Notes under the pieces: model-generated
The model's database searches: none
What the model was told of the DNA's origin: nothing
The model's input: the letters and a program-made list of their open reading frames with translations, nothing else
Assembly (NCBI GenBank): GCA_963817525.1
Contig: CAWFOU010000001.1
Span: forward strand, 864,001-928,000
Origin: an uncultured archaeon
GTDB lineage: Archaea; Thermoproteota; Nitrososphaeria; Nitrososphaerales; Gagatemarchaeaceae
DNA length: 64,000 nucleotides
Direction: 5' to 3'
Shown: positions 1-64,000 of the stretch, one piece after another
Layout: every line of letters begins with the position of its first letter
Position numbering within the stretch: the stretch's first letter is position 1
Position numbers and translations under genes: made by a program

Positions 1-121
1 TGAACACGCTCGCCGCGGAGAGCTTTGGCATGAGCCGGGCCTGCAGCCTCACGGCCACGCTTGGGAGCGGGCAGAGGTACGCGAGGCGCTGCACCAGCAG
101 CTCGGGCGTCGGTCTCTCCAT
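1..121 (-). CDS. partial hypothetical protein (N-terminus; runs off the window)
   Basis: ATG at 121 on the minus strand, open to the window edge (MERPTPELLVQRLAYLC...); AT-rich divergent promoter-like stretch at about 127-148. Confidence 0.4.
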   Translation of the reverse strand, partial: MERPTPELLVQRLAYLCPLPSVAVRLQARLMPKLSAASVF

Positions 122-172
122 CGCCCTTTAGACTCGTGCTGCTTAAAAGCGGCAATTGAATCTCCGCGCGGC

Positions 173-793
173 GTGTACTACCAGCTGCTGATGCTGGCCT
201 CCCTCCTACTGGCAGGCTACCAGGACGCCCGGGAGCGGCTGGTCTCCGACTACTACTGGATCCCCGGGATAATCGCCGCCGTCCTCGCGGTGGCCTTTCT
301 TCCCTCGATGGACTTTGCGCTGGTGGCGAGGATCACGCTCATCGGCGTCATAGCGTTCGCGTTCGCCTGGTTCGGGTTCATCGGGCAGGCCGACGCCATC
401 GCCCTGACCCTCATCTCCTCCGACCCGACCCCTTACGCCCCCATACCCGTCCTCCTCGCGACGGGGGTGGTGGCGCTGGCGCACATCGGCTACCTCTACG
501 CGAATGGGACGACGAGGAAGCCCAAACTGATCACCCTCCAGGAGTTCCGGACGCAGGCCAAGTGGATACCAAAGGCGCTCATCGTCAACGGGGAGCGGCG
601 GGAGATAACGAACGACGTCAACGTCTCGCGGGAGCTCACGGAGGAGCACGCCAGCGCGGGGCCTGAGGACGCGACCACCATGGTAGAGGTGCAGTATGGG
701 GTCCCCCAGGTGACCTACATCGCCGCGGGGTTCGTGGTCTACGTGGCCTATCTCGCCATCTTCCAGCCCCACCTCCTCACGGCGCTCCCCTGA
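173..793 (+). CDS. A24-family prepilin/preflagellin peptidase-like membrane aspartic protease
   Basis: TM helices with QDARER and GQAD aspartate motifs; C-terminal YGVPQV plus TM as in archaeal FlaK/PibD-like proteins; TTAAAA 25-30 nt upstream. Confidence 0.7.
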   Translation: MYYQLLMLASLLLAGYQDARERLVSDYYWIPGIIAAVLAVAFLPSMDFALVARITLIGVIAFAFAWFGFIGQADAIALTLISSDPTPYAPIPVLLATGVVALAHIGYLYANGTTRKPKLITLQEFRTQAKWIPKALIVNGERREITNDVNVSRELTEEHASAGPEDATTMVEVQYGVPQVTYIAAGFVVYVAYLAIFQPHLLTALP

Positions 794-812
794 GCGCGAC
801 GGCAAGAGTAAA

Positions 813-1652
813 ATGGCCAGCGCGGGGCCGGCCTCGCGACAGCCATCCATGGTCAACTGGGAGTCCATCCTCAAGGAGGCGGGCGAGCAGGTCCAGAGCA
901 TCTCTGACAGTCTCAAGGGGAGGCAGCTAGGCCTGGAGGCTCAGGGTCAGGGGGCGGGAGGCGACATCACGATGAAGGTGGACGCCGACGCGGAGAGGAG
1001 CATCATGGACCTTGTGAAGGGGCAGGTCGACGACGTGAGGTTCGTGACCGAGGAGGCGGGGGTGGTCGGCCCCGCTGGCGCGGCCTGGACGGTGATAATC
1101 GACCCCATCGACGGCTCGATGAACTACGCGAGGGGGCTCCCCTTCTACTGCACCTCCATCGCGGTGCTCGACGGGCCCTCCCTCGAGGACGCGAAGTTCG
1201 GGATGGTGCGAAACCTCATCAGCGAGGAGTGCTACTTCGCGGAGAAGGGGCGCGGGGCAGAGAGGGACGGGAAGCCGATAAGGACCTCGAAGGCCAAGAA
1301 CCTCAAGGACTCGTGCGTCGGGATAGACATGTCCAAGGCCCCCCTCTCCACCGTGCAGAGGCTCGTCCCGCTCATCGCCGCGGTGAGGAAGCCCGCGCAC
1401 TTCGGGGCCAACGCCCTCGAGCAGGCCTTCTTGGCTGACGGGAAGGTCGACGCCTTCGTGGACATACGCGACAGGATGAGGGTCGTGGACTTTGCGGCGG
1501 GCTACCTCATCGCCAAGGAGGCGGGCGCGGTCATGTCCGACCCGCTGGGGAAGCCAGTGAACACCAAGGTGTCCCTCGAGGAGAAGTTCAACGTGGTCGC
1601 TTCGTGCAACTCGACGCTCCAGGAGAAGATCCTGAAGCTCCTCAGTCCTTGA
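813..1652 (+). CDS. suhB: inositol monophosphatase / FBPase (FIG superfamily)
   Basis: VTEEAG, IIDPIDGSMNY and VDFAAG motifs; true start may be ATG 849. Confidence 0.9.
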   Translation: MASAGPASRQPSMVNWESILKEAGEQVQSISDSLKGRQLGLEAQGQGAGGDITMKVDADAERSIMDLVKGQVDDVRFVTEEAGVVGPAGAAWTVIIDPIDGSMNYARGLPFYCTSIAVLDGPSLEDAKFGMVRNLISEECYFAEKGRGAERDGKPIRTSKAKNLKDSCVGIDMSKAPLSTVQRLVPLIAAVRKPAHFGANALEQAFLADGKVDAFVDIRDRMRVVDFAAGYLIAKEAGAVMSDPLGKPVNTKVSLEEKFNVVASCNSTLQEKILKLLSP

Positions 1653-2241
1653 CCCAGGGGGAGGCCGCAAACTCGGCGACGCTCCTGTAGAGCGCATCGG
1701 CGGGGGGGCTGTCGGGCCTCTTCCTGATCATCACGAAGCGCACCCCCGCGGCGCGCGCGGCCTTCAGGTCGTTTATCCTGTCCCCGACGAAGACCGCCTC
1801 CGCTTCCTTCGCCTCTAGGCTTGCGAGGGCCATCCGGACCTGCGCCGTCCTGTCCATCGAGTCCTCGCGCGTGAAGCTCGAGGCGAAGAACCTCCCTATG
1901 CTCAGCCCCTCGAGCACCCTGTCGCACGCCGCCCTCCCCTGCATCGTGACCAGGGAGAGCTTCGCCCCGCCTGAGAGGGAGGAGAGGGCATCCATCGCGC
2001 CGTCCTCGAGCCTCGCCTGCGGGACGGCCAGCGCCTCGTACTTGTCGATGGTCCTCATGATGGGGCCGAGGAGGAGCGGGTCATTGGCCACGACGTTCTG
2101 GACGTCGAGGAAGAACGGGGCGAACTCGAGCGACGTGCCAGTGAGCCCGCGCAACTCCTCCCTCACCTTGTCCCACTGCACCGGGAGGGAGATGAGGGTC
2201 CCGTCCAGGTCGAAGACGAAGTACCTGGTACCCGCGTCCAA
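1642..2241 (-). CDS. HAD-family hydrolase (phosphoglycolate phosphatase-like)
   Basis: FDLDGTL motif I and VGDRINDLKAA motif IV; start placed at TTG 2241 because the ORF extension overlaps the upstream gene. Confidence 0.85.
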   Translation of the reverse strand: MDAGTRYFVFDLDGTLISLPVQWDKVREELRGLTGTSLEFAPFFLDVQNVVANDPLLLGPIMRTIDKYEALAVPQARLEDGAMDALSSLSGGAKLSLVTMQGRAACDRVLEGLSIGRFFASSFTREDSMDRTAQVRMALASLEAKEAEAVFVGDRINDLKAARAAGVRFVMIRKRPDSPPADALYRSVAEFAASPWVKD

Positions 2242-2246
2242 AGCGA

Positions 2247-3329
2247 CTAGAGCACCTTCTGCTTGAAGCCGTCCTCTCTCCAGAGGTATGCGCCCACGTC
2301 CATGTCTCTGAGCAGGTAGTAGCCCGCGGGGAGGAGGTCGGTCAGCGGGGGCTTGTCGGGCACGTCCTCGTCCATGCCGAGCTTTACGTATAGGTCGGCG
2401 AGGTTGGCGTACTCCGGCATCCCCAAGTGCTTCACCGCGATGTAGCCCCAGAGAGGCATGGTCGAGTGGAACTTGCCCGCGTCGACCTCTGTGATACACG
2501 GGTTCCCCTCGGCAGACTCCTTCACGTCGACCGAGTAGGCGCCGTCGGGCCTGGGGTCGATTGCCTTCACCGCCCGCTCGCCCACCTCGTTGAGGTGCGC
2601 GTCGTGGATCGTCCTAGAGACCGAGGGGGTCCCCGTGATGCCCGAAGGTGAGATGTGCCTGAAGGGGTACTCCAGCCTCTCGCGCGAGTACGAGGTGACG
2701 AGCTCCCCTCCCTTCCAGATGCTGTCCCAGGCGATGTTCCTCCCGGGGAGGAACTCCTGGAGGATGAACTCGTCGTACCCCACGCCGCCCCTCTTGACCC
2801 AGAGCTCGATCCACAGCCTCGCCTCCTCGGCGTCCGCGCAGAGCAGGCTGAGCCTACCCCCGGCCCCGTGCCTCGCCCTGACCCAGAGCGGCTTGCCGAG
2901 CTCCGAGAAGGCCGCGCGGACGTCCGCCTTGCCCTCTATCGCCACCGTGTTTGCGACGGGGATCGCCTCTGCCCTCAGCCTTTTCTCTGAGAGGAGCTTG
3001 TCCTGCCCGACCCGCATGACCTTCGCGGAGGGGAGGAAGACCTTGCAGGGGACGCTCGCCCTCTTGCTCGCGATGACGTAGGCCTCGCTCGAGGGCTGAG
3101 GGTGGAGAAAGTCCACCCTCTCCTTGGAGGCTATCTCCGCGACGCGCGGGATGAACGACTTGTCGCTGTGCTTCGGGGTGAGGTACCTTGCGTCGACCTC
3201 GGGATAGAGGATGTGGTATTTGTTGTAGTCCGTCCCCACGATGTAGTAATCGCTCTTCGAGGCCCTGAGCGCGCGGACGAAGTTCACCCCGGCGAGCCCG
3301 CCGGAGCCCGTGACCAGCACTCTAGTCAT
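2247..3329 (-). CDS. ATP-grasp domain protein (carbamoyl-phosphate synthase-like ligase)
   Basis: N-terminal VLVTGSGG, GQDK, ILQEFLPG and CITEVDAGKF ATP-grasp signatures. Confidence 0.8.
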   Translation of the reverse strand: MTRVLVTGSGGLAGVNFVRALRASKSDYYIVGTDYNKYHILYPEVDARYLTPKHSDKSFIPRVAEIASKERVDFLHPQPSSEAYVIASKRASVPCKVFLPSAKVMRVGQDKLLSEKRLRAEAIPVANTVAIEGKADVRAAFSELGKPLWVRARHGAGGRLSLLCADAEEARLWIELWVKRGGVGYDEFILQEFLPGRNIAWDSIWKGGELVTSYSRERLEYPFRHISPSGITGTPSVSRTIHDAHLNEVGERAVKAIDPRPDGAYSVDVKESAEGNPCITEVDAGKFHSTMPLWGYIAVKHLGMPEYANLADLYVKLGMDEDVPDKPPLTDLLPAGYYLLRDMDVGAYLWREDGFKQKVL

Positions 3330-3336
3330 TTGGCGC

Positions 3337-4575
3337 TCATGCTCCCGAGACCCTCATCTTGAACGACGGGCCTGAGGGCGAGATGAGCAGTCCCCCGCCC
3401 TTCTTGGCGACCGAACCCGAGGCGACCTCGACCTTCGACCCCGCCCGCGTCTTGACCAAGAGTGCAAGGCCCTTGGGCGGGCGAGCACCCAGAGTGATCT
3501 CGCCGCCCTCAGTGACTTTCAGGGGCACCTCGCGCGCGCGCCACCACCTTGCTATGTCCGCGCCGCTCCCCACGAATATCCCCTTCCTCCGGCCCAGGCC
3601 CCTCAGCACCTTCCAATAGACCCTCCCGCCCCTCATCCTCACGGCCTCCTGGTGCCACAGGAGGGTGAACAGTCCTTCGACGCCCTCTACGGCCTCCATC
3701 GACGCCTTCACGTCCGCGAGCCCCTCCTCCTCCGTCTTCTTGAGGTAGCCCCAGAGCGTGGTGTCCATCAGCGAGAGCGGGAGCTCCAGGAGGAGGAGAG
3801 GCTTCCACCCGTCGTCCGGGGGATGGAAGGGGAGCGCGAGGCCGAGCTTGAAGCCAAGCCTGTCGTTCGTACCCACGGTGGTGTCGTAGTCGAACCCAGC
3901 ACCATCCATCACCTTCCATGACTTGGCAAAGTCGAACCTGAGGTAGTGCTCCCTAAGGCCGCGGGGCCTCACGCCTATCCCGTCTGTCAGTCGCTCCACG
4001 GCCTTCGCCATCTCCTCCTCGGAGTCGTGGGTCCCAAAGTCGCCGTGGAGCCCGACCTCCCATCCCTTGGCGTCGAGCCTCCTCGCCGAGGCCCTGACTT
4101 TTTCGAGCGGGTACTCCGCGGACATCAGGTAGAAGCTCGAGTGGAAGCCCTCGGCCCCTTCCCTTTCGCGGATGAGGTCGATGTTGTCGTAGAGCGATAT
4201 GAGGCCCTTCCTGGCCTTTCGAAGGTCCGCCGCGCTGAAGCGGTCCTTCACCTTCTCGATGTGGTCCCAGGGGCGCTCGATGTTGTCCACGTCGTGGGTC
4301 AGGCAGACGGCGAGCGGGGCCGCGCGGGGCCACCTCGCCTTGCGGACGAAGAACCCGTCCCTCTCGACGGAGGACCGCTCGAGCTCCGCGAGGAACTCCA
4401 TGACCCTGTATTCCAAGGACGGCGTGGCCGAGTCCTTGGGGGGAGTGCCGCCGAGGACCGAGCACAGTTCGTCGACCAGGTCTGCGGGGACGTCTTCTGG
4501 GCGGAGGCAGCCCGAGGCCAGCCCGAGGCTCCCCTCCAAGAAGCCCGCCGCGTAGACCGTCCGCGGGCCTGTCAA
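3337..4575 (-). CDS. polysaccharide deacetylase-family protein
   Basis: LTHDVD, EVGLHG, REHYLRF, FDYDTT, ELPLSLMD and LLWHQ CE4-like motifs. Confidence 0.8.
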   Translation of the reverse strand: MTGPRTVYAAGFLEGSLGLASGCLRPEDVPADLVDELCSVLGGTPPKDSATPSLEYRVMEFLAELERSSVERDGFFVRKARWPRAAPLAVCLTHDVDNIERPWDHIEKVKDRFSAADLRKARKGLISLYDNIDLIREREGAEGFHSSFYLMSAEYPLEKVRASARRLDAKGWEVGLHGDFGTHDSEEEMAKAVERLTDGIGVRPRGLREHYLRFDFAKSWKVMDGAGFDYDTTVGTNDRLGFKLGLALPFHPPDDGWKPLLLLELPLSLMDTTLWGYLKKTEEEGLADVKASMEAVEGVEGLFTLLWHQEAVRMRGGRVYWKVLRGLGRRKGIFVGSGADIARWWRAREVPLKVTEGGEITLGARPPKGLALLVKTRAGSKVEVASGSVAKKGGGLLISPSGPSFKMRVSGA

Positions 4576-5540
4576 CTCGCTCCCGCTCCGCGGTCCAGGG
4601 AGGGGAAGAGCGTGGCGAGGTGGGCCTCGATCTTCTGCTGCACCTCATCGAAGGGGGCCGTGGCGTCGATGACCGGATAACCGTCCCTCTTCGCGATCTC
4701 CAGGTATTCCTGTCTCTCCGACTCCAGGACCTCCCTCGGGTAGTGGATGTGGGTCACGCGCTCGTCTATCACCCGCAGCGACCTGTCCACGGGGACGTTG
4801 AGCACGAGGGCGAAGGTGGGCCTGGGCGACAGGTAGAGGCCCGAGATGGCCGTCACCGGGTAACCCAACGCCTTGTACTTGATGTAGGTGCTCCAGATGA
4901 ACCTGTCGTAGATCACGACCTTGCCTTCGAGCCGGCATCCCGCAGAGCTGTAGAGCTGCATGACCAGGTTGTCCAGGAGCGAAAGGACTGGCCTGAGAGG
5001 GTTGCCGCCTCGCTTGAACCGGAACCTGTCTGCCCCTCCGACCGCGCTACCTCCGGGGACCCTTATCGAGGCCAGCCGCTCGACGAAGAGATACCTATGG
5101 AAAGGCATGACGTCGCTCGAGTATCCCCGCGCCTCGAGCCACCTTCCCGTGGCCGTCGAGTGGGTGGACTTGCCGCTGCCATCGATGCCGAGGAAGGCGA
5201 TGGACCCGCCTTTCTTCCCGGTCATCAAGGCGTGGAGCGCCCTCCTTTGGAACTCGTCGTTGAGGAAGAGTGCGGAGACGAGCAGGAGGACCCCCGCCGA
5301 GGGGAAGATGAAGGCCCCCGTGAGCGTCATGAGGAACCCGCCGAGGGAGGCGAGGAAGACCCTGAGCGCGTTGGGGACGTCGTTGAGAGGGTCGAGGTGC
5401 TTCGCGAAGCTAGCGGCCACCCCGTAGGCGCCGAAGGCCGCCCCGAAGAAGATCGGCAGGAGGACCCCCGCGATTGGGATGAGAAGCGCGAGCAAGAGCG
5501 TGACGGCGAAGAATGCTGCCGAGACGACTTTCATCTTCAA
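4572..5540 (-). CDS. thymidylate-kinase-like P-loop kinase with N-terminal membrane domain
   Basis: GIDGSGKST P-loop and YDRF motif, preceded by about 95 hydrophobic residues (3-4 TM). Confidence 0.75.
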   Translation of the reverse strand: MKMKVVSAAFFAVTLLLALLIPIAGVLLPIFFGAAFGAYGVAASFAKHLDPLNDVPNALRVFLASLGGFLMTLTGAFIFPSAGVLLLVSALFLNDEFQRRALHALMTGKKGGSIAFLGIDGSGKSTHSTATGRWLEARGYSSDVMPFHRYLFVERLASIRVPGGSAVGGADRFRFKRGGNPLRPVLSLLDNLVMQLYSSAGCRLEGKVVIYDRFIWSTYIKYKALGYPVTAISGLYLSPRPTFALVLNVPVDRSLRVIDERVTHIHYPREVLESERQEYLEIAKRDGYPVIDATAPFDEVQQKIEAHLATLFPSLDRGAGAS

Positions 5541-5666
5541 TGCGATTGCACGCTCTCCTTACGGGCTCCCGGCTGAGCCCCTTAATTATCTCGCTCAAGA
5601 AATGGGCGTAAGCGATCGGGCGCACGTAGCGTGCTGGTCTACGGGCGGTTTCTGTGAGCGGGGCGT

Positions 5667-5807
5667 CTACCGCTCGTCTCTGCTGTCCCTCACATCTCGG
5701 ACAATCTGCCAGTCAGGTATCTTGCTGAGGATTGCTTGGGCTTTCCTAAGCCCTTCTTCTAGCTCGCGCTGCCTTTTCCTGCTCATCCTCGGCTTTCGCT
5801 CGCCCAT
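5667..5807 (-). CDS. small orphan VapB-like antitoxin fragment
   Basis: C-terminus IVRDVRDSRDER resembles archaeal antitoxin tails (compare QVRKDRDDHS of the neighbour); no cognate PIN gene downstream. Confidence 0.4.
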   Translation of the reverse strand: MGERKPRMSRKRQRELEEGLRKAQAILSKIPDWQIVRDVRDSRDER

Positions 5808-5903
5808 AGTCAGCACTAAAGCTTGACTTGCAGATAAGCGCCTTGGTCTCACAGGGCTGTGGAACGCATCGATGTTTATATACGCGTAAACAATCTTGCT
5901 TAC

Positions 5904-6137
5904 ATGATGAGTGAAGTCATCAGCGTAAGAGTTCGGAGGGGGGTCAAGAGAGAACTCGAGGCGGCAGGCATCAACACGTCAGAAGAGGTCAAGAGCTACC
6001 TGGAGGAACTCGCTTGGAAGACAAGAAGCAAGCGAGCATTGGACGAAATGAACGAGGTCATTAACGAGAGGGTGAAACCCTCGAGGAAGGGATTCGCCTC
6101 GGCGCAGGTAAGGAAAGACCGCGATGACCATAGTTGA
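5904..6137 (+). CDS. vapB: VapB-type antitoxin (RHH)
   Basis: MSEVISVRV RHH strand; overlaps the downstream PIN gene; TTTATA about 25 nt upstream. Confidence 0.8.
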   Translation: MMSEVISVRVRRGVKRELEAAGINTSEEVKSYLEELAWKTRSKRALDEMNEVINERVKPSRKGFASAQVRKDRDDHS

Positions 6138-6510
6138 CTCTTCGGCCTATGTGAAATATTTCGCCAAGGAGCCAGGTTGGGACGAGGCCGCGAGTCACCT
6201 TGTCCAGCCCACCAGCATCGGGCTGGCGTTCGCCGAGGTGGCGAACGCGCTTTCAAAGAAGGTCGCGCTCGACGAAATGAGCCAGGACGATGCCGAGCTG
6301 CTACTACGCAAGATGATGGAGGTCACGAGACTAGTCGGAGGCGTCGAATCCGTCGTCCCAGCGATCAAATTATCCAGGGAGAAGCGGATTACGGTCTACG
6401 ACGCTCTATTCATCGTGGCGGCGCTCGAGTACAAACTCGGATTGACGACATGCGACGCCAAACAGGCACGAGCCGCCCAAGAGCTCGGCATCTCGGTGGA
6501 CATCGTCTGA
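6124..6510 (+). CDS. vapC: VapC PIN-domain toxin
   Basis: IVDSSA, AEVANAL, TVYDALF and TCDAKQ acidic PIN motifs. Confidence 0.9.
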   Translation: MTIVDSSAYVKYFAKEPGWDEAASHLVQPTSIGLAFAEVANALSKKVALDEMSQDDAELLLRKMMEVTRLVGGVESVVPAIKLSREKRITVYDALFIVAALEYKLGLTTCDAKQARAAQELGISVDIV

Positions 6511-6616
6511 CATGGGGCCGTCCCATGCTCCTCGGCCACGGCACGCACTGAACGTGCTCCAAAGCAACACTGAAAGCACGAGCCCGACAGGCCCGGGCTC
6601 TCGGACTCTGAAAGGC

Positions 6617-8107
6617 TTGGGCTCGCAAATCTCCCTGAGAAGGACCGGGCTGGTGGTCTTCGGCGCCAGGATCGTGAGCATCTTCACGGGCCTGGTCTTC
6701 CTGGTGATGATGACCCGCTCCCTCTCGGCCCAGCAGTTCGGGCTCTACGAGGTCATCACCGACCTCGTGGCCTTCGCGGCCTACCCCGCTGGCCTGGTCG
6801 CATTCTGGGCCACCAGGGACATCGCGCGCGGGAAGATGTTCGGCAAGACCGCGATAGCGCTCAACATCGCCCTCAGCGCATTCGGCATCCTGATCTACGT
6901 CGCCCTATCCTACTTCAGCGCGTCGAGGATCCCCTCAGCCAACCTCGTCACGCTGCTCTTCGCGGTCCTCCTCGTCCCCGTCTCATACTTCAACCAGGCA
7001 GCGAACTCCGTGGTGGCCGGGCACAGGCCCGTGGTGCTGGGGTACGCGGTCATCTTCTCCGAAGCTGCCAAGCTGGCCGTCGCCTTTCCCCTCCTCATCG
7101 TCTACAAGGTCGGGATAGACGGGGTGATCCTCGCCGTGATGGTGGCGAACCTGGCCCAGGGCATCTCGTCGGCCGCGCTGGCCGGCGACGCGACCTCCAG
7201 TCCCGTGAGCATCGAGCAGGGGAGGAGGTGGCTCGCCCACTCGTGGCTCCCCATGCTGACGACCCTCCCGCTCATCCTCAGCGTCGCTGACACATTCATC
7301 GCCTCGCTCACCGACGCCAACACGGTACTGGTGGGGCACTACCAGGCCGCCTTCTCCGTGGCGAGCCTCGCCGGATACTCCCTCTACCTTGCCTCGGCGA
7401 TGTACCCCCTCCTCCTAAAGGGCGGGAGCGACGAGGTGATGTCCATGACGCTCGACCTCGCGCTCGCCTTCGGCATCCCGATGGCGGTCGGTGCGGCCGT
7501 CCTCGCCACGCCGATCCTCCACATCCTCAACCCCACCTACCTCGACGCCAGCACCGCGCTGGGCATCCTCGCCATAGCCGCGCTCGCCAACACGGTCTCC
7601 GCAGTATTCGACCAGACGCTCCTCGGCAAGGACAGGGTGGACGTCGACGAGTCCGCCAAGGTCAAGGACTACCTCAGAAGCAGTATACTCTTCGTCGCCG
7701 CCGTCGACCTCGCCCTCGCCGCCACCTACCTCTTCTCGGTCTACCTGACCGCGACCTACGGGCTCTCCGCGGGGCTCTCCATCGGGTCGACCCTCGACGT
7801 CTGGGCCGGCGCCCAGCTCTCGGTCTTCACCTTCTTCCTCTTCGTGAAGGCTGCGCGAATACGCAAGCTGGGGAAGCTGGCCATACCCCGCTCCGTGGGG
7901 TACTACGTCGTTGGGGCGGGGATAATGGCGTTCGTCCTGGTCCTGCTGGAGCCGTTCATCCTATACCACCAGGGGACGTTCTTCCTCGCGTTCGAGCTTG
8001 TCCTGGTGAGCGGCGTGGGGCTGGCCGCCTACGGGTCGTTCGTCCTAGCTCTCGACAAGAATCTCAGGGACTTTTTCCGGAGGGCGATCAAGGAGGGCTT
8101 CGCCTGA
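6617..8107 (+). CDS. Wzx/MOP-family flippase-like polysaccharide biosynthesis membrane protein
   Basis: About 13-14 TM segments; TRSLSAQQFGLY MOP-type motif; likely TTG start at 6617 (ORF open from 6512). Confidence 0.75.
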   Translation: MGSQISLRRTGLVVFGARIVSIFTGLVFLVMMTRSLSAQQFGLYEVITDLVAFAAYPAGLVAFWATRDIARGKMFGKTAIALNIALSAFGILIYVALSYFSASRIPSANLVTLLFAVLLVPVSYFNQAANSVVAGHRPVVLGYAVIFSEAAKLAVAFPLLIVYKVGIDGVILAVMVANLAQGISSAALAGDATSSPVSIEQGRRWLAHSWLPMLTTLPLILSVADTFIASLTDANTVLVGHYQAAFSVASLAGYSLYLASAMYPLLLKGGSDEVMSMTLDLALAFGIPMAVGAAVLATPILHILNPTYLDASTALGILAIAALANTVSAVFDQTLLGKDRVDVDESAKVKDYLRSSILFVAAVDLALAATYLFSVYLTATYGLSAGLSIGSTLDVWAGAQLSVFTFFLFVKAARIRKLGKLAIPRSVGYYVVGAGIMAFVLVLLEPFILYHQGTFFLAFELVLVSGVGLAAYGSFVLALDKNLRDFFRRAIKEGFA

Positions 8108-8414
8108 GCTCCCGCGCGTCCCTCTCAGAGAAGACCTCCTCTATCCCGTAGCGCTGCATTATCGAAGACGCCACGGCTTCCGTGAGGCTGACCTTCTGGT
8201 ATCTCCTCGACCTCTTCAGGGAGCCGGGAGCGGCCTCTTCGACGTGGACGACCGTGACGGACGCGCGAGGCATCCCCAGACCGAGAGCCCTTGCCGCGAC
8301 GCTCACCCTCGCGCAAGGCCTCTTGAGCCAGAGGAGCCTCGCCCTCCCGGCCCGCCTGAGCCTCCTCAGCGGCTCGTCGTCTATGATGAACCTGAAGCGC
8401 ACCACCGACCTCAC
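8088..8414 (-). pseudogene. degenerate VapC PIN-domain remnant
   Basis: C-terminal VSLTEAVASSIMQRYGIEEVFSERD matches the PIN tail pattern (LSxxDA...IxEIxSxDxDF) but catalytic Asp residues are altered and the middle is garbled. Confidence 0.55.
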
Positions 8415-8453
8415 CAGTTGAAGAGACTAGCTGCCGCCGCGATATAAGCGCGC

Positions 8454-9506
8454 CTAGCCTTCGACCAGCCGCCTCAGCGAGGCGACCTCCTCTCCGTGCA
8501 GGGCCGTCAACTCGTCCTGCTTTCGCCTGACCCTCGCCGCCCACTCCGCCCTCGCCGGTCCCGAGCAGAGCCGCCCTACTTTCTCCGCGACGTCGTCGAC
8601 CGTGGAGTCCGCATAGAGGAGCGTGTCCCCGAAGAGCTCCTCGACGGCCTCCTCCTTGGACGAGATGACGGGCAGGGAGCTCGCCACGAACTCGAAGAGG
8701 ACGTGGGAGAGCGTGTACGGCTCGTCGGTGATGTTGATCGCAAAGTCCGCGGAGGCCTTCAAGGACTCGTAGACCTCCCTCTTCAGGAAGCCCGCGTACT
8801 TCACGTTGGGCGGGAGGTTCAGCGCCGCGAACCTCCTCTCCAGCTTCTCGGTCGGGCCGCTCACAACGAGCGACACGCCAGCTTCCCTCTCCCTGCCGAC
8901 GGCCGCGGCCTCGACCTCGAGCCTCTCCAGCGGGTGCCCTCCGTGAGAGGAGATGGCGAGGAGCGGCCCCGCGGCCATCTCGCGCCTGAGGGCCTCGTCG
9001 CGCCTCATCTCGTTCTTGGGCACGTAGTCGTGGTAGACCAGGACCCTCCTCGCGCCCATCTTCACCAGCATCCTCCCCCAGAAGCTGTGTGGCGCGGTGT
9101 TGGCGTCAGCCGCCCGCGAGACCACCTGCTCAAGGAACGCTATCCCGCGCGCGAGGGGGCTCCGCCCCGCCAGGGTCTTGACGCTCCAGATGGAGTGGTG
9201 GTCGACGACGAGCCTCGCGCCCGTGAGCCGGCAGTAGAGGAGGCAGGTGAGAGGGCAGAAGATGGGCGGGTTCTGGGCGTAGACCACGCGGGGGCGCTTC
9301 TGGGCCAGGATGAAGAGCGTCCTGAAGAAGAGGGCGAGGTAGCGGACGGGGGCGAAGTACCGAGGGCCGTAGAGCACGGTGATGCTCACTCGCTCGGCAC
9401 CCACCACCTCGGCAAGCTCATCCCCGCGAAATCCGAATGGCACCCAGCACAAGGACTTACCAGTATACTTTCGCAAGGGCTTAGTTCTAACCGGCAGCGT
9501 CTTCAC
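8454..9506 (-). CDS. GT4-like glycosyltransferase
   Basis: AQNPP, VVDHH, YAGFL and FEFVASSLPVISS GT-B motifs; start uncertain (9476/9506/9551). Confidence 0.75.
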   Translation of the reverse strand: MKTLPVRTKPLRKYTGKSLCWVPFGFRGDELAEVVGAERVSITVLYGPRYFAPVRYLALFFRTLFILAQKRPRVVYAQNPPIFCPLTCLLYCRLTGARLVVDHHSIWSVKTLAGRSPLARGIAFLEQVVSRAADANTAPHSFWGRMLVKMGARRVLVYHDYVPKNEMRRDEALRREMAAGPLLAISSHGGHPLERLEVEAAAVGREREAGVSLVVSGPTEKLERRFAALNLPPNVKYAGFLKREVYESLKASADFAINITDEPYTLSHVLFEFVASSLPVISSKEEAVEELFGDTLLYADSTVDDVAEKVGRLCSGPARAEWAARVRRKQDELTALHGEEVASLRRLVEG

Positions 9507-9654
9507 ATCTGAAGGCGGTCCATATAAAGGATGAACTCGAGTTCCTCTCAAACCTAGAGCCAGCCGGGAGCCTATGTCGCCAGTCGGATAGCGGACCTCA
9601 TGATTTCAGACCGGTTCATGGTGCTGCTTAAATACATGGGAGCGCTCTTGAGTC

Positions 9655-9912
9655 ATGAGAACGTTGTCGGAGCAGAGGGCTATCAGGAGCAAGGTTTCGC
9701 CGGGCTTCCAGGTCGCCGTCCCTGCCGAGCTGAGGAAGAGGTTCGGGGTGGGGGTGGGCGACGAGGTCGTATGGATATTAGAGGGGGACCAGGTCAGGGC
9801 GGACTTCAAGAGGAGGCCGAGCCTCGAGAGCATAGTTTCCCTCGGAGCAAGCGGTCTCAAGGGGGCAGACGCCGTAGAGTCGAAGAAGAGGGCGCAGAGG
9901 GGAGAGGACTGA
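9655..9912 (+). CDS. AbrB/MazE-family antitoxin
   Basis: SKVSPGFQVAVPAELRKRFGVGVGDEVVW AbrB signature. Confidence 0.85.
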   Translation: MRTLSEQRAIRSKVSPGFQVAVPAELRKRFGVGVGDEVVWILEGDQVRADFKRRPSLESIVSLGASGLKGADAVESKKRAQRGED

Positions 9913-10301
9913 TATTTCTGGACTCGTCATTCGTCATAGCCCTCGCGGATGCCGACGACCAGTTCCATGACAAGGCCGTCGCAGCACTTCCGAAGCTCCA
10001 CCCTAGACGCCTCGTCTCCGACCTGGTGATCTCCGAGAGCACCACCGCAGTCGGCGCAAGGCTGGGCGTCAAGGCCGGCCGCGCGGTCTTCGAGAACCTC
10101 CTCTACGACTCATCCACAAAGACCGTATTCGGCGGCAAACGGCTCTACGAACGGGCAGTCCCGATATTCACGAAATATGGCGGACGCCTTTCCTTTGCTG
10201 ACGCGGTGAGCGTGCGGCTGATGTATGACGAGAAGGTCAGGGAGATAGCCTCCTTCGACTCCGACTTTGACCGAGTCGATGGAATGTCTAGGATACCGTA
10301 G
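9909..10301 (+). CDS. vapC: VapC PIN-domain toxin
   Basis: IFLDSSF, ISE, LSFADAVS and SFDSDFD motifs; apparent CTG (or ATA) start overlapping the antitoxin stop. Confidence 0.85.
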   Translation: MIFLDSSFVIALADADDQFHDKAVAALPKLHPRRLVSDLVISESTTAVGARLGVKAGRAVFENLLYDSSTKTVFGGKRLYERAVPIFTKYGGRLSFADAVSVRLMYDEKVREIASFDSDFDRVDGMSRIP

Positions 10302-10345
10302 CGAGCCTCGAGTCTCGCCTCGGGCAGCGGGCAGCCGGCCCGGCG

Positions 10346-11745
10346 CTAGGACCTTCGGAGCGCTTCGACCGCGTTCATCCTCGACGCCCTCCACGCGGGG
10401 ATGAGCCCGCCGAAGCTCCCCACCGCAACCGCGAGGAGTATCGCGAGGAGCACCAGCTCCGGGGTGATCGCCGGGGTTATCGCGAGCGTAGACGAGGTCG
10501 TGGTGGCCGCCGGGGCCGCGAAGGAGAACCCGCCGGCGCCACCGCGCGAGAGGCCGCGCTTGCTGCCGAGGAAGCCGTGCTCGCCACTCTTGCCCCTGCT
10601 CCCCCGCCCCCGAACCCGGGGACCCTCAAGGTCCCGCTGAGCGCCCCTATCACGAGGAATGAAAGCAGGTAGCCCGCGCCCGCGCCGACGAATCCCCCTA
10701 TGAGCCCTGTCACTATGGCCTCGGTGAGGAATACCGCCATTATCCCGTTGCTCGTCGAGCCCAGCGCCTTGAGGACGCCTATCTCCCGCGTCCTCTCGAT
10801 GACCGAGGTGAGCATAGTAGTCATTATGCCGATGAAGGCGACGAGGACCGAGGTCCCCGCGACCGCCTCGAGCAGGGTCGAGGTCCCCGACGTGACGGAC
10901 TGGATGGAAGACAGGAGGGAGCTCACCGAGGTTATCCTGACGTCCGAGCCGTACTCCGCGGTGAGCTCGTTAGTGACCTCCGTGACCGTGTTGGGGTTGG
11001 TCGCTACTACCATGATCCCGGTGAAGCTCGTGCTCTTGAGGATTGACTCGCCCGAGGCGAGAGGGATGAATATCGTCGTATCAGGGGAGATCGTAAAGCC
11101 CTGCCCGAACTGGTCGTAGACGCCGCGGACGACGAAGGAGTGCGAGGTCGAGGCCGACGCCCCGCTCGCCGCGCCCCCGAACCCGATGAACTGGGCCGCC
11201 CCGTTCGCGCCGACGAACGAGAACGACGACGTCCTCCCCAGACCTGAGACGGAGACGACCTGGTTGACGCTGAAGTTGCTAGCCCCAGAGAGGTCCGGGT
11301 AGGCGACGCTGTAGCCTATGGCTGCGCCGACGGTGTCGGTGGAGGTGGGGACGGCCCCCACCCCCAGCTTGAGGGTGGGGAAGACGCTCGAGAGCTGCGA
11401 CAAGTCTAACGCGACGACCGATGCTTGTATGGTGTAGCTCCCGTCCTTGACCTCCCCGTTCGCCTGAATGTAGCCGAGAGCGGCCGAGACCCCCGTCATG
11501 TTCTGGATGAGCGAGACGTCAGAGGCGGTGAGGGTGGTCGTCCTCCCCGTGGGCGCGACGAAGAGCGTGGTCGCCCCCAAGCTGGAGAACTGCGCGGTGC
11601 TCGCGTTGCTGTATCCCTGGGTCGCGCCGACGAGAGCCACGATGGTGGCCGGACCTATCACTATGCCCAGTATGGTCAGCACCGCGCGGAGCTTCCGCTC
11701 CGTGAGCGCGCGCATGGCGTACTTCAGGAGGCCGAGCGGGCGCAT
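10346..11745 (-). CDS. MacB/FtsX-type ABC transporter permease (frameshift near 10560-10590)
   Basis: RKLRAVLTILGIVIG and SVIERTREIGVLKALG; the expected C-terminus LIPAWRASRMNAVEALRRS* lies in another frame ending at 10346. Confidence 0.85.
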
Positions 11746-11780
11746 GCTTCGCTACCCCTCCCCGAGGGCCGCGCAGGAGG

Positions 11781-14418
11781 TCAAATCACAGACTGCTCCG
11801 CTCTCTGTTCCTGGGGCATGCTCGCGAGCCTCTTCACCCTGTATCGTCTCGCCATGAACGCACCCACTATGAGGACCGCCGCCACGACGCCGACAACCCC
11901 GTAGGCGATGTCCTTGAGCTCCGAGGTGCTCGTGGAGCCATTGGAGACCGTCGTGGTCGTCGCGCCGGACAGCTCGCTCTGGGTCTCTACCGTCGCGGGC
12001 ACCGTGAACGCCTTGACGTGGCTGGCCCCGAAGGTGTCCATGTAGGTAAGGGTGAGCGCTATCTGGACCGTGGAGCCTGTCGCCCCGCGGCTAGAGTTAC
12101 CCAGGCCAGCAAAGCCTCCAGGGAAGGAGAAGTTGGCGGGAAGGGTGAAGTTCCCTATCCTGGTGAAGTTCCCGCTCCGGCTGAAGCTCCTCGTGCTGGT
12201 CGTGGTGGTGCTCACGCTCCCGCTGTGAGAAGTGGTAGATGTGGTCGTCGTGGCTGCCGCAATGGGGGCGACGAAGGGTATCGTCACGCTGAAGGGCAGC
12301 GGCGTGTTGGGGTCGATCTCCCCGAGGTAGACGGGGGTCGCCGATGTGGTGCCCACCACTCCTGACAACGAGGCGTAGTAGATGGACGCGCCCCCCTCGT
12401 CGAGGATGGACCCGGTCACCGTGAAGCCCGCGGTCGACTGGGAGACGGTCGTGTCCTGGAGGATCAGTATCACGGTCCCCTCGAGGGTGAAGCTCACCGG
12501 AAAGTCCTGGGAGTGGGAGGTCCCGCTGGAGTCTGTGAACGAGACGGTGAGGTCCCCGCTGTAGATCCCGGCCGAGGCGCTCGGGCTGCTGGTCAGCTCC
12601 GCGGTGAACGTCTCGTTCGCCCCGGGGTTGAGCTGCGACTCTGGGGTCGGCGAGCCTATCGAGGCGAGCACGAGCGGCGAGCCAGCCTGGAGCGAGAAAG
12701 TCGGGGAGTAGAGCGTGGCGCTCCCGTCGTTAGTGAGCGTGAAGATCGCCCTCGTGGTGGTCCCGGCGGTCACCGTCGAGTTCTCCTGTGTGACCGACAG
12801 CGGGAAGCTGCTCGTGGTCGCCGACACTATCGGCGCCGGCGAGATGACGCTGCTCAGAGTGAGGCGCGACCGAGTTGGAGGTCGTCCACGAGAGGCCAAG
12901 CGTGAAGTTGTAGCTCGCGGGCTTTATCGTGCTCGCCAGGTCGAGGTCGAAGGTGAGCGATATGACCTGGCCGTCGTCCGCGCTCGCGGCGAAGGCCGTA
13001 GCCGTGGAGTGGCCGTTGAGGTCGGAGAAGCCGGACGGCAGGGAGAGCGTCCCCTCGATGCTGGTCACGCTCTGAGACCCGAGGTATTGCAGGCTCACCA
13101 CGAGGGGGACGTCCGAGCTTCCCGGCTCCGGCGAGATGACGGAAGTCGCAGAGGAGCTGGTCGAGTTCAGGGCCTTTTCCCAGGTCGTGCCCTCGACCTG
13201 GAACGAGGACTGGAGCTGGGCGATGGGCGGCGGCGTGAGGACCGTCGTCTGGGTCGTGCCCGAGGACATGGAGGTCATCCATGTAAGGGAGAGCGTGTAG
13301 TTGTAGCTCCCGGGCTGGACGCTGCTCCCGATGTCCAAGTAGAACGTGAGCTGGACCACACCATACTGGTCGGTCGCCGCGGCGGAGACCGCGGTAGCGC
13401 TGCCCTTCCCGTTGAGGTCGGTGATCCCCGTCGGGAGCTCGACCGTCCCCTGGAGGCTGGTCACTGGGTTGAGGCCCAGGTACTGCAACGTGACGACTAG
13501 GGAGGCGTCCTGCGTGCCCGCCAGGGGCGAGGTCGCGCCCGAGCCCCACAGCGCGCTCACCGTCGTGAACGACGAGGAAGAGGACACGCCGCTGCCGACT
13601 ATGAACTCCAGGTTCTGAGAGAAGGTCTGGCTGTTCTCGTATGGGTCGAGGTACTTGGCGTTGAAAGTGAGCGCGACGCCCTGCCCGCTAAGGGAGGACG
13701 GGACGAAGAAATCTACCGTGCCCGAAACGTTCGAGCCCGCGTCGAGCGACTGGATCGTGGGGATCTGGTCGAGGACCGTGATGGCGCTAGGGGTGGAGAC
13801 CGACAGAGCTAGGTTGCTCGTGTCGCCCTGTCCGGTGTTGGAGAGCGTGAAGGTGACGTTGTTGTCCTCGCCGGCGACGAGGTGGGACGTCGTCGAGGTG
13901 AAGCTGAGCACTGCCGGGCTGCGCAGGCCGACAGGGACAGTCACCGCCTGGGTTATCTGGTCTGACGTGCTGTTGCTTGTGTACATGATCGACATCGGGA
14001 TGTCGTAGGTCGAGCCCGTGGCCGAGGTCGGAGCGGTCGGGCTGATGTTGAGGTAGAAGGTCTCGGTGACGAGGGTGTTCGGCTCGATGGAGCTAGAGGC
14101 TATCACCTCGGGCTGGGTCGTGCCATCGGGCCCCGTGAACACGGTCACCCCGGAGAGGTTGAGCTGGAAGGTCGTCTGCGGGGAGAAGCACGGCCCGGCG
14201 AAGAGGAGAGACACCGTGAGGGGGAAGTTCTGGGCTCCGGGGTAGGCGCTCTCCGGAGCGCTAGCCGTGCCCCAGGTCGCCGCCGTTACGCTGAAGGGGT
14301 CGGTGTTCGCCGTGCACGAGACGCTCGGCGATGCGGAGGCGGGTGAGCCCGTGAAAGCGAGCACCTCCAGCAGGAGCAGCGAGAGGACGGCCAGCGATGC
14401 CCGCGAGTTCTTCTTCAT
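11781..14418 (-). CDS. COG1361-type S-layer-domain/Ig-repeat membrane-anchored protein (frameshift near 12860-12880)
   Basis: Signal peptide, repeated beta-sandwich modules (SLQYLG...GTxxLPxGxxDLNG), Ser/Thr linker and C-terminal TM; two ORFs join; typical partner of archaeal MacB-type ABC operons. Confidence 0.75.
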
Positions 14419-14425
14419 TCTCGTC

Positions 14426-15160
14426 TCAGTTCTCCCTTATGTCCACAATCTGGCCGTCGCGGACGGAGATGACCCTGTGCGCTCGGTCCACCACGTCCGG
14501 GTTGTGCGTGATCACCACTAGCGTCTTGCCGAACACCTCGTTGAGCTGCTTCATCAGGGCCATCATCATCTCGGTGTTCTTCGTGTCGAGATTTCCTGTG
14601 GGCTCGTCCGCGAGCACGATGGTCGGATCGTTGGCGAGCGCCCTCGCGACCGCCACCCTCTGGCGCTGCCCTCCTGAGATGTGGTTGACGTTCTTGTTCG
14701 CCTTTTCGGCGATCCCGAGCCTGGCTAGCAGCGACATCGCCCTCTTCCTTGTGAGCGTCGGGTCCGCCCCTGCTATGAAGAGCGGGAGCTCCACGTTGTC
14801 GAGGACCGACATCCGCGAGAGCAGGTTAAAGTCCTGGAAGACAAAGCCGAGCTTCTTGCTCCGGATCTCCGCGAGCTCCGCGTTCGGGAGCATGGAGACG
14901 TCGACCCCGTCGATGAACACCTTGCCAGAAGTCGCCCTGTCGAGGCACCCCAGGATGTTAAGGAGCGTCGTCTTGCCGCAGCCGGATGGGCCGATTATCG
15001 CGACGAACTCGCCCTTCTCGACGGCAAAGTCCAACCCCTGCAGCGCGTAGACCGCGTCCTCCCCCGCGCCATACCTCTTCTTCAGGCCGACGACCTTGAT
15101 CGCGTACTCCTGTTCGGACGCTCTAACCGGGGCCTGGAGGACCGCAGAAGAGCCGCTCAT
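14426..15160 (-). CDS. ABC transporter ATP-binding protein (LolD/MacB family)
   Basis: GPSGCGKT, ISGGQRQR, LADEPTGNLD and H-loop. Confidence 0.95.
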   Translation of the reverse strand: MSGSSAVLQAPVRASEQEYAIKVVGLKKRYGAGEDAVYALQGLDFAVEKGEFVAIIGPSGCGKTTLLNILGCLDRATSGKVFIDGVDVSMLPNAELAEIRSKKLGFVFQDFNLLSRMSVLDNVELPLFIAGADPTLTRKRAMSLLARLGIAEKANKNVNHISGGQRQRVAVARALANDPTIVLADEPTGNLDTKNTEMMMALMKQLNEVFGKTLVVITHNPDVVDRAHRVISVRDGQIVDIREN

Positions 15161-15531
15161 TTCTTCTTCTCCCCTACCGTCGTGTCAGCCTGGGCAGCGA
15201 GGGTCGGGCTGGGGGTCGGCTGCGTGACCTCAGGCTCCGGCGCTGCGGCGACGGTCGAGACCGCCCCCGGGACGTCCGTGATGAGCGAAAAAAGCTCCAA
15301 TACCGCCCCGACCGCGATGAGCCCGAACCCGACGAGGGACTCGATGGTGCTCGTGTTGCTGGTGGTCGACGACGCGGAGGACCCGATGGCGAACCGGAAG
15401 GCGGAGGCTGGCGTCGCCGCCGAGGACGAGGTCGTGCCCTTTGTTATCAGGGTATAGAGGGGGCTGGAGGGCAGGAGCAGCAACAGTCCGGCCAAGATCA
15501 CCAGTATGCTGATTACGGCTAGGCGACGCAA
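15157..15531 (-). CDS. small two-TM membrane protein, first gene of the ABC operon
   Basis: Two hydrophobic helices with an S/T-rich loop; ATGA overlap with the ATPase gene. Confidence 0.6.
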   Translation of the reverse strand: MRRLAVISILVILAGLLLLLPSSPLYTLITKGTTSSSAATPASAFRFAIGSSASSTTSNTSTIESLVGFGLIAVGAVLELFSLITDVPGAVSTVAAAPEPEVTQPTPSPTLAAQADTTVGEKKK

Positions 15532-15818
15532 ACCTATCGAGACCTCCGAGTCGAGGTCAGGTTATAGCGCTTTTCCTGAATGGTTCCCAAATCCTTAGTA
15601 AATCTCCCCACGCTCCGCTCTCCTTGCCCTGATGATGGTTTCGGGGCAGCGGACATTAAAGAATCTTAGGTATCCGGCCTCTGCTTCCCCCGCTACGGCG
15701 AGGCGCGACGACCCCTCACTCCCGGGCCCTAGGAATTCTAGTCTTCGAATCCGGCCTCGACGGGGCGCTGTCCGCCACGATAGCTTAAGAACAGACGGGC
15801 ATGGCTTTCGCGTCGGCA

Positions 15819-17660
15819 ATGAAGGTGGCGATAATCACGCGGGACTATCCGCCCGCGATAGGCGGAATCGCCACCCACGTCGAGGGGCTGGTCAAGGCAC
15901 TGAGGAGGCTCGGCGTCGAGGCCGACCTCTACGTGGGGAGGCACGACGTGAGGACCCTCCTCCTCCCCTTCGACATCCCGCTCAAGGAGTACGACGTCGT
16001 CCACGTCCAGAGCCTCCCCTACGGGGCGTTTGTCTGCGGTGTCCCCCTCGTCGTAACCGTTCACTCCCCCGTTCTGGAGGAGTTCGGCCACTACAGGAAG
16101 ACCCTCAAGCTCGAGTCCGTGCCGGCCATAGCCCTGGAAAAGGCGTCGCTCTCGAGGGCCAGAGCTGTCCTCGCGGTCAGCGGCGAGAGCCGCGCGGAGC
16201 TCGTGAGCAGGTACGGGGTGCGCCATGAGAGGGTCCAGGTCATAGGAAACGGCGTAGATAGCGAAAGGTTCTCGGGGCGGAGGGATCCCGACGCGGCGGC
16301 GGCGCGGAGGGTGCTCGTTGTCTCGAGGCTAGAGCCCCGCAAGAACGTGAGGGAGGCAATAGGGGCCGTCGCTGAGCTGCCTGAGGGGACTTGCAACCTG
16401 GAGATAGCGGGGGACGGGTCGGAGAGGGAGGCGCTGGTCGAGCTGGCGAAGAACATCGGCGCGGGCGACTCTGTCCACTTCCTCGGCAGGGTCGACGGGG
16501 CGTCCCTCCCCGAGGTGTACGCGCGGTCCGCAATCTTCCTGACCACCAGCGAATCGGAGGGGTTCGGGCTGTCCCTACTCGAGGCGATGGCTTGTGTTGT
16601 GAGGGGTACGCTCGTATCCACCAGTAACGGCGCCATGCCCATCGAGAACATCAGGAAGGGGACACTAGTCTTGACTCACTCAGGCAGGTATAGACCCGTC
16701 CTTCAGACCTTTGTCGGGATTCGGGGCGGAGTAATGTATGTGATCGAGACTTCGCATGGGCGCTTATGTATTACGCCGACCCATAAGTTCCTGACAAGAA
16801 GTGGCTGGATGTCCGCCGAATCTCTATACTTCGCTTGCAAGTCTGAGCATGCAGCAGAGAGGGTACATCGCCGGCTTCTTCGATGGAGAGAGTCATATGA
16901 CAATAAACATAGTAAGGCAAACGAAGACTTCGAGGCACCTAGGGACCGGGCTTGGAATCCGGCCGATGATAGAGGTCGCTCAGAACTCTCGGCGTCAGGA
17001 AGTTCTTTACTGGATAAAAGGAAAGCTCGGAGGCCGCGTCGTGCCGGATTTACCTCGACACGAATCAAGATTGGTAATCGGGGGCAGACGCTCGGTAGGT
17101 CCCATCTTAGAGACATTATTGCCACTGCTGATTTGCAAGAGGAACGTCGCGATGCTAGTTCTGGAGGTCTGCAACAGGAGGTTGTCATTCGTCCAGAATA
17201 TGCCGGAGGATTGGATTTGGTTTATCGACAAGGCGATCCAGGTGCGAATGATAAATTCGGAATTCAGCCCGGAGCGGCTTCAGAAGGGTGTCGGGAGGCT
17301 GAATGGATTGAAATCGGAAGTATTGAACCGATACAGTATGTCGGGCAAATATTCGATCTCTCCGTAGCAGCAGACAACTCATACGTAGCGAACGGCCTGA
17401 CGGTCCACAACTCCGGCTGCGCGTGCGTGGCATCTGACCTCCCTACCCACAGGGGCCTTATCGAGCATGGCGTGAACGGGATGATATACCGAAATCGGGG
17501 GGAGCTTGTCGCCTGCCTGAAGGAACTCCTATCCTCGCCGGCGAAGGTAGAGAGGCTAGGTGCGGCCGCTAGCCGGGTGGCGAGCGGGCTCACCTGGGAG
17601 AAGGTAGCAATGAAGGTAACTGGGGCCTACGAGAGTGTCCTGCAACGCCCGAAGCCCTGA
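15819..17660 (+). CDS. GT4 glycosyltransferase interrupted by an intein
   Basis: MKVAIITRDYPPAIGG, VSRLEPRKN and EGFGLSLLEAMA|SGCACVASD; removing 273 aa restores an ordinary GT4 of about 340 aa; CTTAAG about 30 nt upstream of ATG 15819. Confidence 0.92.
   Translation: MKVAIITRDYPPAIGGIATHVEGLVKALRRLGVEADLYVGRHDVRTLLLPFDIPLKEYDVVHVQSLPYGAFVCGVPLVVTVHSPVLEEFGHYRKTLKLESVPAIALEKASLSRARAVLAVSGESRAELVSRYGVRHERVQVIGNGVDSERFSGRRDPDAAAARRVLVVSRLEPRKNVREAIGAVAELPEGTCNLEIAGDGSEREALVELAKNIGAGDSVHFLGRVDGASLPEVYARSAIFLTTSESEGFGLSLLEAMACVVRGTLVSTSNGAMPIENIRKGTLVLTHSGRYRPVLQTFVGIRGGVMYVIETSHGRLCITPTHKFLTRSGWMSAESLYFACKSEHAAERVHRRLLRWRESYDNKHSKANEDFEAPRDRAWNPADDRGRSELSASGSSLLDKRKARRPRRAGFTSTRIKIGNRGQTLGRSHLRDIIATADLQEERRDASSGGLQQEVVIRPEYAGGLDLVYRQGDPGANDKFGIQPGAASEGCREAEWIEIGSIEPIQYVGQIFDLSVAADNSYVANGLTVHNSGCACVASDLPTHRGLIEHGVNGMIYRNRGELVACLKELLSSPAKVERLGAAASRVASGLTWEKVAMKVTGAYESVLQRPKP
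16593..17411 (+). mobile_element. class 1 intein (273 aa), no in-frame endonuclease
   Basis: Starts CVVRGTLV (block A), LCITPTHKFL (block B TxxH), GWMSAESL, IFDLSVAADNSYVANG (block F), TVHN|S (block G with +1 Ser); lower GC than the flanks. Confidence 0.93.
16849..17367 (+). CDS. single-motif LAGLIDADG homing endonuclease (I-CreI-like), nested in the +1 frame inside the intein
   Basis: YIAGFFDGES motif; IEVAQ, LLPLLICKRNVAMLVL and IQVRMINS align by eye with I-CreI FQVTQ, LQPFLKLKQKQANLVL and DQIAALND; frame open 16795-17367 with ATG at 16849. Confidence 0.85.
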   Translation: MQQRGYIAGFFDGESHMTINIVRQTKTSRHLGTGLGIRPMIEVAQNSRRQEVLYWIKGKLGGRVVPDLPRHESRLVIGGRRSVGPILETLLPLLICKRNVAMLVLEVCNRRLSFVQNMPEDWIWFIDKAIQVRMINSEFSPERLQKGVGRLNGLKSEVLNRYSMSGKYSISP

Positions 17661-17714
17661 GCCGTGCAGCTTCAAAAGGTCGGCGGGACAACCGTATGAC
17701 GGTCGCATACTGAG

Positions 17715-18947
17715 ATGGGCGAGACTACGAAGCCGCTTCATGACTGGGTGCTCTACGTCACGAACCACTTCACCCATCTTGTCGTCGAGGCGCAGGCGGC
17801 TTCTCCGAGATACCACCTCGCGAGAAAGCTCTCGGAGAAGGGGCAGAAGCTGCTGGTATACTGCCCCATCGGGCGTCATGTTGGGAGTCCTCTCCGCGAC
17901 TTTGTCATCAACCTCTGCCCCAAAAGAATCGTTTCTGGCTACACGGTATACCTCTTCCCACCCGTGATCGTCAGCCCTTCGAGCGCGACCACTCCCTTGA
18001 CTCTGATCATGGGAAGCCTCTTCATCCTTGCCTACCTCACGCTCACGCGAATCAAGGTCGCAGCTCAATACAGCACGACGATTCTCGTGGGGTCAGTGGC
18101 GGCGGTGGTGAGGATGAGAAAGAAGATTCCGCTCGTGGCGAACTACGGTGACCCCGACTTCGCAAGGGAACGCGGGCTAGCAAGACAGGGCTTCAAGTTC
18201 TGCGAAGACCTAGTCATGACCAGACGAAACGCCTTCGCCATGGTCTACGTTGACGAAGTCGTGGGCGAGTACATCAAGGGCAACTTCCCCGTCGAGAGGA
18301 CGCTCTTCCTTCCGAATGGTGGATACGAGGCCGGCTTTGTCCCTCCAATGCCTGATTCTTCGGGCGTTGTCTCGCTGAGAAAGAAGCTTGGATTGGAGGG
18401 CAAGTCAGTGATACTCTATGCAGGTCAGCTGACCGCGGTCTATCGCCTCGACATCCTGGTCTCGGCCGCGCCTTCCATAATCTCGCGGGTTCCAACCGCG
18501 AAGTTTGTGATAATCGGTAGCGGGCCTACCTCCAGAACGCTGAAGCTAGCTGTAAAAGAAGCCCATCTCGAAGACTATTTCGACTTCACTGGCGCCGTTC
18601 CCTACGATGAGCTCAGCCCCTTTCTCGTCCTCTCTGACCTTTGCGTTCAGCTGCTAGACGACTGGTGCATGGGCACCAAGGTCGTGATGTACATGGTCCA
18701 TAGGCGGCCGGTTATCTCAAGCGGCGGCTGGTTCCATAGGTACGGAAGGTTTCTCCGAAACGGAGAGAACTCGATTCTGATCCCTCCTAGCGTCGAGGCC
18801 TTTGGTGAGGAGGCGGTCAAAGCTCTACAGGATCCCTTGCGAAGGGCCAAAATCGGGGAATCGGCCTGGACTACGGTCCACCGATACACTTGGGACGAGC
18901 ACGCGGAAGAGACTCTGAAGCTGCTCCACGCTTCGATTCTCGGCTAG
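17715..18947 (+). CDS. GT4 glycosyltransferase
   Basis: LPNGG, ILYAGQL, IIGSGP and FTGAVPYDEL motifs. Confidence 0.85.
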   Translation: MGETTKPLHDWVLYVTNHFTHLVVEAQAASPRYHLARKLSEKGQKLLVYCPIGRHVGSPLRDFVINLCPKRIVSGYTVYLFPPVIVSPSSATTPLTLIMGSLFILAYLTLTRIKVAAQYSTTILVGSVAAVVRMRKKIPLVANYGDPDFARERGLARQGFKFCEDLVMTRRNAFAMVYVDEVVGEYIKGNFPVERTLFLPNGGYEAGFVPPMPDSSGVVSLRKKLGLEGKSVILYAGQLTAVYRLDILVSAAPSIISRVPTAKFVIIGSGPTSRTLKLAVKEAHLEDYFDFTGAVPYDELSPFLVLSDLCVQLLDDWCMGTKVVMYMVHRRPVISSGGWFHRYGRFLRNGENSILIPPSVEAFGEEAVKALQDPLRRAKIGESAWTTVHRYTWDEHAEETLKLLHASILG

Positions 18948-19711
18948 TCGCCACTCGCGGCTGTTTCCTGCTTCTGCGCAATGCACCAAGTCATCATGTA
19001 GTTCATGGAGTCCGTGTAGCCATAGATTCCCAGGCGCTCCGCCTCTGCTTTGGTGACAGGGCTCGTCCCCTCCGGACCCTTATCCGAATGGTTGTAAGTG
19101 AGGCGGAGGACTTCGGCGTTACCCCACCCGTCGGACGAGATGACCTTGAAATGCTCGAAGAGCGACTTGAATCCATCCGGAGAGAACCGGTAGTAGTCGC
19201 CGTAGTTCCCGCCATGGTGTATCGGGTAGATGAACACGGATGTGCAGACGCAGATGCCGTTGGGCTTGAGGACCCTCCGGACTTCATCCACGGCTCTCCA
19301 CGGATGCTGGAGATGCTCCACAATCTGATCGAGGACGATGATGTCGTACGAGTCGTGGGCATAGGGGAGCTTCTCCGCGTCAATCCGCGGATAGTCAGGC
19401 GCGACCTGGACCGTCGCGCCGAAGGATTCCAACATCTTTACGATGGTGCCCTCGCTGCCGCCGATTTCAGTGGCCACTTTTCCCCTGAAAAATTCAGGGC
19501 CAAGGCTGTTTGAAAGAGTCGAAAAGATCGCGTTATACATCGGGATCCTCAACCAGTTTACTGATGCGTTCATTCCGGACGTGCCAGCGTTCTTGCTACC
19601 CATGGTTGCCTTGTGCCTTGGGATCGGCGTGAGTTGAAACTCGAGCCCCATCTTCTCGAACGCGGCCTGCAGAGCTTTGTTTATCCTGAAGAGCGAGTCC
19701 TTGGTGCTCAT
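18944..19711 (-). CDS. class I SAM-dependent methyltransferase
   Basis: DAEKLPY, VEHL, VLKPNG and HGGNYGDYYRF motifs. Confidence 0.8.
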   Translation of the reverse strand: MSTKDSLFRINKALQAAFEKMGLEFQLTPIPRHKATMGSKNAGTSGMNASVNWLRIPMYNAIFSTLSNSLGPEFFRGKVATEIGGSEGTIVKMLESFGATVQVAPDYPRIDAEKLPYAHDSYDIIVLDQIVEHLQHPWRAVDEVRRVLKPNGICVCTSVFIYPIHHGGNYGDYYRFSPDGFKSLFEHFKVISSDGWGNAEVLRLTYNHSDKGPEGTSPVTKAEAERLGIYGYTDSMNYMMTWCIAQKQETAASGD

Positions 19712-19844
19712 GACCGATATTCTTCCGGGGGACGTTTCACGGTATTAAGTTATTGACATTGCCGCGAGTGGGCTGAGCCCGTAAAGAGTATGCGTCATTG
19801 TACAACACCCAATTAATGGTCTGCCGAACCCTCTGGCGAGAGCG

Positions 19845-20672
19845 TTGCTTGACAGGGCCTCGTTGGTGAGGAGGCACTACGCCAATTGGCCCTACATCAT
19901 CTCTACCTCCGCGCTGGGAAAGACGCCCTCCAGGTTCGTCTTGCGAGACGGAAGAGTGTTGGAGTTCACGGAGGCCGAGAAGCGCTTCGAGTTCGCGAAC
20001 TTCGCCAGACTTCTGGACGCCGGGTGGCGAGTCGAGGACGTCGACGACATCCACATGACCATGAAGAAGGACGTGATGATGAAGATACGATATCGAGAGC
20101 CCCCCGACATATTCAGCATGAGAGAGGTCTTTTTGGACCAGGTGTACTCCTGCGATTGCGCGGGAAAGGTCGTTCTTGACGTAGGCATGTTCAACGGCGA
20201 CTCCTCGGTCTTCTTCGCTTCCCGAGGCGCAAGCAAGGTGGTGGGCGTCGAGCCTTTTCCCGATTCCGTCGAGCTGGCGCGCGAGAACATAAGGCTAAAC
20301 GGAATGGAAAGCAGGATCGAAGCCAAGAGCGCGGCCATCGACACCGCCACAGGTACCGGGATGCTCTCAGTTCGCAAAGGCGAGGTGAACTTCTGCAGAT
20401 TGGACTCCCCGGGGGACGACATGGTGCATGTTGCCACGATTGGCATCGACGATGAAATCAGGAATCAGTCGGTCGACATCGTAAAGATGGATTGCGAGGG
20501 TTGCGAGTACCGGGTGCTGGGCGCCATCAGCAAAAGGTCGCTCTCTCGGCTAAGCGAGATCATACTCGAATTCCACAACGGGGCGTCCGGAGTGAGCGAG
20601 ATGTTACGAGACAATGGCTTCAAGCTAACCTTCGAAGACAGGCAGATAGGCATCCTCAGAGCCAAGCGATGA
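19845..20672 (+). CDS. FkbM-family methyltransferase
   Basis: VLDVGMFNGDS, VEP, KMDCEGCEY and ILEFH motifs. Confidence 0.88.
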   Translation: MLDRASLVRRHYANWPYIISTSALGKTPSRFVLRDGRVLEFTEAEKRFEFANFARLLDAGWRVEDVDDIHMTMKKDVMMKIRYREPPDIFSMREVFLDQVYSCDCAGKVVLDVGMFNGDSSVFFASRGASKVVGVEPFPDSVELARENIRLNGMESRIEAKSAAIDTATGTGMLSVRKGEVNFCRLDSPGDDMVHVATIGIDDEIRNQSVDIVKMDCEGCEYRVLGAISKRSLSRLSEIILEFHNGASGVSEMLRDNGFKLTFEDRQIGILRAKR

Positions 20673-20691
20673 CTACCAGCTCAGGACAGCG

Positions 20692-21942
20692 TCAACTGCG
20701 ATTCGCTTCCCGAAGGACTTTTGAATAAATCTCTTCGAGCCTTTCGCCTGCGGATTCCATGGTGTATCGCCTCGAAAGCGCAAGCCCTTCGCTTCCCTTC
20801 TGCTCGAGGTATCCCGGACGACGCAGCCGCTCAAGGAGGGTAAGGCCACCCTGTTCAGGCCTAACGTCGACAAGAAAACCACCTAGCTGCTCCGTCGAGT
20901 CGCGGTTGTTCCGCTTGAATGCCGCCACAGGCCTGTTACACGCGAACGCTTCGATCGTTGCAAGGCCTTCGTTAAGCTTCTCCAACCTGTAGGGGACGAA
21001 GACAAGGTCGCAAGCCGAGTAGTACAGCGGGAGCTGCTCGTGAGGAATCTTCCCGAGCAGTAGCACCTTTGTCTCAAGTCCGGCCGCCTTGACATACTGC
21101 CTGAATTCCTCCGCTCCTATCCCGAACCCGACCAGATGCAACATGATGTCTTCGCCACCATCCTCGATTGCCCGTCCCACTATGTCCACCATGAGGTAAG
21201 GGTCCTTTGCGAAGAGCATCGAGTGCCTCCTAGGAATGTAGCTGACACTCAGGATGTTCTTCATGCGCGGGTCGAACCCGAGCTTCCTCTGCGCCTCGCT
21301 CTTTTCCGACTCGTGAAAGACCGCGCTGTCCACGATTGGGGTATCGAAAAGCTCCTGTTTCGTTCTGGGCACAGCCAAGGCGGACACGAGCGCCCTGATC
21401 TCCGAGTCGTATTCGCCCAGAAGGACCGCGCGAGATGCCTTGAGAGCGGGGATGAGGGAAAGCCTCCAGACCAACCTCTGTGGGTTGTCGTCAGGGAGCG
21501 CTCCGCCCGTGTATTGAACCACGGTCGGAATTCGCCACCCAGCGAGAAAGGCTGGAACGAAGAAAGACGAATAATAGCTCGAGTAGTGCAGCAATTGTGT
21601 AGAGTCCCTTTCCGCCTCAGCCATCAGGTTCAGGGTAAAAGGCGGCCCCAGCGCTTGCCCAAAGACAGTCGTGTAACCAGCCTCATACGACCGCGCGGGC
21701 AGGAGCGTCCTGGGTGCCAAGAGCCTGTTGTAGACCGGTATTCTCTTGACCTCGTGCCCGAATTTGTGGACGTAGGTTTCCGTCTTCGACACGCCTATCG
21801 AGGGGATGTAGACGACGCCCTTGTGCCCCCTCCTGCGGATGGCGAGGCAATATTGGTCGAGATACGACTCCCATTCGAGCACCTTCTCCCAAGGCGAAAA
21901 CCGCCCGTCGAGCAATTCCGTGACAACGAACCCGACATTCAA
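20692..21942 (-). CDS. GT4 glycosyltransferase
   Basis: LGKIPHEQLPLYYSACDLVFVP and NEGLATIEAFACNRPV motifs. Confidence 0.85.
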   Translation of the reverse strand: MNVGFVVTELLDGRFSPWEKVLEWESYLDQYCLAIRRRGHKGVVYIPSIGVSKTETYVHKFGHEVKRIPVYNRLLAPRTLLPARSYEAGYTTVFGQALGPPFTLNLMAEAERDSTQLLHYSSYYSSFFVPAFLAGWRIPTVVQYTGGALPDDNPQRLVWRLSLIPALKASRAVLLGEYDSEIRALVSALAVPRTKQELFDTPIVDSAVFHESEKSEAQRKLGFDPRMKNILSVSYIPRRHSMLFAKDPYLMVDIVGRAIEDGGEDIMLHLVGFGIGAEEFRQYVKAAGLETKVLLLGKIPHEQLPLYYSACDLVFVPYRLEKLNEGLATIEAFACNRPVAAFKRNNRDSTEQLGGFLVDVRPEQGGLTLLERLRRPGYLEQKGSEGLALSRRYTMESAGERLEEIYSKVLREANRS

Positions 21943-22037
21943 AGCCGAATTGGAGCGTCACGCCCTCCAACCCTATTTAGAGGTGAAGATTACCTCGGAA
22001 AGGCTAAAGCCTCCGCCTTCCCGAAGCGCCTCGCGCT

Positions 22038-23038
22038 TTGGTCAGCTCGAGCCTGGAGGGCGCTAGAATCGCCGTGACTGGTGGGGCGGGCTTCATCGGC
22101 AGCCACCTGTGCGATAGGATCATCCAGGAGAAGCCGTCCAGACTCATAGTCGTCGACGACTTTTCCCTGGGGAAGCAGAGGAATGTCAGGCTCTTCGCGG
22201 GCAACCGCAACGTGAGAATCTACCGGACAGACGCGGCCGACTACCCAACGATGGACAGAATTCTGGAGAAGGAGCGGATAGACGTGGCATTTGACCTCGC
22301 GGTCATACCCCTGCCAAAATCTCTCGAGCTGCCCATGGAGACGGTCGAGACCAACGTCAAGCTGACGACCACTCTGTGTGAGCTCCTGCGAAAGAAGAGG
22401 TTCAAGACCTTGGTGCACTGCTCATCCTCAGAGGCCTACGGGAACGCGCTTCACGTCCCGATGGACGAGAGCCATCCACAGCTTCCGCTCACTCCTTATG
22501 CCGCGAGCAAGATCGCAGGGGACCACATCGCAATCTCATACGACAGGGCCTTCGACCTCGACATCGCCATCGCCAGACCCTTCAACACCTACGGCCCTCG
22601 GCAGAACGAGTTCTCGTATGCGGGGGTCATCCCCCGAACCATAATGAAGATGATGCGCGGCGAGCCGCCGGAAATCTTCGGTGACGGTCACCAGACGAGG
22701 GACTTCTCGTATGTCGGGGACATGATAGAGGGGATAATCGCCGTCTTCGAGACCCATTCGACAAGGGGGCGAGTCGTGAACATCGCGAGCGGGAAAGAGG
22801 TAAGGATCAAGAAATCATCGAGACAATCGCCGAATGCACGGATTACCACGGCGACATCGTCTACAAACCTTCAAGACCGGGCGACGTGGTTAGGCACAGA
22901 GCGGATATCTCGCTCGCAAAAAGTCTCTTTGGCTACACCCCGAAGACCGGGCTCGAGGAGGGGCTCAAGAGGACGGTCGATTGGTATAGAGAGGAGTCGA
23001 AGGCAACCGGAGGGGAAAAGCGGCGACGCGCCGCCTAG
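22038..23038 (+). CDS. NAD-dependent sugar epimerase/dehydratase (frameshift near 22812)
   Basis: TGGAGFIG, SSSEAYG, YAASK and RPFNTYGPRQ; the C-terminus RPGDV..H.ADIS..LEEGLKRTVDWY is in another frame ending at 23038. Confidence 0.88.
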
Positions 23039-24939
23039 GTCAGCACGCCTATCCCGTCCGAAGGTTTTTGGACCCTCGCCTCTTCGATGTACAACCTGTA
23101 CCACATTACAAATGTGACGAGCGCGAACAGCTTGCTCGAGTTGAGATAAGGGTCCTGTATGAGTGACCTTACCTCATCCCTGTCGAGAAGACCGGTGTAA
23201 CCTTTCGAGACCACCGGGTCCAGGATTTGAGGCACTATCTCCTTCCACTCTTTTTGCATCCATGACTCAATCGGAGCGCCGAAGCCCTGCTTCTTTCGCG
23301 TAGCAATCTCGCGTGGAATCAGGCCTTTCTTCACCGCCATCCTCTTGAAGATGTACTTGGTCATCCTCCCGTTCATCTTCATCCTCGACGGGATTGTCGC
23401 GACCAAATCTGCGAGCCGCTGGTCGAGGAGCGGACACCGCGCTTCCAGTGAAACTGCCATCGACATCCTGTCCACCTTCACGAGGATGTCCTCCTCAAGG
23501 TACGACCTCACCGTGGCATAGTCCACCCTGTCGAGGCCGTCTTGGCTGGGACAATTCGCCATCAACTCCCTCACGTAAGAGTATGTGTCAACCGGCTTGT
23601 GCCGGGCTAGGTGGCTCTTCGCATACAAGCGCTCCAAACCCGTGGAATCGTGCAGAGTGACGCGCATGACAAAGCGGTCGGCGTGAGACTGGCTACCGTA
23701 GTCCTTCTCATAGGCGTGCCTGGCCATCCGCTTGAACTGCTTGTCGACTGGAAGGCGCGTCATGGCCTTGAGGGCGGGTCGCCTCAGCGGTGCTGGCACC
23801 TTCGAGTAGATGGGATACGAGCGGGGGTCGAGGAGGAACGGATAGCCCATAAAAAGCTCGTCTCCCCCGTCGCCGCTGAGCGCGACAGTCACCTCTTGCC
23901 TGGTGACCTCGGAGAGGTAATACGTGGGAATCATTGAGTGGTCGGCGAAAGGCTCGTCGAAGTGCCAGATCAGCTTTGGGAGGATCTTGTATGCCTCGGG
24001 CGTCACCGTGTGCTCGTGGTGGTCGGTCTTCAGGAAGTCCGCGACCTTTTGGGCGTGGGCGGTCTCGCTGGTCTCGTTCTGGAAGCCAATGCAGATCGTC
24101 TTGACGGGGACGTCGGAGAGCTTGCTCATGAAGGCGACCACGGTGCTCGAGTCGATTCCCCCCGACAGGAATGCGCCAAGCGGGACGTCGCTCCTCATCC
24201 TAATCTTCACGGCCTCCTCGATTGAAGAATACAGGAGGTCTATCGCCGCTTCCTCGGTCAACGAGCGGTCAGGCCTCATAGCAAAATCCCAAAACCGGTG
24301 CGTCGAAAGCCTGCCCTTTTCGTAGACTCCATATGTGGCCGGAGGGAGCTTCCGGATGTCCCTGAAGATTGACAGCGGAGAAGGCACGTACATGTATGTG
24401 AAGTAATAGTCCAGCGCGGCGTAGTCCAACGACCTTCCGATGGTCTCGTAGCGCAGTATGGACTTCAATTCGGACGCGAAGAGGAACACGCCACCCACAA
24501 TCGCGTAGTAGAGCGGCTTCTTTCCGAACCGGTCCCTGGCGACCAAGAGCCTCCTCTGGTTCGCGTCCCAGAGGGCAAACGCGAACATACCCCTGAGGTG
24601 GGTGACCAAGTCGTCGCCCCAGGCCTCGTAGGCGTGGACGAGCGTCTCCGTGTCGGAGGCCGTGTAGAACCGATGCCCCAGTCTCTCCCACTCTGCTTTG
24701 AGCTCCAGGTAATTGTAGATCTCCCCGTTAAAAACGACCCAGACCGAGCCGTCCTCGTTGTGGATGGGCTGGTCTCCCGTCGCGAGGTCTATCATCTTGA
24801 GCCTGTCTATCCCCAGACCCACGCCGTCATCGATGTAGTAGTCGGTCTGGTCAGGCCCTCGGTGCCTTATCGCGTCGCACATCGACCTCAGCAGAGACTT
24901 GTCGGAGAGCCCGACAAATCCGCAGATGCCGCAGCCCAT
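23035..24939 (-). CDS. asnB: asparagine synthase (glutamine-hydrolysing)-like amidotransferase
   Basis: CGICG, FNGEIYN, RDRFGKKPLYY, LSGGIDSS, SGDGGDELF, DRMSMA and KQGF motifs. Confidence 0.92.
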   Translation of the reverse strand: MGCGICGFVGLSDKSLLRSMCDAIRHRGPDQTDYYIDDGVGLGIDRLKMIDLATGDQPIHNEDGSVWVVFNGEIYNYLELKAEWERLGHRFYTASDTETLVHAYEAWGDDLVTHLRGMFAFALWDANQRRLLVARDRFGKKPLYYAIVGGVFLFASELKSILRYETIGRSLDYAALDYYFTYMYVPSPLSIFRDIRKLPPATYGVYEKGRLSTHRFWDFAMRPDRSLTEEAAIDLLYSSIEEAVKIRMRSDVPLGAFLSGGIDSSTVVAFMSKLSDVPVKTICIGFQNETSETAHAQKVADFLKTDHHEHTVTPEAYKILPKLIWHFDEPFADHSMIPTYYLSEVTRQEVTVALSGDGGDELFMGYPFLLDPRSYPIYSKVPAPLRRPALKAMTRLPVDKQFKRMARHAYEKDYGSQSHADRFVMRVTLHDSTGLERLYAKSHLARHKPVDTYSYVRELMANCPSQDGLDRVDYATVRSYLEEDILVKVDRMSMAVSLEARCPLLDQRLADLVATIPSRMKMNGRMTKYIFKRMAVKKGLIPREIATRKKQGFGAPIESWMQKEWKEIVPQILDPVVSKGYTGLLDRDEVRSLIQDPYLNSSKLFALVTFVMWYRLYIEEARVQKPSDGIGVLT

Positions 24940-24981
24940 CGAGAACTCGACCCGGGAGTTACTTATGAAGGTGCTGGGATT

Positions 24982-26666
24982 CTACGACCAATCGAGCTGG
25001 AATCTGTAGAGAGTGAAGTCAGAGCCGTGGAGCACGGGCTGCGTTCCGACGATCGTGAAGGGATTTCCGGTGACCTGGCCAGGTTGGGCGGTTGAGTTGA
25101 AGAATTGCGCGAGGAACTGGTCCTCTGTAGGAAATGCCGAAGATGGCTCGTTGACATATAGGAAGCAGACAGGCCATTTCATTGCAGTAAAATTGCCATA
25201 GGTGATTTCTGGAGCGATGGAACTTGGACCATAGAGTAGGCCTGTGCATGTAGGTCTTGAACTCCTGGCGTAAACGTCCATCCATAGGGCGGGCCGACGA
25301 ATTCCACCGCTTGGTTGCTGTCGTTTGCTGCAAAATAGTTCCTCATGAGCGCAGCGTCCGTGTGGTAGCCCGGTTGGAAGGGGTTCTGGCTCGTGTAGTC
25401 GATGTTGGAGGCGGCGTAGACCTGGTAGACGGGCACAGCAATTAGTAGGAAGGCCACGCAGACGACCGCCAGACCGAGCATGCGCTTCCGGCTCTTGAAG
25501 ACTATCGCGAGGAAGAATGGCGCTACCAAGAAGTAGGCGGGGAGGGCTGTGTCAGAGAACCTGATGACTGTGGAATAGTCCCCGAAAGAGAAATAGTAGG
25601 GGCTTGGTGCGTAGATGAAAGAGACGATGAGATAGGAGCCCAACGCAAAAACCGACGTGAGGAGAAGGAACCTCGCCGTAATGTCCTTGCCCCGGAAGCT
25701 CTTCTGAAGGAGTATCATGAATCCTCCCAGCGCTATCAGGACGCAGATTGGCCCCCATCCCAGGACGATTCCGCCGAAGAAAATCAGGAGGGTGTTGGTC
25801 GCGATGTACTCCCGGTACCAGGGCACGGCCCCTGCGGCCGTGGTGTGCGAGTTGGATGTGATGCTCTGCACAAGAGAGGTCGATATCGGCGCCACCTGTT
25901 GGGCGTATGCCTGAGTGGTGACAAATAGGAAGAACAGGCTTGCAAGGGCGAAGAGCAGCACTGGAACCACGACCAGAGCAGTGGGGGAGAGGCGTCCTGA
26001 TACAAGCCCGGCATGCCTCTTCGCGAGCGCTAGCATGAGAACTATCACTATCCCGCCGATGAGGAGCGCGTTGTATGGCTCCCTCGTTCCCGCCGCGAAG
26101 CCGAAGAAGCACGCCGAGAGCAAAGGGAAGACAAGGCTGCCTCGGACACTGGTTGACTTCATGTACCTAGCCAGCAAGTAGATTCCGCACATCGCCATGC
26201 AGAGACCGACAGGTTCGGTCAGAAACCCCAGGGAGAGGAGGATGAATGCGATCAGGACGAAGCAAGATAGCAGCGAAAGTGCCGTGGTCAGCTCGTCGAA
26301 CTCCAAGAGCTTCAAGAGCTTGTAGAACACGATGAATGTCGTCGCGGTCCAGAAGAACAGGTAAAACGGCAGGAGATACGAGAAGGCGTCGGTGCTGGTT
26401 ATCCCCAACGCCTTGAAGATCAGAATATTCACCGAGCCCACGAACCAGCGGTCGGAATACAGGGCGCCATGCAGGGCATCATAGAAGTAGCCGAACTCAT
26501 CGGAGACGAAGAAGCCGGTCGTCCAATAGCTGTAGAACCGGTACGCACAGAGCAAAGCTAGAACACCCAATGCTCCGGCTAGGGCTTTCGCGTCAAGCGT
26601 ACGAACTCGTGATATCCCAATGAGGCGTGATCTGATTCCCGGCACCATTCTGTGACCGAAAAGCAT
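24982..26666 (-). CDS. probable GT-C-fold polytopic membrane glycosyltransferase (frameshift near 25220)
   Basis: SDE acidic motif after the first TM, about 12 TM, soluble C-terminal domain continuing in ORF 24982-25281. Confidence 0.55.
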
Positions 26667-26906
26667 CCTGACTGTCGGAACGAGGTATGAAGATAAGCGT
26701 TCTCGAACTAATCCGAGTCTGCCCCCTGCCTAAATCACTTTGCATGACCGGATTGGAGGTATCGGGAGAATCCCTCGCGAACTCTGACACATATCTAGTG
26801 CGTAGTGCACCTACTCATGCTCGTGATGCGCCTCTAGCTGGGAAAACAGGGGCCGCACTCCCCATGCGTTGTGTTTTATAAGACGCCGTCTTGAAGTCGA
26901 ACAATC

Positions 26907-28033
26907 TTGAGCGAGGTCAAGAGTCAAATCAGGATTCCGGTGTGTGCACCGCTGCTTACGGGTCTAGAACTTGATTACCTGAAGGAGTGTTTGCAATCAA
27001 ATTGGATAAGTTCAAACGGCCCTCTTGTGGCAGAATTCGAGAGGAGATTTGCAAAATACTGTGAACGGGGCTTTGGGGTTACCACAAACAGCGGCACGAC
27101 CGCTTTGCATCTGGCCCTTGGGCCCTGAAGATAGGCCCCGGAGACGAAGTCATCCTTCCATCCTTTACCATGATCGCGAGCATCAACGCGATAGAATATA
27201 CCGGTGCAAGTTCGATTCTTGTCGATTCTAATCCGATTACGTGGACAATCGACGTGTCAAAGCTGTCATCGAAGGTCACCCGCCGAACCAAGGCGATAAT
27301 GCCAGTCCACATCTACGGGCACCCCGCCGACATGGATCCAATCCTTGACCTGGCAGGTCGACATGGCCTATTCGTCTTGGAGGACGCTGCTGAAGGTCAT
27401 GGGGCTCTGTACAAAGGCGCAAAAATCGGTTCGTTCGGCGACGTCTCTAGCTTCAGTTTCTATTCGAACAAGATAATTACAACAGGCGAGGGCGGAATGA
27501 ATCTGACGAACGATAAGTCTCTGGCAGAAAGAATGGCCTGGCTTAGAGCTCATGCCTTTGGAAGGGGGGGCAAACACTTCTGGCACGAGGAACTCGGATT
27601 TGGATATAGAATGTCTGCGCTGCAGGCGGCAGTAGGCCTCGGTCAATTTGACAGGATTGAGGAGATGGTCTCAAGAAGAATCTCCCACGCGATACTTTAC
27701 AACGAACTTCTGCGTGGCATCGAGGGAATAGAGTTACCACCAAACGAGCCGTGGGCAAAGAACGTCTACTGGATGTACTCCGTCAGGCTGAGGGACTCCT
27801 CAACCCGAGATGCGCTGATTCTATGGCTTGCCAGCCGGGGTATCGAGACCCGAACTTTCTTTTATCCCATCCATCGCCAACCACTTTACGCAAAGAGGTA
27901 TGAGACTCAAGACTTCCCGGTCGCGGATAGTCTGTCGGCGACAGGAATCAACCTCCCTTCCGGAAACGGTCTTTCAGATCAAGAGATATCTGAGGTTTGT
28001 AGCGAAATCAAAACATTCTTCAAGAACAGATAG
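26907..28033 (+). CDS. DegT/DnrJ aminotransferase, GDP-perosamine synthase-like (frameshift near 27120)
   Basis: NWISS, NSGTTALHLAL, EDAAEGHG, FSFYSNKIITTGEGG and GFGYRM motifs; adjacent to gmd. Confidence 0.88.
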
Positions 28034-28044
28034 ACGCTACCCTT

Positions 28045-29094
28045 GTGCGGAAAGCGCTCATAACGGGAATAACCGGTCAAGACGGCGCCTACCTCGCAGA
28101 ACTACTTCTTGCGAAGGGGTACCGGGTGTACGGTACATTCCGTAGGCTTTCGACGCCAAACTTTTGGAGGCTGCAAAGCCTTGGCATTCATCACAAGGTA
28201 AAGCTGATCTCGGTTGACCTCATTGATATGAGCAGTATGGTTGAGGCCTTGGCAATTTCCCAGCCTGACGAGATTTATCATCTTGCAGCCCAGAGCTTCG
28301 TCGGTTCGTCATTTGACCAACCTTTAGCAACGGCCGACATGTCAGGCCTTGCCACGACGCGGATGCTTGAATCCATTAGGCTAATTTCTAAGGATGCCAA
28401 ATTCTACCAGGCTTCGACCAGCGAACTGTACGGAAACTCCTCCGGAACGAAGGATGAGGAAACTCCCTTTATGCCAAGAAGCCCGTATGCGGCCTCAAAG
28501 CTGTATGCTTATTGGATTACGAGAATATATCGAGACAGCTATCGGATTTTTGCATGCAACGGAATCCTGTTCAACCACGAGTCGCCTCTTCGGGGACTTG
28601 AATTCGTCACTAGAAAAGTCACGAACGCGGCAGCGAGAATTAGTCTGGGGCTGCAGAAAAACATCGTACTCGGAAACGTCCAAGCCGAACGGGACTGGGG
28701 GTTTGCTCCAGACTATGTCCGTAGCATGTGGATGATGATGCAACAGGACAACCCGGGTGATTTTGTTGTCGCGACTGGGCGGACGCATTCTGTGAAAAGT
28801 TTCGTTACCGAGGCTTTAGACCATCTAGGAATCAGTTATGACGACCGCGTAAGGGTCGATAGGAAGCTGATGCGTCCCCTCGAGGTAGACAGTCTAAAGG
28901 GCAACCCCGGCAAAGCAAAGACGGACCTCGGATGGGCACCGACTGTTAATTTCAGACAATTGGTTGGAAAGATGGTCGACGAAGATGTTAAGAGGTGGAA
29001 GGATCAGCAGAATGGCAAAATCCGACCTTGGGATGCGCCATTCTATCCTGAAGATTTGGAGATTATTGTGAGCAGGTACGGCTTGGACCAATGA
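28045..29094 (+). CDS. gmd: GDP-mannose 4,6-dehydratase
   Basis: ITGITGQDGAYL, HLAAQSFV, QASTSELYG, FNHESPLRG and RDWG motifs. Confidence 0.95.
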   Translation: MRKALITGITGQDGAYLAELLLAKGYRVYGTFRRLSTPNFWRLQSLGIHHKVKLISVDLIDMSSMVEALAISQPDEIYHLAAQSFVGSSFDQPLATADMSGLATTRMLESIRLISKDAKFYQASTSELYGNSSGTKDEETPFMPRSPYAASKLYAYWITRIYRDSYRIFACNGILFNHESPLRGLEFVTRKVTNAAARISLGLQKNIVLGNVQAERDWGFAPDYVRSMWMMMQQDNPGDFVVATGRTHSVKSFVTEALDHLGISYDDRVRVDRKLMRPLEVDSLKGNPGKAKTDLGWAPTVNFRQLVGKMVDEDVKRWKDQQNGKIRPWDAPFYPEDLEIIVSRYGLDQ

Positions 29095-29150
29095 CATGAG
29101 TCCGAACCGAAAAGTAACGCCACTTGAACTGATGAAGCAGTGTTCTTGAT

Positions 29151-29861
29151 TTGCAAATCCGAGATCCGGATTCCACACGAATAAACGCATATATTGAAAA
29201 GTCGAAGAGTAGCCAAGAGGCCACACCCCATTCTCTCGAACTGACTCAAGCCATGGCATCGAGATGGAAGGGACATTGGGAAAAAATGGGGGATGCTGGA
29301 AAAGTTGGCCGCGCTCCGGACAAATACGACGAATTGATCTTGCTCGACCTGGACAAGAAGCTACGCGCTGGGGCGCATGATAAATTGCTGGATGTAGGTT
29401 CTGGAATGAACCTGGCTAAAGGAGTGCAAAGCGGTCTGACCATATCTTTGGATATCGCCTACTCGATGGCAAAGTCCTCGGGCGCGTTGTATGCCGTCGT
29501 GGGAACTGCGGATCACTTACCAATTATGAATTTGGCCATGGACAGAATCATTGCATACTCGGTCGTGCAATACATGTCCCTCAGCGAAGTGTCCGGCCTA
29601 TTCGCGGAAATCTCCCGATGCTTGGCAAGGGAAGGTCGCTGCTTAATCGGCGATATTCCAATTGTCGAGTTGAGAAGCGTCCATAGGAGGTTGCTGCGCT
29701 GGGCCGCTGAGAAATCCTCTCGCTCTCAGCTCTTTCAATACTTCTCGCGCAAATGGCTCTTGTCAGAAGCAGACAAAGTAGACCTGCACGGGACTTTTTT
29801 GAAGCAGGATGAGGGCTTGCCTTTTTCAGCCCTACGTGAGGACCTCCTTCTCACCAAGTGA
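29151..29861 (+). CDS. class I SAM-dependent methyltransferase
   Basis: LLDVGSG, YSVVQYM and LIGDIP motifs; start uncertain. Confidence 0.65.
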   Translation: MQIRDPDSTRINAYIEKSKSSQEATPHSLELTQAMASRWKGHWEKMGDAGKVGRAPDKYDELILLDLDKKLRAGAHDKLLDVGSGMNLAKGVQSGLTISLDIAYSMAKSSGALYAVVGTADHLPIMNLAMDRIIAYSVVQYMSLSEVSGLFAEISRCLAREGRCLIGDIPIVELRSVHRRLLRWAAEKSSRSQLFQYFSRKWLLSEADKVDLHGTFLKQDEGLPFSALREDLLLTK

Positions 29862-30030
29862 CAAGCTCGTTTGATTGCGAACAGTCAGTGGAGTAAAGGC
29901 GACTGGTTAAGACACCACCTGGGTTCTGAATTGAGAAATCTAATACCCGTCCTCATGCCGCGCCAGCCAAGTGACCAACGCAGCCCGAGGAAATGGCTGA
30001 AATCCGCGTCAACGACAACATACGCGGGAG

Positions 30031-32292
30031 ATGACAAGAATGCCTCTTGAGCGGCTGGTCAAACTAGTCGGCGGGAAGGAAATACCCTTCGATCTAGGCG
30101 TAATTTTCCTCCTCTGCGCCAGAGTGGCGTTCTGGTTTGAACCCCCAAATGTTCTGATGCAAGGGGATTCGGTCTGGCCCTTTGCGTACAGTGGCACGAG
30201 TATATCTTGGGACCCGACTCAAAATGGCGGCCTTCCCAACCTACAACCTCTCGCGTCCTTCTTCCTCAACGGCTTTTTTAGCGGGTTCCGAGCAATCGGG
30301 TTCTCCGAGTCCAATTCGCTCAAGGCGTACATTATTATCTCCCTCTTTTTCCTGGTTTCGTCAACCTATTTTCTCGCGCGCGAATTAACGACCTCCGACA
30401 GGCGACTTACCGGCCTCCTTGCAGCTGTCGCGATTTCCTTCAGTCCTGTGCTTGCTTTGTACGGGACGGAGAGCATTTGGGGCTTAGAGTATGGGACAGG
30501 CGGAGTCATCGCCTTCGCCGGAACGATAGCGTCGGCAGCAGTAGTTGTCAGAGAGATGCGTAGACATTCTCTCATTAATTGCGCGTTGATAGGGCTATTT
30601 TCTATTCCCGTCTTGTACACGTACCCAGCAATCGAATTCCCAATTTTTCTGCTCGCGTTCGTCACGGCGTATCTCATATATGCGCACACCTTTGGAGAAA
30701 GAAAGATTTCGTCCTCCGCGACATTCGTCGCCGTTTCTCTTCTTTGTTGTGTTGTGTTCAACGCTTGGTGGGCTCTTCCCCAATACTACTACGTTCATTT
30801 GGGTTCTCAAATTCTGGCGAGCAGGGGATTCAATTCAACCGTAACAGATTTGAGTCTGCTAGATTCATTTAGAGTCCTTGCCTCGTGGGGGTTTTCCGAA
30901 CTTCAAGGAGCGTTCGGGCATCTGTACGTGCCCTACGCGCCAACCTTTTACTCGAATTCATTGGTAATCGTCTCCACCGTGATTGTTCCTGTAATTGCTT
31001 TCGCCGCGCTGCTTCTGCGGAAGAGCCGTATCGTCGTGTCTCTTGCACTGATTGGACTAATTGCAATATTCCTTTCCAAAGGCACAGGAGATCCCGGCGG
31101 CTACATTTATTCCGATTTGCTTAGGTTTCCAATCTTCGGCCTCTTTGACAACCCAACGTTTTTTGTACCAATCGTGGCGCTGACCTATAGTCTACTTCTT
31201 GGCATTTCGTTAACGGTAGTGATTCTTAGGGCACGGACGAAATTCGTCGGAAGACGCTCTCAAGTATTAGTTCTTGCAACCTCCGCCCTCCTTCTCTCGC
31301 CTGTAATTCTGGCGGGATGGCCATTAGTGACAGGAGATGTAGTTACAAATTGGTATTTTCCATCCCAACGAGGAGTAGACGTTCCATCTTATTATGCAGA
31401 GGCTAACCAATATTTGGCTTCAACAGGAGGTAATTTCCGCGTTATGATTCTACCGGCTATATCGACCTACATTTCTACGGACTGGCACTACGAAGGTACG
31501 TCCGCATTCTATTGGTGGTATGCATTCTCAGAACCGCTAGTTATTTCTTCAAGCTATTTCAACGCCGCCGAAGGGCAGCTAATCAACAGTCTTTATTCTT
31601 CCATCGAAGGAAACGGCACTAACGCTGCGATGCAAATCATGTTGTCGCTAAACATACGTTACGTGGTACTCGATGAATCAATCAATAATGACACGCTGGC
31701 AGGGTTACCACCAAACGATTTACCCGGCTCTATCAACTTCCTCACCCATGACCGAGACCTGCAGTTCGTGCACCAGTTTGGGGAATTAATGATTTATGAA
31801 GTTCTGCCCAACTACGGTCTAATTTATGGATCAACCAATCTCATCACAGTTGAGCCTTCGGCGACGGCCAACCCAAGTTCAAACCTCACGGCCGGCATCG
31901 GATACCCAGTACTCGTCAATTTCACAATTCCGGATATATCGAACGATGCAGCTTCGAATCAGCCTATCGTGACCTACACGCAATCCTCGGAAACGAGTTA
32001 CCAAGTTCACACTGCCTCCCAGAGGCCATTCGCACTGGCTTTTGGTAGCACGTTTGAACCTTGGTGGATTGCCTCGTATTCAAATGGAACAGTCCTCAAA
32101 CATTTCCTTGTAAATGGATTTGCCAATGGCTGGGAGGTCTCCCCCGGGACAAATGTTATTCGAATCTCATATATTCCGGATTCGGTGGCGACATTTGGGA
32201 TCGTCTTGAGCCTGGTCGGGTCAGTGTGCATTTTCCTCGGACTGGCAATGCGTCTCAGGCACGCCAGAACCAAGAAATTCGAATCCCCCTAG
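30031..32292 (+). CDS. large polytopic membrane protein, AftD/YfhO-like putative GT-C
   Basis: About 13 TM, then FRVMILP, LNIRYVVLD, STFEPWW, VNGFANGW and a C-terminal TM. Confidence 0.65.
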   Translation: MTRMPLERLVKLVGGKEIPFDLGVIFLLCARVAFWFEPPNVLMQGDSVWPFAYSGTSISWDPTQNGGLPNLQPLASFFLNGFFSGFRAIGFSESNSLKAYIIISLFFLVSSTYFLARELTTSDRRLTGLLAAVAISFSPVLALYGTESIWGLEYGTGGVIAFAGTIASAAVVVREMRRHSLINCALIGLFSIPVLYTYPAIEFPIFLLAFVTAYLIYAHTFGERKISSSATFVAVSLLCCVVFNAWWALPQYYYVHLGSQILASRGFNSTVTDLSLLDSFRVLASWGFSELQGAFGHLYVPYAPTFYSNSLVIVSTVIVPVIAFAALLLRKSRIVVSLALIGLIAIFLSKGTGDPGGYIYSDLLRFPIFGLFDNPTFFVPIVALTYSLLLGISLTVVILRARTKFVGRRSQVLVLATSALLLSPVILAGWPLVTGDVVTNWYFPSQRGVDVPSYYAEANQYLASTGGNFRVMILPAISTYISTDWHYEGTSAFYWWYAFSEPLVISSSYFNAAEGQLINSLYSSIEGNGTNAAMQIMLSLNIRYVVLDESINNDTLAGLPPNDLPGSINFLTHDRDLQFVHQFGELMIYEVLPNYGLIYGSTNLITVEPSATANPSSNLTAGIGYPVLVNFTIPDISNDAASNQPIVTYTQSSETSYQVHTASQRPFALAFGSTFEPWWIASYSNGTVLKHFLVNGFANGWEVSPGTNVIRISYIPDSVATFGIVLSLVGSVCIFLGLAMRLRHARTKKFESP

Positions 32293-32450
32293 TCGACGAA
32301 GGGCGCCAACGCGAAGAAGAAGAAATAGGCGTATATTTCGATGATTGTGGAGAGAGCACGTGCAACTCGAATCCGCGAACAAGACCGGTTCGCCTTCACC
32401 AATCAACCCCATAGAGAAATCCAAAACATGCGCTTACAAGGCGCATTTTC

Positions 32451-33143
32451 TTGCGCTTCCTTCAAGTCTTTTCCGGCCATCGGGCTTGCGTATTCCGACG
32501 TTCACTGTGCGAGAAATTGACTAGCCATTCAGTCGAGGAGTTACCAGCCAGAGTTCGGCTGGCCCTCAGCTTGGCGCCTGACGAGTTCGACTATTCGCTG
32601 TCTGTTGGCTCGGCGAACACGGAAATCGGGAATGTGAACATAGACATACAGAGAGATGAAAAGCTAAGCATTATTGGCGACGCAAGGTTCCTCCCGATCC
32701 GAGACGAAGTCTTTGACCTCGTGTTCTTCACGGATGTCATAGAACACGTTCCAGAGGGTTACGAGTTGCGATCCCTGCAAGAGATATGCAGAGTCCTAAA
32801 GAAAGAAGGAAAGATCATTTTGAGCACGCCGAACGACACCGGGTTCTTCCGGTCGCTAGATCCAGGCGTCTATTTAGGACGTCACAGACACTATAGGTTT
32901 GCAGATCTCCGAGACATGCTAGATAAAGCCAATTTCGCCGCAGAGCTGGCTTTCACTTCAGCGGGCTTCTCCGTTGCGTTCGGCGTTCTGATTCAGGATC
33001 TCATTCTGTTCCCGTTGAAGAAAATAACACGTTACAGGTTGCCCTTGCCGCGTGCGATTGAAAGGAGTCTTGCCAAGGACTACGCGCGGATTTACAGAGA
33101 CAACCGAGGGTACGAGATATTCGTCCGGGCCCAAAAGACGTGA
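32451..33143 (+). CDS. class I SAM-dependent methyltransferase (Methyltransf_11)
   Basis: GDARFLP, DVIEHV, RVLKKEG..ILSTPN and HRHY motifs. Confidence 0.8.
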   Translation: MRFLQVFSGHRACVFRRSLCEKLTSHSVEELPARVRLALSLAPDEFDYSLSVGSANTEIGNVNIDIQRDEKLSIIGDARFLPIRDEVFDLVFFTDVIEHVPEGYELRSLQEICRVLKKEGKIILSTPNDTGFFRSLDPGVYLGRHRHYRFADLRDMLDKANFAAELAFTSAGFSVAFGVLIQDLILFPLKKITRYRLPLPRAIERSLAKDYARIYRDNRGYEIFVRAQKT

Positions 33144-33156
33144 TTTGTGAAAGCCA

Positions 33157-34185
33157 ATGGTCCCTCCGAAGATAAGCCTCTTTTCGAGCAAGAATCTCGA
33201 TCGAGACTTGTGGAGACAGCTTCTCGAAGGAAGCGTGTATGCCAATCTCTATCAGGACGACGACTGGGCCACCTTTCGCGAGACTGAAAGGGAGTATAGC
33301 ACCTTCTGCGTTGCCGAGGACGAAGGACAGCCGGTTGGTATACGCGTATGGAAACGCAAAATTCGCGTAGGATTTGTACTGGAGAGTGCGGGCGGACCGC
33401 TCTATTTTCCGGAGTCGGAGCTGCTCGCAAAACGCTTGCTGGAACGTGTTCTTCCTCTCGTTCGAACCGGTTGCATGGCTGGCAGCTTTACCTTTTCGCC
33501 GCTTTTCAATTCTCGCGTGATAACTGGCTTCGACGGAATAAATCCCAACAGGGTCACCTTCGCGATTGACTTGACAAAGAGCGCGGACAAACTCTGGAAC
33601 GGCATATCGAAGTCAGCACGGTGGAGTGTTCGCACAGCCGAACGAAGAGGAATCATAATCAAGGAGAGTGACGATTTCGAACAGTGGATTGACTTTCACA
33701 AAATACACCTTGAGGAGTCGAGCAGGAAGGGTTACGAGCACATAGCTCTCTCGGCGAGCGGAATCAGGTGGATATATGACGTTCTTCGTCCCAAAAAGAA
33801 ATGCGCTTTGCTTGTGGCCTTGTTGGACAACACGGTGGTGGCAGGCTCGCTGCTGTATGTTTCCCGAAACACCCTACATTGGGTGCGCAATGCTTCAAAT
33901 CCCAGGTATTTGGCATTCCAGCCAAACGACTCGCTTGCATGGAGTGCAATCATGCTCGGCAAAAATAGAGGGGTTTCGCTACTTGACTTGTTCGGCGCGA
34001 CGAAGGGGAAAAACCTTCCCGGAGCCGGCATCTATCAATTCAAGAGCAAATGGGGAGGAATTGAAGTGTCTGATCCGGTTTACATGACAGGCAAGGCATA
34101 TTCCATTGCTTCTCGGCTTCAGCGGTCGTCTCCGTTGGCAAGAAGTGTCATTGACTTCTTCAACGCATCAATCGTTCGCGCCTAA
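33157..34185 (+). CDS. FemAB/GNAT-family acyl/aminoacyl transferase
   Basis: IDLT..LW...SKSARWSVR.AERRG, PND.L.W and GIYQFKSKWGG motifs. Confidence 0.8.
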   Translation: MVPPKISLFSSKNLDRDLWRQLLEGSVYANLYQDDDWATFRETEREYSTFCVAEDEGQPVGIRVWKRKIRVGFVLESAGGPLYFPESELLAKRLLERVLPLVRTGCMAGSFTFSPLFNSRVITGFDGINPNRVTFAIDLTKSADKLWNGISKSARWSVRTAERRGIIIKESDDFEQWIDFHKIHLEESSRKGYEHIALSASGIRWIYDVLRPKKKCALLVALLDNTVVAGSLLYVSRNTLHWVRNASNPRYLAFQPNDSLAWSAIMLGKNRGVSLLDLFGATKGKNLPGAGIYQFKSKWGGIEVSDPVYMTGKAYSIASRLQRSSPLARSVIDFFNASIVRA

Positions 34186-34287
34186 GAGAGGCTTGCCGAC
34201 CTATCAGCGTCCTCCTCCACTAGACGCAGGACAAAGGCTGCCAATCCAAGTTGTTCGCGGAAGCAGATTAAATGAAAGCAGGGATTT

Positions 34288-35084
34288 TCAAGTTCGCCGC
34301 GCCTCAATGATTTCGCCTTTGGTCTCTGCACTAAACCCCAAAGTCCTCAATCGAGTCACAATGGGTCGTGGGTTCCTGTGGTATTCCACGGCTATGTCAG
34401 AAATTCGTTCAAAAGAAGTGTCAGGGGTATTGCCAATCAAATCGTACTCGCAGCCCTCGCAGTCAATTTTGAGGAAGACGTCTCGTAGATCATTGCTGTC
34501 CAGAAAAAAGCTCAACGATGAAGGTCCCAACCCTCCAGTCATACGTCTGTTGAACATCCGAATCTTCTCGCCTTGCTGGTTAAGTCTGACGTTTTCTAGC
34601 GCTATCCTAAATCGCTCAGGGTCAGGTTCGAATCCAAAAACAACGCTCGCCCCGGATAAGGCGAAGTCCAGAGAGCAATCGGCTATCGATGCCCCAACGT
34701 CAACGACCTCTCTCCCACTCAGGTCGCGTTTGCCATAGACCCTCATCGCGAATACTTCGTCCAATACGTGTGAATAAGCTCATCGATCAGCCTTAGCTTG
34801 AGGCCGTTCGGCGTTTCGACAACACATTCTCCATCCCGCAAAGTGTAGATGAAACCGTTCGCCGAGTTATACCGCCGATACAAACCTTCGTAGAATTTCT
34901 CGTGTTTAGTTTTCGAGAGCGGCAATTTTTCGCCGTCCCTGAATTTCGCTTCGCCAGTTGATAGCAAGCCGAAATAGATTCCTAAGACCTCTGGCCAATT
35001 TGTCACGTATCTATGGAGCATCATGAAACCCTGGAGACTTCTTAGGTGAGGCAACCCAAATTCCATCCATTCGTTTCGCAGCAC
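34288..35084 (-). CDS. FkbM-family methyltransferase (frameshift near 34760)
   Basis: VVDVGASIAD, FEP, LKIDCEGCEY and VEYH motifs; N-terminal part in ORF 34743-35084 (NWP motif shared with the 19845 paralog). Confidence 0.8.
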
Positions 35085-35255
35085 ACATAAGCTTCACTGC
35101 ACTCGGGGCGGCTCTTGCCGATAATGTCAGCATCTTGAACGATACAGGACAGATTCCAATCAACATTCTCCCAATATCACATATTAAGGTTGAGCGCCAG
35201 CCGTTGCATTGTATCCTCATGCAAATCCGACGTTCTTCAGAATTCATGAACGCGG

Positions 35256-36515
35256 ATGTCCGAAAAAAAGCTCCAATCGGTACGAGTCCGATTGATTAGC
35301 CCTCTTTCCTTACCCAATCCATATTTTCGTACGAAATTCACGCCAAACATGGCGAATTCAACCCCAACCGGACAACAACTCGGTCAGAACAGAAAATCCA
35401 CGCCAAGGGAGTTTGAGAGATTGTTCTCAGAGTTTGTTGGATCACGAGAAGGTGTAGCCACTCGTTCCGGAAGGGCAGCACTGGCGCTAGCGCTTCAATG
35501 CTCAGGAATCCGGAAGGGTGACGAGGTAATCATCCCTTCAGTCGCGTGCGGCGCAGTGGCGGACGCGGTGTTCAGTCTCGGAGCCGTTCCAGCGCTCGCC
35601 GACTGCAACATGGTCGACGGAAATATCGATGCGAGCAAACTGGAAGGAACCTTGTCGAAGAAGACCCGCGCGCTAATCGCCGTACATTACCAGGGCCTGC
35701 CATGCGACGTAGACCAGATTGCCGAATTTGCTCGGAAAAATGAGATAACGTTAATAGAAGACTGTGCTCATTCGATCGGTTCACGATTCGCATCAAAGAA
35801 TCTGGGGCTTTTCGGGGATTACGCCGTATACAGCTTTGGTCCAGATAAGGCGATGACGACGGGGAGTGGCGGAATGCTCGTATCGAGTGCGGAGGCACAC
35901 GGCGACTCAATCAGGAAGCTTCACACGACTCTTGGTAATATGAAAGATGATGGCGGATTAGGCTTGGTCAAGAATCTTGCTGAAACTCAATTGACGCGCA
36001 ACAAACGTGCATACGGAGTAGCATGTATGTCGTATTTCCCGATTCAGAGGATGGTATCATCGATGATCCATCGCGGCTACGAGGTCAATCAAGGACCTAT
36101 TTCGAAGTTGGCCGCCGGAATCGGTATTGCGCAACTCCAATCAATCTCTCAGGTGTTGATAGCGAGAGAGAGGAATGCCGGGCGCATGCAAGACATGCTC
36201 GAAAGGAGTGAGAGTTTTCAGGCGCCTGAATTTTCCAAGACCAAAGAACCGGTCTTCCTGAGATTCACAATCTTAAGCAAATCTCGCGCTCACAGAGACG
36301 CCGTAGTGCTCAGATTAAAACGAAGTGGAATCGAGGCGGGCCCGGTTAACTGGAGAGTTCCGCTTCATCAGTCTTCCAAGTACTCACCGTTTTGCGAACG
36401 CCGCGTCTCTTATGAGGGCGCAACCGCGTTTTGTCAGAGGTTTGTCAATTTGCCCTGCCACCAACTACTCGAAGAAGACGACTTTGAAACTATGAATCGC
36501 TGTCTGACCTTATGA
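35256..36515 (+). CDS. DegT/DnrJ/EryC1/StrS aminotransferase
   Basis: SGRAAL, VHYQG, IEDCAH, SFGPDKAMTTGSGG and VNLP motifs. Confidence 0.85.
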   Translation: MSEKKLQSVRVRLISPLSLPNPYFRTKFTPNMANSTPTGQQLGQNRKSTPREFERLFSEFVGSREGVATRSGRAALALALQCSGIRKGDEVIIPSVACGAVADAVFSLGAVPALADCNMVDGNIDASKLEGTLSKKTRALIAVHYQGLPCDVDQIAEFARKNEITLIEDCAHSIGSRFASKNLGLFGDYAVYSFGPDKAMTTGSGGMLVSSAEAHGDSIRKLHTTLGNMKDDGGLGLVKNLAETQLTRNKRAYGVACMSYFPIQRMVSSMIHRGYEVNQGPISKLAAGIGIAQLQSISQVLIARERNAGRMQDMLERSESFQAPEFSKTKEPVFLRFTILSKSRAHRDAVVLRLKRSGIEAGPVNWRVPLHQSSKYSPFCERRVSYEGATAFCQRFVNLPCHQLLEEDDFETMNRCLTL

Positions 36516-36547
36516 GTTCCACCGGGAATGCAATTGACTCGGTCACT

Positions 36548-37454
36548 CTACGCATTATCGAATCGATCTTTGCTTCTTGCCTCCGTGATAGAGGCGGCAG
36601 CGAGTCCCATCACTACAAAAATCATCTGAGTAACCTTCAAGAAGGGAACCAGAAGTACATCAGGACCCTCCAGCCCCTTCTGCGCGAATACTTGCCTTCC
36701 TCACCCTAACGCTGGAAGAAATTGCTCCCGGTCTAATGGGGACGAAGCGGGAGAACATGGCTCTTGGTTGTTTCCTTGCAAACGCCTTCATGAACCTCCC
36801 GTACTTGAAACTCTTCATCATGTATTTCGGGAAACTCAGGTTAGCTTCGTCATGCAATATGCTTTGCTCAACGCCTATGATCTTCACGTTTGCTGCGCGC
36901 AGCCTCAAATCGAAATCGTAATCTTCCCCCGATACAAGCAGCGAATCGAATCCTCCAATCGTTAGAAAGGTGCCCCGTGTTATGAAAGCAGGACTGGTGT
37001 AGGAAGAATCTCCCCGATATCCGAGCCTTTCCGCCTGCCTCACCCTCGCCCAAAATCGCTCTCCCACCGATACCTCTGGAATACTAACTGCTTCGGCATG
37101 TTCTGACCTTACCCGGCGGACGCATTCGGCAACAACGTCAGATTTGACGCTCATGTCCGAGTCCAAGAATAACAGGAACTCCCCTAGAGCGGCGGCGGCC
37201 CCGAGGTTGCGTTGTGCGGACCTGGCGTCTTCGTAGCCTTGTGTCGCGAGCTCTATCAATCGCCCCCCAGAGCTCTTCGCGACTTGTTGTGTTCCGTCGG
37301 TACTCATGTAATCGACAACGATGACCTCATGTGGCCATCTGATGAACTGGGCAATCGAATCCAAGCAGCGCGCCAGGAGTCCAGAGCAATTCCTCGTTGG
37401 GACGATGATGGAAACGAGGCTTTCGATTGTCTCCGACATTCGTTTCCGGTGCAT
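36548..37454 (-). CDS. GT2 glycosyltransferase (probable frameshift near 36700)
   Basis: VSIIVPTRN, VVDYMSTDGT, FLDSD and GGFD..L.SGEDYD; hydrophobic tail (LVPFLKVTQMIFVVMG) in another frame ending at 36548. Confidence 0.8.
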
Positions 37455-37649
37455 GAGAAGTCGACCTACTCCATTAAGCATTGCTGTGGCCGATCCTCGT
37501 GACGCAGCTCTTGGACTCAGGTCGATGGAAAGTCTGAGGCTCGCGTTCGACCCGAGGAATTGATTCACCGATTCCACTTCCCGAGCCATCCGACTCGTCG
37601 TTGGCACATCGTGCAATCCTTTTAAGCGTCAAACCCCCAAACGGCAGCA

Positions 37650-37859
37650 ATGAGCGAATCAGGCGGAAAAATCGCTGTTCTGATTCCAGAAAATCTCTAT
37701 CGAAGCATAAGCGCCGAAATCAGCGATACAGGCTTCGCGTCGGTTGACGATTATGTCGTATATGTGCTGAACGTCGTAAGCCAAAAAAAATCAAGCGATT
37801 CACCCCCATCAGACGCCGAACGAGTAACTGCGCGTCTAAAGGCGCTCGGGTACATCTAG
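37650..37859 (+). CDS. small CopG/RHH-like protein with RLKALGYI tail
   Basis: IAVLIPENLY...FASVDDYVVYVL RHH-like core and a C-terminal LGY motif; TTTTAA about 25 nt upstream. Confidence 0.75.
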   Translation: MSESGGKIAVLIPENLYRSISAEISDTGFASVDDYVVYVLNVVSQKKSSDSPPSDAERVTARLKALGYI

Positions 37860-39326
37860 CGTCCAATCGCCCTTCAAATGACCACGCACCGACCACAGAG
37901 CAACTCCGTCGATATAGCTTGGTATGGGAAGTTTGAGCAAGTTTAGCACCGTAGGCACAATGTCGTACACAGATAAAGTCCGGTTTGCCAGGTTCGTGCC
38001 GCGCAGTCCCTCTTCCCCATAACAAATCAGAATCCCGTCCAAGGCATGAATCCCTTTCTTAGTGAGTAACGGATTTCCAACATATTTGCCGTTGTTCAAC
38101 CGAGTGGTGTCGATAGCCCAACCGTCAGGAGCTTCAACAATCAGTTGACCTGGAGCTTGATCCACGCGTTTACCGTTATAGAGGTCCTTCGTAAGTAGGT
38201 AGCTTTTCAGCAATCCCGATTTCTTAAGTTCAGCCAAGTCCGCCATTAGGCGAGTGTGCGTCGAAGTGAATTCTCCGGCGTCTTTGCCGGAAATCCTGAG
38301 CCATGCTACAGGTTCGTTGATATTGAATGCAGAAACCCGACGGTTGGCTTGGTTGGCACCTTGGTCTAGGACCAATCCAGGACCCAGCACTCTCTTCATT
38401 AGCGCCAGCGTTTGAGGTGCGTGATTAAGCAAGAAGACGTACAACGAAGATGCCATTCCTGATTTTGCTAGCATATCCCAGTTGATGCCAGCACGCCCGG
38501 TGACTCTCGAAAGTCCAGACCTCTGAATATCGAGATATTGGTTAGCGGCGAGCCATTCATTGATGAATAGGATTTTGTCGACTCTTCTGAACCCATGATC
38601 GGACACAATCAATAACGTGTCTTCCTTCTTCATTCTCCTAAGCAATTCCCCAAGCCAATTGTCCAGAAGAATGAACATCTTGTCGATTACAACCTTGTCA
38701 TCGTAGCTAAAGTGAAACACCTCGTCGGGTAAGTTGTCAACAAGAACCACAAGATCCCAACGTTCTGAATCCACCATCTTCAGAGAGGCCTCGATTCTTT
38801 TGGAAAGCTCCTTTAGCTGCGTCGCTGAGTGAACATTGGCCCCCTCCGTCATTATTGCCTCGATCTTCTGCTCTGTATCTAGGTCATCATAGCCGTAACC
38901 ACTGAAATCCACGCCGTCGGGTAATTTTGGCGGGTAGTAGGAAAAATCTCGCACGAATCTCCCGGTTATGAATACGCCACTTACTTCTGGCGCGGGATGC
39001 ACAAATGGCACGCCCATCACTAAAACTCTTCTTCCCGCCCACGATACGTAGTCCCAAAGAAAGGGAATGTCCGAGTTGCGCATATTAGATGGAGGACGTT
39101 CATTCCCTCTCATCTCGAACATCTCGAAAATACCATGCTTCCCTGGATTCACTCCAGAGAAGATGCTCGTCCACGCTGGAGCAGTCACGTAGGGATAAAC
39201 AGACCGAAGACATGCTAAATTTCCGGGTTCGATGACTCTCTCGAAATTCGAAAGTTTGGCTCTCGTCATGGCTGACTTCAGGTCGTTAACTGAAAGCCCG
39301 TCGAGGCCCCACAAAATTACGGTCAA
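37836..39326 (-). CDS. alkaline phosphatase superfamily (type I phosphodiesterase-like) protein
   Basis: GLDG, TAPAWTSIFSGVNPGKHGIF, VSDHGF, GIH and DIVPTVL motifs. Confidence 0.88.
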   Translation of the reverse strand: MTVILWGLDGLSVNDLKSAMTRAKLSNFERVIEPGNLACLRSVYPYVTAPAWTSIFSGVNPGKHGIFEMFEMRGNERPPSNMRNSDIPFLWDYVSWAGRRVLVMGVPFVHPAPEVSGVFITGRFVRDFSYYPPKLPDGVDFSGYGYDDLDTEQKIEAIMTEGANVHSATQLKELSKRIEASLKMVDSERWDLVVLVDNLPDEVFHFSYDDKVVIDKMFILLDNWLGELLRRMKKEDTLLIVSDHGFRRVDKILFINEWLAANQYLDIQRSGLSRVTGRAGINWDMLAKSGMASSLYVFLLNHAPQTLALMKRVLGPGLVLDQGANQANRRVSAFNINEPVAWLRISGKDAGEFTSTHTRLMADLAELKKSGLLKSYLLTKDLYNGKRVDQAPGQLIVEAPDGWAIDTTRLNNGKYVGNPLLTKKGIHALDGILICYGEEGLRGTNLANRTLSVYDIVPTVLNLLKLPIPSYIDGVALWSVRGHLKGDWTLDVPERL

Positions 39327-39450
39327 GACGCGAACGGCTCTCCGCTATCTTCCAGATCCTTCGAAAGACGTCCGCCTGACTTTCGAAAGAAGTGGAATCC
39401 GGATGATTCTCGACGGGCGCTTCCAAGAAGAATGTCTTCGATCCTCATAG

Positions 39451-40593
39451 TCAAATCGCCGGGTCTTTCTTTCGTCCGATTGCGGCGTCAAGTGATTTCG
39501 CAGATACTTCTGCCGCAGTGTCCCAATCAAACCTCTTGCTGAAGTCGGCGGCCGCGCGTGAAATCGCGTTCCATCTGACAGTGTCTCTTAGTATTGATGA
39601 GACCTTATCTGCTATCACGGAAGCATTAACCGACTCCAACAATAAGCCGTTGGTTCCTCCGGCAAGCAAGTCAATCTGAGATTTGGTCACGAGAATGGGA
39701 ACGCCAGCAGACATCGCCTCGACCGCTGAAATTGTCCAACCTCCCTCGTCTATGGAGGTACAAACATATGCAGAAGCCGACTTAAGCAGAGCTGCCTTCT
39801 CTTCTTCGGAAACAAAGCCGCAAAACGTCACGAGGCGGTCTAACCCCAAAGAGCGGGTCAAAGACCGTAAATGACTTTCGTAGTCACCTTTGCCAATCAC
39901 GAGAAGATGAACTCCAGGGGCAGTCTTTTCGAGTATGCTAAGGGATCTTATCAGATCCTGCACTCCTTTGTACTTCTTAAGTCTGCCCAGGTATACGACT
40001 GATAAGTTGGGGCGTCGCGGACTTGGGGCTAGATTCACAAGAACTCGAAATTCAGGAGAAACCCCTGGGAACGCAACCTCAATTTTCTCTTTCTTGAAGC
40101 CTTCTTCGATCAAGCGTCGTCTTGAGTATTCGGAGATTGTCGTTACTTCGCAATTGCGATAGACCCAAGGGATGAGAGAGGAAAGTCCGTAAAGACAGAG
40201 CGTGGGGAGCAAATTCTTCAGTTCGGCTTCTTTCAAGAGAACGCCCTTGTTATCAATCGAATAGATTTGGGCCACTACGGGGATTCTTGATACAACCGGT
40301 CCGAAGAATGGAATCGTGTTTATGCTCTCAAATACGACGTCATAATTAGCAATCTCATTTCTGCGACTCATAAACTTGAAAACATGAAAGTACACTGTGT
40401 ACTTATTTCCGAATCGCCTAATTCTGACACCGTCCAGAACCTCGTCCCTTCGTGCGCCCTTGAAGCTCGAGCAGATCAGGGTTACACTATGTCCCGTTTT
40501 CGCCCATCGAGTTGTAATCTCATGCATATGCACTTCGGCACCCCCGGCATCTGGATTTAGCACGTCGCGCCAGTTTACTGCGAGGATCCTCAA
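39451..40593 (-). CDS. GT4 glycosyltransferase
   Basis: NWRD..NP.AGGAE, LGRLKKYKG and EGGW...VEAMSAGVP motifs. Confidence 0.9.
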   Translation of the reverse strand: MRILAVNWRDVLNPDAGGAEVHMHEITTRWAKTGHSVTLICSSFKGARRDEVLDGVRIRRFGNKYTVYFHVFKFMSRRNEIANYDVVFESINTIPFFGPVVSRIPVVAQIYSIDNKGVLLKEAELKNLLPTLCLYGLSSLIPWVYRNCEVTTISEYSRRRLIEEGFKKEKIEVAFPGVSPEFRVLVNLAPSPRRPNLSVVYLGRLKKYKGVQDLIRSLSILEKTAPGVHLLVIGKGDYESHLRSLTRSLGLDRLVTFCGFVSEEEKAALLKSASAYVCTSIDEGGWTISAVEAMSAGVPILVTKSQIDLLAGGTNGLLLESVNASVIADKVSSILRDTVRWNAISRAAADFSKRFDWDTAAEVSAKSLDAAIGRKKDPAI

Positions 40594-40664
40594 AATATCA
40601 CGGTCAATTGTCCTATTCCAGCGCCCGTTGCACTCCTCGAAACCAAGCTAGGAATTGAAAACCA

Positions 40665-41474
40665 TTACCACTTCAAAATTGGATCGTATTTCGGCGCATC
40701 GGCCGTCAAATTTTTCTGATACCACTTCAGAATGTTCAAGCGGTAAGCTATTCCAAGCACGTCGACTCCCATCCGTATCATGGATCTGAGTGGGAAACTT
40801 GCCTTTAGGTCAACATTGACAGGCAGCTCCTTTATTCGCATCCCTAGTAGGGTGGCGACTGTGAGAATTTCTACATCAAAGGCGTACTTCTTCACTGAAA
40901 TCAGCGGCATTATCTGCTCTAGCGCGCTAGTTCGAAAAGCTTTGAAGCCGCATTGAGTGTCCGTAATCCTAGTCCTTGTCAATAGCTGAACCACGGCGTT
41001 GAATCCCAAGCTCAAGACGCGTCTGACGAAAGGCTGCGAAACTTTGGAATTGACGTTTCTCTTCGAGCCAATTGCAATATCGCAACCAGAAAGCGCCTTG
41101 ATGTAGAGGTTGACATTCCAAGGATCTATCTCACAATCACTGTCGAGAAAAATGGAGAACTCCCCCGAGGCAAAGGTAGACCCGAATCGCAAGGCCTCGC
41201 CCTTACCCCTGTTCGAAGGATATCCGACTAGCTTCAAATGTTCGCCGAGTATCTCGTTGGCGAATTCACGAGTGCGGTCGGTCGAGCCATCATCTATTAC
41301 AATTATTTCAAATTTATAGGGGGTTTTGCTAAGTACACTCGAGATATTCTGGTATGCCAGCTTTATACTGCCCTCCTCGTTGTAGGCGGGCAACAGGACA
41401 GAGATTTTTCCCAGAGCCACCGGTGCGGCAAGTTCAACTCTCGAACCAAGAGTTGACCTTCCGTCTCTCTGCAT
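40665..41474 (-). CDS. GT2 dolichyl-phosphate glycosyltransferase-like protein
   Basis: PAYNEE, DDGSTD, NRGKG, DSD, GSK, DTQCGFK and FDVE motifs. Confidence 0.88.
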   Translation of the reverse strand: MQRDGRSTLGSRVELAAPVALGKISVLLPAYNEEGSIKLAYQNISSVLSKTPYKFEIIVIDDGSTDRTREFANEILGEHLKLVGYPSNRGKGEALRFGSTFASGEFSIFLDSDCEIDPWNVNLYIKALSGCDIAIGSKRNVNSKVSQPFVRRVLSLGFNAVVQLLTRTRITDTQCGFKAFRTSALEQIMPLISVKKYAFDVEILTVATLLGMRIKELPVNVDLKASFPLRSMIRMGVDVLGIAYRLNILKWYQKNLTADAPKYDPILKW

Positions 41475-41579
41475 CGCCGATTGTGGGACAAAGTTTGCTT
41501 ATAGTCCTTTTCCCAAGGTTCTACGAGAAAGCTGGCCAGTTCGAGGTTTGGCGTGAATTCTCGGCAATCCTCTTTTCGA

Positions 41580-42906
41580 TCAAGGGAGGGTCAGAGAAAA
41601 TCTTCCAGTCACGCTCACGGGAACAAGAAAACTCGACAGCGGAGCTACGGGACTATGGACGACGAGATAGGGCCCTATCACCACGACCGTTGAGCCTGGT
41701 GGGACAGATTCTACATTCAAGTAGGATACATACGTTACCAGCCAAGGCGGATTGTCACGCAAGGCCAGAGTAATATTTTGTGGAATCCAAACCCAGTTAG
41801 GTTCGATGTTCGGCAATAGCATGCCGTCACGGTTAGAGCCATAAATTGCACCGCCCGTGTAGTGCGCGTTGAGGTATGCCAACAATTCCTGATCATAATT
41901 GTATCCGAAATCCTCGACCCCGATTGTGTGGTTAGGACTCAAGTCAGTCGCCAGATACGATTGTGCGGCGAATTGCATCACAACCAAGAGAGCGACAAGG
42001 ACAAGAAAGCCCTTCCTTTTCCCTAGAATCTTGAGATAAAGACTATGGAGGCCGACCCCCGCGGGAATGCACATCAAGACGTTCAGGATATACGGGTACT
42101 CCGTTGCGGCCCCATTTTCAATGAACCCGATGGTGAGAAACAGTGTGAGAACCGAAAACGCTATCGGCAGACATTCCACTGCCGACCTTTTCCCTGTGCT
42201 GAACGCATAGCCGGTCACAATCAGGGGGGATATGGCAAGAAATTCAATCCACGCAATCGCGGCGTCCGATAAAGAAGTAGGAATTGCCAGCAAGGTCGCT
42301 CCCTCTCGACCAGCGGCGAGCGCTAGTGACGAGGAATTTCTTGCTAAGAGAATCCACACTGCGGCTGACACTCCGACCAGCAACGAATCAAGAACAAATG
42401 GTTTCATCAGTCTCCTTCGGTAGGCAACATACGCGAACGCTGGAATTAGCGGAACTGCCAATTGCCTGCTCAAGGCGGCTACAAGGGCAAATGCCCCACT
42501 CGATCTACCAAGATTTCTGTATAGACTATAGACTGTGACGACTACGAACAGACCTCCAAAGGGGTCGAGATAAAATCGCATTCCGAAGCGAATCGTATAG
42601 AACGATGTGAGAAATAGTAGCGAACCGACTAGGCTCGAATCATTAGATTCCAATTTGTAAATTACAATCGCGGTTGCGAGCACCGCGAACGCAGAAAGGA
42701 TTCTCGCCGAGATCATGCTGTTAGAGAGAAAGGCGAACGTAGAAGCCAGCAGCTGCGGTACAAAGACAAAATCCTCCGTGAACGATTGGACCTGAGCTGA
42801 GGATTTGTCTTGATTCCAAGAAATATTGAACCTCATCATCGTTCAGCCGTTCGAAGGGAACGCTAGTTGCTGCAATAACTGCCCAAAGTAGCAAAATTGA
42901 AAGCAA
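41580..42906 (-). CDS. probable GT-C-fold membrane glycosyltransferase (frameshift near 42820)
   Basis: TM followed by LNDDEVQY acidic loop (ORF 42721-42906), continuing into the multi-TM ORF 41580-42839. Confidence 0.55.
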
Positions 42907-43141
42907 ACGCCTGTCTGCGTGACGGAATTGTTTGGAGGCTCCACCCCACGCGAGAAAGGAAGGAATCAGCTCTAAGCACCCTGATTGCCTGAAAGGCAGG
43001 TTGCACCTAGGTGAATGAAAGCAGCGTGGGCGGAATGTCGCGACTGGTTCGTGCTGATGGTCATCACCCTAGACTTGCTCAAGTGGGACTGAGTTACAGG
43101 AAAGGCGCGCAGGTCTCCATTGATGAGCGGGAGGTCGCTAA

Positions 43142-44298
43142 TCACGAGTGGGTAACTTGACGATACAGCTGTTCCACATTCTCAGTAACACGCTCCCAGT
43201 CATTCTGCTCGGCGAAGCGTCTCGCCGCCCCCCCCATCCGTAATCTCAGCTCATTATTTCGAAGCAAGTTCAGGATGGCGTTGGCCAGCGCAGTTGGCTC
43301 GTTGGGCTGAACCAAGATACCCGTGATCTGGTCTTGAATTACATCCACAATTCCGCCGACTCGTGAACCGATTACGGGTTTACGTGTCGCCATTGCCTCG
43401 AGCAAGGCGAGCCCGTAGCCTTCAGAGCTATCCCTGCTTGGGAGTACAAACAAATCGCACGCGGCGTAGTACTGCGGCAGCAAGTCCTCTGAGACGCTTC
43501 CAGCAAACACGACGCTCCCCTCCAATCCAAGATCTCTAGCCAGCTCCTTGTTGTAGTCAGCAAGCTCGCCACCACCCACCACAACTAGGCGCGGACGTCA
43601 ATGTTCTCGTTCACAATCTTGAAAGCCCTGATTAGATTGTCCAGACCCTTGTACGCATGCCAACGTGTCAGAGCGCCAACGAAAAGAACGACCTTCTTGC
43701 CGGAGAGATTGTGCAATTTTCTGACGAACTCCCCATCGATTGAAGGATTGAATCTCGCCGTATCGACCCCATTCGGGATGACAACCACCTGCTTCCGGCG
43801 GCGTCTCAGAATACGGGAGGTCATCGCATATGTTCGCGTAGTCGCGATAATTTTCTTGTATTGGCTAAGATAAAGGGGAGAAAGCAGGTCGTGAGCCCGA
43901 ACTAACACTCCTGCGGCAGATGTTACTGGCGGTAGATCGTTGTGCCACGTCAATATCGCGGGAATTCCCCGCACCCTGCTAATGAAAGCAAACAAAGCCG
44001 CCAGATAAGGACTCGGGAAGTTGCAATGTATCACGTCGTATTTCTCCGAAAAGATGTTCAGCGGAGAGACCGCAATTGGGGTCCCGTACAGTCTGAAAGG
44101 GGCTCGCATCCGCCTCACACGAACGCCGCCCTCGAGGGTCTCACCAACCGTCAGAGGGTTATGTGCGCAGTAGACGGTGACTTCGTGCCCGCGTTCGGTA
44201 AGACAGCGGGCCAGGTTATGTACATAGGTTTCCGCCCCGCCTATCCAGGGTGGATAGAAGCTGTTGACTATGCATACCCTCATTTGCGGACCCGCCAT
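43142..44298 (-). CDS. GT4 glycosyltransferase (frameshift near 43590)
   Basis: YPPWIGGAE, IPNGVD and FVG..YKG in the first ORF; SEGYGLALLEAMA in the second ORF. Confidence 0.88.
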
Positions 44299-44316
44299 CC
44301 GCGGAGCGCCTTGCGT

Positions 44317-45894
44317 TCACTTGTCAGTGCCGCTCACCCGTAGGCGCAATATCCGTCGCTCGATTCCCAGGAAGACTCCGAACGCGAACTTCAGGGAGCC
44401 CATATTGTTGACGGCTATGGAGAGCCTGACGAGGTCGTCCTCGTCCAAGCCGAAGAAGATTGGCACGAGCACCGTATATGCGGCTACGAATACCACCGCG
44501 TCTACGAGTAACCCTTCGACGCTCAGAAGTCCCCCGAGCGGAAGCGCCGCGACCACGAGCCAGGCGACGAGGCCTGCGGAGAAAATGCCCAACAGTGGTC
44601 GAACCGCGACATGAGTTTTTAGGTATCGCCGAGAAAGGAACAGGCCTGGAACGACCGACGCCAGATTTGAGACGAGGAGCGCCAGCATAATCCCCTCGGC
44701 GCCGAGGCCAAGAGAAAAGACAAAAACAAGGCTCGCGAGCACAAGGGCGACTGCTGCCGAGACCGATATCAGCATGGTGAACCTACTTCTTCCGACTCCG
44801 TTGAAGAAGGAAGGAAGTACGGTCAGTCCCACGGCGACGGGCAGGTAGGAGATAGCAACCAGCTTCAGTAACACAATCCCTTGCGAATATGCCGACCCAT
44901 AGAACAGATCGAAGAGAGGGCCGGCCCCCGCGAGAATGAAAAAGACCATCGGGGTCAATATCAGGGAGACATACCTCACGGCGTACGCGAACGCCAGCGC
45001 GATGTCTTCTTCGAGGCCATGCAGCTCCGCGAACGAGCGAAACAGCGCGTTCGCCACCGCGCCCGAGATTATGGTTATTGCGACGGTGACGTTCAGCGCG
45101 GCCTGGTAGTATCCGATGGCGGCGTTGGCCACGACGGCCGCAAGGATGACCGTGGCGTATTGCGAAGCCAGACCAGAGATTATGCTGCCCGTGAAGAGGG
45201 GAAGGCCGTAGCCGACCATCGCCCGGAGGTCTGCGAAGAAGTGGCTAGGTTGCCCGGAAGAGGACCTCGTGCGCAGTAGGTAGATTGCGAGGGTGGCAGC
45301 GAAGCCTTCGATGAGATATGAGGTGATATGCCCAGAGATCGCACCATATACGCCGAATCCTGCGAGTATCAATCCCACTCCAAGCACAAGTTTCACGACG
45401 GACTGGAGAACGTTGAAGCCGCTCACCTGTGCCATTCACCCCCACCCGATGAGGGTGGACGTGGCGCACTGCGTAACGGCTATGGCCAAGACATAGACAG
45501 AAGTCACCTGCGAATACTGGACAAGCTCTGGCCTGTGAAGGAAGGCAACCACGAAGTAAGGCGCCAGGGCCAGATCGAGGGCGGACAGGGCCAGGCCGAA
45601 GAGCAGCGAAAAGATGACGGCGGTCCGGGTCATGCTGGCCGCGCGCGCGGCGTCTCCGGTGGACAGAGCGAAGGCCACGTATCTTGTAACCGCCGTGCTG
45701 ACGCCAAGCCCGACGAACAGCTGAAGGATCGACGGCACGACGAACGCTAGGGTGTAGAGTCCGTAGCCGCCCGGCCCGAGTAGCCTCGCGAAGATGATGA
45801 TTGCGATTGTCGCGACTGCGGTCGACACGAGGTTGCCTATGAAAAGGACGAGCGTCCCTCTCGCGGACGCCTGCGCGACGCTCACCGACGACAA
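44317..45894 (-). CDS. Wzx-type oligosaccharide flippase (frameshift near 45435)
   Basis: ARLLGPGGYGLY, LGVSTAVTRY and IGYYQAA motifs; two abutting multi-TM ORFs. Confidence 0.85.
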
Positions 45895-45949
45895 GCTGTC
45901 TGACCTTGGTGTCGCTCGTATATTTGTCCGTGCGGCCGAGCGTCCGACC

Positions 45950-46829
45950 CTAGTCGGCTCCTTTGCGCAGAATCGTCGAGACGGTGAACAAGATTATCCC
46001 GGTGAAGAAGGTGAAGAGCCCGAAGATTGCCACTGAAAAGCCGATCAGTGCATACGTGAGAACGAGGTCGGTTATGACCTGGTCTCCCAAGAAGAGAAGA
46101 TACGCGTGTAGCACGAAGTAGATGCCTAGCAACGTTACGACGAGTCCTGGGATGCCATAGAAGGTCATTGGGTGTCTGATTGAGGTGAGCTTTATCGCGC
46201 TGGTGAGCACGTCCACCGTATGGTAGATAGGGTTGTGTGTCGAGGTCTTGCCGACCCCGTACATGACGGAGACAGGGACTCCAGCACTCGGAGCCCCTGG
46301 GTGGAGGCGTCCATGAGTATCTCAGAGTCGACCCCCATCCCCGACTCCGAGGGGCGGAGAGCCTCGATTGCCCTCCTGTTGTACGCCCTGAACCCTGACT
46401 GTGTGTCAGAGACCCCGGGGACCGTCACAGCGTCAAGAGCTTGTTTCCGACCTTCCTGTAGCTCGGAATCCCTTTGTTTTCCGGGTGGAACCTCGACCCT
46501 ATGACCACATCCGCTTGGCCTTTGGCAATCGGGTCCAGCAGCTTCGGGATGTCCGACGGGTCGTGCTGGTCGTCGCCGTCGATGGTTATCATCACGTCCG
46601 CACCCAAATCCCTGCTCGCAGAGAAGAGCGACCGGAAGGCATCCCCCTTCCCCTTGTTCCTCTCGTGCCTTATGACATTCGCCCCCAGCTTCTCGGCGAT
46701 TGCTGCAGTCATGTCGCCGGAGCCGTCGTCGCATACGATGACTCTGTCCACATATGGCAGGGTGCCGACGATGACTTTGCCGATGGTCCTCTCCTCGTTG
46801 AACGCCGGGATGCAGGCGACCTTAATCAA
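45950..46829 (-). CDS. GT2 glycosyltransferase with C-terminal TMs (two frameshifts near 46440 and 46270)
   Basis: PAFNEE, DDGSGD, DGDDQH, GSRF, then DTQSGFRAY, then RHP..FYG plus 2 TM, spread over three frames. Confidence 0.8.
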
Positions 46830-46917
46830 AGGCTGGCACCAGGCAGGACTGCCTCCTCACTGTTGGTTACGCGTGTCCTAAAGCCTTTAAGTCTTATCCG
46901 AGAATTCTCGATATACG

Positions 46918-47702
46918 ATGTTCTTGGGCGACTCCTTGGCTATCTCAAGGCCAATTGGGGCGCCCCGTTCGTGGTCGCTTTCATCCTGCTGCTCGTCGTT
47001 TCCGCGGCGGAGCTCTCATCAGGAGCGACCCACTCAGCTAACGGCATCGCAATTTACGGATTCTGCTTACTAGCAGCAGGAGTCGCACTCCAAATTGCGT
47101 CTTACGTCATGTATCGTGGGACGGGCACGACCTCACCCAGATCCTGCCCCTGAGACCACCGCTGCGCCCCATTCGAAGGGGCTCCCGCGCAACACGAAGG
47201 TGGTCGCGGTCGCCGCGGCTGCCTTGATACTTCTGGCTGGTGGTGGTAGGCTATCCCATGCTGTCGCACCCAGGGGCGCCGGCTGGCGGGGCCTCGACTA
47301 GCGCTTCTTCGTCCGGATGCGCCGGGCCTCAAACTGCTGGCACCGTGTACATCAGCACGAACGCGACGGTCTCGATCGAGATCTGCGGCCAAAGCTACAT
47401 CGTTCTAGCGGGCACTGGAGGAGGCCTGACCTATTCTTATCATGTGGGCATTTTGACTTTCACCGCCCCAAGCTCGGTCAATGGGAGCGCCTTCAAATTC
47501 TGGTATGCAATTATCGGAGACAACACGCCTGCACGCGCAAGTAGTGAGACCCTTACATTGACCCTTCCCCCCGGACTTTCCTCACAGCTCGGTGATACAG
47601 CTCTACTACACCGCACCTCCGGCCCCCGCGCGGTCGACGACCCTCGCGGCCAACTCCACATCGTCAGCCTCAACCCTATCATCGGCATCGACCGCATCCT
47701 AA
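46918..47702 (+). pseudogene. multiply frameshifted membrane protein with extracellular S/T-rich domain
   Basis: TTTAA about 28 nt before ATG 46918; TM segments (NWGAPFVVAF..., VVAVAAAALILL) and a beta/ST-rich domain spread over about 4 frames; may be a sequencing artefact. Confidence 0.45.
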
Positions 47703-47777
47703 TCTTCTTCATCATCCTCCTTCGCCTCAATCTCGACTGCGATAGCAAGATTGGTCGGGAGTCTGTCGCCCACTTGT

Positions 47778-48650
47778 TCACTGGCGTTCGTTGAATCTGA
47801 GCCCGGCTACAGTCCCCCGGAGGAAGCTCGACGCGGTCTTTAGCCGGCCTTCCGATGTACTTAGTGGGTGATGGATTAGGGAGTACGCCCCCAGAAAGGG
47901 GAGCACGCAGACGGAGTAGAACACGAAGTCGCGTCTGCTGTAGTACCTCTTGAGCACGATGATCCCGTTCCTCTCCGTGTAATAGGCCCTTGTGCTGTCT
48001 ATATGGACGAGCGACCAACCGAGGTCGTGCCAGACCTTCGAGTCCGGGTTGACGACGGCCCTGTATCCCCTGGCATGCAGCCTGTGGGCAAAATCCACCT
48101 CGCTGAACCTCATCGGGAAATTGGCGCAGTCGAACCCGCCTATCTCCTCGAAGGCTTGCTTCTTGACCATGAATGAGTTGTGAAATGAGAAAGTGTCAGT
48201 CAACGCTCTCGGGATGTCGGTGCGCAGCGTGTAGAACCCCGGGAACCTGCCCTCCACGATGTATGAAGTCCATACCTTCTGTGGCTGCGCCAGGTAGTAG
48301 ATTATCGGGGCCGCGACAGCCACATTCTCCTGTGTAAAACAGGCCACCAGGCCGCCAATTGCCCCGCGGTCTACAATGTTGTCGTCATCAAGAAACAAGA
48401 GGTAGTCACCGTGGGAAGCCGCGGCGCCCGTGTTCCTCGAGCAGGAGAGGAGGAGCCTGGTCGGATTCCTGATGACCCTCGCGCCCGGGAACTTGCTGCA
48501 GAGCTCCTGCTCGACGGGTCTATCGGAGGCGTCGTCTACAACGACGACCTCGATTTGTGGGAAACCGCTCGCGTAGACAGACTCCAAGCACCGGACCAGC
48601 TTGTCAGCCCTGTTTCTGGTAGGGATTACGACGGAGACCAAAGAGACCAA
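47778..48650 (-). CDS. GT2 glycosyltransferase
   Basis: VSVVIPTRN, VDDASD, FLDDD and GGFD...SEVD motifs. Confidence 0.88.
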   Translation of the reverse strand: MVSLVSVVIPTRNRADKLVRCLESVYASGFPQIEVVVVDDASDRPVEQELCSKFPGARVIRNPTRLLLSCSRNTGAAASHGDYLLFLDDDNIVDRGAIGGLVACFTQENVAVAAPIIYYLAQPQKVWTSYIVEGRFPGFYTLRTDIPRALTDTFSFHNSFMVKKQAFEEIGGFDCANFPMRFSEVDFAHRLHARGYRAVVNPDSKVWHDLGWSLVHIDSTRAYYTERNGIIVLKRYYSRRDFVFYSVCVLPFLGAYSLIHHPLSTSEGRLKTASSFLRGTVAGLRFNERQ

Positions 48651-48787
48651 GGCTTGGCGATGTTGGTGGATTCGCCGTGACTTGATATCTCTTGCCCGGC
48701 CCCGCCTCGCATTACGCCGGGAACATCACGTGAAGGCGAAGAGTAAGCCGTCAGGTTACGGCCTGGTTCTCTAGCCGGCCTTTGACT

Positions 48788-49057
48788 TTACTGCTTCGCA
48801 GTCGGAGGCGTTTGAACGGATGAGGTGCCGGCGCCGCCGATGGATGTGGGGGCCACCTCCGGCATGGGCTCCGGAGGAGGGGTCGTAGCCATTGTCCATC
48901 CTATCCACGCGAGAATGCCCAGGAGCACGACCACCGCTAGGAAGGCCGTGAGCTCCAAGATCGCTTTAGTGAAGAAGTAAAGCAGCAACCCGTAGATCAC
49001 GATACCTAGGGCGCTCCCGACTAGGATTACGGCCCCGATCGACCTATCGCTTGCCAA
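48788..49057 (-). CDS. conserved small archaeal two-TM protein
   Basis: LAWIGWTMATTPPP motif typical of a widespread archaeal small membrane family. Confidence 0.7.
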   Translation of the reverse strand: MASDRSIGAVILVGSALGIVIYGLLLYFFTKAILELTAFLAVVVLLGILAWIGWTMATTPPPEPMPEVAPTSIGGAGTSSVQTPPTAKQ

Positions 49058-49142
49058 TCTATTGTCGGAGACATAGGCAGTGGATATAATGATTTACGCC
49101 CCGATGCACGCGGAGAGAGCGACCGAGGGTGGCCGCTAGAGG

Positions 49143-50087
49143 CTATGCTAGCTGGGCGGCCACCTGCTTCTGCAGTCCATCGGCGAGAGACGTGACGGGC
49201 TTGTAGCCAAGGTCGGACTTTATCCTCGTAATGTCGGCGGAGGTATTTTTCACGTCGCCCAGGGCGCTGCCCAGCCGTTTGATCTTCGCCTTCTTTCCTA
49301 GTATGGACTCGATGGTCGAGACTACCTCGCTGAGAGGAGTCGAGCCTCCCGCGCCGACATTGTAGGTGCTCCCGGGCCTCGCTTGGGCGGCGAGCATCGT
49401 CGCCGCCACCGTGTCAGCGACGAACGTGAAGTCGCGCCGTTGTGCACCGTCGCCGTAAACGGTGATAGGTTCGCCTCTGGCTATCCTTGAGATGAAGATG
49501 TTGAAGGCCATGTCAGGCCGCTGCCTGGGCCCGTACACCGTGAAGTACCTCAGGGCGACGGCGGGGACAGAGTAATTCCTGAAGTAGACGTAGCACAGGT
49601 TCTCCGCTGCGAGCTTGGTCGCGCCGTAGGGGGAGACGGGCCTTGGCGTGGTCTCCTCCGGGGTGGGGAGTGCCTCTGCGTCCCCATAGATAGACGACGA
49701 TGAGGCGTAGACGAACCTCTCGATGGTCGGCCTCTGCTTGGCCGCCTCGAGTAGCCTCTGCGTCCCTACGATGTTGTCCTTCACGTAGTGCGAGAAGAAG
49801 GTGCCCCAGCTCGTCCGGACGCCAGGCTGGGCCGCGAGATGGTAGACGCATTCAACATCCTTCAAGAGCGGAGCGAGCCCAGCAGAGGAGAGGTCGACCT
49901 CCATCAGACGGAACTTTTTCGTCTTCCGAAGCGCGGCGAGGTTGGAGAGCTTTATCGCCCGCTGGTAGTAGTCCGTGAAGCAGTCCACTCCTAGGACCGT
50001 GTCCCCTCGCTGGACGAGCGTCTCTGACGAGTGAGACCCGATGAAACCCGCAGCTCCGGTGACCAGACACTTCAAGCCGCGACGCAC
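49143..50087 (-). CDS. NAD-dependent nucleotide-sugar epimerase (UDP-glucuronate 4-epimerase-like)
   Basis: TGAAGFIG, HLAAQPGVR, YGATK and RYFTVYGPRQRPDMAF motifs. Confidence 0.9.
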   Translation of the reverse strand: MRRGLKCLVTGAAGFIGSHSSETLVQRGDTVLGVDCFTDYYQRAIKLSNLAALRKTKKFRLMEVDLSSAGLAPLLKDVECVYHLAAQPGVRTSWGTFFSHYVKDNIVGTQRLLEAAKQRPTIERFVYASSSSIYGDAEALPTPEETTPRPVSPYGATKLAAENLCYVYFRNYSVPAVALRYFTVYGPRQRPDMAFNIFISRIARGEPITVYGDGAQRRDFTFVADTVAATMLAAQARPGSTYNVGAGGSTPLSEVVSTIESILGKKAKIKRLGSALGDVKNTSADITRIKSDLGYKPVTSLADGLQKQVAAQLA

Positions 50088-51418
50088 CTAACGCTCGGGT
50101 CCCCGGCCCGGGCTTGAAAGTTGAGCCCCGGAAGCCGATATTTGTCGCGGTCATAGAGCCGCCTCGCGTCGAAAACGAAGGGGGTCCGCATCAGCTCCAG
50201 AAAGTCCCTCGCCCGGAGTTTCTTGAAATCATCCCAGGCAGTCATCACGACCGCGGCGTCAGCGCCTCGGATGCATTCACGCGGGTCTTCATAGTAAACC
50301 GCTTGCCCCCCGAGTTCCCTCTTTGCCCCTTCAATCGCTTCGGGATCGTCATCCTCACTCGCGCGCCCTTGCTGAATAGCGACCTCGCGAGCACGATGGC
50401 GCGCGAGTCTCGCACGTCGTCGGTGTCCTTCTTGAAGGCTGCACCAAGGACGGCGATTTCCTTTCCCGTAATCTCTCCCAAGGCTCTCTCGACAGCTGAT
50501 ACGATGAGTTCAGGCTGCGTGTCGTTTATCTCGAGCACCGAATGCAGAAGAGAGGCGTCGATAGAGCGGTCGAGGGCAAAGGCGCTAAGCGCTCGCGTGT
50601 CCTTTGGAAAGCACGCACCTCCGAACCCCGGACCCGCGTGCAGATACTCGTGCCCGATTCTCGGGTCAAAGCCCATTCCGCGCGCAACTTCCTCGACGTC
50701 GCCTCCCGGGATGGTCTCGCAGACTCTTGCGATGAAGTTCGCGAAGCTGATCTTTGCAGCAAGGAACGTGTTGCTTGCGTACTTTATCAGCTCGGCGTTC
50801 TCTGCGCTGGTCACGACGACAGGCGGCGATTTCTGGGCCATAGAGTCTTTGGTAGAGCGCTTTCATGACAAGCCCCGAGCCTTTGTCCACCTGCCCTATG
50901 ACTATCCTGTCAGGGTGAAGCATGTCCTCGACCGCCGCGCCTTCCCGGAGGAACTCAGGGTTCGAGCAGAGCCCAAAGCCGCTTCCACATTTCTTTCCGG
51001 ACTCCCTTTCCAATATCGGTCTGACGACCGCGTTAGTGGTACCGGGAGTGACGGTGCTCTTGAGGACCACGGTGTGCCTCTTCCTGCTCAAGGCGAGCTG
51101 CTTTCCTACCATGGCGGATGCCGCGGTCACTTGCGAGAGGTCAATGGAGCCATCGGACTGCGAGGGGGTTCCCACCGCGATGAGGATGACATCCGCGCCT
51201 TGGATGGAGTCATAGCTGCTCGAGAAGGCGAGCCTCCCTTTGACAACTCCGGACTTTAGCAATGCTGGGAGCCTCTTCTCGTGAATCGGGGACACACCGC
51301 GGCCAAGGCTAGAGATCCGCTCTCCGTCCACGTCAATCCCGGTCACCTCGAACTTGGTCGAAAGGCAAGCCGCCGTGCAGAGACCGGCGTAGCCTAGTCC
51401 GACGACGACGACTTTCAA
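50072..51418 (-). CDS. ugd: UDP-glucose/GDP-mannose dehydrogenase (frameshifts near 50845 and 50345)
   Basis: GLGYAG, KSTV, NPEFLREG, AELIKYASN, GFGGACFPKD, FKKDTDDVR and FDARR across three frames. Confidence 0.9.
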
Positions 51419-51496
51419 CGCCTATGCCGAGACCGACCCGCGTTATTAGGTATCTTGGGCCAGGATGAAACCTGAAGCAGAGCTTACGCTAGGTCT

Positions 51497-51543
51497 GGAA
51501 AAAATAAAGAGGAAAAAAGCTGTCTCTAGCTTAAGACAGCTTT
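51497..51543 (-). terminator. hairpin plus U-tract terminator after slaB
   Basis: Minus strand reads AAAGCTGTCT-taagctag-AGACAGCTTT followed by TTTCCTCTTTATTTTTT. Confidence 0.7.
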
Positions 51544-52287
51544 CTTACTAATATTGCTAGTTCGAGGACTAGAGTGATTGCTGCGAGTGCTGCAACAACC
51601 AAGACGTATGTCTGGTCGTTGTTCACGCCGTTGTTGAGTGTGGTTAGTTGACCGCTGATGCCGCTGACTCCTGCGATTCCTTGAGTTATCGAGGCTAACG
51701 TTGTCGTCAGTCCGGTGACTCCGGTCTGCAGGGTGTTGACTGCGCTTGTCAGGGATGTGAGGTCGGTGGTGATGGTCGCGAGGGATGCCTGTAATTGCGG
51801 TGAGTTGGGTCGTATCTGGGTTGATGACTGCGGATGTGGTAGTTACTGTCGTCGTCGCCTGTGCAACGGTGACCGTTGTGGTTGACGTTACGGTGGTTGT
51901 CGATCCTGTGGATGTTCCAGAGTATGCGAAGGTCGTCGTCCCGGAGCTACCGTCTTCGTAGACCGCGGTTACCGTATAGGTCCCGCTCGTCCACATCTGA
52001 CCGCCCGCCACGAGGACGTATGAATACGCCCCGGTGGTCGCTGCGACCGACGATTCTCCCGTGTCGACCGCTCCCATGGGGCCCGTGGTCGTTACGACCA
52101 CGTCGTTGCCCGAGGCGGAAGGCGCTGGAGTGACGGTTCCCGTGACAGTGATCGTTGCATTCCCTGAGTAGCTGGACGCGTTGGTGGAGACCGTTACAGT
52201 CGAAGCTCCCGCTGCGAACGCGGCCACTGGCCCGAGGACCAGGAAGGCCGCGAGGAGGACTGTTGCGATGGTTCTGGTTGTGTTCAT
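51531..52287 (-). CDS. SlaB-like S-layer anchor/stalk protein (1-nt frameshift near 51790)
   Basis: Signal peptide, Ig-like domain and Thr-rich linker; the corrected frame gives a heptad-like stalk and C-terminal TM (YVLVVAALAAITLVLELAILVRKLS*). Confidence 0.75.
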
Positions 52288-52304
52288 TCTCGATCACCTG
52301 GTGA

Positions 52305-55300
52305 CTAACTGATAGTCACCGAGGCAGTGCTTGTGGTTGAGATAGCGGTTCCGCTACTCGATGTTACGAAGATGGTCACGCTGTATGTGCCTGGAGGTAG
52401 ACCGAAGAGCGCGTTGAACGCGGTCACTGATCCGCCGGCTGGCGCAGAGATTGTTGCCGTGGAGATGTCGACTGTCTGTCCGAGTGCGTTGTGCACTACG
52501 GCGTAGACGAAGCCGGTGATGGGTGCATTGGAGTGGTTGGTGAACGTCGTGGTGACGCCGTTGTAGACTCCTTGAGTCGACTGAGTTGGTGAGCCGGTCG
52601 CCGACACGCACGAGGTGCTGTTGCACGACGTTGACGAGACGGAGCCGACTGTTACGCTGAGTGGTGTGTTGAGGATCGCAGTGCCCACTGGGGCGCCTGC
52701 AGGCGTGGTTGTTCCTTGCTTGCTGACGACGAGTTGGACTACTGTCGGTCCTGATGCTGCGCCCGCGGGCACATCGAATGTCGCACTGCCTGCTCCGACG
52801 CTGTTAGGTGCGATTACACCCACAGTCGTGCCGGTGTAGGAGGTGCTCACGAATGCGCTCTGGACGTAGTTGAAGACGATGTCGTACACTGCGGACGGAT
52901 TGAGTGCGTGCGCCGTGAGGATGACTGCATGGCCTATTGGTGCACTTGACATGTTCAGATTGGCGCTTGAGGCCAACACGAACTCTGCATATGCATCTTC
53001 AGCGCCAGTCACTCCATAGTGCGCTGTGGTCTGGACTGAGAAGTACTCTACGGTACCCGTCTCAGTTGTTGTGGGCGTGTCCGCTAGCGTGATTGATACC
53101 CCGCTGGGGACGGCTCCTGTTGAGGTTGCTGTAAAGGTCGCGAGTGCTGGCGCACTGGTCAGAACTGTCCCTGCCACGCTTGTTCCCAAGGCGACAACGT
53201 AAGATCCGCCGGACGCGAGACCAGTACCTGTCAGGGTCTCTGCTGCACCGACGGCCGCCACGCTTGGAGAAGCCGAGAGTAGGGCTATGTTGCTGAAGAG
53301 TAGGTCGCCATAGGCAGATGTGTACAGGCCGTCGGGGAAGTTCGCTGGCCCGACGTCGTCACCTGGCACTAGTTGTCCCGCAACCAGGTTTCCAAAGATC
53401 GCACTTGCACCCGACGCCGTTTCGATGTCCAGTATGTGGACTCCGCTCGAGTCGCTGGGTATAGTGACTTGGACTCCTGGGATTGGGACGCCGCCAGTCG
53501 CAGTTGTGGTGAAGGTGCCTAGTATCTGGGAACCGCTGATAGCGTTCCAGACGATGCTGTAGGCTGTGTCGGCAAGGAGCCCGTGGATGCCGTAGCCGTT
53601 ACCTGTCCTGACTACGGTCGTCTGACCTGCTCCGCCTTGGTTGATGCTGAGCGCAGATACGCCTGTCGGAGGTATTCCGCCTATGGAGTTGACTGTCGGC
53701 GCATACGTCACCGCTCCTGCTGCGGTGGCGACTGCTCCGCTGACGCTACCCGTTGCGGTGATGGTCTGGACGCCGCCTGCCAAGTCAGGTACTTGGGCAG
53801 CCGCCGTGTAGACCTCGCCGTTGGTGGCTACGCTTGTGCTGCCAGTCAGCGCCGTGCCTCCAATCGCTAGGGTAACGGAGTCGGTTGCTCCGAAGCCGTG
53901 GACGTAAGCGCGGAAGTTGGTGACGGTGTAGTCAACGGTGCTCGCGGAGAGTCCGCCGGTTGTGGTGTCAATCCAAGGCGTTATGCCGAAGGATGGGCTG
54001 AGGATGTTAGCTGGAGGCGATGCCTCTGTCACTGTGAGAGTGTAGGTTTCAGCTGTGGTCGGCGTGGCGGTCAAAGACCAGGGTGTCTCTCCCAACGCTT
54101 GGGTTGAGAAGAACGCTCCGCTTGCTGTGGCGCTACCTGGTACAAGGATTGCCGTCAATACCGCTCCTGCTGATGGAGTTATGGTTATGGGGCTGCCCGG
54201 AACGAATCCGTAGCCGAAGACTCCAATGGTGTTCTGGCGTGGTGCGGTGCTAGTTGTGGATGGCGTTTGGACTGCACCGGGCTTGTAGCTCGATGCGTCG
54301 GTTGTCGCGACTCCGGTGCTTGTGCCGCTGCCCACGATCGATGAGATCAGGACACCGCCCCAAGCAGTCGGAGAGAGTTTGATGTTCCCATTCGCATAGT
54401 TGAATGTAGTCCCGTCGATGACTACACTAACGGGCCCGAAGGGCACGTTAGTTGTCGGGGACACAACTAGGAATGTTCCGGCTCCGCCGAAGGATCCCGA
54501 CGTCCCCACGGTGACTGCTGCGTGGTTGGTCGATACACCGCCTATCGTGATGCTGCTTGCTGCAATCGTTCCTGCAGGCAAGCCGTGTGCCTCAACGAGT
54601 ATGGAGGTGGGTGCGGACCCGACGAAGCTGAAGGTTGTCCCTCCCGCTTGCGAGTTATAGAACGCCGCCCATGGGTTGATCGTGTACGTCGTCGTCGCGG
54701 TCAAGCCCGAGGTAGCACCCGTTGCTGTGATCGAATGTGCCCCGCCGGTCGCGTCTGCGACTGCGGTCGATTCAGTGACAGCGCACGAGCCGTAACCAGT
54801 TCCGGTCACGGTACTCACGCTCGCTCCTGTCGTGCAGGTTGTCGAAGCCGACGCCCACACGGCCGTGGCGATGGATACGGACTCACCAGAGCCGAAGCCC
54901 AAGACCGTTATCGTTGGGCTGATCGATTCCTGTGGGTAGCCGTAGTTGGTTGGGTAGGTTATCGAGATGCTGGGTGTTACGGTGATTGTTGCAGTACCAG
55001 TTACTGTGCCAGTTGCGACGGCGATGGTCTGAGCGCCACCTGGCATGTTCGGCACCAGAACTTCGACTTGGAAGTTTCCGGACGCCGTCGTTGTCAGAAG
55101 CCCGCCGACGACAAGGCTGTCGACCTCGGGTGTGGTGGTGCTGACGCCAGTAGCGCCGGTCAACCAGGGAACTGTAGTGGTTCCGACTGTTGTGGTGATT
55201 GATACGGTTGCCGACGGGCTGAAACCGGTGCCAGTTATGACAACGATTGAGCCGGGGGTACCCGATGTCGTGGCGGTTAGTTTGCCGCTTGATATTGTTG

Positions 55301-55439
55301 ACAGGGATACCGTTGGTGTCGCTGCGTGCACCGGCGAAGCCGGGAGCAGAAATACCATTCCTGCTATTCCAGCAAGGAATAGCAGCCCTATCGTTCCTAA
55401 AGAAGCTAGTCTGTTGTTTGGTGTTATATGCGTTTGCAT
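52305..55439 (-). CDS. SlaA-like major S-layer protein (about 1044 aa)
   Basis: Signal peptide, T/S/G/A-rich beta modules, C-terminal domain VYAVVHNALGQTV...LPPGTYSVTIFV; distinct codon usage; directly upstream of the slaB-like gene. Confidence 0.78.
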   Translation of the reverse strand: MQTHITPNNRLASLGTIGLLFLAGIAGMVFLLPASPVHAATPTVSLSTISSGKLTATTSGTPGSIVVITGTGFSPSATVSITTTVGTTTVPWLTGATGVSTTTPEVDSLVVGGLLTTTASGNFQVEVLVPNMPGGAQTIAVATGTVTGTATITVTPSISITYPTNYGYPQESISPTITVLGFGSGESVSIATAVWASASTTCTTGASVSTVTGTGYGSCAVTESTAVADATGGAHSITATGATSGLTATTTYTINPWAAFYNSQAGGTTFSFVGSAPTSILVEAHGLPAGTIAASSITIGGVSTNHAAVTVGTSGSFGGAGTFLVVSPTTNVPFGPVSVVIDGTTFNYANGNIKLSPTAWGGVLISSIVGSGTSTGVATTDASSYKPGAVQTPSTTSTAPRQNTIGVFGYGFVPGSPITITPSAGAVLTAILVPGSATASGAFFSTQALGETPWSLTATPTTAETYTLTVTEASPPANILSPSFGITPWIDTTTGGLSASTVDYTVTNFRAYVHGFGATDSVTLAIGGTALTGSTSVATNGEVYTAAAQVPDLAGGVQTITATGSVSGAVATAAGAVTYAPTVNSIGGIPPTGVSALSINQGGAGQTTVVRTGNGYGIHGLLADTAYSIVWNAISGSQILGTFTTTATGGVPIPGVQVTIPSDSSGVHILDIETASGASAIFGNLVAGQLVPGDDVGPANFPDGLYTSAYGDLLFSNIALLSASPSVAAVGAAETLTGTGLASGGSYVVALGTSVAGTVLTSAPALATFTATSTGAVPSGVSITLADTPTTTETGTVEYFSVQTTAHYGVTGAEDAYAEFVLASSANLNMSSAPIGHAVILTAHALNPSAVYDIVFNYVQSAFVSTSYTGTTVGVIAPNSVGAGSATFDVPAGAASGPTVVQLVVSKQGTTTPAGAPVGTAILNTPLSVTVGSVSSTSCNSTSCVSATGSPTQSTQGVYNGVTTTFTNHSNAPITGFVYAVVHNALGQTVDISTATISAPAGGSVTAFNALFGLPPGTYSVTIFVTSSSGTAISTTSTASVTIS

Positions 55440-55473
55440 ATTATTCACTATTTTCGTAACTGCCAGGTTCCAA

Positions 55474-55490
55474 ATTATAATATATAAGCA
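55474..55490 (-). promoter_or_regulatory. TATA-box promoter of the S-layer operon
   Basis: Minus strand TGCTTATATATTATAAT, 35-50 nt upstream of the slaA ATG. Confidence 0.65.
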
Positions 55491-55665
55491 TAGTGGATGA
55501 TTCGTCTACTGGGAGGCAGAAGCGCGCTCTGATTCCCGAAAGAGAGCTTCGAACGGGCTTGTTCTAGAAATAGGGACTGCTTTCCGGCTATTCCAAACAC
55601 AGGTTCAAAATCAGGGTCCAGAATCCAGATTCAGGCTCTAGTTTTGCTTTTTCCCGCACAGCCTA

Positions 55666-57471
55666 TCAGCCCTTGAGCTGGAAGATGACCACGCCGGACT
55701 GGTTGTAGACCAGCTGGAAGCTGGTGTCGCTTGGGTAGATGTTGAACGGGTCAGACGTGGCGTTCGGCAAAGCGACGGTCCCATAGGTGGTCAAGACCAC
55801 GTAGGTCGGCGCGGTGGTGCCGTTGCTGGCCGAGGTGATGTCGACGGGCGTGGCCAGGGGGGCGTACCCAGACTCTCTCCCGTAGACGAGCAGGTAGTAG
55901 TTGAAGTTCGAGTTGGTTATCGAGGCCACCTGGCTGTCTGCCGGCGTGTTGGCGTCCATCCACTCCATCGCCTTGAGGATGCCGTGCTGGGTCTGGTTGC
56001 TTATCCCCCCGTCAGTGGCGGCGTCTCCGACGAGCTGCCAGCTCCACGAGTCGACGAAGAGCATGAGGAACACCACGACCAAGACCCCCAGCCTCCAGCG
56101 CCTTTCTTCGCGCCTCCCGACCACCTTGTTCCTCTGCCTGAGCCTCCGGTCGACGGTCTCGGGGATGAGGAAGTCGAACCCTAGGGCGGCGAGGATCAGG
56201 AGCGGGACGAGCGCCATATAGGAGAAGCGCCAGGCGGTCTCCGTGAACGGGGCGACGGCGAGTATAGCGACGAGCCAGACGACTACCATCCACACCGCAG
56301 GGTTCTTCAGCCGGACGGCGACGTATACCCCGAGCGCCGCGAGCGCGATGGTGACGATGGCACCCAAGTCGTCAGCGACTTCGACGACGATGTACCTGAG
56401 CACGGGCCACCCCGCGAGATACTTTGAGATTGTGGTGTCCACAGGGACGTTTCCCCCGCCCGGCGCCGTGACGAACTGGATGAGGAGCGTCACGAGGTCG
56501 GGCCTAAGCGCGGCGGCTATGACCCCGGGGACGACGAGCACCGCGGCGACGGCGATGGCGGGGATGCTCACCTTCCTCTTGATGACAAAGACCGCGATGG
56601 GCAGGGCGACCAGCGCGGGTATCACAGTGACGTAGGAGTAGTGCGAAAAGTACCCGCTGCCCACCGCGAGGATTAGCGCGAGCCACAGTCCAGGGTTGCG
56701 CGGCTGCTTCAGCACTGCGGGGACGACCGCGAAGAGTAGCAGGATCGAGAGTATCCCGTAGAAGTTCGCGTAGAGGCCCGAGTCGAAGACGCTCCCGAAC
56801 CATATGAAACCGGTGGCGACGTAGAGGAGCGACCCGACGAGCCCCGCGCGCTTCGAGCTGGTAAGCGAGGCGACAGAGACGAACACGAGGAGTGGCGACA
56901 AGGCGGCGAGTATCGCCATCGCGTATTGCGTGGCCACGAGGACTATGTCGCCCGACAGCGCCACGAGAGAGCCCATCAGGAGGTGGACGCCGTAGTAGAG
57001 TATACCGCCAGGAAACACGGTGGTCTCTCCCGACTGGAGGGCGCCAGTGATCATAACATGCTGGGAAAAGTCTACGCTGGAGAACTGGGGGAATATCGGG
57101 TACTTGTAAAAGTGCGCGACGACGAGCAGCGCCTGCGCGAGAACCAGGCCCAGCACGTAGAGGTCGAGGCGCTCGGGCTTGACCCAGAGGGTGAACCTGC
57201 GCCGGAGCAAGATGGGCGCGGCGAGGGCGACCAGCGAGGCGGCGAGCATGATCTCCAGCGTCTCGGGGCCTATCCCCACCATCAGCTTCCCTCCGATGTT
57301 GATCCCGCTCGTCCTTGCCACGAGGACCAGGACGTCCACGGCCATGCTCAGCCCGAAGGCGAGCCCAAGCCGCTCGGCGAAGGAGAACTCGCCGCCCAGC
57401 TCGAAGATCTCCATGAAGGCCATCCCCGGGAGGAAGAGGAGGGCCATGAACTCCACGTACCCCAAGAGCAA
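55666..57471 (-). CDS. polytopic membrane protein, probable GT-C/oligosaccharyltransferase-like
   Basis: About 13 TM, VDFSQH loop, YYGVH, HYS, WRF, AMEWMDANTP soluble tail; TTTATA 26-31 nt upstream of the TTG start. Confidence 0.55.
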   Translation of the reverse strand: MLLGYVEFMALLFLPGMAFMEIFELGGEFSFAERLGLAFGLSMAVDVLVLVARTSGINIGGKLMVGIGPETLEIMLAASLVALAAPILLRRRFTLWVKPERLDLYVLGLVLAQALLVVAHFYKYPIFPQFSSVDFSQHVMITGALQSGETTVFPGGILYYGVHLLMGSLVALSGDIVLVATQYAMAILAALSPLLVFVSVASLTSSKRAGLVGSLLYVATGFIWFGSVFDSGLYANFYGILSILLLFAVVPAVLKQPRNPGLWLALILAVGSGYFSHYSYVTVIPALVALPIAVFVIKRKVSIPAIAVAAVLVVPGVIAAALRPDLVTLLIQFVTAPGGGNVPVDTTISKYLAGWPVLRYIVVEVADDLGAIVTIALAALGVYVAVRLKNPAVWMVVVWLVAILAVAPFTETAWRFSYMALVPLLILAALGFDFLIPETVDRRLRQRNKVVGRREERRWRLGVLVVVFLMLFVDSWSWQLVGDAATDGGISNQTQHGILKAMEWMDANTPADSQVASITNSNFNYYLLVYGRESGYAPLATPVDITSASNGTTAPTYVVLTTYGTVALPNATSDPFNIYPSDTSFQLVYNQSGVVIFQLKG

Positions 57472-57593
57472 GATGAGGGAGCCTGCGCGGGGCGGCTATA
57501 AATCCGAAAGGGCGCCGGGCTCCAGCCACTTTCCCAGCTGCGAGAAGAGGCGTCTATGTGGAGTTTAAATATTGATTACGTAATGAAGAATGC

Positions 57594-57920
57594 ATGGTAA
57601 ACGTAACCGTCTCGCTCCCGGAGGATGTGGTGAGGCGGCTCAGGAGGACTGTCAAGGATCGCTACGGGGGACGGAAGGGCGCGCTCTCAGGCCTTGTAAG
57701 AGAGGCCCTGGAGGAGCGCATCGGATCTCTTGAGACTTCCACCCCGGCATCTCGATTCAAGGCGCTCGACGGAGGGCGCGAAGTCGCAGAGGGCGCGAGC
57801 CTAGACGAGCTGGCCTCCAAGCTCAGGGAGGGTGGGGTGGACCCCCGGACGGTCAGGATAGTCTCCACGACGCCCGTGAGACAGACCGTCAGGGCGGGGC
57901 TGAGAGGGAAGAGGACGTGA
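57594..57920 (+). CDS. RHH/CopG-domain protein (antitoxin-like)
   Basis: NVTVSLPEDVVRRLR...LSGLVREAL RHH plus C-terminal VAEGASLDEL segment. Confidence 0.75.
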   Translation: MVNVTVSLPEDVVRRLRRTVKDRYGGRKGALSGLVREALEERIGSLETSTPASRFKALDGGREVAEGASLDELASKLREGGVDPRTVRIVSTTPVRQTVRAGLRGKRT

Positions 57921-58309
57921 GCGCGCTGCTTGGTCTCACGCCAACGCTGAGGATCGTCCTGCGGAACCCCCTGCTTGGGAAGAGGTACCCCGTGGAGGGC
58001 GAGGCCCTGGCCGTGGTCGACACCGGATACGAAGGGTTCGTGGCACTCCCCGAGGAAGTTTTCGCCTCTCTTTCTTTAGACCAATTGCAGCTAGAGAAGA
58101 GAAGGCTCGTCCTCGCCAACGGAAGCGTCCTGAACTCCAAGGGAGCTTACGGGGCGTTCAGCGCGCTCGGCGCCGGGCTCCACGCCGAAGGCTTCGTCGA
58201 GACCTACGACGGTCTCCAGGAGGTCCTCCTCGGTGTAGAGGCGCTCTCTCGCGCCAGAGTGCTCCTCGACTATTGCAACAGGAGGATGACTGCGGAGCCT
58301 TGTTCGTAG
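57917..58309 (+). CDS. clan AA (retropepsin-like) aspartic protease
   Basis: VVDTGYEG catalytic motif, LANG flap and LLGVEAL; GTGA-coupled to the RHH gene. Confidence 0.82.
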   Translation: MSALLGLTPTLRIVLRNPLLGKRYPVEGEALAVVDTGYEGFVALPEEVFASLSLDQLQLEKRRLVLANGSVLNSKGAYGAFSALGAGLHAEGFVETYDGLQEVLLGVEALSRARVLLDYCNRRMTAEPCS

Positions 58310-58318
58310 TGCGCCCTC

Positions 58319-59020
58319 CTATCGCGGCGCCACATTGCTGACGAGCGCCGTGTTGCCCGCCGACTTTAGGGTCGTGAACCCGCCCATCTTCAGGAAGGCT
58401 TCTGTGGTCGAAGCGCCGTGAGTCTCGAGTATGCAGGGGAACGACACGTGCGTCGAAAGGAGGGCGCTCTCGCACCCCTCGCAGTCCATCTTCATGAAAT
58501 CGAACTTCTTCTCGAGGAACTTCAGGGAGAAGGGCTCTTCGAACACCTCGGCGTCCCAGCCGTTCTTGGCCGAGTTGTCGCGCAGCCTGGCGGCCCTTTG
58601 TGGGTCGGGCTCCACGCAGAGGAACTTCTTGGCCCCCAGGAGTCTGTAGAGCTCCACGGTCTCCCCCTCGCCCGCCCCCACGTCGAGGACGGTCTTACCG
58701 GTATAGTCGAATCCGCGGGGCGCGTAGAACTTGCTCCACGTCCCCCACTCGTAGAGCATCATGCCCGCGCGGTCCCTGCTCATCATGAGCTTGTCTAGGG
58801 GGGTGGAGACCTGGACTAGGTCGGAGCCCGGGACGCCCTGGAGGCCCCACTTCCAGAACTGGCGGATGACGCTCAGGCCCGAGAAGGGGCTGATGGAGTG
58901 GTCGAGCAGCTTGAGCACGGGGAGGCGCCTCCTCCTTGATATGCCGAACCTCGGGACGATCAAGCTGGGGAAGCGACCTTCCCCACGCGAGCCCGGTCGG
59001 CCATTTAAGTTTGCGAGCAA
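58319..59020 (-). CDS. FkbM-like methyltransferase
   Basis: VLDVGAGEGET, VEP, KMDCEGCE and ILETH motifs; start uncertain (possibly TTG 58963). Confidence 0.75.
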   Translation of the reverse strand: MLANLNGRPGSRGEGRFPSLIVPRFGISRRRRLPVLKLLDHSISPFSGLSVIRQFWKWGLQGVPGSDLVQVSTPLDKLMMSRDRAGMMLYEWGTWSKFYAPRGFDYTGKTVLDVGAGEGETVELYRLLGAKKFLCVEPDPQRAARLRDNSAKNGWDAEVFEEPFSLKFLEKKFDFMKMDCEGCESALLSTHVSFPCILETHGASTTEAFLKMGGFTTLKSAGNTALVSNVAPR

Positions 59021-59158
59021 GGGGGCTCGAATCTACAAGCCACTAGGAAGGCAAAACCGGGCGAAGGCCGGGGAAAGCACGAAGGAACTAGTATACGATT
59101 TCCATTAAGCATAAATATATCATGAAATTATTTTACGGTGAATCACGGTCTTACGAGC

Positions 59159-59635
59159 ATGGGAAGATTAGACGAGATAGACATGAAGATCCTGGGGGCT
59201 CTCCACAGGGACGCCTCGATATCGATACCAAAGCTCAGCCAGGACCTGGGGCTCAACCTCTCGGTGACCTACAGCAGGATAAAGCGCTTGATCAGGAGGG
59301 GGATAATCCAGCGCTACACCCTCGACATCAACGAGTCGAAGCTCGGGCTGCCGGCAGGGGTGGTGGTGGGGCTCAACCTGGACCCGAAGCAGAGGGAGCA
59401 GGCCATCGGGGAACTCATGAAGCTACCCCAGGCAAGGGAGCTGAAGGAGGTCACCGGTAGGTTCGATGCGTTCCTGACCCTGCGTGGGCGCACCATAGAG
59501 GAACTCCACAAGGCGACCTCGGACGTCGTCGGGAGGATCCCTGGCGTGACGCACACGGAGACCTTCGTCGAGGTATCCGAGAGGGAGCCTGAGCTGAGCT
59601 ACAACCTCGCGTCGGCACCTGAGATCCAGGCCTAG
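59159..59635 (+). CDS. Lrp/AsnC-family transcriptional regulator
   Basis: LDEIDMKIL..L..DA, HTH, RIKRL...GII and VTGRFD motifs. Confidence 0.92.
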   Translation: MGRLDEIDMKILGALHRDASISIPKLSQDLGLNLSVTYSRIKRLIRRGIIQRYTLDINESKLGLPAGVVVGLNLDPKQREQAIGELMKLPQARELKEVTGRFDAFLTLRGRTIEELHKATSDVVGRIPGVTHTETFVEVSEREPELSYNLASAPEIQA

Positions 59636-59724
59636 CGACGCCTAGCAACCTCGACCCTGATCTGCGAGACCATCTAAGTGGCTGAGGGGCGGACCTTAAG
59701 AAATCCCCGCCGCGGGGGTGGTCG

Positions 59725-59934
59725 ATGCGAAGGAGAGCCGTTTCGCCGGTCGGAGTGGCCGCGGCATTCTCCGTCGCAGTCGCGCTGGGCATCTGGGCCG
59801 CCATGGGCGAGGCGCGGCTCGGCGGCCAAGGGCCGTGGGCGGCGCGTGGCCTTGTCCTGATAGCCGTGGGGGTCTTCGCCTTGACCACGTTCGCGTGGTC
59901 GAGGCTCCACACCACAAAGGACGAGGCTCTGTAG
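59725..59934 (+). CDS. small two-TM membrane protein
   Basis: Two hydrophobic helices; CTTAAGAAA about 25 nt upstream of the ATG. Confidence 0.5.
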   Translation: MRRRAVSPVGVAAAFSVAVALGIWAAMGEARLGGQGPWAARGLVLIAVGVFALTTFAWSRLHTTKDEAL

Positions 59935-60107
59935 CTAGGAAAGTCGCCTGCCGCGTCCGAGCCGGACGATAAGGCGGCGAAGGTGACCCGTTCGAAAGTC
60001 CGACTGTTGCAATAATTGGGGAGCTGGGCCTGAATTCCGGAGATTCTTCCCGACCTAAGGGTTCGGCAGCAATTCGTAAATATGACCAGCGACCCCAAAC
60101 AGGGGCT

Positions 60108-61493
60108 TTGGCGCTCCCCATTCCGTCCAGGGCAAGAGACGCGAAGACCGCCTCTGTGGTGGTGCTCCTCGTGCTTGGCTTGGCCGCCGTTGCCATCTTA
60201 CCCCTTGCCGGGACTCACGGGCAGAGCCAACCTCAGCCGGCCGTCGTCATCCAGGACCAGGTCCCGCTCACAGTAGACTCGGTAGACCAGAACGGTAGCG
60301 CCATCTCAGGCTACTTCGTCGTGCTTTATGGCGGAAACGGGAGTGAGATATCGACGGGTACCACTCCGGCGGCGTTCTCGGTCAACTCTAACAGCACCTA
60401 CAGCTTCCAGGTGCAGCGATACGGCGCCTGCACCTTCAGCCGTTGGTCGAGCGGGGTCACGGACGACTCCCTTGCCTTTAGCGTCACCACCTACGCCCTG
60501 CACTTGACTGCGATTTATGATTGCGGCGCTGCCGCGCTGCCAAGCGTAGGCCTGGTGCAGCTTGCGGAATCGACCTGCTCGTACGTCTGCGGGAACGGCT
60601 CGGTCGTCGCCAAGTTCCCCTCTGGCGTGACCGCCGGTAACATGCTCGCGCTCACCGTCATCAGCGACGATCTGACACCCCTGAGCGTCTCGGACTCGCT
60701 TGGCACCACGATACAGCTGGGCGCGAGTTCTACCAGCACCGCTTGCGACTCGAACACCAGGACCTGTCAGGCGGACTTGTACTGGGGGATGTTCCCTGCG
60801 TCGGGCAACGACTCGGTGACGGTGAAAGAGGCCGGATCCGACCGCGCGCTCAGGGTGCAAGCTTGGGAGTTCAGCGGGGTCAACGCTATCGGTGGAGGTT
60901 GCAGCCCCGTGAGCTACCCCGCAGGTTCGGTTCTGCTGGCCACTGGCCGGGACGCCTACGGCGCGGGGCCCGGATTCACGTGGGAGGGGTACGCCGCCTC
61001 TGGCTTGGCGGGAAGTGAATATCAGGTGGCCGCGAGCTCCGGGTCGACCGCTTTTCCCTTTTCAACCGGGATAAATAGCGTGGAGGCCGCGGCAATCTTC
61101 ATGCGGGCACCGGCGACCGTCGAGTGCGGCGCCGCCGGAGTGACGACCAATACGAGCACCTCCTCTAGCACAGGCCCAACAGCGGCCTTTCAGCTCTCTG
61201 TCGGGGTCGACAGGTTATCGTACACTGGCAACGAGTCCATGCTCGTGAGCGGGAGCGTCTCCCCACCTCCGAGCTCACCTTCGAACGCGACCATCATCAT
61301 CACCAGCCCTGTCGGCGTAGTGGCGAGCGCTACCATCCAGGTAAGCTCCACGAACGGCTCCTACTCCTACCGCTTCGTCACGGGCGGAACTTCCGGTTGG
61401 GTGTCGGGGACCTACACGGTAACGGCTCTCTGTGTCGCTTTCGGCGAGACCGAGGTCGCGACCGCGACTTTCACCTTCGCCATTCCTGCGTAG
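60108..61493 (+). CDS. secreted multi-domain surface protein with C-terminal SlaB-like Ig domain
   Basis: Signal peptide, Cys-containing beta domains, many N-x-S/T sequons; the last about 100 aa align with the SlaB-like N-terminal domain. Confidence 0.7.
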   Translation: MALPIPSRARDAKTASVVVLLVLGLAAVAILPLAGTHGQSQPQPAVVIQDQVPLTVDSVDQNGSAISGYFVVLYGGNGSEISTGTTPAAFSVNSNSTYSFQVQRYGACTFSRWSSGVTDDSLAFSVTTYALHLTAIYDCGAAALPSVGLVQLAESTCSYVCGNGSVVAKFPSGVTAGNMLALTVISDDLTPLSVSDSLGTTIQLGASSTSTACDSNTRTCQADLYWGMFPASGNDSVTVKEAGSDRALRVQAWEFSGVNAIGGGCSPVSYPAGSVLLATGRDAYGAGPGFTWEGYAASGLAGSEYQVAASSGSTAFPFSTGINSVEAAAIFMRAPATVECGAAGVTTNTSTSSSTGPTAAFQLSVGVDRLSYTGNESMLVSGSVSPPPSSPSNATIIITSPVGVVASATIQVSSTNGSYSYRFVTGGTSGWVSGTYTVTALCVAFGETEVATATFTFAIPA

Positions 61494-61560
61494 CCCTTCG
61501 AGTCGAAGGAACGAGCCCACCGGCATACGTTTTATAGGCTCGGCGGAGAAACGGCGCAAT

Positions 61561-62259
61561 GTGGCGGACCCGTTCGTCCTCGTGGACCAGTTCGCGGCGC
61601 AGGGGAGGCTCAAGCCCGCGCTCGTCGCGAAGCTGAAGGCGAGGGCTGGGTACCTCAATGGGGCAGTGGGGCGCGTCGAGAAGGCGACGGGCCTCAGGTA
61701 TCCGCCGTACTACGTGGAGCCCACCCTCCCGCTGGCGGTCACCTCGGTGGAATACGGGAGCGTGGGGGCGTTCTTCGCCCGCGTCATTCCCACGCCCTTC
61801 GAGGGGAGGCTCTCGATAATCGTCCAGTTCACGGCGCCCCTCCTGCTCTTTGGGACCAAGGTGACCGTGGAGGCGGTGGCGGCGCACGAGTTCACCCACT
61901 ACGTCGACCTCGTCAGGAGGCTCAGCACGAAGGACATAATCAGCGAGGAGAGGGTGAGCACTCTCTTCGAGGCGGGGTACGCGGACGAGGAGAGGGTGGT
62001 CAGCCCGGCCAAGGTGTTCGCGAGGGACAAGCCCCTTGCGAAACTGGTGGAGAAGAAGTTCACCCCCAACCTCACCGACCCGAAGCTCGACGACAAGGTG
62101 AGCAAGGGGTGGGTAGCGAAGGGGCTCCCCACGAGGAGGGTGGCCACCGAGGAGAACAACGTGAGGCTTGACATGACGGTCATCGCGAGGACGCAGTTCG
62201 ACCCGTCCCTCCTGGACAGGCTGAGGGCGATGCAGGCGCCAAAGGCTGCCCGCAAGTGA
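61561..62259 (+). CDS. conserved hypothetical protein with HExxH zincin-like motif
   Basis: VAAHEFTHYV motif; TTTTATA about 27 nt upstream of GTG 61561. Confidence 0.7.
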   Translation: MADPFVLVDQFAAQGRLKPALVAKLKARAGYLNGAVGRVEKATGLRYPPYYVEPTLPLAVTSVEYGSVGAFFARVIPTPFEGRLSIIVQFTAPLLLFGTKVTVEAVAAHEFTHYVDLVRRLSTKDIISEERVSTLFEAGYADEERVVSPAKVFARDKPLAKLVEKKFTPNLTDPKLDDKVSKGWVAKGLPTRRVATEENNVRLDMTVIARTQFDPSLLDRLRAMQAPKAARK

Positions 62260-62275
62260 GGTTGGGGCTGGGCAG

Positions 62276-63940
62276 TTGGACTTGCAGCGGCTGAGCGCGG
62301 ACGAGAGGAGGCAGCTCCTCGAGGTGGCGGACGACGTGGTGGGGGAGTCTGGCAAGGCCCTCGCCGTCGCCGCATACGGGTCGAAGGTCGCGGGGTACGC
62401 GAGGCCCGACTCGGACTATGACCTCATAGTCGTGGCAAAGAAGTTCAGGGGGAGGATCAAGTATCGATACGTCCACTCGCCGGTCACTGCGGCGGCCCTG
62501 GTGGTCGAGGAGGAGCTCCTCGACAGGGACGCGGTCAAGGCCTATCTGGGGGAGTTCGTCTCCGGGAGGCTCCTCAACGTCTACGAGCCCCTGCTAAACG
62601 GGGACATGATAAGAAAGGCCGAGGTCGAGTCCAAGAAGAGGGTGCTCGCGGAGGAGATCCTCGAGATAGAGTCGCTCTACGGGGAGTTCTCTCAGGACCT
62701 TGTTATCCCGCTCGAGTACTTCCTCTTCAACAAGCTCCACAAGAGGGCGATGGTCTACCCGCCGGCCCTCTACAGCTACATCAAGACCTACACGTGCCCG
62801 TCGGGGGAGGAGAACAAGGCGTTCACCCTCGAGGGGTTCGCAGAGGCGGCCATCTCACTCCAGTCGAGAGGGATTCTTAGGTTCGAGACCAAGGAGGGCG
62901 CGCCCCAAATCAGGATATCCGGGGAGGGGCTGAAGAGCAGGGCGTTCGCGAGCACGCTCTCCCTTTTCAACCTCACCACGAGGGGGGTGAGGCAGTACGC
63001 GGTCCACGGGTACGCTGGTAGGGTGGGGTTCAACGTCTTCAAGGACGAGGCGCTCTCGAAGGTGAAGAGGATGCAGGAGAAGTACGACCCCCCCATCGAG
63101 CTTGAGGAGCCCAAGCGCCTCATAGGGTTGGAGGAGGGGGTGATGCTCCCCAAGACCGAGCAGATGGTGCAGAGGCTCGCGACCATCTCTGGGCTCACGG
63201 CGTACACGAAGAGGGAGAAGAGCCTCGGGGAGATCTACTCCACGGCGAAGCTCCTCACCCTGAAGGGGGCGAACGGTGGGGAGGCGAAGTTCGTCCTGAA
63301 GTACTTCGCGGACATCCGCTCGATGAAATGGGCGCTCCTCAACGTGTGGTCGCTCTCGCACAAGTTCAGCACGTCGCCCCAGGCGAGGATGCACAGGGAG
63401 TACCACGCATCCGTGGCGCTTAGGTCCAAGGGGGTGGCCACCCCCAGGATAGTCGGGGCGGTCCTAGACGAGAAGGTGCTGGTGAAGGAGTACGTCGAGG
63501 GCGAGAGGTTCTCTGACATGGTTCAGGCGATCCTCACCGGGAGGTCTGAGCAGACGCGGGTTGTGGAGAGGTTCGGAGAGGCGATGGGTGCGGTGCACAA
63601 GGCGGGTTTCTCGCTGGGCGACTCCAAGGCCACCAACGTGATAGTTAGCGGGAAAGGGACGCTCTACTTCACTGACCTCGAGCAGGCGGAGGAGGGTGGC
63701 GATCAGGCGTGGGACGTGGCGGCGTTCATCTACTACCAGGCCAAGCTCTCGCTCAAGGAGGCGGGGACGAGGAAGGTCGCGGACGCCTTCTTCAAGGGAT
63801 ACAGGGAGGAGAACGGCGCGGAGAACATCGCAATGGCGAGGAGCCCGAAATACGTGGCGCCCTTCAGGCCACTCTCGGTTCCGGCCATGCTGAAGGTGGT
63901 GAGGGAGTCTATGGACGCGAACTCCGCCGGGATCGCATGA
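62276..63940 (+). CDS. nucleotidyltransferase / protein-kinase-like (Kdo/WaaP/Bud32-like) fusion
   Basis: YGSKVAGYARPDSDYD Pol-beta NT motif; C-terminal VLKYF, EYVEG, LGDSKATN and FTDLEQ kinase motifs. Confidence 0.8.
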   Translation: MDLQRLSADERRQLLEVADDVVGESGKALAVAAYGSKVAGYARPDSDYDLIVVAKKFRGRIKYRYVHSPVTAAALVVEEELLDRDAVKAYLGEFVSGRLLNVYEPLLNGDMIRKAEVESKKRVLAEEILEIESLYGEFSQDLVIPLEYFLFNKLHKRAMVYPPALYSYIKTYTCPSGEENKAFTLEGFAEAAISLQSRGILRFETKEGAPQIRISGEGLKSRAFASTLSLFNLTTRGVRQYAVHGYAGRVGFNVFKDEALSKVKRMQEKYDPPIELEEPKRLIGLEEGVMLPKTEQMVQRLATISGLTAYTKREKSLGEIYSTAKLLTLKGANGGEAKFVLKYFADIRSMKWALLNVWSLSHKFSTSPQARMHREYHASVALRSKGVATPRIVGAVLDEKVLVKEYVEGERFSDMVQAILTGRSEQTRVVERFGEAMGAVHKAGFSLGDSKATNVIVSGKGTLYFTDLEQAEEGGDQAWDVAAFIYYQAKLSLKEAGTRKVADAFFKGYREENGAENIAMARSPKYVAPFRPLSVPAMLKVVRESMDANSAGIA

Positions 63941-63944
63941 GCGG

Positions 63945-64000
63945 CTAGTTCTTCGACTTGAAGGTCGTGTAGCCGCAGTTGCCACAGGAGAGCCTGTCCT
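63945..64000 (-). CDS. rps27ae: 30S ribosomal protein S27ae, C-terminal end (partial)
   Basis: Minus-strand translation ...DRLSCGNCGYTTFKSKN* matches the S27ae zinc-ribbon tail. Confidence 0.8.
   Translation of the reverse strand, partial: DRLSCGNCGYTTFKSKN

Follow-up and report, generated by a model that had tools for sequence, protein, structure and literature searches.

How an intein can keep an endonuclease that its own reading frame does not encode is the question raised by a glycosyltransferase gene in the window, the whole 64,000-nucleotide stretch of DNA analysed here, which comes from an uncultured soil archaeon of the Nitrososphaerota. The gene, of the GT4 type, is a forward-strand ORF of 619 amino acids (15801–17660) with no interruption of frame. 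Its N-extein (15801–16592) matches the Pfam families Glycos_transf_1, Glyco_transf_4 and related families and ends in ...GFGLSLLEAMA, and its C-extein (17412–17660, including the stop codon) begins SGCACVASDLPTH...; the 273 codons between them (16593–17411) continue in the same frame, here called frame 0, and match Intein_splicing (E = 2.6e-9) and Hint_2. The N-terminal splicing (Hint) half, with blocks A and B (16593–16835), starts with the nucleophile Cys1, carries T61 and H64 of the block B T-x-x-H motif and can be aligned with the DnaB and RecA mini-inteins. The C-terminal half, with blocks F and G (17295–17411; ...IFDLSVAADNSYVANGLTVHN), aligns at its end with the C-termini of DnaB mini-inteins and finishes on His-Asn before Ser+1 (...DLSVAADNSYVANGLTVHN, then S). 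Judged from these sequence features and from its precise insertion relative to intein-free alleles, a class-1 intein interrupts the GT4 gene at a conserved motif. The original prediction had placed an intein with C1, TxxH, block F and HN before S in the open GT4 frame at 16593–17411, and this holds: C1, T61-x-x-H64, D255, H272-N273 and the +1 Ser are unchanged in all four copies of the element described below. An Rfam scan of 15500–18000 at E ≤ 1 gave no matches, and hence no indication of a ribozyme or intron in that interval. The GC content of the intein is ~52%, compared with ~65% for the flanking gene, and the other inteins of the same genome lie within long open frames of 548–1813 amino acids.

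Between the splicing halves the DNA is also open in the +1 frame. A TGA at 16792–16794, the last upstream +1 stop and found at the same place in all four copies, closes this frame upstream of the ORF; the frame is open from 16795 onwards and ends at a TAG (17365–17367). The ORF from ATG 16849 to TAG 17367 (172 amino acids) is present as predicted; counted from a GTG at 16801 it covers 16801–17367 on the forward strand and encodes 188 amino acids with the motif YIAGFFDGE. Its identification as a LAGLIDADG protein is upheld by profile and fold matches to I-MsoI and I-CvuI, but only marginally by the Pfam family LAGLIDADG_1 (E = 1e-4; 23.5 bits against a cut-off of 23.1). A PDB profile search with the product found I-MsoI (E = 8e-6) and I-CvuI (E = 3e-4) and also matched I-CreI. 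The AF2 model (pLDDT 87.7, pTM 0.82) is predicted to have the alpha-beta-beta-alpha-beta-beta-alpha core fold, and Foldseek gave it a probability of 1.00 to I-MsoI, I-CvuI, I-CreI, I-TnaI and I-Vdi141I, with TM scores of 0.65–0.80 when normalized by target length; sequence identity to the solved homodimeric LAGLIDADG enzymes is 18–23%. The G-x-x-D-G-E of the motif is invariant among the close copies. In a 37-row family alignment of the endonuclease, A24, G25, D28 and G29 are nearly invariant, as are the acidic residue of the motif (DGE) and one Lys, which we take to be the equivalent of I-CreI K98.

Canonical intein endonucleases usually have two LAGLIDADG motifs; the 188-residue +1 chain has one. 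Modelled as a homodimer, it gave an ipSAE of 0.73 (best control 0.01), with at least 94% of contacts agreeing between runs, a partner pLDDT of at least 79 and an interface formed by the LAGLIDADG helix (residues 16–30). Of 30 solved homodimers 20 attained this mark, and of 23 solved monomers one did, although the result may mirror likeness only, because dimers of the I-CreI type are among the solved structures. We regard the +1 product as a predicted homodimeric, single-motif endonuclease of the I-CreI/I-MsoI type. Free-standing relatives of 142–282 amino acids are encoded in the same genus, in G000 itself and on viral contigs; the search of viral contigs with the endonuclease returned only two loci, at 34% identity, and the one inspected (L047) is a free-standing gene for 142 amino acids.

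A search for the same two-frame layout yielded three further, independent copies, in a genome of the same genus (G012) and at two metagenome loci (L034 and L035). All four copies have 819 nucleotides and align without gaps at pairwise DNA identities of 72–79%, and in each of them the endonuclease ORF lies out of frame between the splicing blocks while the host frame is open. Four GT4–intein protein clusters were the sole ones of their kind among 5.8 billion proteins (four of the five matches at E ≤ 1e-5), and a scan of the genome collection returned only the G012 contig (one relative among 50 pattern matches). The four lineages known to have the layout are mutually kin.

The alignment of the four copies shows which frame is constrained in each part of the element. 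In the N-terminal Hint half (16593–16835) the numbers of variable columns at intein-frame positions 1, 2 and 3 are 29, 24 and 61 (of 81 each); in the core (16836–17292) they are 100, 55 and 32, and at the C end (17367–17411) 3, 1 and 13 (of 15 each). Substitutions thus fall on the third codon positions of the intein frame within the splicing domains, and on those of the +1 frame within the core. The dN/dS of the core is 0.10–0.22 in the +1 frame, an apparent 2.0–3.0 in frame 0 and 0.86–1.20 in the +2 frame, with mean pairwise amino-acid identities of 0.75, 0.46 and 0.53, respectively, the +2 frame being unused. The N-terminal Hint half, which is selected in frame 0, has a dN/dS of 0.13–0.27 in that frame, and the value over 17292–17411 is 0.04–0.24. 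The omega of the GT4 extein (0.11–0.16) indicates that the host gene is functional. The C-extein is under strong purifying selection between the intein-bearing alleles (omega 0.04–0.19) and the intein frame must therefore be read through. By these measures selection maintains both frames, and purifying selection changes frame exactly at the domain borders.

Over the endonuclease core, frame 0 forms a linker of ~152 codons (16836–17292, forward strand) that is open but not constrained in sequence; the AF2 model of the whole frame-0 intein, built from a four-row alignment only, reached a pLDDT of 34.5, too low to reveal a Hint fold or a disordered linker. No copy has a frame-0 stop in this core, where shuffling of synonymous codons leads to an expectation of 4.5–6.0. 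Stop-free outcomes made up 5–59 of 20 000 shuffles per copy (P = 0.00025–0.003); for the window copy the mean was 5.6 stops and eight of 20 000 shuffles were stop-free. The +2 frame has 8–16 stops across the copies, 16 of them in the window copy. In contexts where a T would create a frame-0 stop it is found in 0 of 36–38 cases per copy, compared with 23–27 of 113–115 in safe contexts (Fisher p = 2e-4 to 8e-4). The original prediction had argued for such avoidance from a hand count of about 42 endonuclease codons beginning with AA, AG or GA. The avoidance is borne out on recounting: 16849–17292 holds 35 of these codons, and the earlier figure corresponds to the 45 found over 16801–17366. None of the 35 follows a codon ending in T, compared with 22 of 112 other codons (one-sided Fisher p = 0.0014). 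This supports the retention of frame 0 as an open, sequence-unconstrained linker in every copy, and the predicted division into a selected +1-frame endonuclease and an open intein-frame linker is confirmed by the four copies, the frame-switching dN/dS and the stop avoidance together.

At the 3′ end the two coding sequences meet. The overlap of the endonuclease with intein block F, also predicted, corresponds to 17293–17366 on the forward strand. Here the +1 frame encodes the C-terminal endonuclease helix and frame 0 the initial strands of the C-terminal Hint half; both are conserved parts, with amino-acid identities of 0.67 (+1 frame) and 0.72 (frame 0). Homology of the endonuclease to P0005, which is distantly homologous to the entire element, ends at residue 174 (nucleotide 17322); the AF2 helix at its C-terminal end spans residues 157–183, and Hint homology to a DnaB mini-intein begins at intein residue 235 (nucleotide 17295).

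We put a probability of about 85% on the following explanation: the element is an intein with a two-frame core, whose +1 frame gives a homodimeric LAGLIDADG protein made separately and presumed to act in homing. In frame 0, a stretch of ~150 residues would link the two Hint halves and be discarded with the intein upon protein splicing. The +1 frame would yield a single-motif endonuclease of ~21 kDa acting as a homodimer. Its most likely start is the conserved GTG/ATG at 16801, used by ribosomes that initiate internally on the host mRNA or that translate an internal transcript. The enzyme would presumably cut an intein-less GT4 allele at the junction of LLEAM[S/A] and SGC, and repair of the cut allele would copy the intein and the endonuclease gene together.

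Conservation points to 16801 as the start. It is the sole start codon of the +1 ORF kept in all copies (16801–16803, forward strand; GTG, GTG, ATG and GTG), whereas ATG 16849, the start originally proposed, is missing from G012 and L035. The intein-frame codon that overlaps it encodes Ser, Gly, Asn and Ser, yet ends in purine-T before Gly throughout; the conservation may partly be a by-product, because the start overlaps constrained Gly-Trp codons of the intein frame. Among the sequencing runs listed as containing 16300–17700, none is of RNA. By eye, the four-way alignment contains no convincing Shine–Dalgarno sequence or archaeal promoter upstream of 16801. This would suit programmed +1 ribosomal frameshifting between 16795 and ~16840, giving a fusion of N-extein, N-terminal Hint half and endonuclease and leaving the DNA layout unchanged, as would the open +1 frame from 16795 and the weak conservation of 16801–16848 in every frame. 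We nevertheless find frameshifting unlikely: no known slippery or stop-stimulated shift site was seen by eye in the conserved columns of 16795–16840, the start codon at 16801 is kept in all four copies despite the changing intein codon, and a fusion with ~330 extra N-terminal residues would have to dimerize through the LAGLIDADG helix, while the relatives of the endonuclease are free-standing proteins.

Among 23 genomes of the genus, six of eight GT4 orthologues have an exact empty site, with LLEAM[S/A] joined directly to SGC. On a ten-row extein tree the grouping of the intein-bearing alleles as one clade is rejected (AU p = 1.63e-5), and the intein-bearing L034 is sister to the intein-free G003 (support 95/98). 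A tree of the four inteins groups the window with L034 (89/92); the extein tree of these alleles has support of 53/33, with AU p values of 0.25–0.42 for the alternatives, none of which is rejected. The patchy presence of the intein and the exact empty sites fit gain by homing or precise loss. Recent homing or transfer was considered and rejected as something shown: synonymous divergence is equally deep in the intein (dS ~0.7–1.65) and in the extein (0.84–1.7), so no recent transfer is visible. An intein about as old as the divergence of its alleles, under long purifying selection with no signs of recent spread, would also be expected if the +1 protein were expressed and selected but had left homing for a different function, for instance to bind DNA or to benefit the host or intein (compare the maturase-like LAGLIDADG proteins of introns). 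Such a role is distinctly improbable in our view: every copy keeps the conserved Lys and the motif's catalytic acidic residue, and the intein is distributed patchily over the extein tree, with exact empty sites.

It is very unlikely that the +1 ORF is a decaying relic, an as yet uneroded pseudogene without present function left when two compensating frameshifts displaced an ancestral in-frame endonuclease. Such an ancestor is possible because P0005 carries its endonuclease in frame, and the invisibility of recent homing also suits a relic; however, a relic should drift at a dN/dS near 1, whereas since the lineages split (dS ~0.7–1.65) the +1 frame has kept its low dN/dS, no stops (against the 8–16 of the +2 frame) and invariant motif residues. 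Homologues with the endonuclease in frame, which the original prediction had named as evidence against itself, comprise only the distant P0005, from another host gene and with 28% identity, and none of the three orthologous copies. An assembly or sequencing artefact, in which two compensating indels near 16830 and 17290 throw an in-frame endonuclease domain out of frame, is practically refuted: the layout would need exactly two frame switches, and the assembly is not free of indels or pseudogenes, since a two-motif LAGLIDADG gene elsewhere in it (L056) is split by a frameshift, but the three other copies, two of them from separate metagenome contig collections, have identical frames at 72–79% identity with no gaps, stop avoidance in frame 0 is something that no artefact can generate, the genome's other inteins sit within long open frames, as described above, and contigs from four soil runs of two studies cover both switch regions and tile 16300–17438 with zero gaps and no indel near either position, which excludes the two-indel artefact (runs X1–X4 may include the source sample of the window, and X5, of the second study, has no coverage of 16723–17051).

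The original prediction knew of no intein with this architecture, and in this it overstated the novelty: out-of-frame endonucleases have already been described for the cyanobacterial DnaX intein (Phillips, DeSimone & Gogarten, bioRxiv 10.64898/2026.09.14.751524, where Gorbalenya 1998 is cited) and, out of frame or antisense, for actinophage inteins (Gosselin, Arsenault & Gogarten, bioRxiv 10.1101/2025.01.02.630785). The GT4 intein is a new archaeal case of this kind. As far as the sections of the DnaX preprint used here go, the likeness is close: splicing halves in the host frame with a LAGLIDADG-type endonuclease in an overlapping ORF between them, a low-confidence or disordered in-frame stretch, low dN/dS in the endonuclease frame with inflated values in the host frame, and a sporadic distribution in which some alleles lack the intein and AU tests speak against vertical descent. 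By the same account the two differ in host (an archaeal GT4 glycosyltransferase here, a replication protein in cyanobacteria), in the endonuclease frame (+1 here, named ‘+2ORF’ in that study) and in sample (four lineages here, 123 sequences there); the GT4-intein endonuclease further differs in being single-motif, of the predicted homodimer type and apparently doubly constrained over ~9–15 codons against intein block F. In the corresponding sections of the actinobacteriophage preprint, the non-canonical inteins likewise hold an endonuclease gene inside the intein and outside its reading frame, but the cases given are antisense LAGLIDADG and VSR-like genes and frame-3 endonuclease-VII-like ones in terminase, polymerase, capsid and ThyX genes, with neither a sense-strand out-of-frame LAGLIDADG nor an archaeal example among them. 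The authors propose that the layout arose when a free-standing endonuclease gene invaded an intein, and annotation pipelines are said to miss such cases (10.1101/2025.01.02.630785).

Other systems share parts of the arrangement. An HNH-bearing insertion that is not an intein also leaves the host frame open, with the endonuclease in another frame from a GTG just inside and leaderless or internal initiation proposed for it; it has no splicing domain and remains as a loop in the host protein, whereas the GT4 intein is complete and predicted to remove its linker. I-CreI, I-MsoI, I-CvuI, I-TnaI and I-Vdi141I resemble the +1 product in having one motif, ~150–190 amino acids, the same core and a dimer formed through the motif helix (predicted here), but are encoded by ordinary ORFs of group I or archaeal introns and not overprinted on an intein linker. 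Fractured genes, which Dassa and colleagues are said to have described in 2009, reportedly contain split inteins with a free-standing endonuclease gene, translated on its own, between the halves; there the host gene is in two ORFs and splicing is in trans, whereas here frame 0 is open and the intein contiguous. P0005, a terminase large-subunit intein, has the endonuclease in frame in the order Hint-N, LAGLIDADG, Hint-C (as read from the deposited protein alone) and is related to the GT4 intein in both parts, with 36% identity in Hint-N (E = 8e-12) and 28% in the endonuclease (E = 3e-18); a search of viral contigs for P0005 gave no match. Like canonical inteins, P0005 has one frame and one polypeptide, whereas the GT4 intein has two frames and two predicted products.

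The GT4 intein adds a well supported archaeal case to the very small set of inteins with a separate, overprinted homing endonuclease gene, and extends the phenomenon to Archaea, to a metabolic host gene (a glycosyltransferase) and to a single-motif LAGLIDADG protein of the homodimer type. Such endonucleases go unannotated because gene callers annotate only the 619-residue ORF. The linker suggests that Hint halves can tolerate ~150 residues of arbitrary sequence between them. P0005 supplies what the DnaX study, in the sections used here, reports as lacking from its alignments, namely an intein homologue whose own frame includes the same endonuclease, and with it the ‘splicing element first, endonuclease invades later’ model of origin can be compared between two states. 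A further reading, which we offer tentatively and think doubtful on present evidence, is that the GT4 intein and P0005 are two states of one lineage: the intein endonuclease domain would derive from, or break away as, a gene for a free-standing homodimeric endonuclease translated on its own, by way of a broken, split-intein-like host frame later purged of stops, and 9–15 codons at 17295–17340 would be truly dual coding, with endonuclease helix and intein strand both selected. If this reading is true, the GT4 intein would be the first archaeal system, and one outside replication genes, in which that transition could be rebuilt experimentally.

In the GT4 glycosyltransferase ORF (15801-17660, forward strand; 619 aa with the intein included), Pfam glycosyltransferase domains flank a 273-codon insert. 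This insert is the intein, at 16593-17411 on the same strand, which matches Intein_splicing (E = 2.6e-9) and Hint_2. Its first residue is Cys, its block B reads T-P-T-H and it ends in ...DLSVAADNSYVANGLTVHN, followed by Ser. The insertion point is three residues past the second Glu of a putative GT4 E-x7-E motif, and the GC content is about 52% in the intein and about 65% in the flanking gene. In the +1 frame of the same strand, a LAGLIDADG ORF runs from GTG 16801 (188 aa) or from ATG 16849 (172 aa) to TAG 17367 and contains one motif, YIAGFFDGE. The original prediction was of an intein overprinted by a +1-frame LAGLIDADG endonuclease, and all of the features that it described are present at these positions; profile searches of both frames agree with it, the LAGLIDADG_1 match of the +1 ORF being marginal (E = 1e-4; 23.5 bits, cutoff 23.1).

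A profile built from the two closest copies of the +1 ORF matched the solved structures of I-MsoI (E = 8e-6), I-CvuI (3e-4), I-TnaI (1e-3) and I-CreI (0.07). When 1.84 billion representatives were searched exhaustively, 66 proteins matched at E ≤ 1e-3, mostly 130-330 aa long, and only three of them at E ≤ 1e-10. AlphaFold2, using a 37-row alignment, predicted an alpha-beta-beta-alpha-beta-beta-alpha fold followed by C-terminal helices (pLDDT 87.7, pTM 0.82), for which Foldseek ranked I-MsoI, I-CvuI, I-CreI, I-TnaI and I-Vdi141I highest (probability 1.00, 18-23% identity). The frame-0 intein was modelled poorly overall (pLDDT 34.5), with a minimum of 21-27 in the linker, and this model is given no weight here. 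A two-copy model of the +1 product scored 0.73, against 0.01 for the highest-scoring of three controls, with at least 94% of contacts shared between runs, a partner pLDDT of at least 79 and the motif helix (residues 16-30) as the predicted interface. Twenty of 30 solved homodimers passed the mark for this score, as did one of 23 solved monomers, and the score is a measure of likeness rather than of binding, since I-CreI-type dimers have already been solved. The +1 product is modelled as a single-motif LAGLIDADG enzyme of the homodimer type.

The source genome (2.8 Mb, 15 contigs, 95% complete, 8.75% contamination) has 28 Intein_splicing matches, and its other inteins all lie within long open frames (548-1813 aa). 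A genome of the same genus, G012, carries the same insert in the same gene, with the intein frame open over 620 aa and a +1 ORF 71% identical to that of the window, and one metagenome scan gave two further loci, L034 and L035, each with a 614-aa GT4 ORF and a 199-aa +1 ORF; the two-frame layout is therefore found in all three relatives. Each of the four inteins is exactly 819 nt long, and they align without gaps at 72-79% pairwise identity. Among 5.8 billion proteins, the intein region had five matches at E ≤ 1e-5, four of which are these GT4-intein lineages (100, 65, 56 and 52% identity); P0001 and P0002, two proteins from short contigs, are more variants of the +1 ORF. Contigs from four soil sequencing runs, belonging to two studies, together cover 16300-17438 with two substitutions and not a single gap, spanning both frame-switch regions, where compensating indels had been a concern; the source sample may be among runs X1-X4, and X5, from the second study, leaves 16723-17051 uncovered. 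The gapless further copies and the gap-free contigs rule out an assembly artefact. The GT4 neighbourhood is not fully syntenic, since the downstream gene is a 410-aa ORF in the window (17715-18947, forward strand) and another forward-strand ORF in L035 and G012, starting ...LWAPFGSRGDELAEVVGAER and ...LWGPFGFRADELAEVVGAER.

Variation among the four copies changes frame along the intein. Variable columns at intein-frame codon positions 1, 2 and 3 number 29, 24 and 61 of 81 each in the N-terminal Hint half (16593-16835) and 3, 1 and 13 of 15 each at 17367-17411; in the core (16836-17292) they number 100, 55 and 32 of 153, 152 and 152, the excess falling on +1-frame third positions. Averaged over pairs, amino-acid identity across the core is 0.75 when read in the +1 frame, compared with 0.46 in the intein frame and 0.53 in +2, which is unused. 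For the six pairs, dN/dS by the Nei-Gojobori method is 0.13-0.27 for N-Hint and 0.04-0.24 for C-Hint in frame 0, and for the core is 0.10-0.22 in the +1 frame, 0.86-1.20 in the +2 frame and 2.0-3.0 in the intein frame, the last being what selection on an overlapping frame should produce as a by-product. Purifying selection has thus acted on the endonuclease frame ever since the four lineages began to diverge (dS about 0.7-1.65), which excludes a decaying relic. At 16748-16768, the third positions of the frame-0 His-Gly-Arg/Cys-Leu codons (CAT GGG [C/T]GC TTA, then TG[T/C]) are invariant in all four copies, whereas third positions vary in 61 of the 81 codons of the N-terminal Hint half. This conservation, which lies about 35-50 nt before the 16801 start, may reflect a signal in the nucleotide sequence, and is not significant given the number of windows.

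A stop arises in frame 0 wherever a +1-frame codon ending in T precedes one that begins with AA, AG or GA. Across the core, T occurs in 0/37, 0/36, 0/37 and 0/38 of these contexts and before 23/114, 24/115, 27/114 and 25/113 of the other codons (one-sided Fisher p = 2e-4 to 8e-4 per copy). The narrower range originally used for the window gives 0/35 against 22/112 (p = 0.0014), in agreement with the avoidance first proposed. Synonymous-codon shuffles within each ORF gave 4.5-6.0 expected stops, and 8, 59, 5 and 28 of 20000 were stop-free; the +2 frame has 8-16 stops over the same stretch. As the copies are kin, neither the Fisher tests nor the shuffles amount to four independent tests. The exteins of intein-bearing alleles have omega values of 0.11-0.16 (0.04-0.19 for the C-extein alone), so the host gene is in use downstream of the intein, and frame 0 is therefore read through and, by inference, spliced. 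The intein frame is held open by selection. With the endonuclease frame under purifying selection and the intein frame kept stop-free, the mechanism originally proposed gains support, and we put the probability that the dual coding is real and the endonuclease under selection at about 0.85.

A TGA at 16792 shuts the +1 frame in all four copies, and the sole start codon that they share is at 16801 (GTG, GTG, ATG and GTG); ATG 16849 is present in the window copy only. The intein codon over 16799-16801 varies (Ser, Gly, Asn, Ser) and always ends in purine-T before a Gly codon, which preserves the start, with the counterpoint that the intein itself constrains the next Gly-Trp. Inspection by eye of the four-copy alignment upstream of 16801 revealed neither a ribosome-binding site nor an archaeal promoter that could be recognized, and no RNA run was found to contain this stretch (16300-17700). 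The main alternative is programmed +1 frameshifting as the source of the endonuclease; provided that the +1 protein is made, we lean towards internal initiation at 16801.

A GT4 orthologue (E ≤ 1e-40) was found in eight of 23 genus genomes (54-96% complete), two with the intein and six with an exact empty site (LLEAM[S/A]|SGC) in open frames of 348-365 aa. On the extein tree (ten rows, none dropped) the four intein alleles require at least two changes, a single grouping being rejected (AU p = 1.63e-5), and the intein-bearing L034 is sister to the intein-free G003 (support 95/98). This patchy presence is consistent with the intein having been gained by homing or precisely lost more than once. 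Recent transfer is not supported, because the intein and the exteins show equally deep dS and the intein and extein trees are indistinguishable with four taxa.

Ten of 13 weaker-match loci from relatives and metagenomes have a single-motif ORF (158-282 aa stop to stop), and in these ten no other frame of that strand stays open beyond 77 codons; of the remaining loci, two gave no match and one a weak non-motif match. The genus relatives L011 and L012 have a C2H2-like zinc-finger stretch N-terminal to the motif. The source genome has eight LAGLIDADG family matches, including the window element, five free-standing ORFs and one domain in frame within an intein-bearing ORF of 1747 aa. The free-standing single-motif ORFs (L050-L054; contigs C1 and C7, outside the window; 161-268 aa) are in no case nested in another long frame. 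One match, L056, is apparently a free-standing two-motif endonuclease gene split by a frameshift, either a pseudogene or the result of an assembly indel: at 1177-2116 of this locus (minus strand; contig C1, about 1099.5-1100.4 kb, outside the window), 194-aa and 150-aa ORFs overlap in different frames, each with one LAGLIDADG-like motif. A viral contig encodes a free-standing 142-aa relative of the +1 endonuclease.

P0005, known from its protein sequence, is a 727-aa metagenome terminase large subunit (Terminase_6N and Intein_splicing matches) with an intein at about residues 69-366. Its N-terminal Hint half is 36% identical to frame 0 of the GT4 intein (E = 8e-12) and its in-frame single-motif endonuclease 28% identical to the +1 ORF (E = 3e-18). 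The Hint-N, endonuclease and Hint-C composite therefore occupies one frame elsewhere and two here; homologues in G012, L034 and L035 keep the endonuclease out of frame as predicted, but the distant P0005 does not. A single-motif enzyme in frame within an intein is unusual, as the type is normally homodimeric. The endonuclease helix is directly followed by the first Hint-C strands in P0005, whereas the two share nucleotides in the GT4 intein: endonuclease homology ends at 17322 and Hint-C homology begins at 17295, and 17293-17366 is conserved in both frames (amino-acid identity 0.72 in frame 0 and 0.67 in +1).

The architecture was first thought to be new among inteins, but the kind has been described. 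A 2026 preprint on the cyanobacterial DnaX intein describes an out-of-frame LAGLIDADG in a '+2ORF', with frame-dependent omega, AlphaFold support and a sporadic distribution, and reports no in-frame homologue (10.64898/2026.09.14.751524). A 2025 preprint describes antisense LAGLIDADG, antisense VSR-like and frame-3 endonuclease-VII-like genes in actinophage inteins and proposes invasion by free-standing endonuclease genes (10.1101/2025.01.02.630785). The two preprints disagree over the DnaX endonuclease, which is either antisense or in a '+2' frame. The ShiLan insertion hides an HNH endonuclease (PMC11855218). The window element is a further case of this known, rare kind of intein, and differs from the DnaX and actinophage inteins described there in its archaeal host, glycosyltransferase host gene, +1 frame, single-motif homodimer-type enzyme, short doubly constrained stretch and in-frame homologue.

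Follow-up and report, generated by a model that had tools for sequence, protein, structure and literature searches.

The intein interrupting a GT4 glycosyltransferase gene in the window (i.e., the whole 64,000-nucleotide stretch of DNA analyzed here) is well supported as being a dual-coding element that holds, in its +1 frame, an intact-looking enzyme of the I-CreI class, the activity of which is predicted. It is likely that this one stretch of DNA yields two products acting as a single homing element, namely, a splicing intein read in frame 0 and a homodimeric endonuclease read in frame +1.

The host gene (15801 or 15819 to 17660, forward strand), recognized by its Pfam Glycos_transf_1 and Glyco_transf_4 matches, is split at the motif EAMA/SG by a 273-residue (819-nucleotide) intein (for general background, see PMC3943268). 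The intein runs from Cys1 to a His-Asn pair followed by Ser, and presents the features of a class 1 intein, namely, Cys1, a block B TxxH, a block F Asp, terminal His-Asn, Ser+1, a Hint fold and a clean insertion relative to empty alleles. In a model of the host-frame product, both ends form the Hint domain at pLDDT values of 81–92, with residues 100–233 remaining below 50. Nested within the intein and shifted by +1 relative to the host frame is an ORF of 172 residues (16849–17367, forward strand). Across this ORF, the third frame contains 15 stop codons; the host frame contains none, as compared to a mean of 5.2 in synonymous and codon-order shuffles (P~0.001). The element has one LAGLIDADG motif and not the two of a canonical intein, with that motif being in the +1 frame and the host-frame loop being unmodelled, while an open host frame, purifying selection in the other frame (see below) and patchy occurrence place it among non-canonical inteins with an off-frame endonuclease. 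The features of the region are collected in Table 1.

Table 1. Features of the glycosyltransferase gene, its intein and the nested endonuclease gene (positions are those of the window).
Feature	Position	Strand	Basis or remark
Host TATA-like box CTTAAG	15784..15789	+	35 nt before ATG15819; same box and spacing in the window and 3/6 orthologous loci (L001–L003; L004–L006 gave no start pattern)
GT4 glycosyltransferase N-extein	15819..16592	+	Pfam, alignment; ORF caller start at 15801, orthologs start at 15819 Met
Left part of pseudo-palindromic candidate target	16581..16592	+	Centered 5 nt ahead of the insertion point; runs on into the C-extein in empty alleles
Intein, 273 aa, Cys1...TxxH...His-Asn, Ser+1	16593..17411	+	Frame open throughout
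N-terminal splicing (Hint) region	16593..16829	+	pLDDT 83–92 over residues 1–80; host-frame dN/dS 0.23
17-nt block common to both alleles, with CTTATG at 16763–16768	16753..16769	+	Candidate internal TATA box, suggestive
GTG, candidate endonuclease start (188-aa form)	16801..16803	+	From intein x-Gly-Trp codons; GTG in the window and L001
Single-motif LAGLIDADG endonuclease ORF core	16849..17367	+	+1 frame; ATG16849 not conserved
LAGLIDADG helix YIAGFFDGES	16864..16893	+	Metal-binding E14 at 16888–16890; predicted dimer interface
Q45, column of I-CreI Q47 and I-MsoI Q50	16981..16983	+	Alignment
K97, column of I-CreI K98 and I-MsoI K104	17137..17139	+	Invariant, 97/97
Host-frame read-through of endonuclease gene, low-confidence loop linker	16890..17291	+	pLDDT <50, intein residues 100–233; host-frame dN/dS 1.97
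C-terminal splicing region	17290..17411	+	17290–17367 dual-coding with endonuclease tail; endonuclease stop comes from intein codons
GT4 C-extein, Ser+1	17412..17660	+	Alignment

The region spanning positions 15819–63940 corresponds to a long glycosylation cluster encoding GT2 and GT4 transferases, sugar epimerases, aminotransferases, a flippase, an STT3-like protein and an asparagine-synthase-like amidotransferase. Two other genes in the window look frameshifted, namely, one at 11781–14418, where a secreted repeat protein is spread across two ORFs (with the split being elsewhere in the orthologous locus L001, suggestive of assembly indels), and that of an NAD-dependent epimerase at 22038–23117, which loses frame near its end. 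The gene lying downstream of the host gene differs between the window and L001.

Orthologs of the host gene were found in Nitrososphaerota or archaeal MAGs, pointing to an archaeon of this kind as the most likely origin of the window. In L001, from a second genome and the one other intein-bearing allele compared as DNA, the intein is again 819 nucleotides long and free of gaps, with the endonuclease again in the +1 frame and the host frame across this stretch containing no stop codons, where 3.9 were expected (P~0.006). Three divergent glycosyltransferases (P0006, P0007 and P0008) contain the same intein, 52–65% identical and open in the host frame; two endonuclease homologs were detected at 74% identity, and protein P0002 is compatible with P0007 read in the +1 frame at 184 of 185 positions. 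Over the 143 codons compared between the window and L001, the single pair from which all dN/dS values reported here were drawn, dN/dS was 0.10 for the endonuclease frame (dS 1.87; 72% identity), as compared to 1.97 for the host frame and 1.11 for the third; in the host frame of the splicing regions, values of 0.23 (N-terminal) and 0.02 (C-terminal) were obtained for the same pair. Purifying selection on the +1 endonuclease frame is thus supported.

These comparisons also bear on the idea that the arrangement reflects two compensating assembly indels in an in-frame intein or, instead, a bulge-helix-bulge RNA intron nested in the intein. In their favor, other genes in the window seem frameshifted, and enzymes encoded in introns provide the best structural matches (see below). 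Nonetheless, the same register was seen in independent assemblies and the host frame is free of stops in four distinct alleles, on which grounds an assembly artefact was excluded, while searches at four stringency settings revealed no bulge-helix-bulge motif shared between alleles and the window gave no Rfam matches. Both explanations are extremely unlikely, the nested intron being one that the first-pass annotation had asked to be excluded. Nor, with no Rfam match, no shared bulge-helix-bulge motif and an open host frame, does the enzyme classify as an intron-encoded (I-) endonuclease.

That annotation had also taken the ORF to encode a single-motif endonuclease of the I-CreI class that looks catalytically intact, a view borne out by profile comparison, Foldseek and VIA-align. 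Taken alone, the ORF gave one weak LAGLIDADG_1 match in Pfam (23.5 bits vs. a cutoff of 23.1) and direct comparison of the window endonuclease (P0001) with the sequences of solved proteins reached only E 0.018. A profile of 97 single-domain relatives, itself containing I-CreI-like members, returned I-CreI, I-MsoI and I-CvuI with per-domain values of 1e-27 to 1e-31, with two-domain enzymes scoring lower. In the alignment of these 97 proteins, E14, Q45 and K97 occupy the metal-ligand, Gln and Lys columns, such that the catalytic residues appear to be intact. These columns contain Asp or Glu in 96, Gln or Asn in 87 and Lys in all 97 proteins, respectively, and, in a profile alignment with residues counted by hand, correspond to I-CreI D20, Q47 and K98 and to I-MsoI D22, Q50 and K104, the latter three being named as active-site residues in the available text of PMC2655683. 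The single motif helix, read earlier as YIAGFFDGE, was confirmed, except that the final Gly of the motif is replaced by Ser (S15). This column contains Gly in 89 and Ser in three of the 97 proteins, all three belonging to the present endonuclease family; a Glu-Ser motif ending also occurs in the solved enzyme 6bcg.

The AlphaFold2 model of the endonuclease (pLDDT 92.4) most resembled I-CvuI (Z 18.5, rmsd 2.1, 150 residues aligned), followed by I-MsoI (Z 18.3), the archaeal intron enzyme I-Vdi141I (Z 16.7) and I-TnaI (Z 16.0), as compared to a Z of 7.9 for the intein enzyme PI-PfuI (rmsd 2.4, 91 residues aligned) in VIA-align; Foldseek was in agreement. This difference, together with the dN/dS of 0.10, argues against the ORF being a non-functional remnant, whether a decayed relic or one half of a divided two-motif intein enzyme. 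Such a relic could explain the weak Pfam score and the damaged look of the relative P0003, a partial or decayed protein with Arg in the Gln column and no motif helix, and a grouping of the family with 14 halves of two-domain matches stays above the usual rejection level in tree tests (p-AU 0.064). The tree so constrained was, however, 39.9 lnL units worse, no two-domain halves fell into the 34-row group that contains the family, and a second domain would not fit in the intein. A relic is accordingly very unlikely.

Single-motif enzymes of the I-CreI class introduce a metal-dependent double-strand cut, leaving 4-nt 3' overhangs. Such enzymes are described as homodimers (PMC2655683; PMC11270868) that cut pseudo-palindromic DNA (PMC2655683), in the available text of these sources. 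A homodimer, as suggested at first pass, is likely here as well. When two copies of the endonuclease were modelled together, a score of 0.65 was obtained, as compared to 0.32 for the best control, thereby clearing a threshold that 20 of 30 solved pairs and one of 23 single chains attained, with such a pass speaking to likeness to solved I-CreI-type complexes rather than to binding and possibly reflecting model recall. The runs agreed on at least 97% of contacts at pLDDT values of at least 79, and the predicted interface is symmetric and formed by helix 1, the LAGLIDADG helix. The further proposal that translation in a separate frame is what permits dimerization was weakened by the existence of P0012, considered below, in which a single-motif endonuclease lies in frame with its intein.

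The start of the endonuclease is less easily assigned. The ATG at 16849, originally taken as the start, is GCG in L001, and Met cannot be encoded at this position in any of the three divergent homologs (P0006, P0007 and P0008). Likewise, the TATA-like sequence CTCTATAC noted upstream is indeed present at 16822–16829 but is not conserved in L001. Instead, the window and L001 have in common a +1 stop codon at 16792, a GTG at 16801 and a CTG at 16843. Judged from these two DNA sequences, GTG16801 is the better candidate for the start, giving a protein of 188 residues. This GTG depends on codons ending in T that are seldom used (AGT makes up 6% of Ser codons in the genes of the window, and GGT 6% of those for Gly in L001 genes), and appears at the identical place in both alleles despite that rarity. 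A start codon is encodable at the same position in P0006 and P0007, and the distant homolog P0011 begins with Met at the matching x-Gly-Trp motif. CTG16843 is a possible alternative; the JGI gene call for P0002 begins at the Leu corresponding to this codon. Both the window and L001 also contain, in the +1 frame, a short upstream ORF of 12 codons that runs from ATG16756 to TGA16792 (16756–16794), ends six bases before GTG16801 and could represent either a reinitiation aid or a by-product of the intein codons.

As for transcription, the sequence CTTATG is found 38 nucleotides before GTG16801, within a 17-nucleotide run that is the longest identical stretch of the N-terminal part of the intein in the window and L001. 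CTTATG is a putative internal TATA box that is no more than suggestive, given that the 17-nucleotide block also encodes conserved intein residues; a sigma-70 scan is uninformative for archaeal DNA. Weak support for an internal promoter, the lack of a conserved ATG and a +1 frame without stops from 16795 onward in the two alleles would suit synthesis of the endonuclease by programmed +1 frameshifting on the host mRNA, somewhere in 16795–16860, yielding a fusion to the extein and N-terminal part of the intein. Yet a simple motif scan of 16593–16860 found no slippery run shared by the alleles, RNA structure around the start was not significant (z 0.89 and -1.34), and seldom-used codons ending in T give a GTG at one place in the two alleles, at which P0011 has Met. 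Frameshifting is thus considered unlikely, and an internal start is preferred.

Five orthologs of the host gene are empty at the insertion site, and a mini-intein was found at none of the six orthologous loci. In an extein tree of five filled and five empty alleles, a single clade of filled alleles was rejected (p-AU 0.00033); such interleaving is consistent with either spread by homing or repeated loss. When mean palindromy across the five empty alleles was considered, the most palindromic center lay 5 nucleotides before the insertion point, ranking first of 181 for arms 1–11 and 1–7 and third for arms 3–11, with the top center having about a 7% chance of falling there (13 of 181 centers lie within 6 nucleotides of the site) and the palindrome being partly fixed by host codons. 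Once inserted, the intein would take the place of the outer right arm. This pseudo-palindrome fits, to a modest degree, the target of a homodimer and is offered as a candidate site. In a separate comparison, P0005 and the window were found to be identical throughout the intein (273/273) and the first 26 residues of the C-extein, and to match at 255 of 258 positions in the N-extein and at 32 of 55 positions thereafter. This places a recombination breakpoint about 80 nucleotides past the intein (within window positions 17490–17660 vs. P0005), at the edge of the variable glycosylation gene cluster.

Profile searching for relatives of the endonuclease yielded 138 matches. Of the 137 outside the family, 109 are no longer than 240 residues, 17 are two-domain proteins and one, P0012, contains an in-frame Hint domain. 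The two best outside matches are both linked to inteins and are both known as protein only. P0012 (E 6e-11), a terminase large subunit, carries an intein in which an intact-looking single-motif endonuclease lies in frame, with the motif, Gln and Lys being present; its splicing domain is no nearer to the window intein (36%) than are those of mycobacteriophage methylase inteins (35.5%). P0011 (E 1e-15; ~31% identity) is a stand-alone prediction, the first and last residues of which resemble a +1 shadow cast by the intein blocks xW..A..L and Y.G.VY.L. This shadow ranked first among 274 protein-frame pairs, with or without the window intein in training, and its terminal windows ranked 3–28 of 52,104 in a test performed after the shadow had been noticed by eye; a version ignoring protein ends had low power, with family members themselves ranking 24–34 of 52,550. 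P0011 is thus a probable further, distantly related intein endonuclease in the +1 off-frame state, its ATG lying at the x-Gly-Trp motif. A long C-terminal helix is common to the family, P0011 and P0012.

In a quick tree, the family, P0011, P0012 and P0016 fell together with a cluster of 17 I-CreI-like matches in the 34-row group (SH-aLRT 97); one match, P0019, aligns with I-CvuI at 1e-31. A more careful tree (61 of 159 domains) joined P0011 and P0012 (97/77) and left the sister of the family open. The phylogeny called for at first pass did not settle placement, as AU tests rejected none of three arrangements: the family with P0011, P0012 and P0016 had the best likelihood (p-AU 0.61; by 7.6 lnL), and grouping with the 17 I-CreI-like matches gave a p-AU of 0.26, the third being that with two-domain halves discussed above. 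As such, of the intron-type origin proposed earlier, the intron-type fold holds, while the donor is in doubt. Direct, out-of-frame entry into a mini-intein of a single-motif endonuclease gene, either free-standing or from an rRNA intron, is a real possibility, if short of an even chance, given that the best solved folds are those of intron enzymes, that 17 I-CreI-like matches share the group of the family, and that Gosselin et al. (in the available text) and Phillips et al. proposed such a model for other off-frame cases. Against this stand the intein linkage of both closest outside matches, the better likelihood of the tree joining them to the family, a gene with neither start nor stop of its own and the lack of a mini-intein at the six loci. 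An intein-resident lineage is slightly favored as the origin.

It is tentatively proposed that one single-motif homodimeric lineage resides in inteins in both states, i.e., +1 off-frame with a borrowed start and stop (the family and P0011) and in-frame (P0012). The off-frame state is perhaps the older, because moving from off-frame to in-frame needs no purging of stop codons, while about five would be exposed by a move the other way; the off-frame to in-frame transition was proposed in the available text of Gosselin et al. (bioRxiv 10.1101/2025.01.02.630785). Other searches added little. A plasmid search gave no match to the window endonuclease, and an atlas search returned LAGLIDADG_1 clusters only. 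A phage search returned a sole match to the window endonuclease, at 30% identity and outside the tree group of the family, and none to P0011. No longer, fused forms were seen among 8000 scored candidates, in a search that also missed P0012. The phage match is a gene of Gordonia phage OneUp (L020:2480–3046) that encodes a free-standing single-motif LAGLIDADG protein, lies beside rtcB and is labelled HNH in one of two records.

In the mechanism proposed, translation in frame 0 would generate a glycosyltransferase precursor from which a mini-intein-like Hint domain, with its unstructured loop of ~135 residues, would splice itself out. Frame +1 would give rise to a separate I-CreI-class subunit of 172–188 residues, the translation of which would most probably begin at GTG16801 of an internal transcript. 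Such subunits would pair through the LAGLIDADG helix, and the dimer would cut empty alleles in the pseudo-palindrome that surrounds their E-A-M-S/A-S codons. Repair of the cut allele would then copy the whole intein, such that the two frames would behave as one homing element.

Because annotation sees just a glycosyltransferase with a 'decayed' intein, elements of this sort are missed. The present example widens the range of off-frame intein endonucleases to include archaea, a same-strand single-motif class and a host gene unrelated to replication. Given that empty alleles, a candidate target and relatives both in and out of frame are at hand, the question of how inteins gain endonucleases becomes testable, and the enzyme may offer a new small meganuclease scaffold. 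Should a lineage with both states prove true, it would be a caught example of an overlapping endonuclease gene sliding into frame to give a contiguous intein, and would imply an internal archaeal promoter written in splicing-domain codons.

When compared with known systems, the endonuclease matches I-CreI, I-CvuI, I-MsoI, I-Vdi141I and I-TnaI in fold (Z 16–18.5; rmsd 2.0–2.3 Å over 137–154 residues), as well as in the single motif, the catalytic triad columns, the helix-1 dimer interface (here predicted) and the pseudo-palindromic site (here a candidate). It differs from these enzymes in showing only ~20% identity, in ending its motif with Glu-Ser rather than Asp-Gly, in its longer C-terminal helix and in being encoded in the alternate frame of an intein, rather than in an RNA intron. 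An out-of-frame LAGLIDADG endonuclease was described in the cyanobacterial dnaX intein (Phillips et al., bioRxiv 10.64898/2026.09.14.751524), with which the present element shares a same-strand overlapping ORF, a host-frame linker that is disordered, purifying selection acting on the alternate frame and a patchy distribution. The dnaX enzyme, however, is described as having plural motifs, likeness to I-WcaI, putative Shine-Dalgarno sites and mini-intein alleles, whereas the element described here is archaeal, has a single motif and a glycosyltransferase host, and showed no mini allele at six loci. As described in the available text of Gosselin et al., the non-canonical inteins of actinobacteriophages likewise feature an off-frame LAGLIDADG endonuclease that is modelled as resembling I-CreI (2O7M; Z 14.8), is possibly dimeric and is still homing; unlike the present case, it is antisense and phage-borne, with the same-strand off-frame (frame-3) example presented there being endonuclease VII-like. 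The ShiLan domain, an HNH endonuclease encoded out of frame in a phage methylase, is similar in that an open host frame conceals an endonuclease with a GTG start, yet belongs to a different family and, going by the available text of PMC11855218, comes without a splicing domain. A literature search found no archaeal, same-strand single-motif off-frame case, although the supplements of the preprints might list such elements. Hence, off-frame intein endonucleases are already known from cyanobacterial dnaX and actinophages, and it is the archaeal, same-strand, single-motif form that is new.
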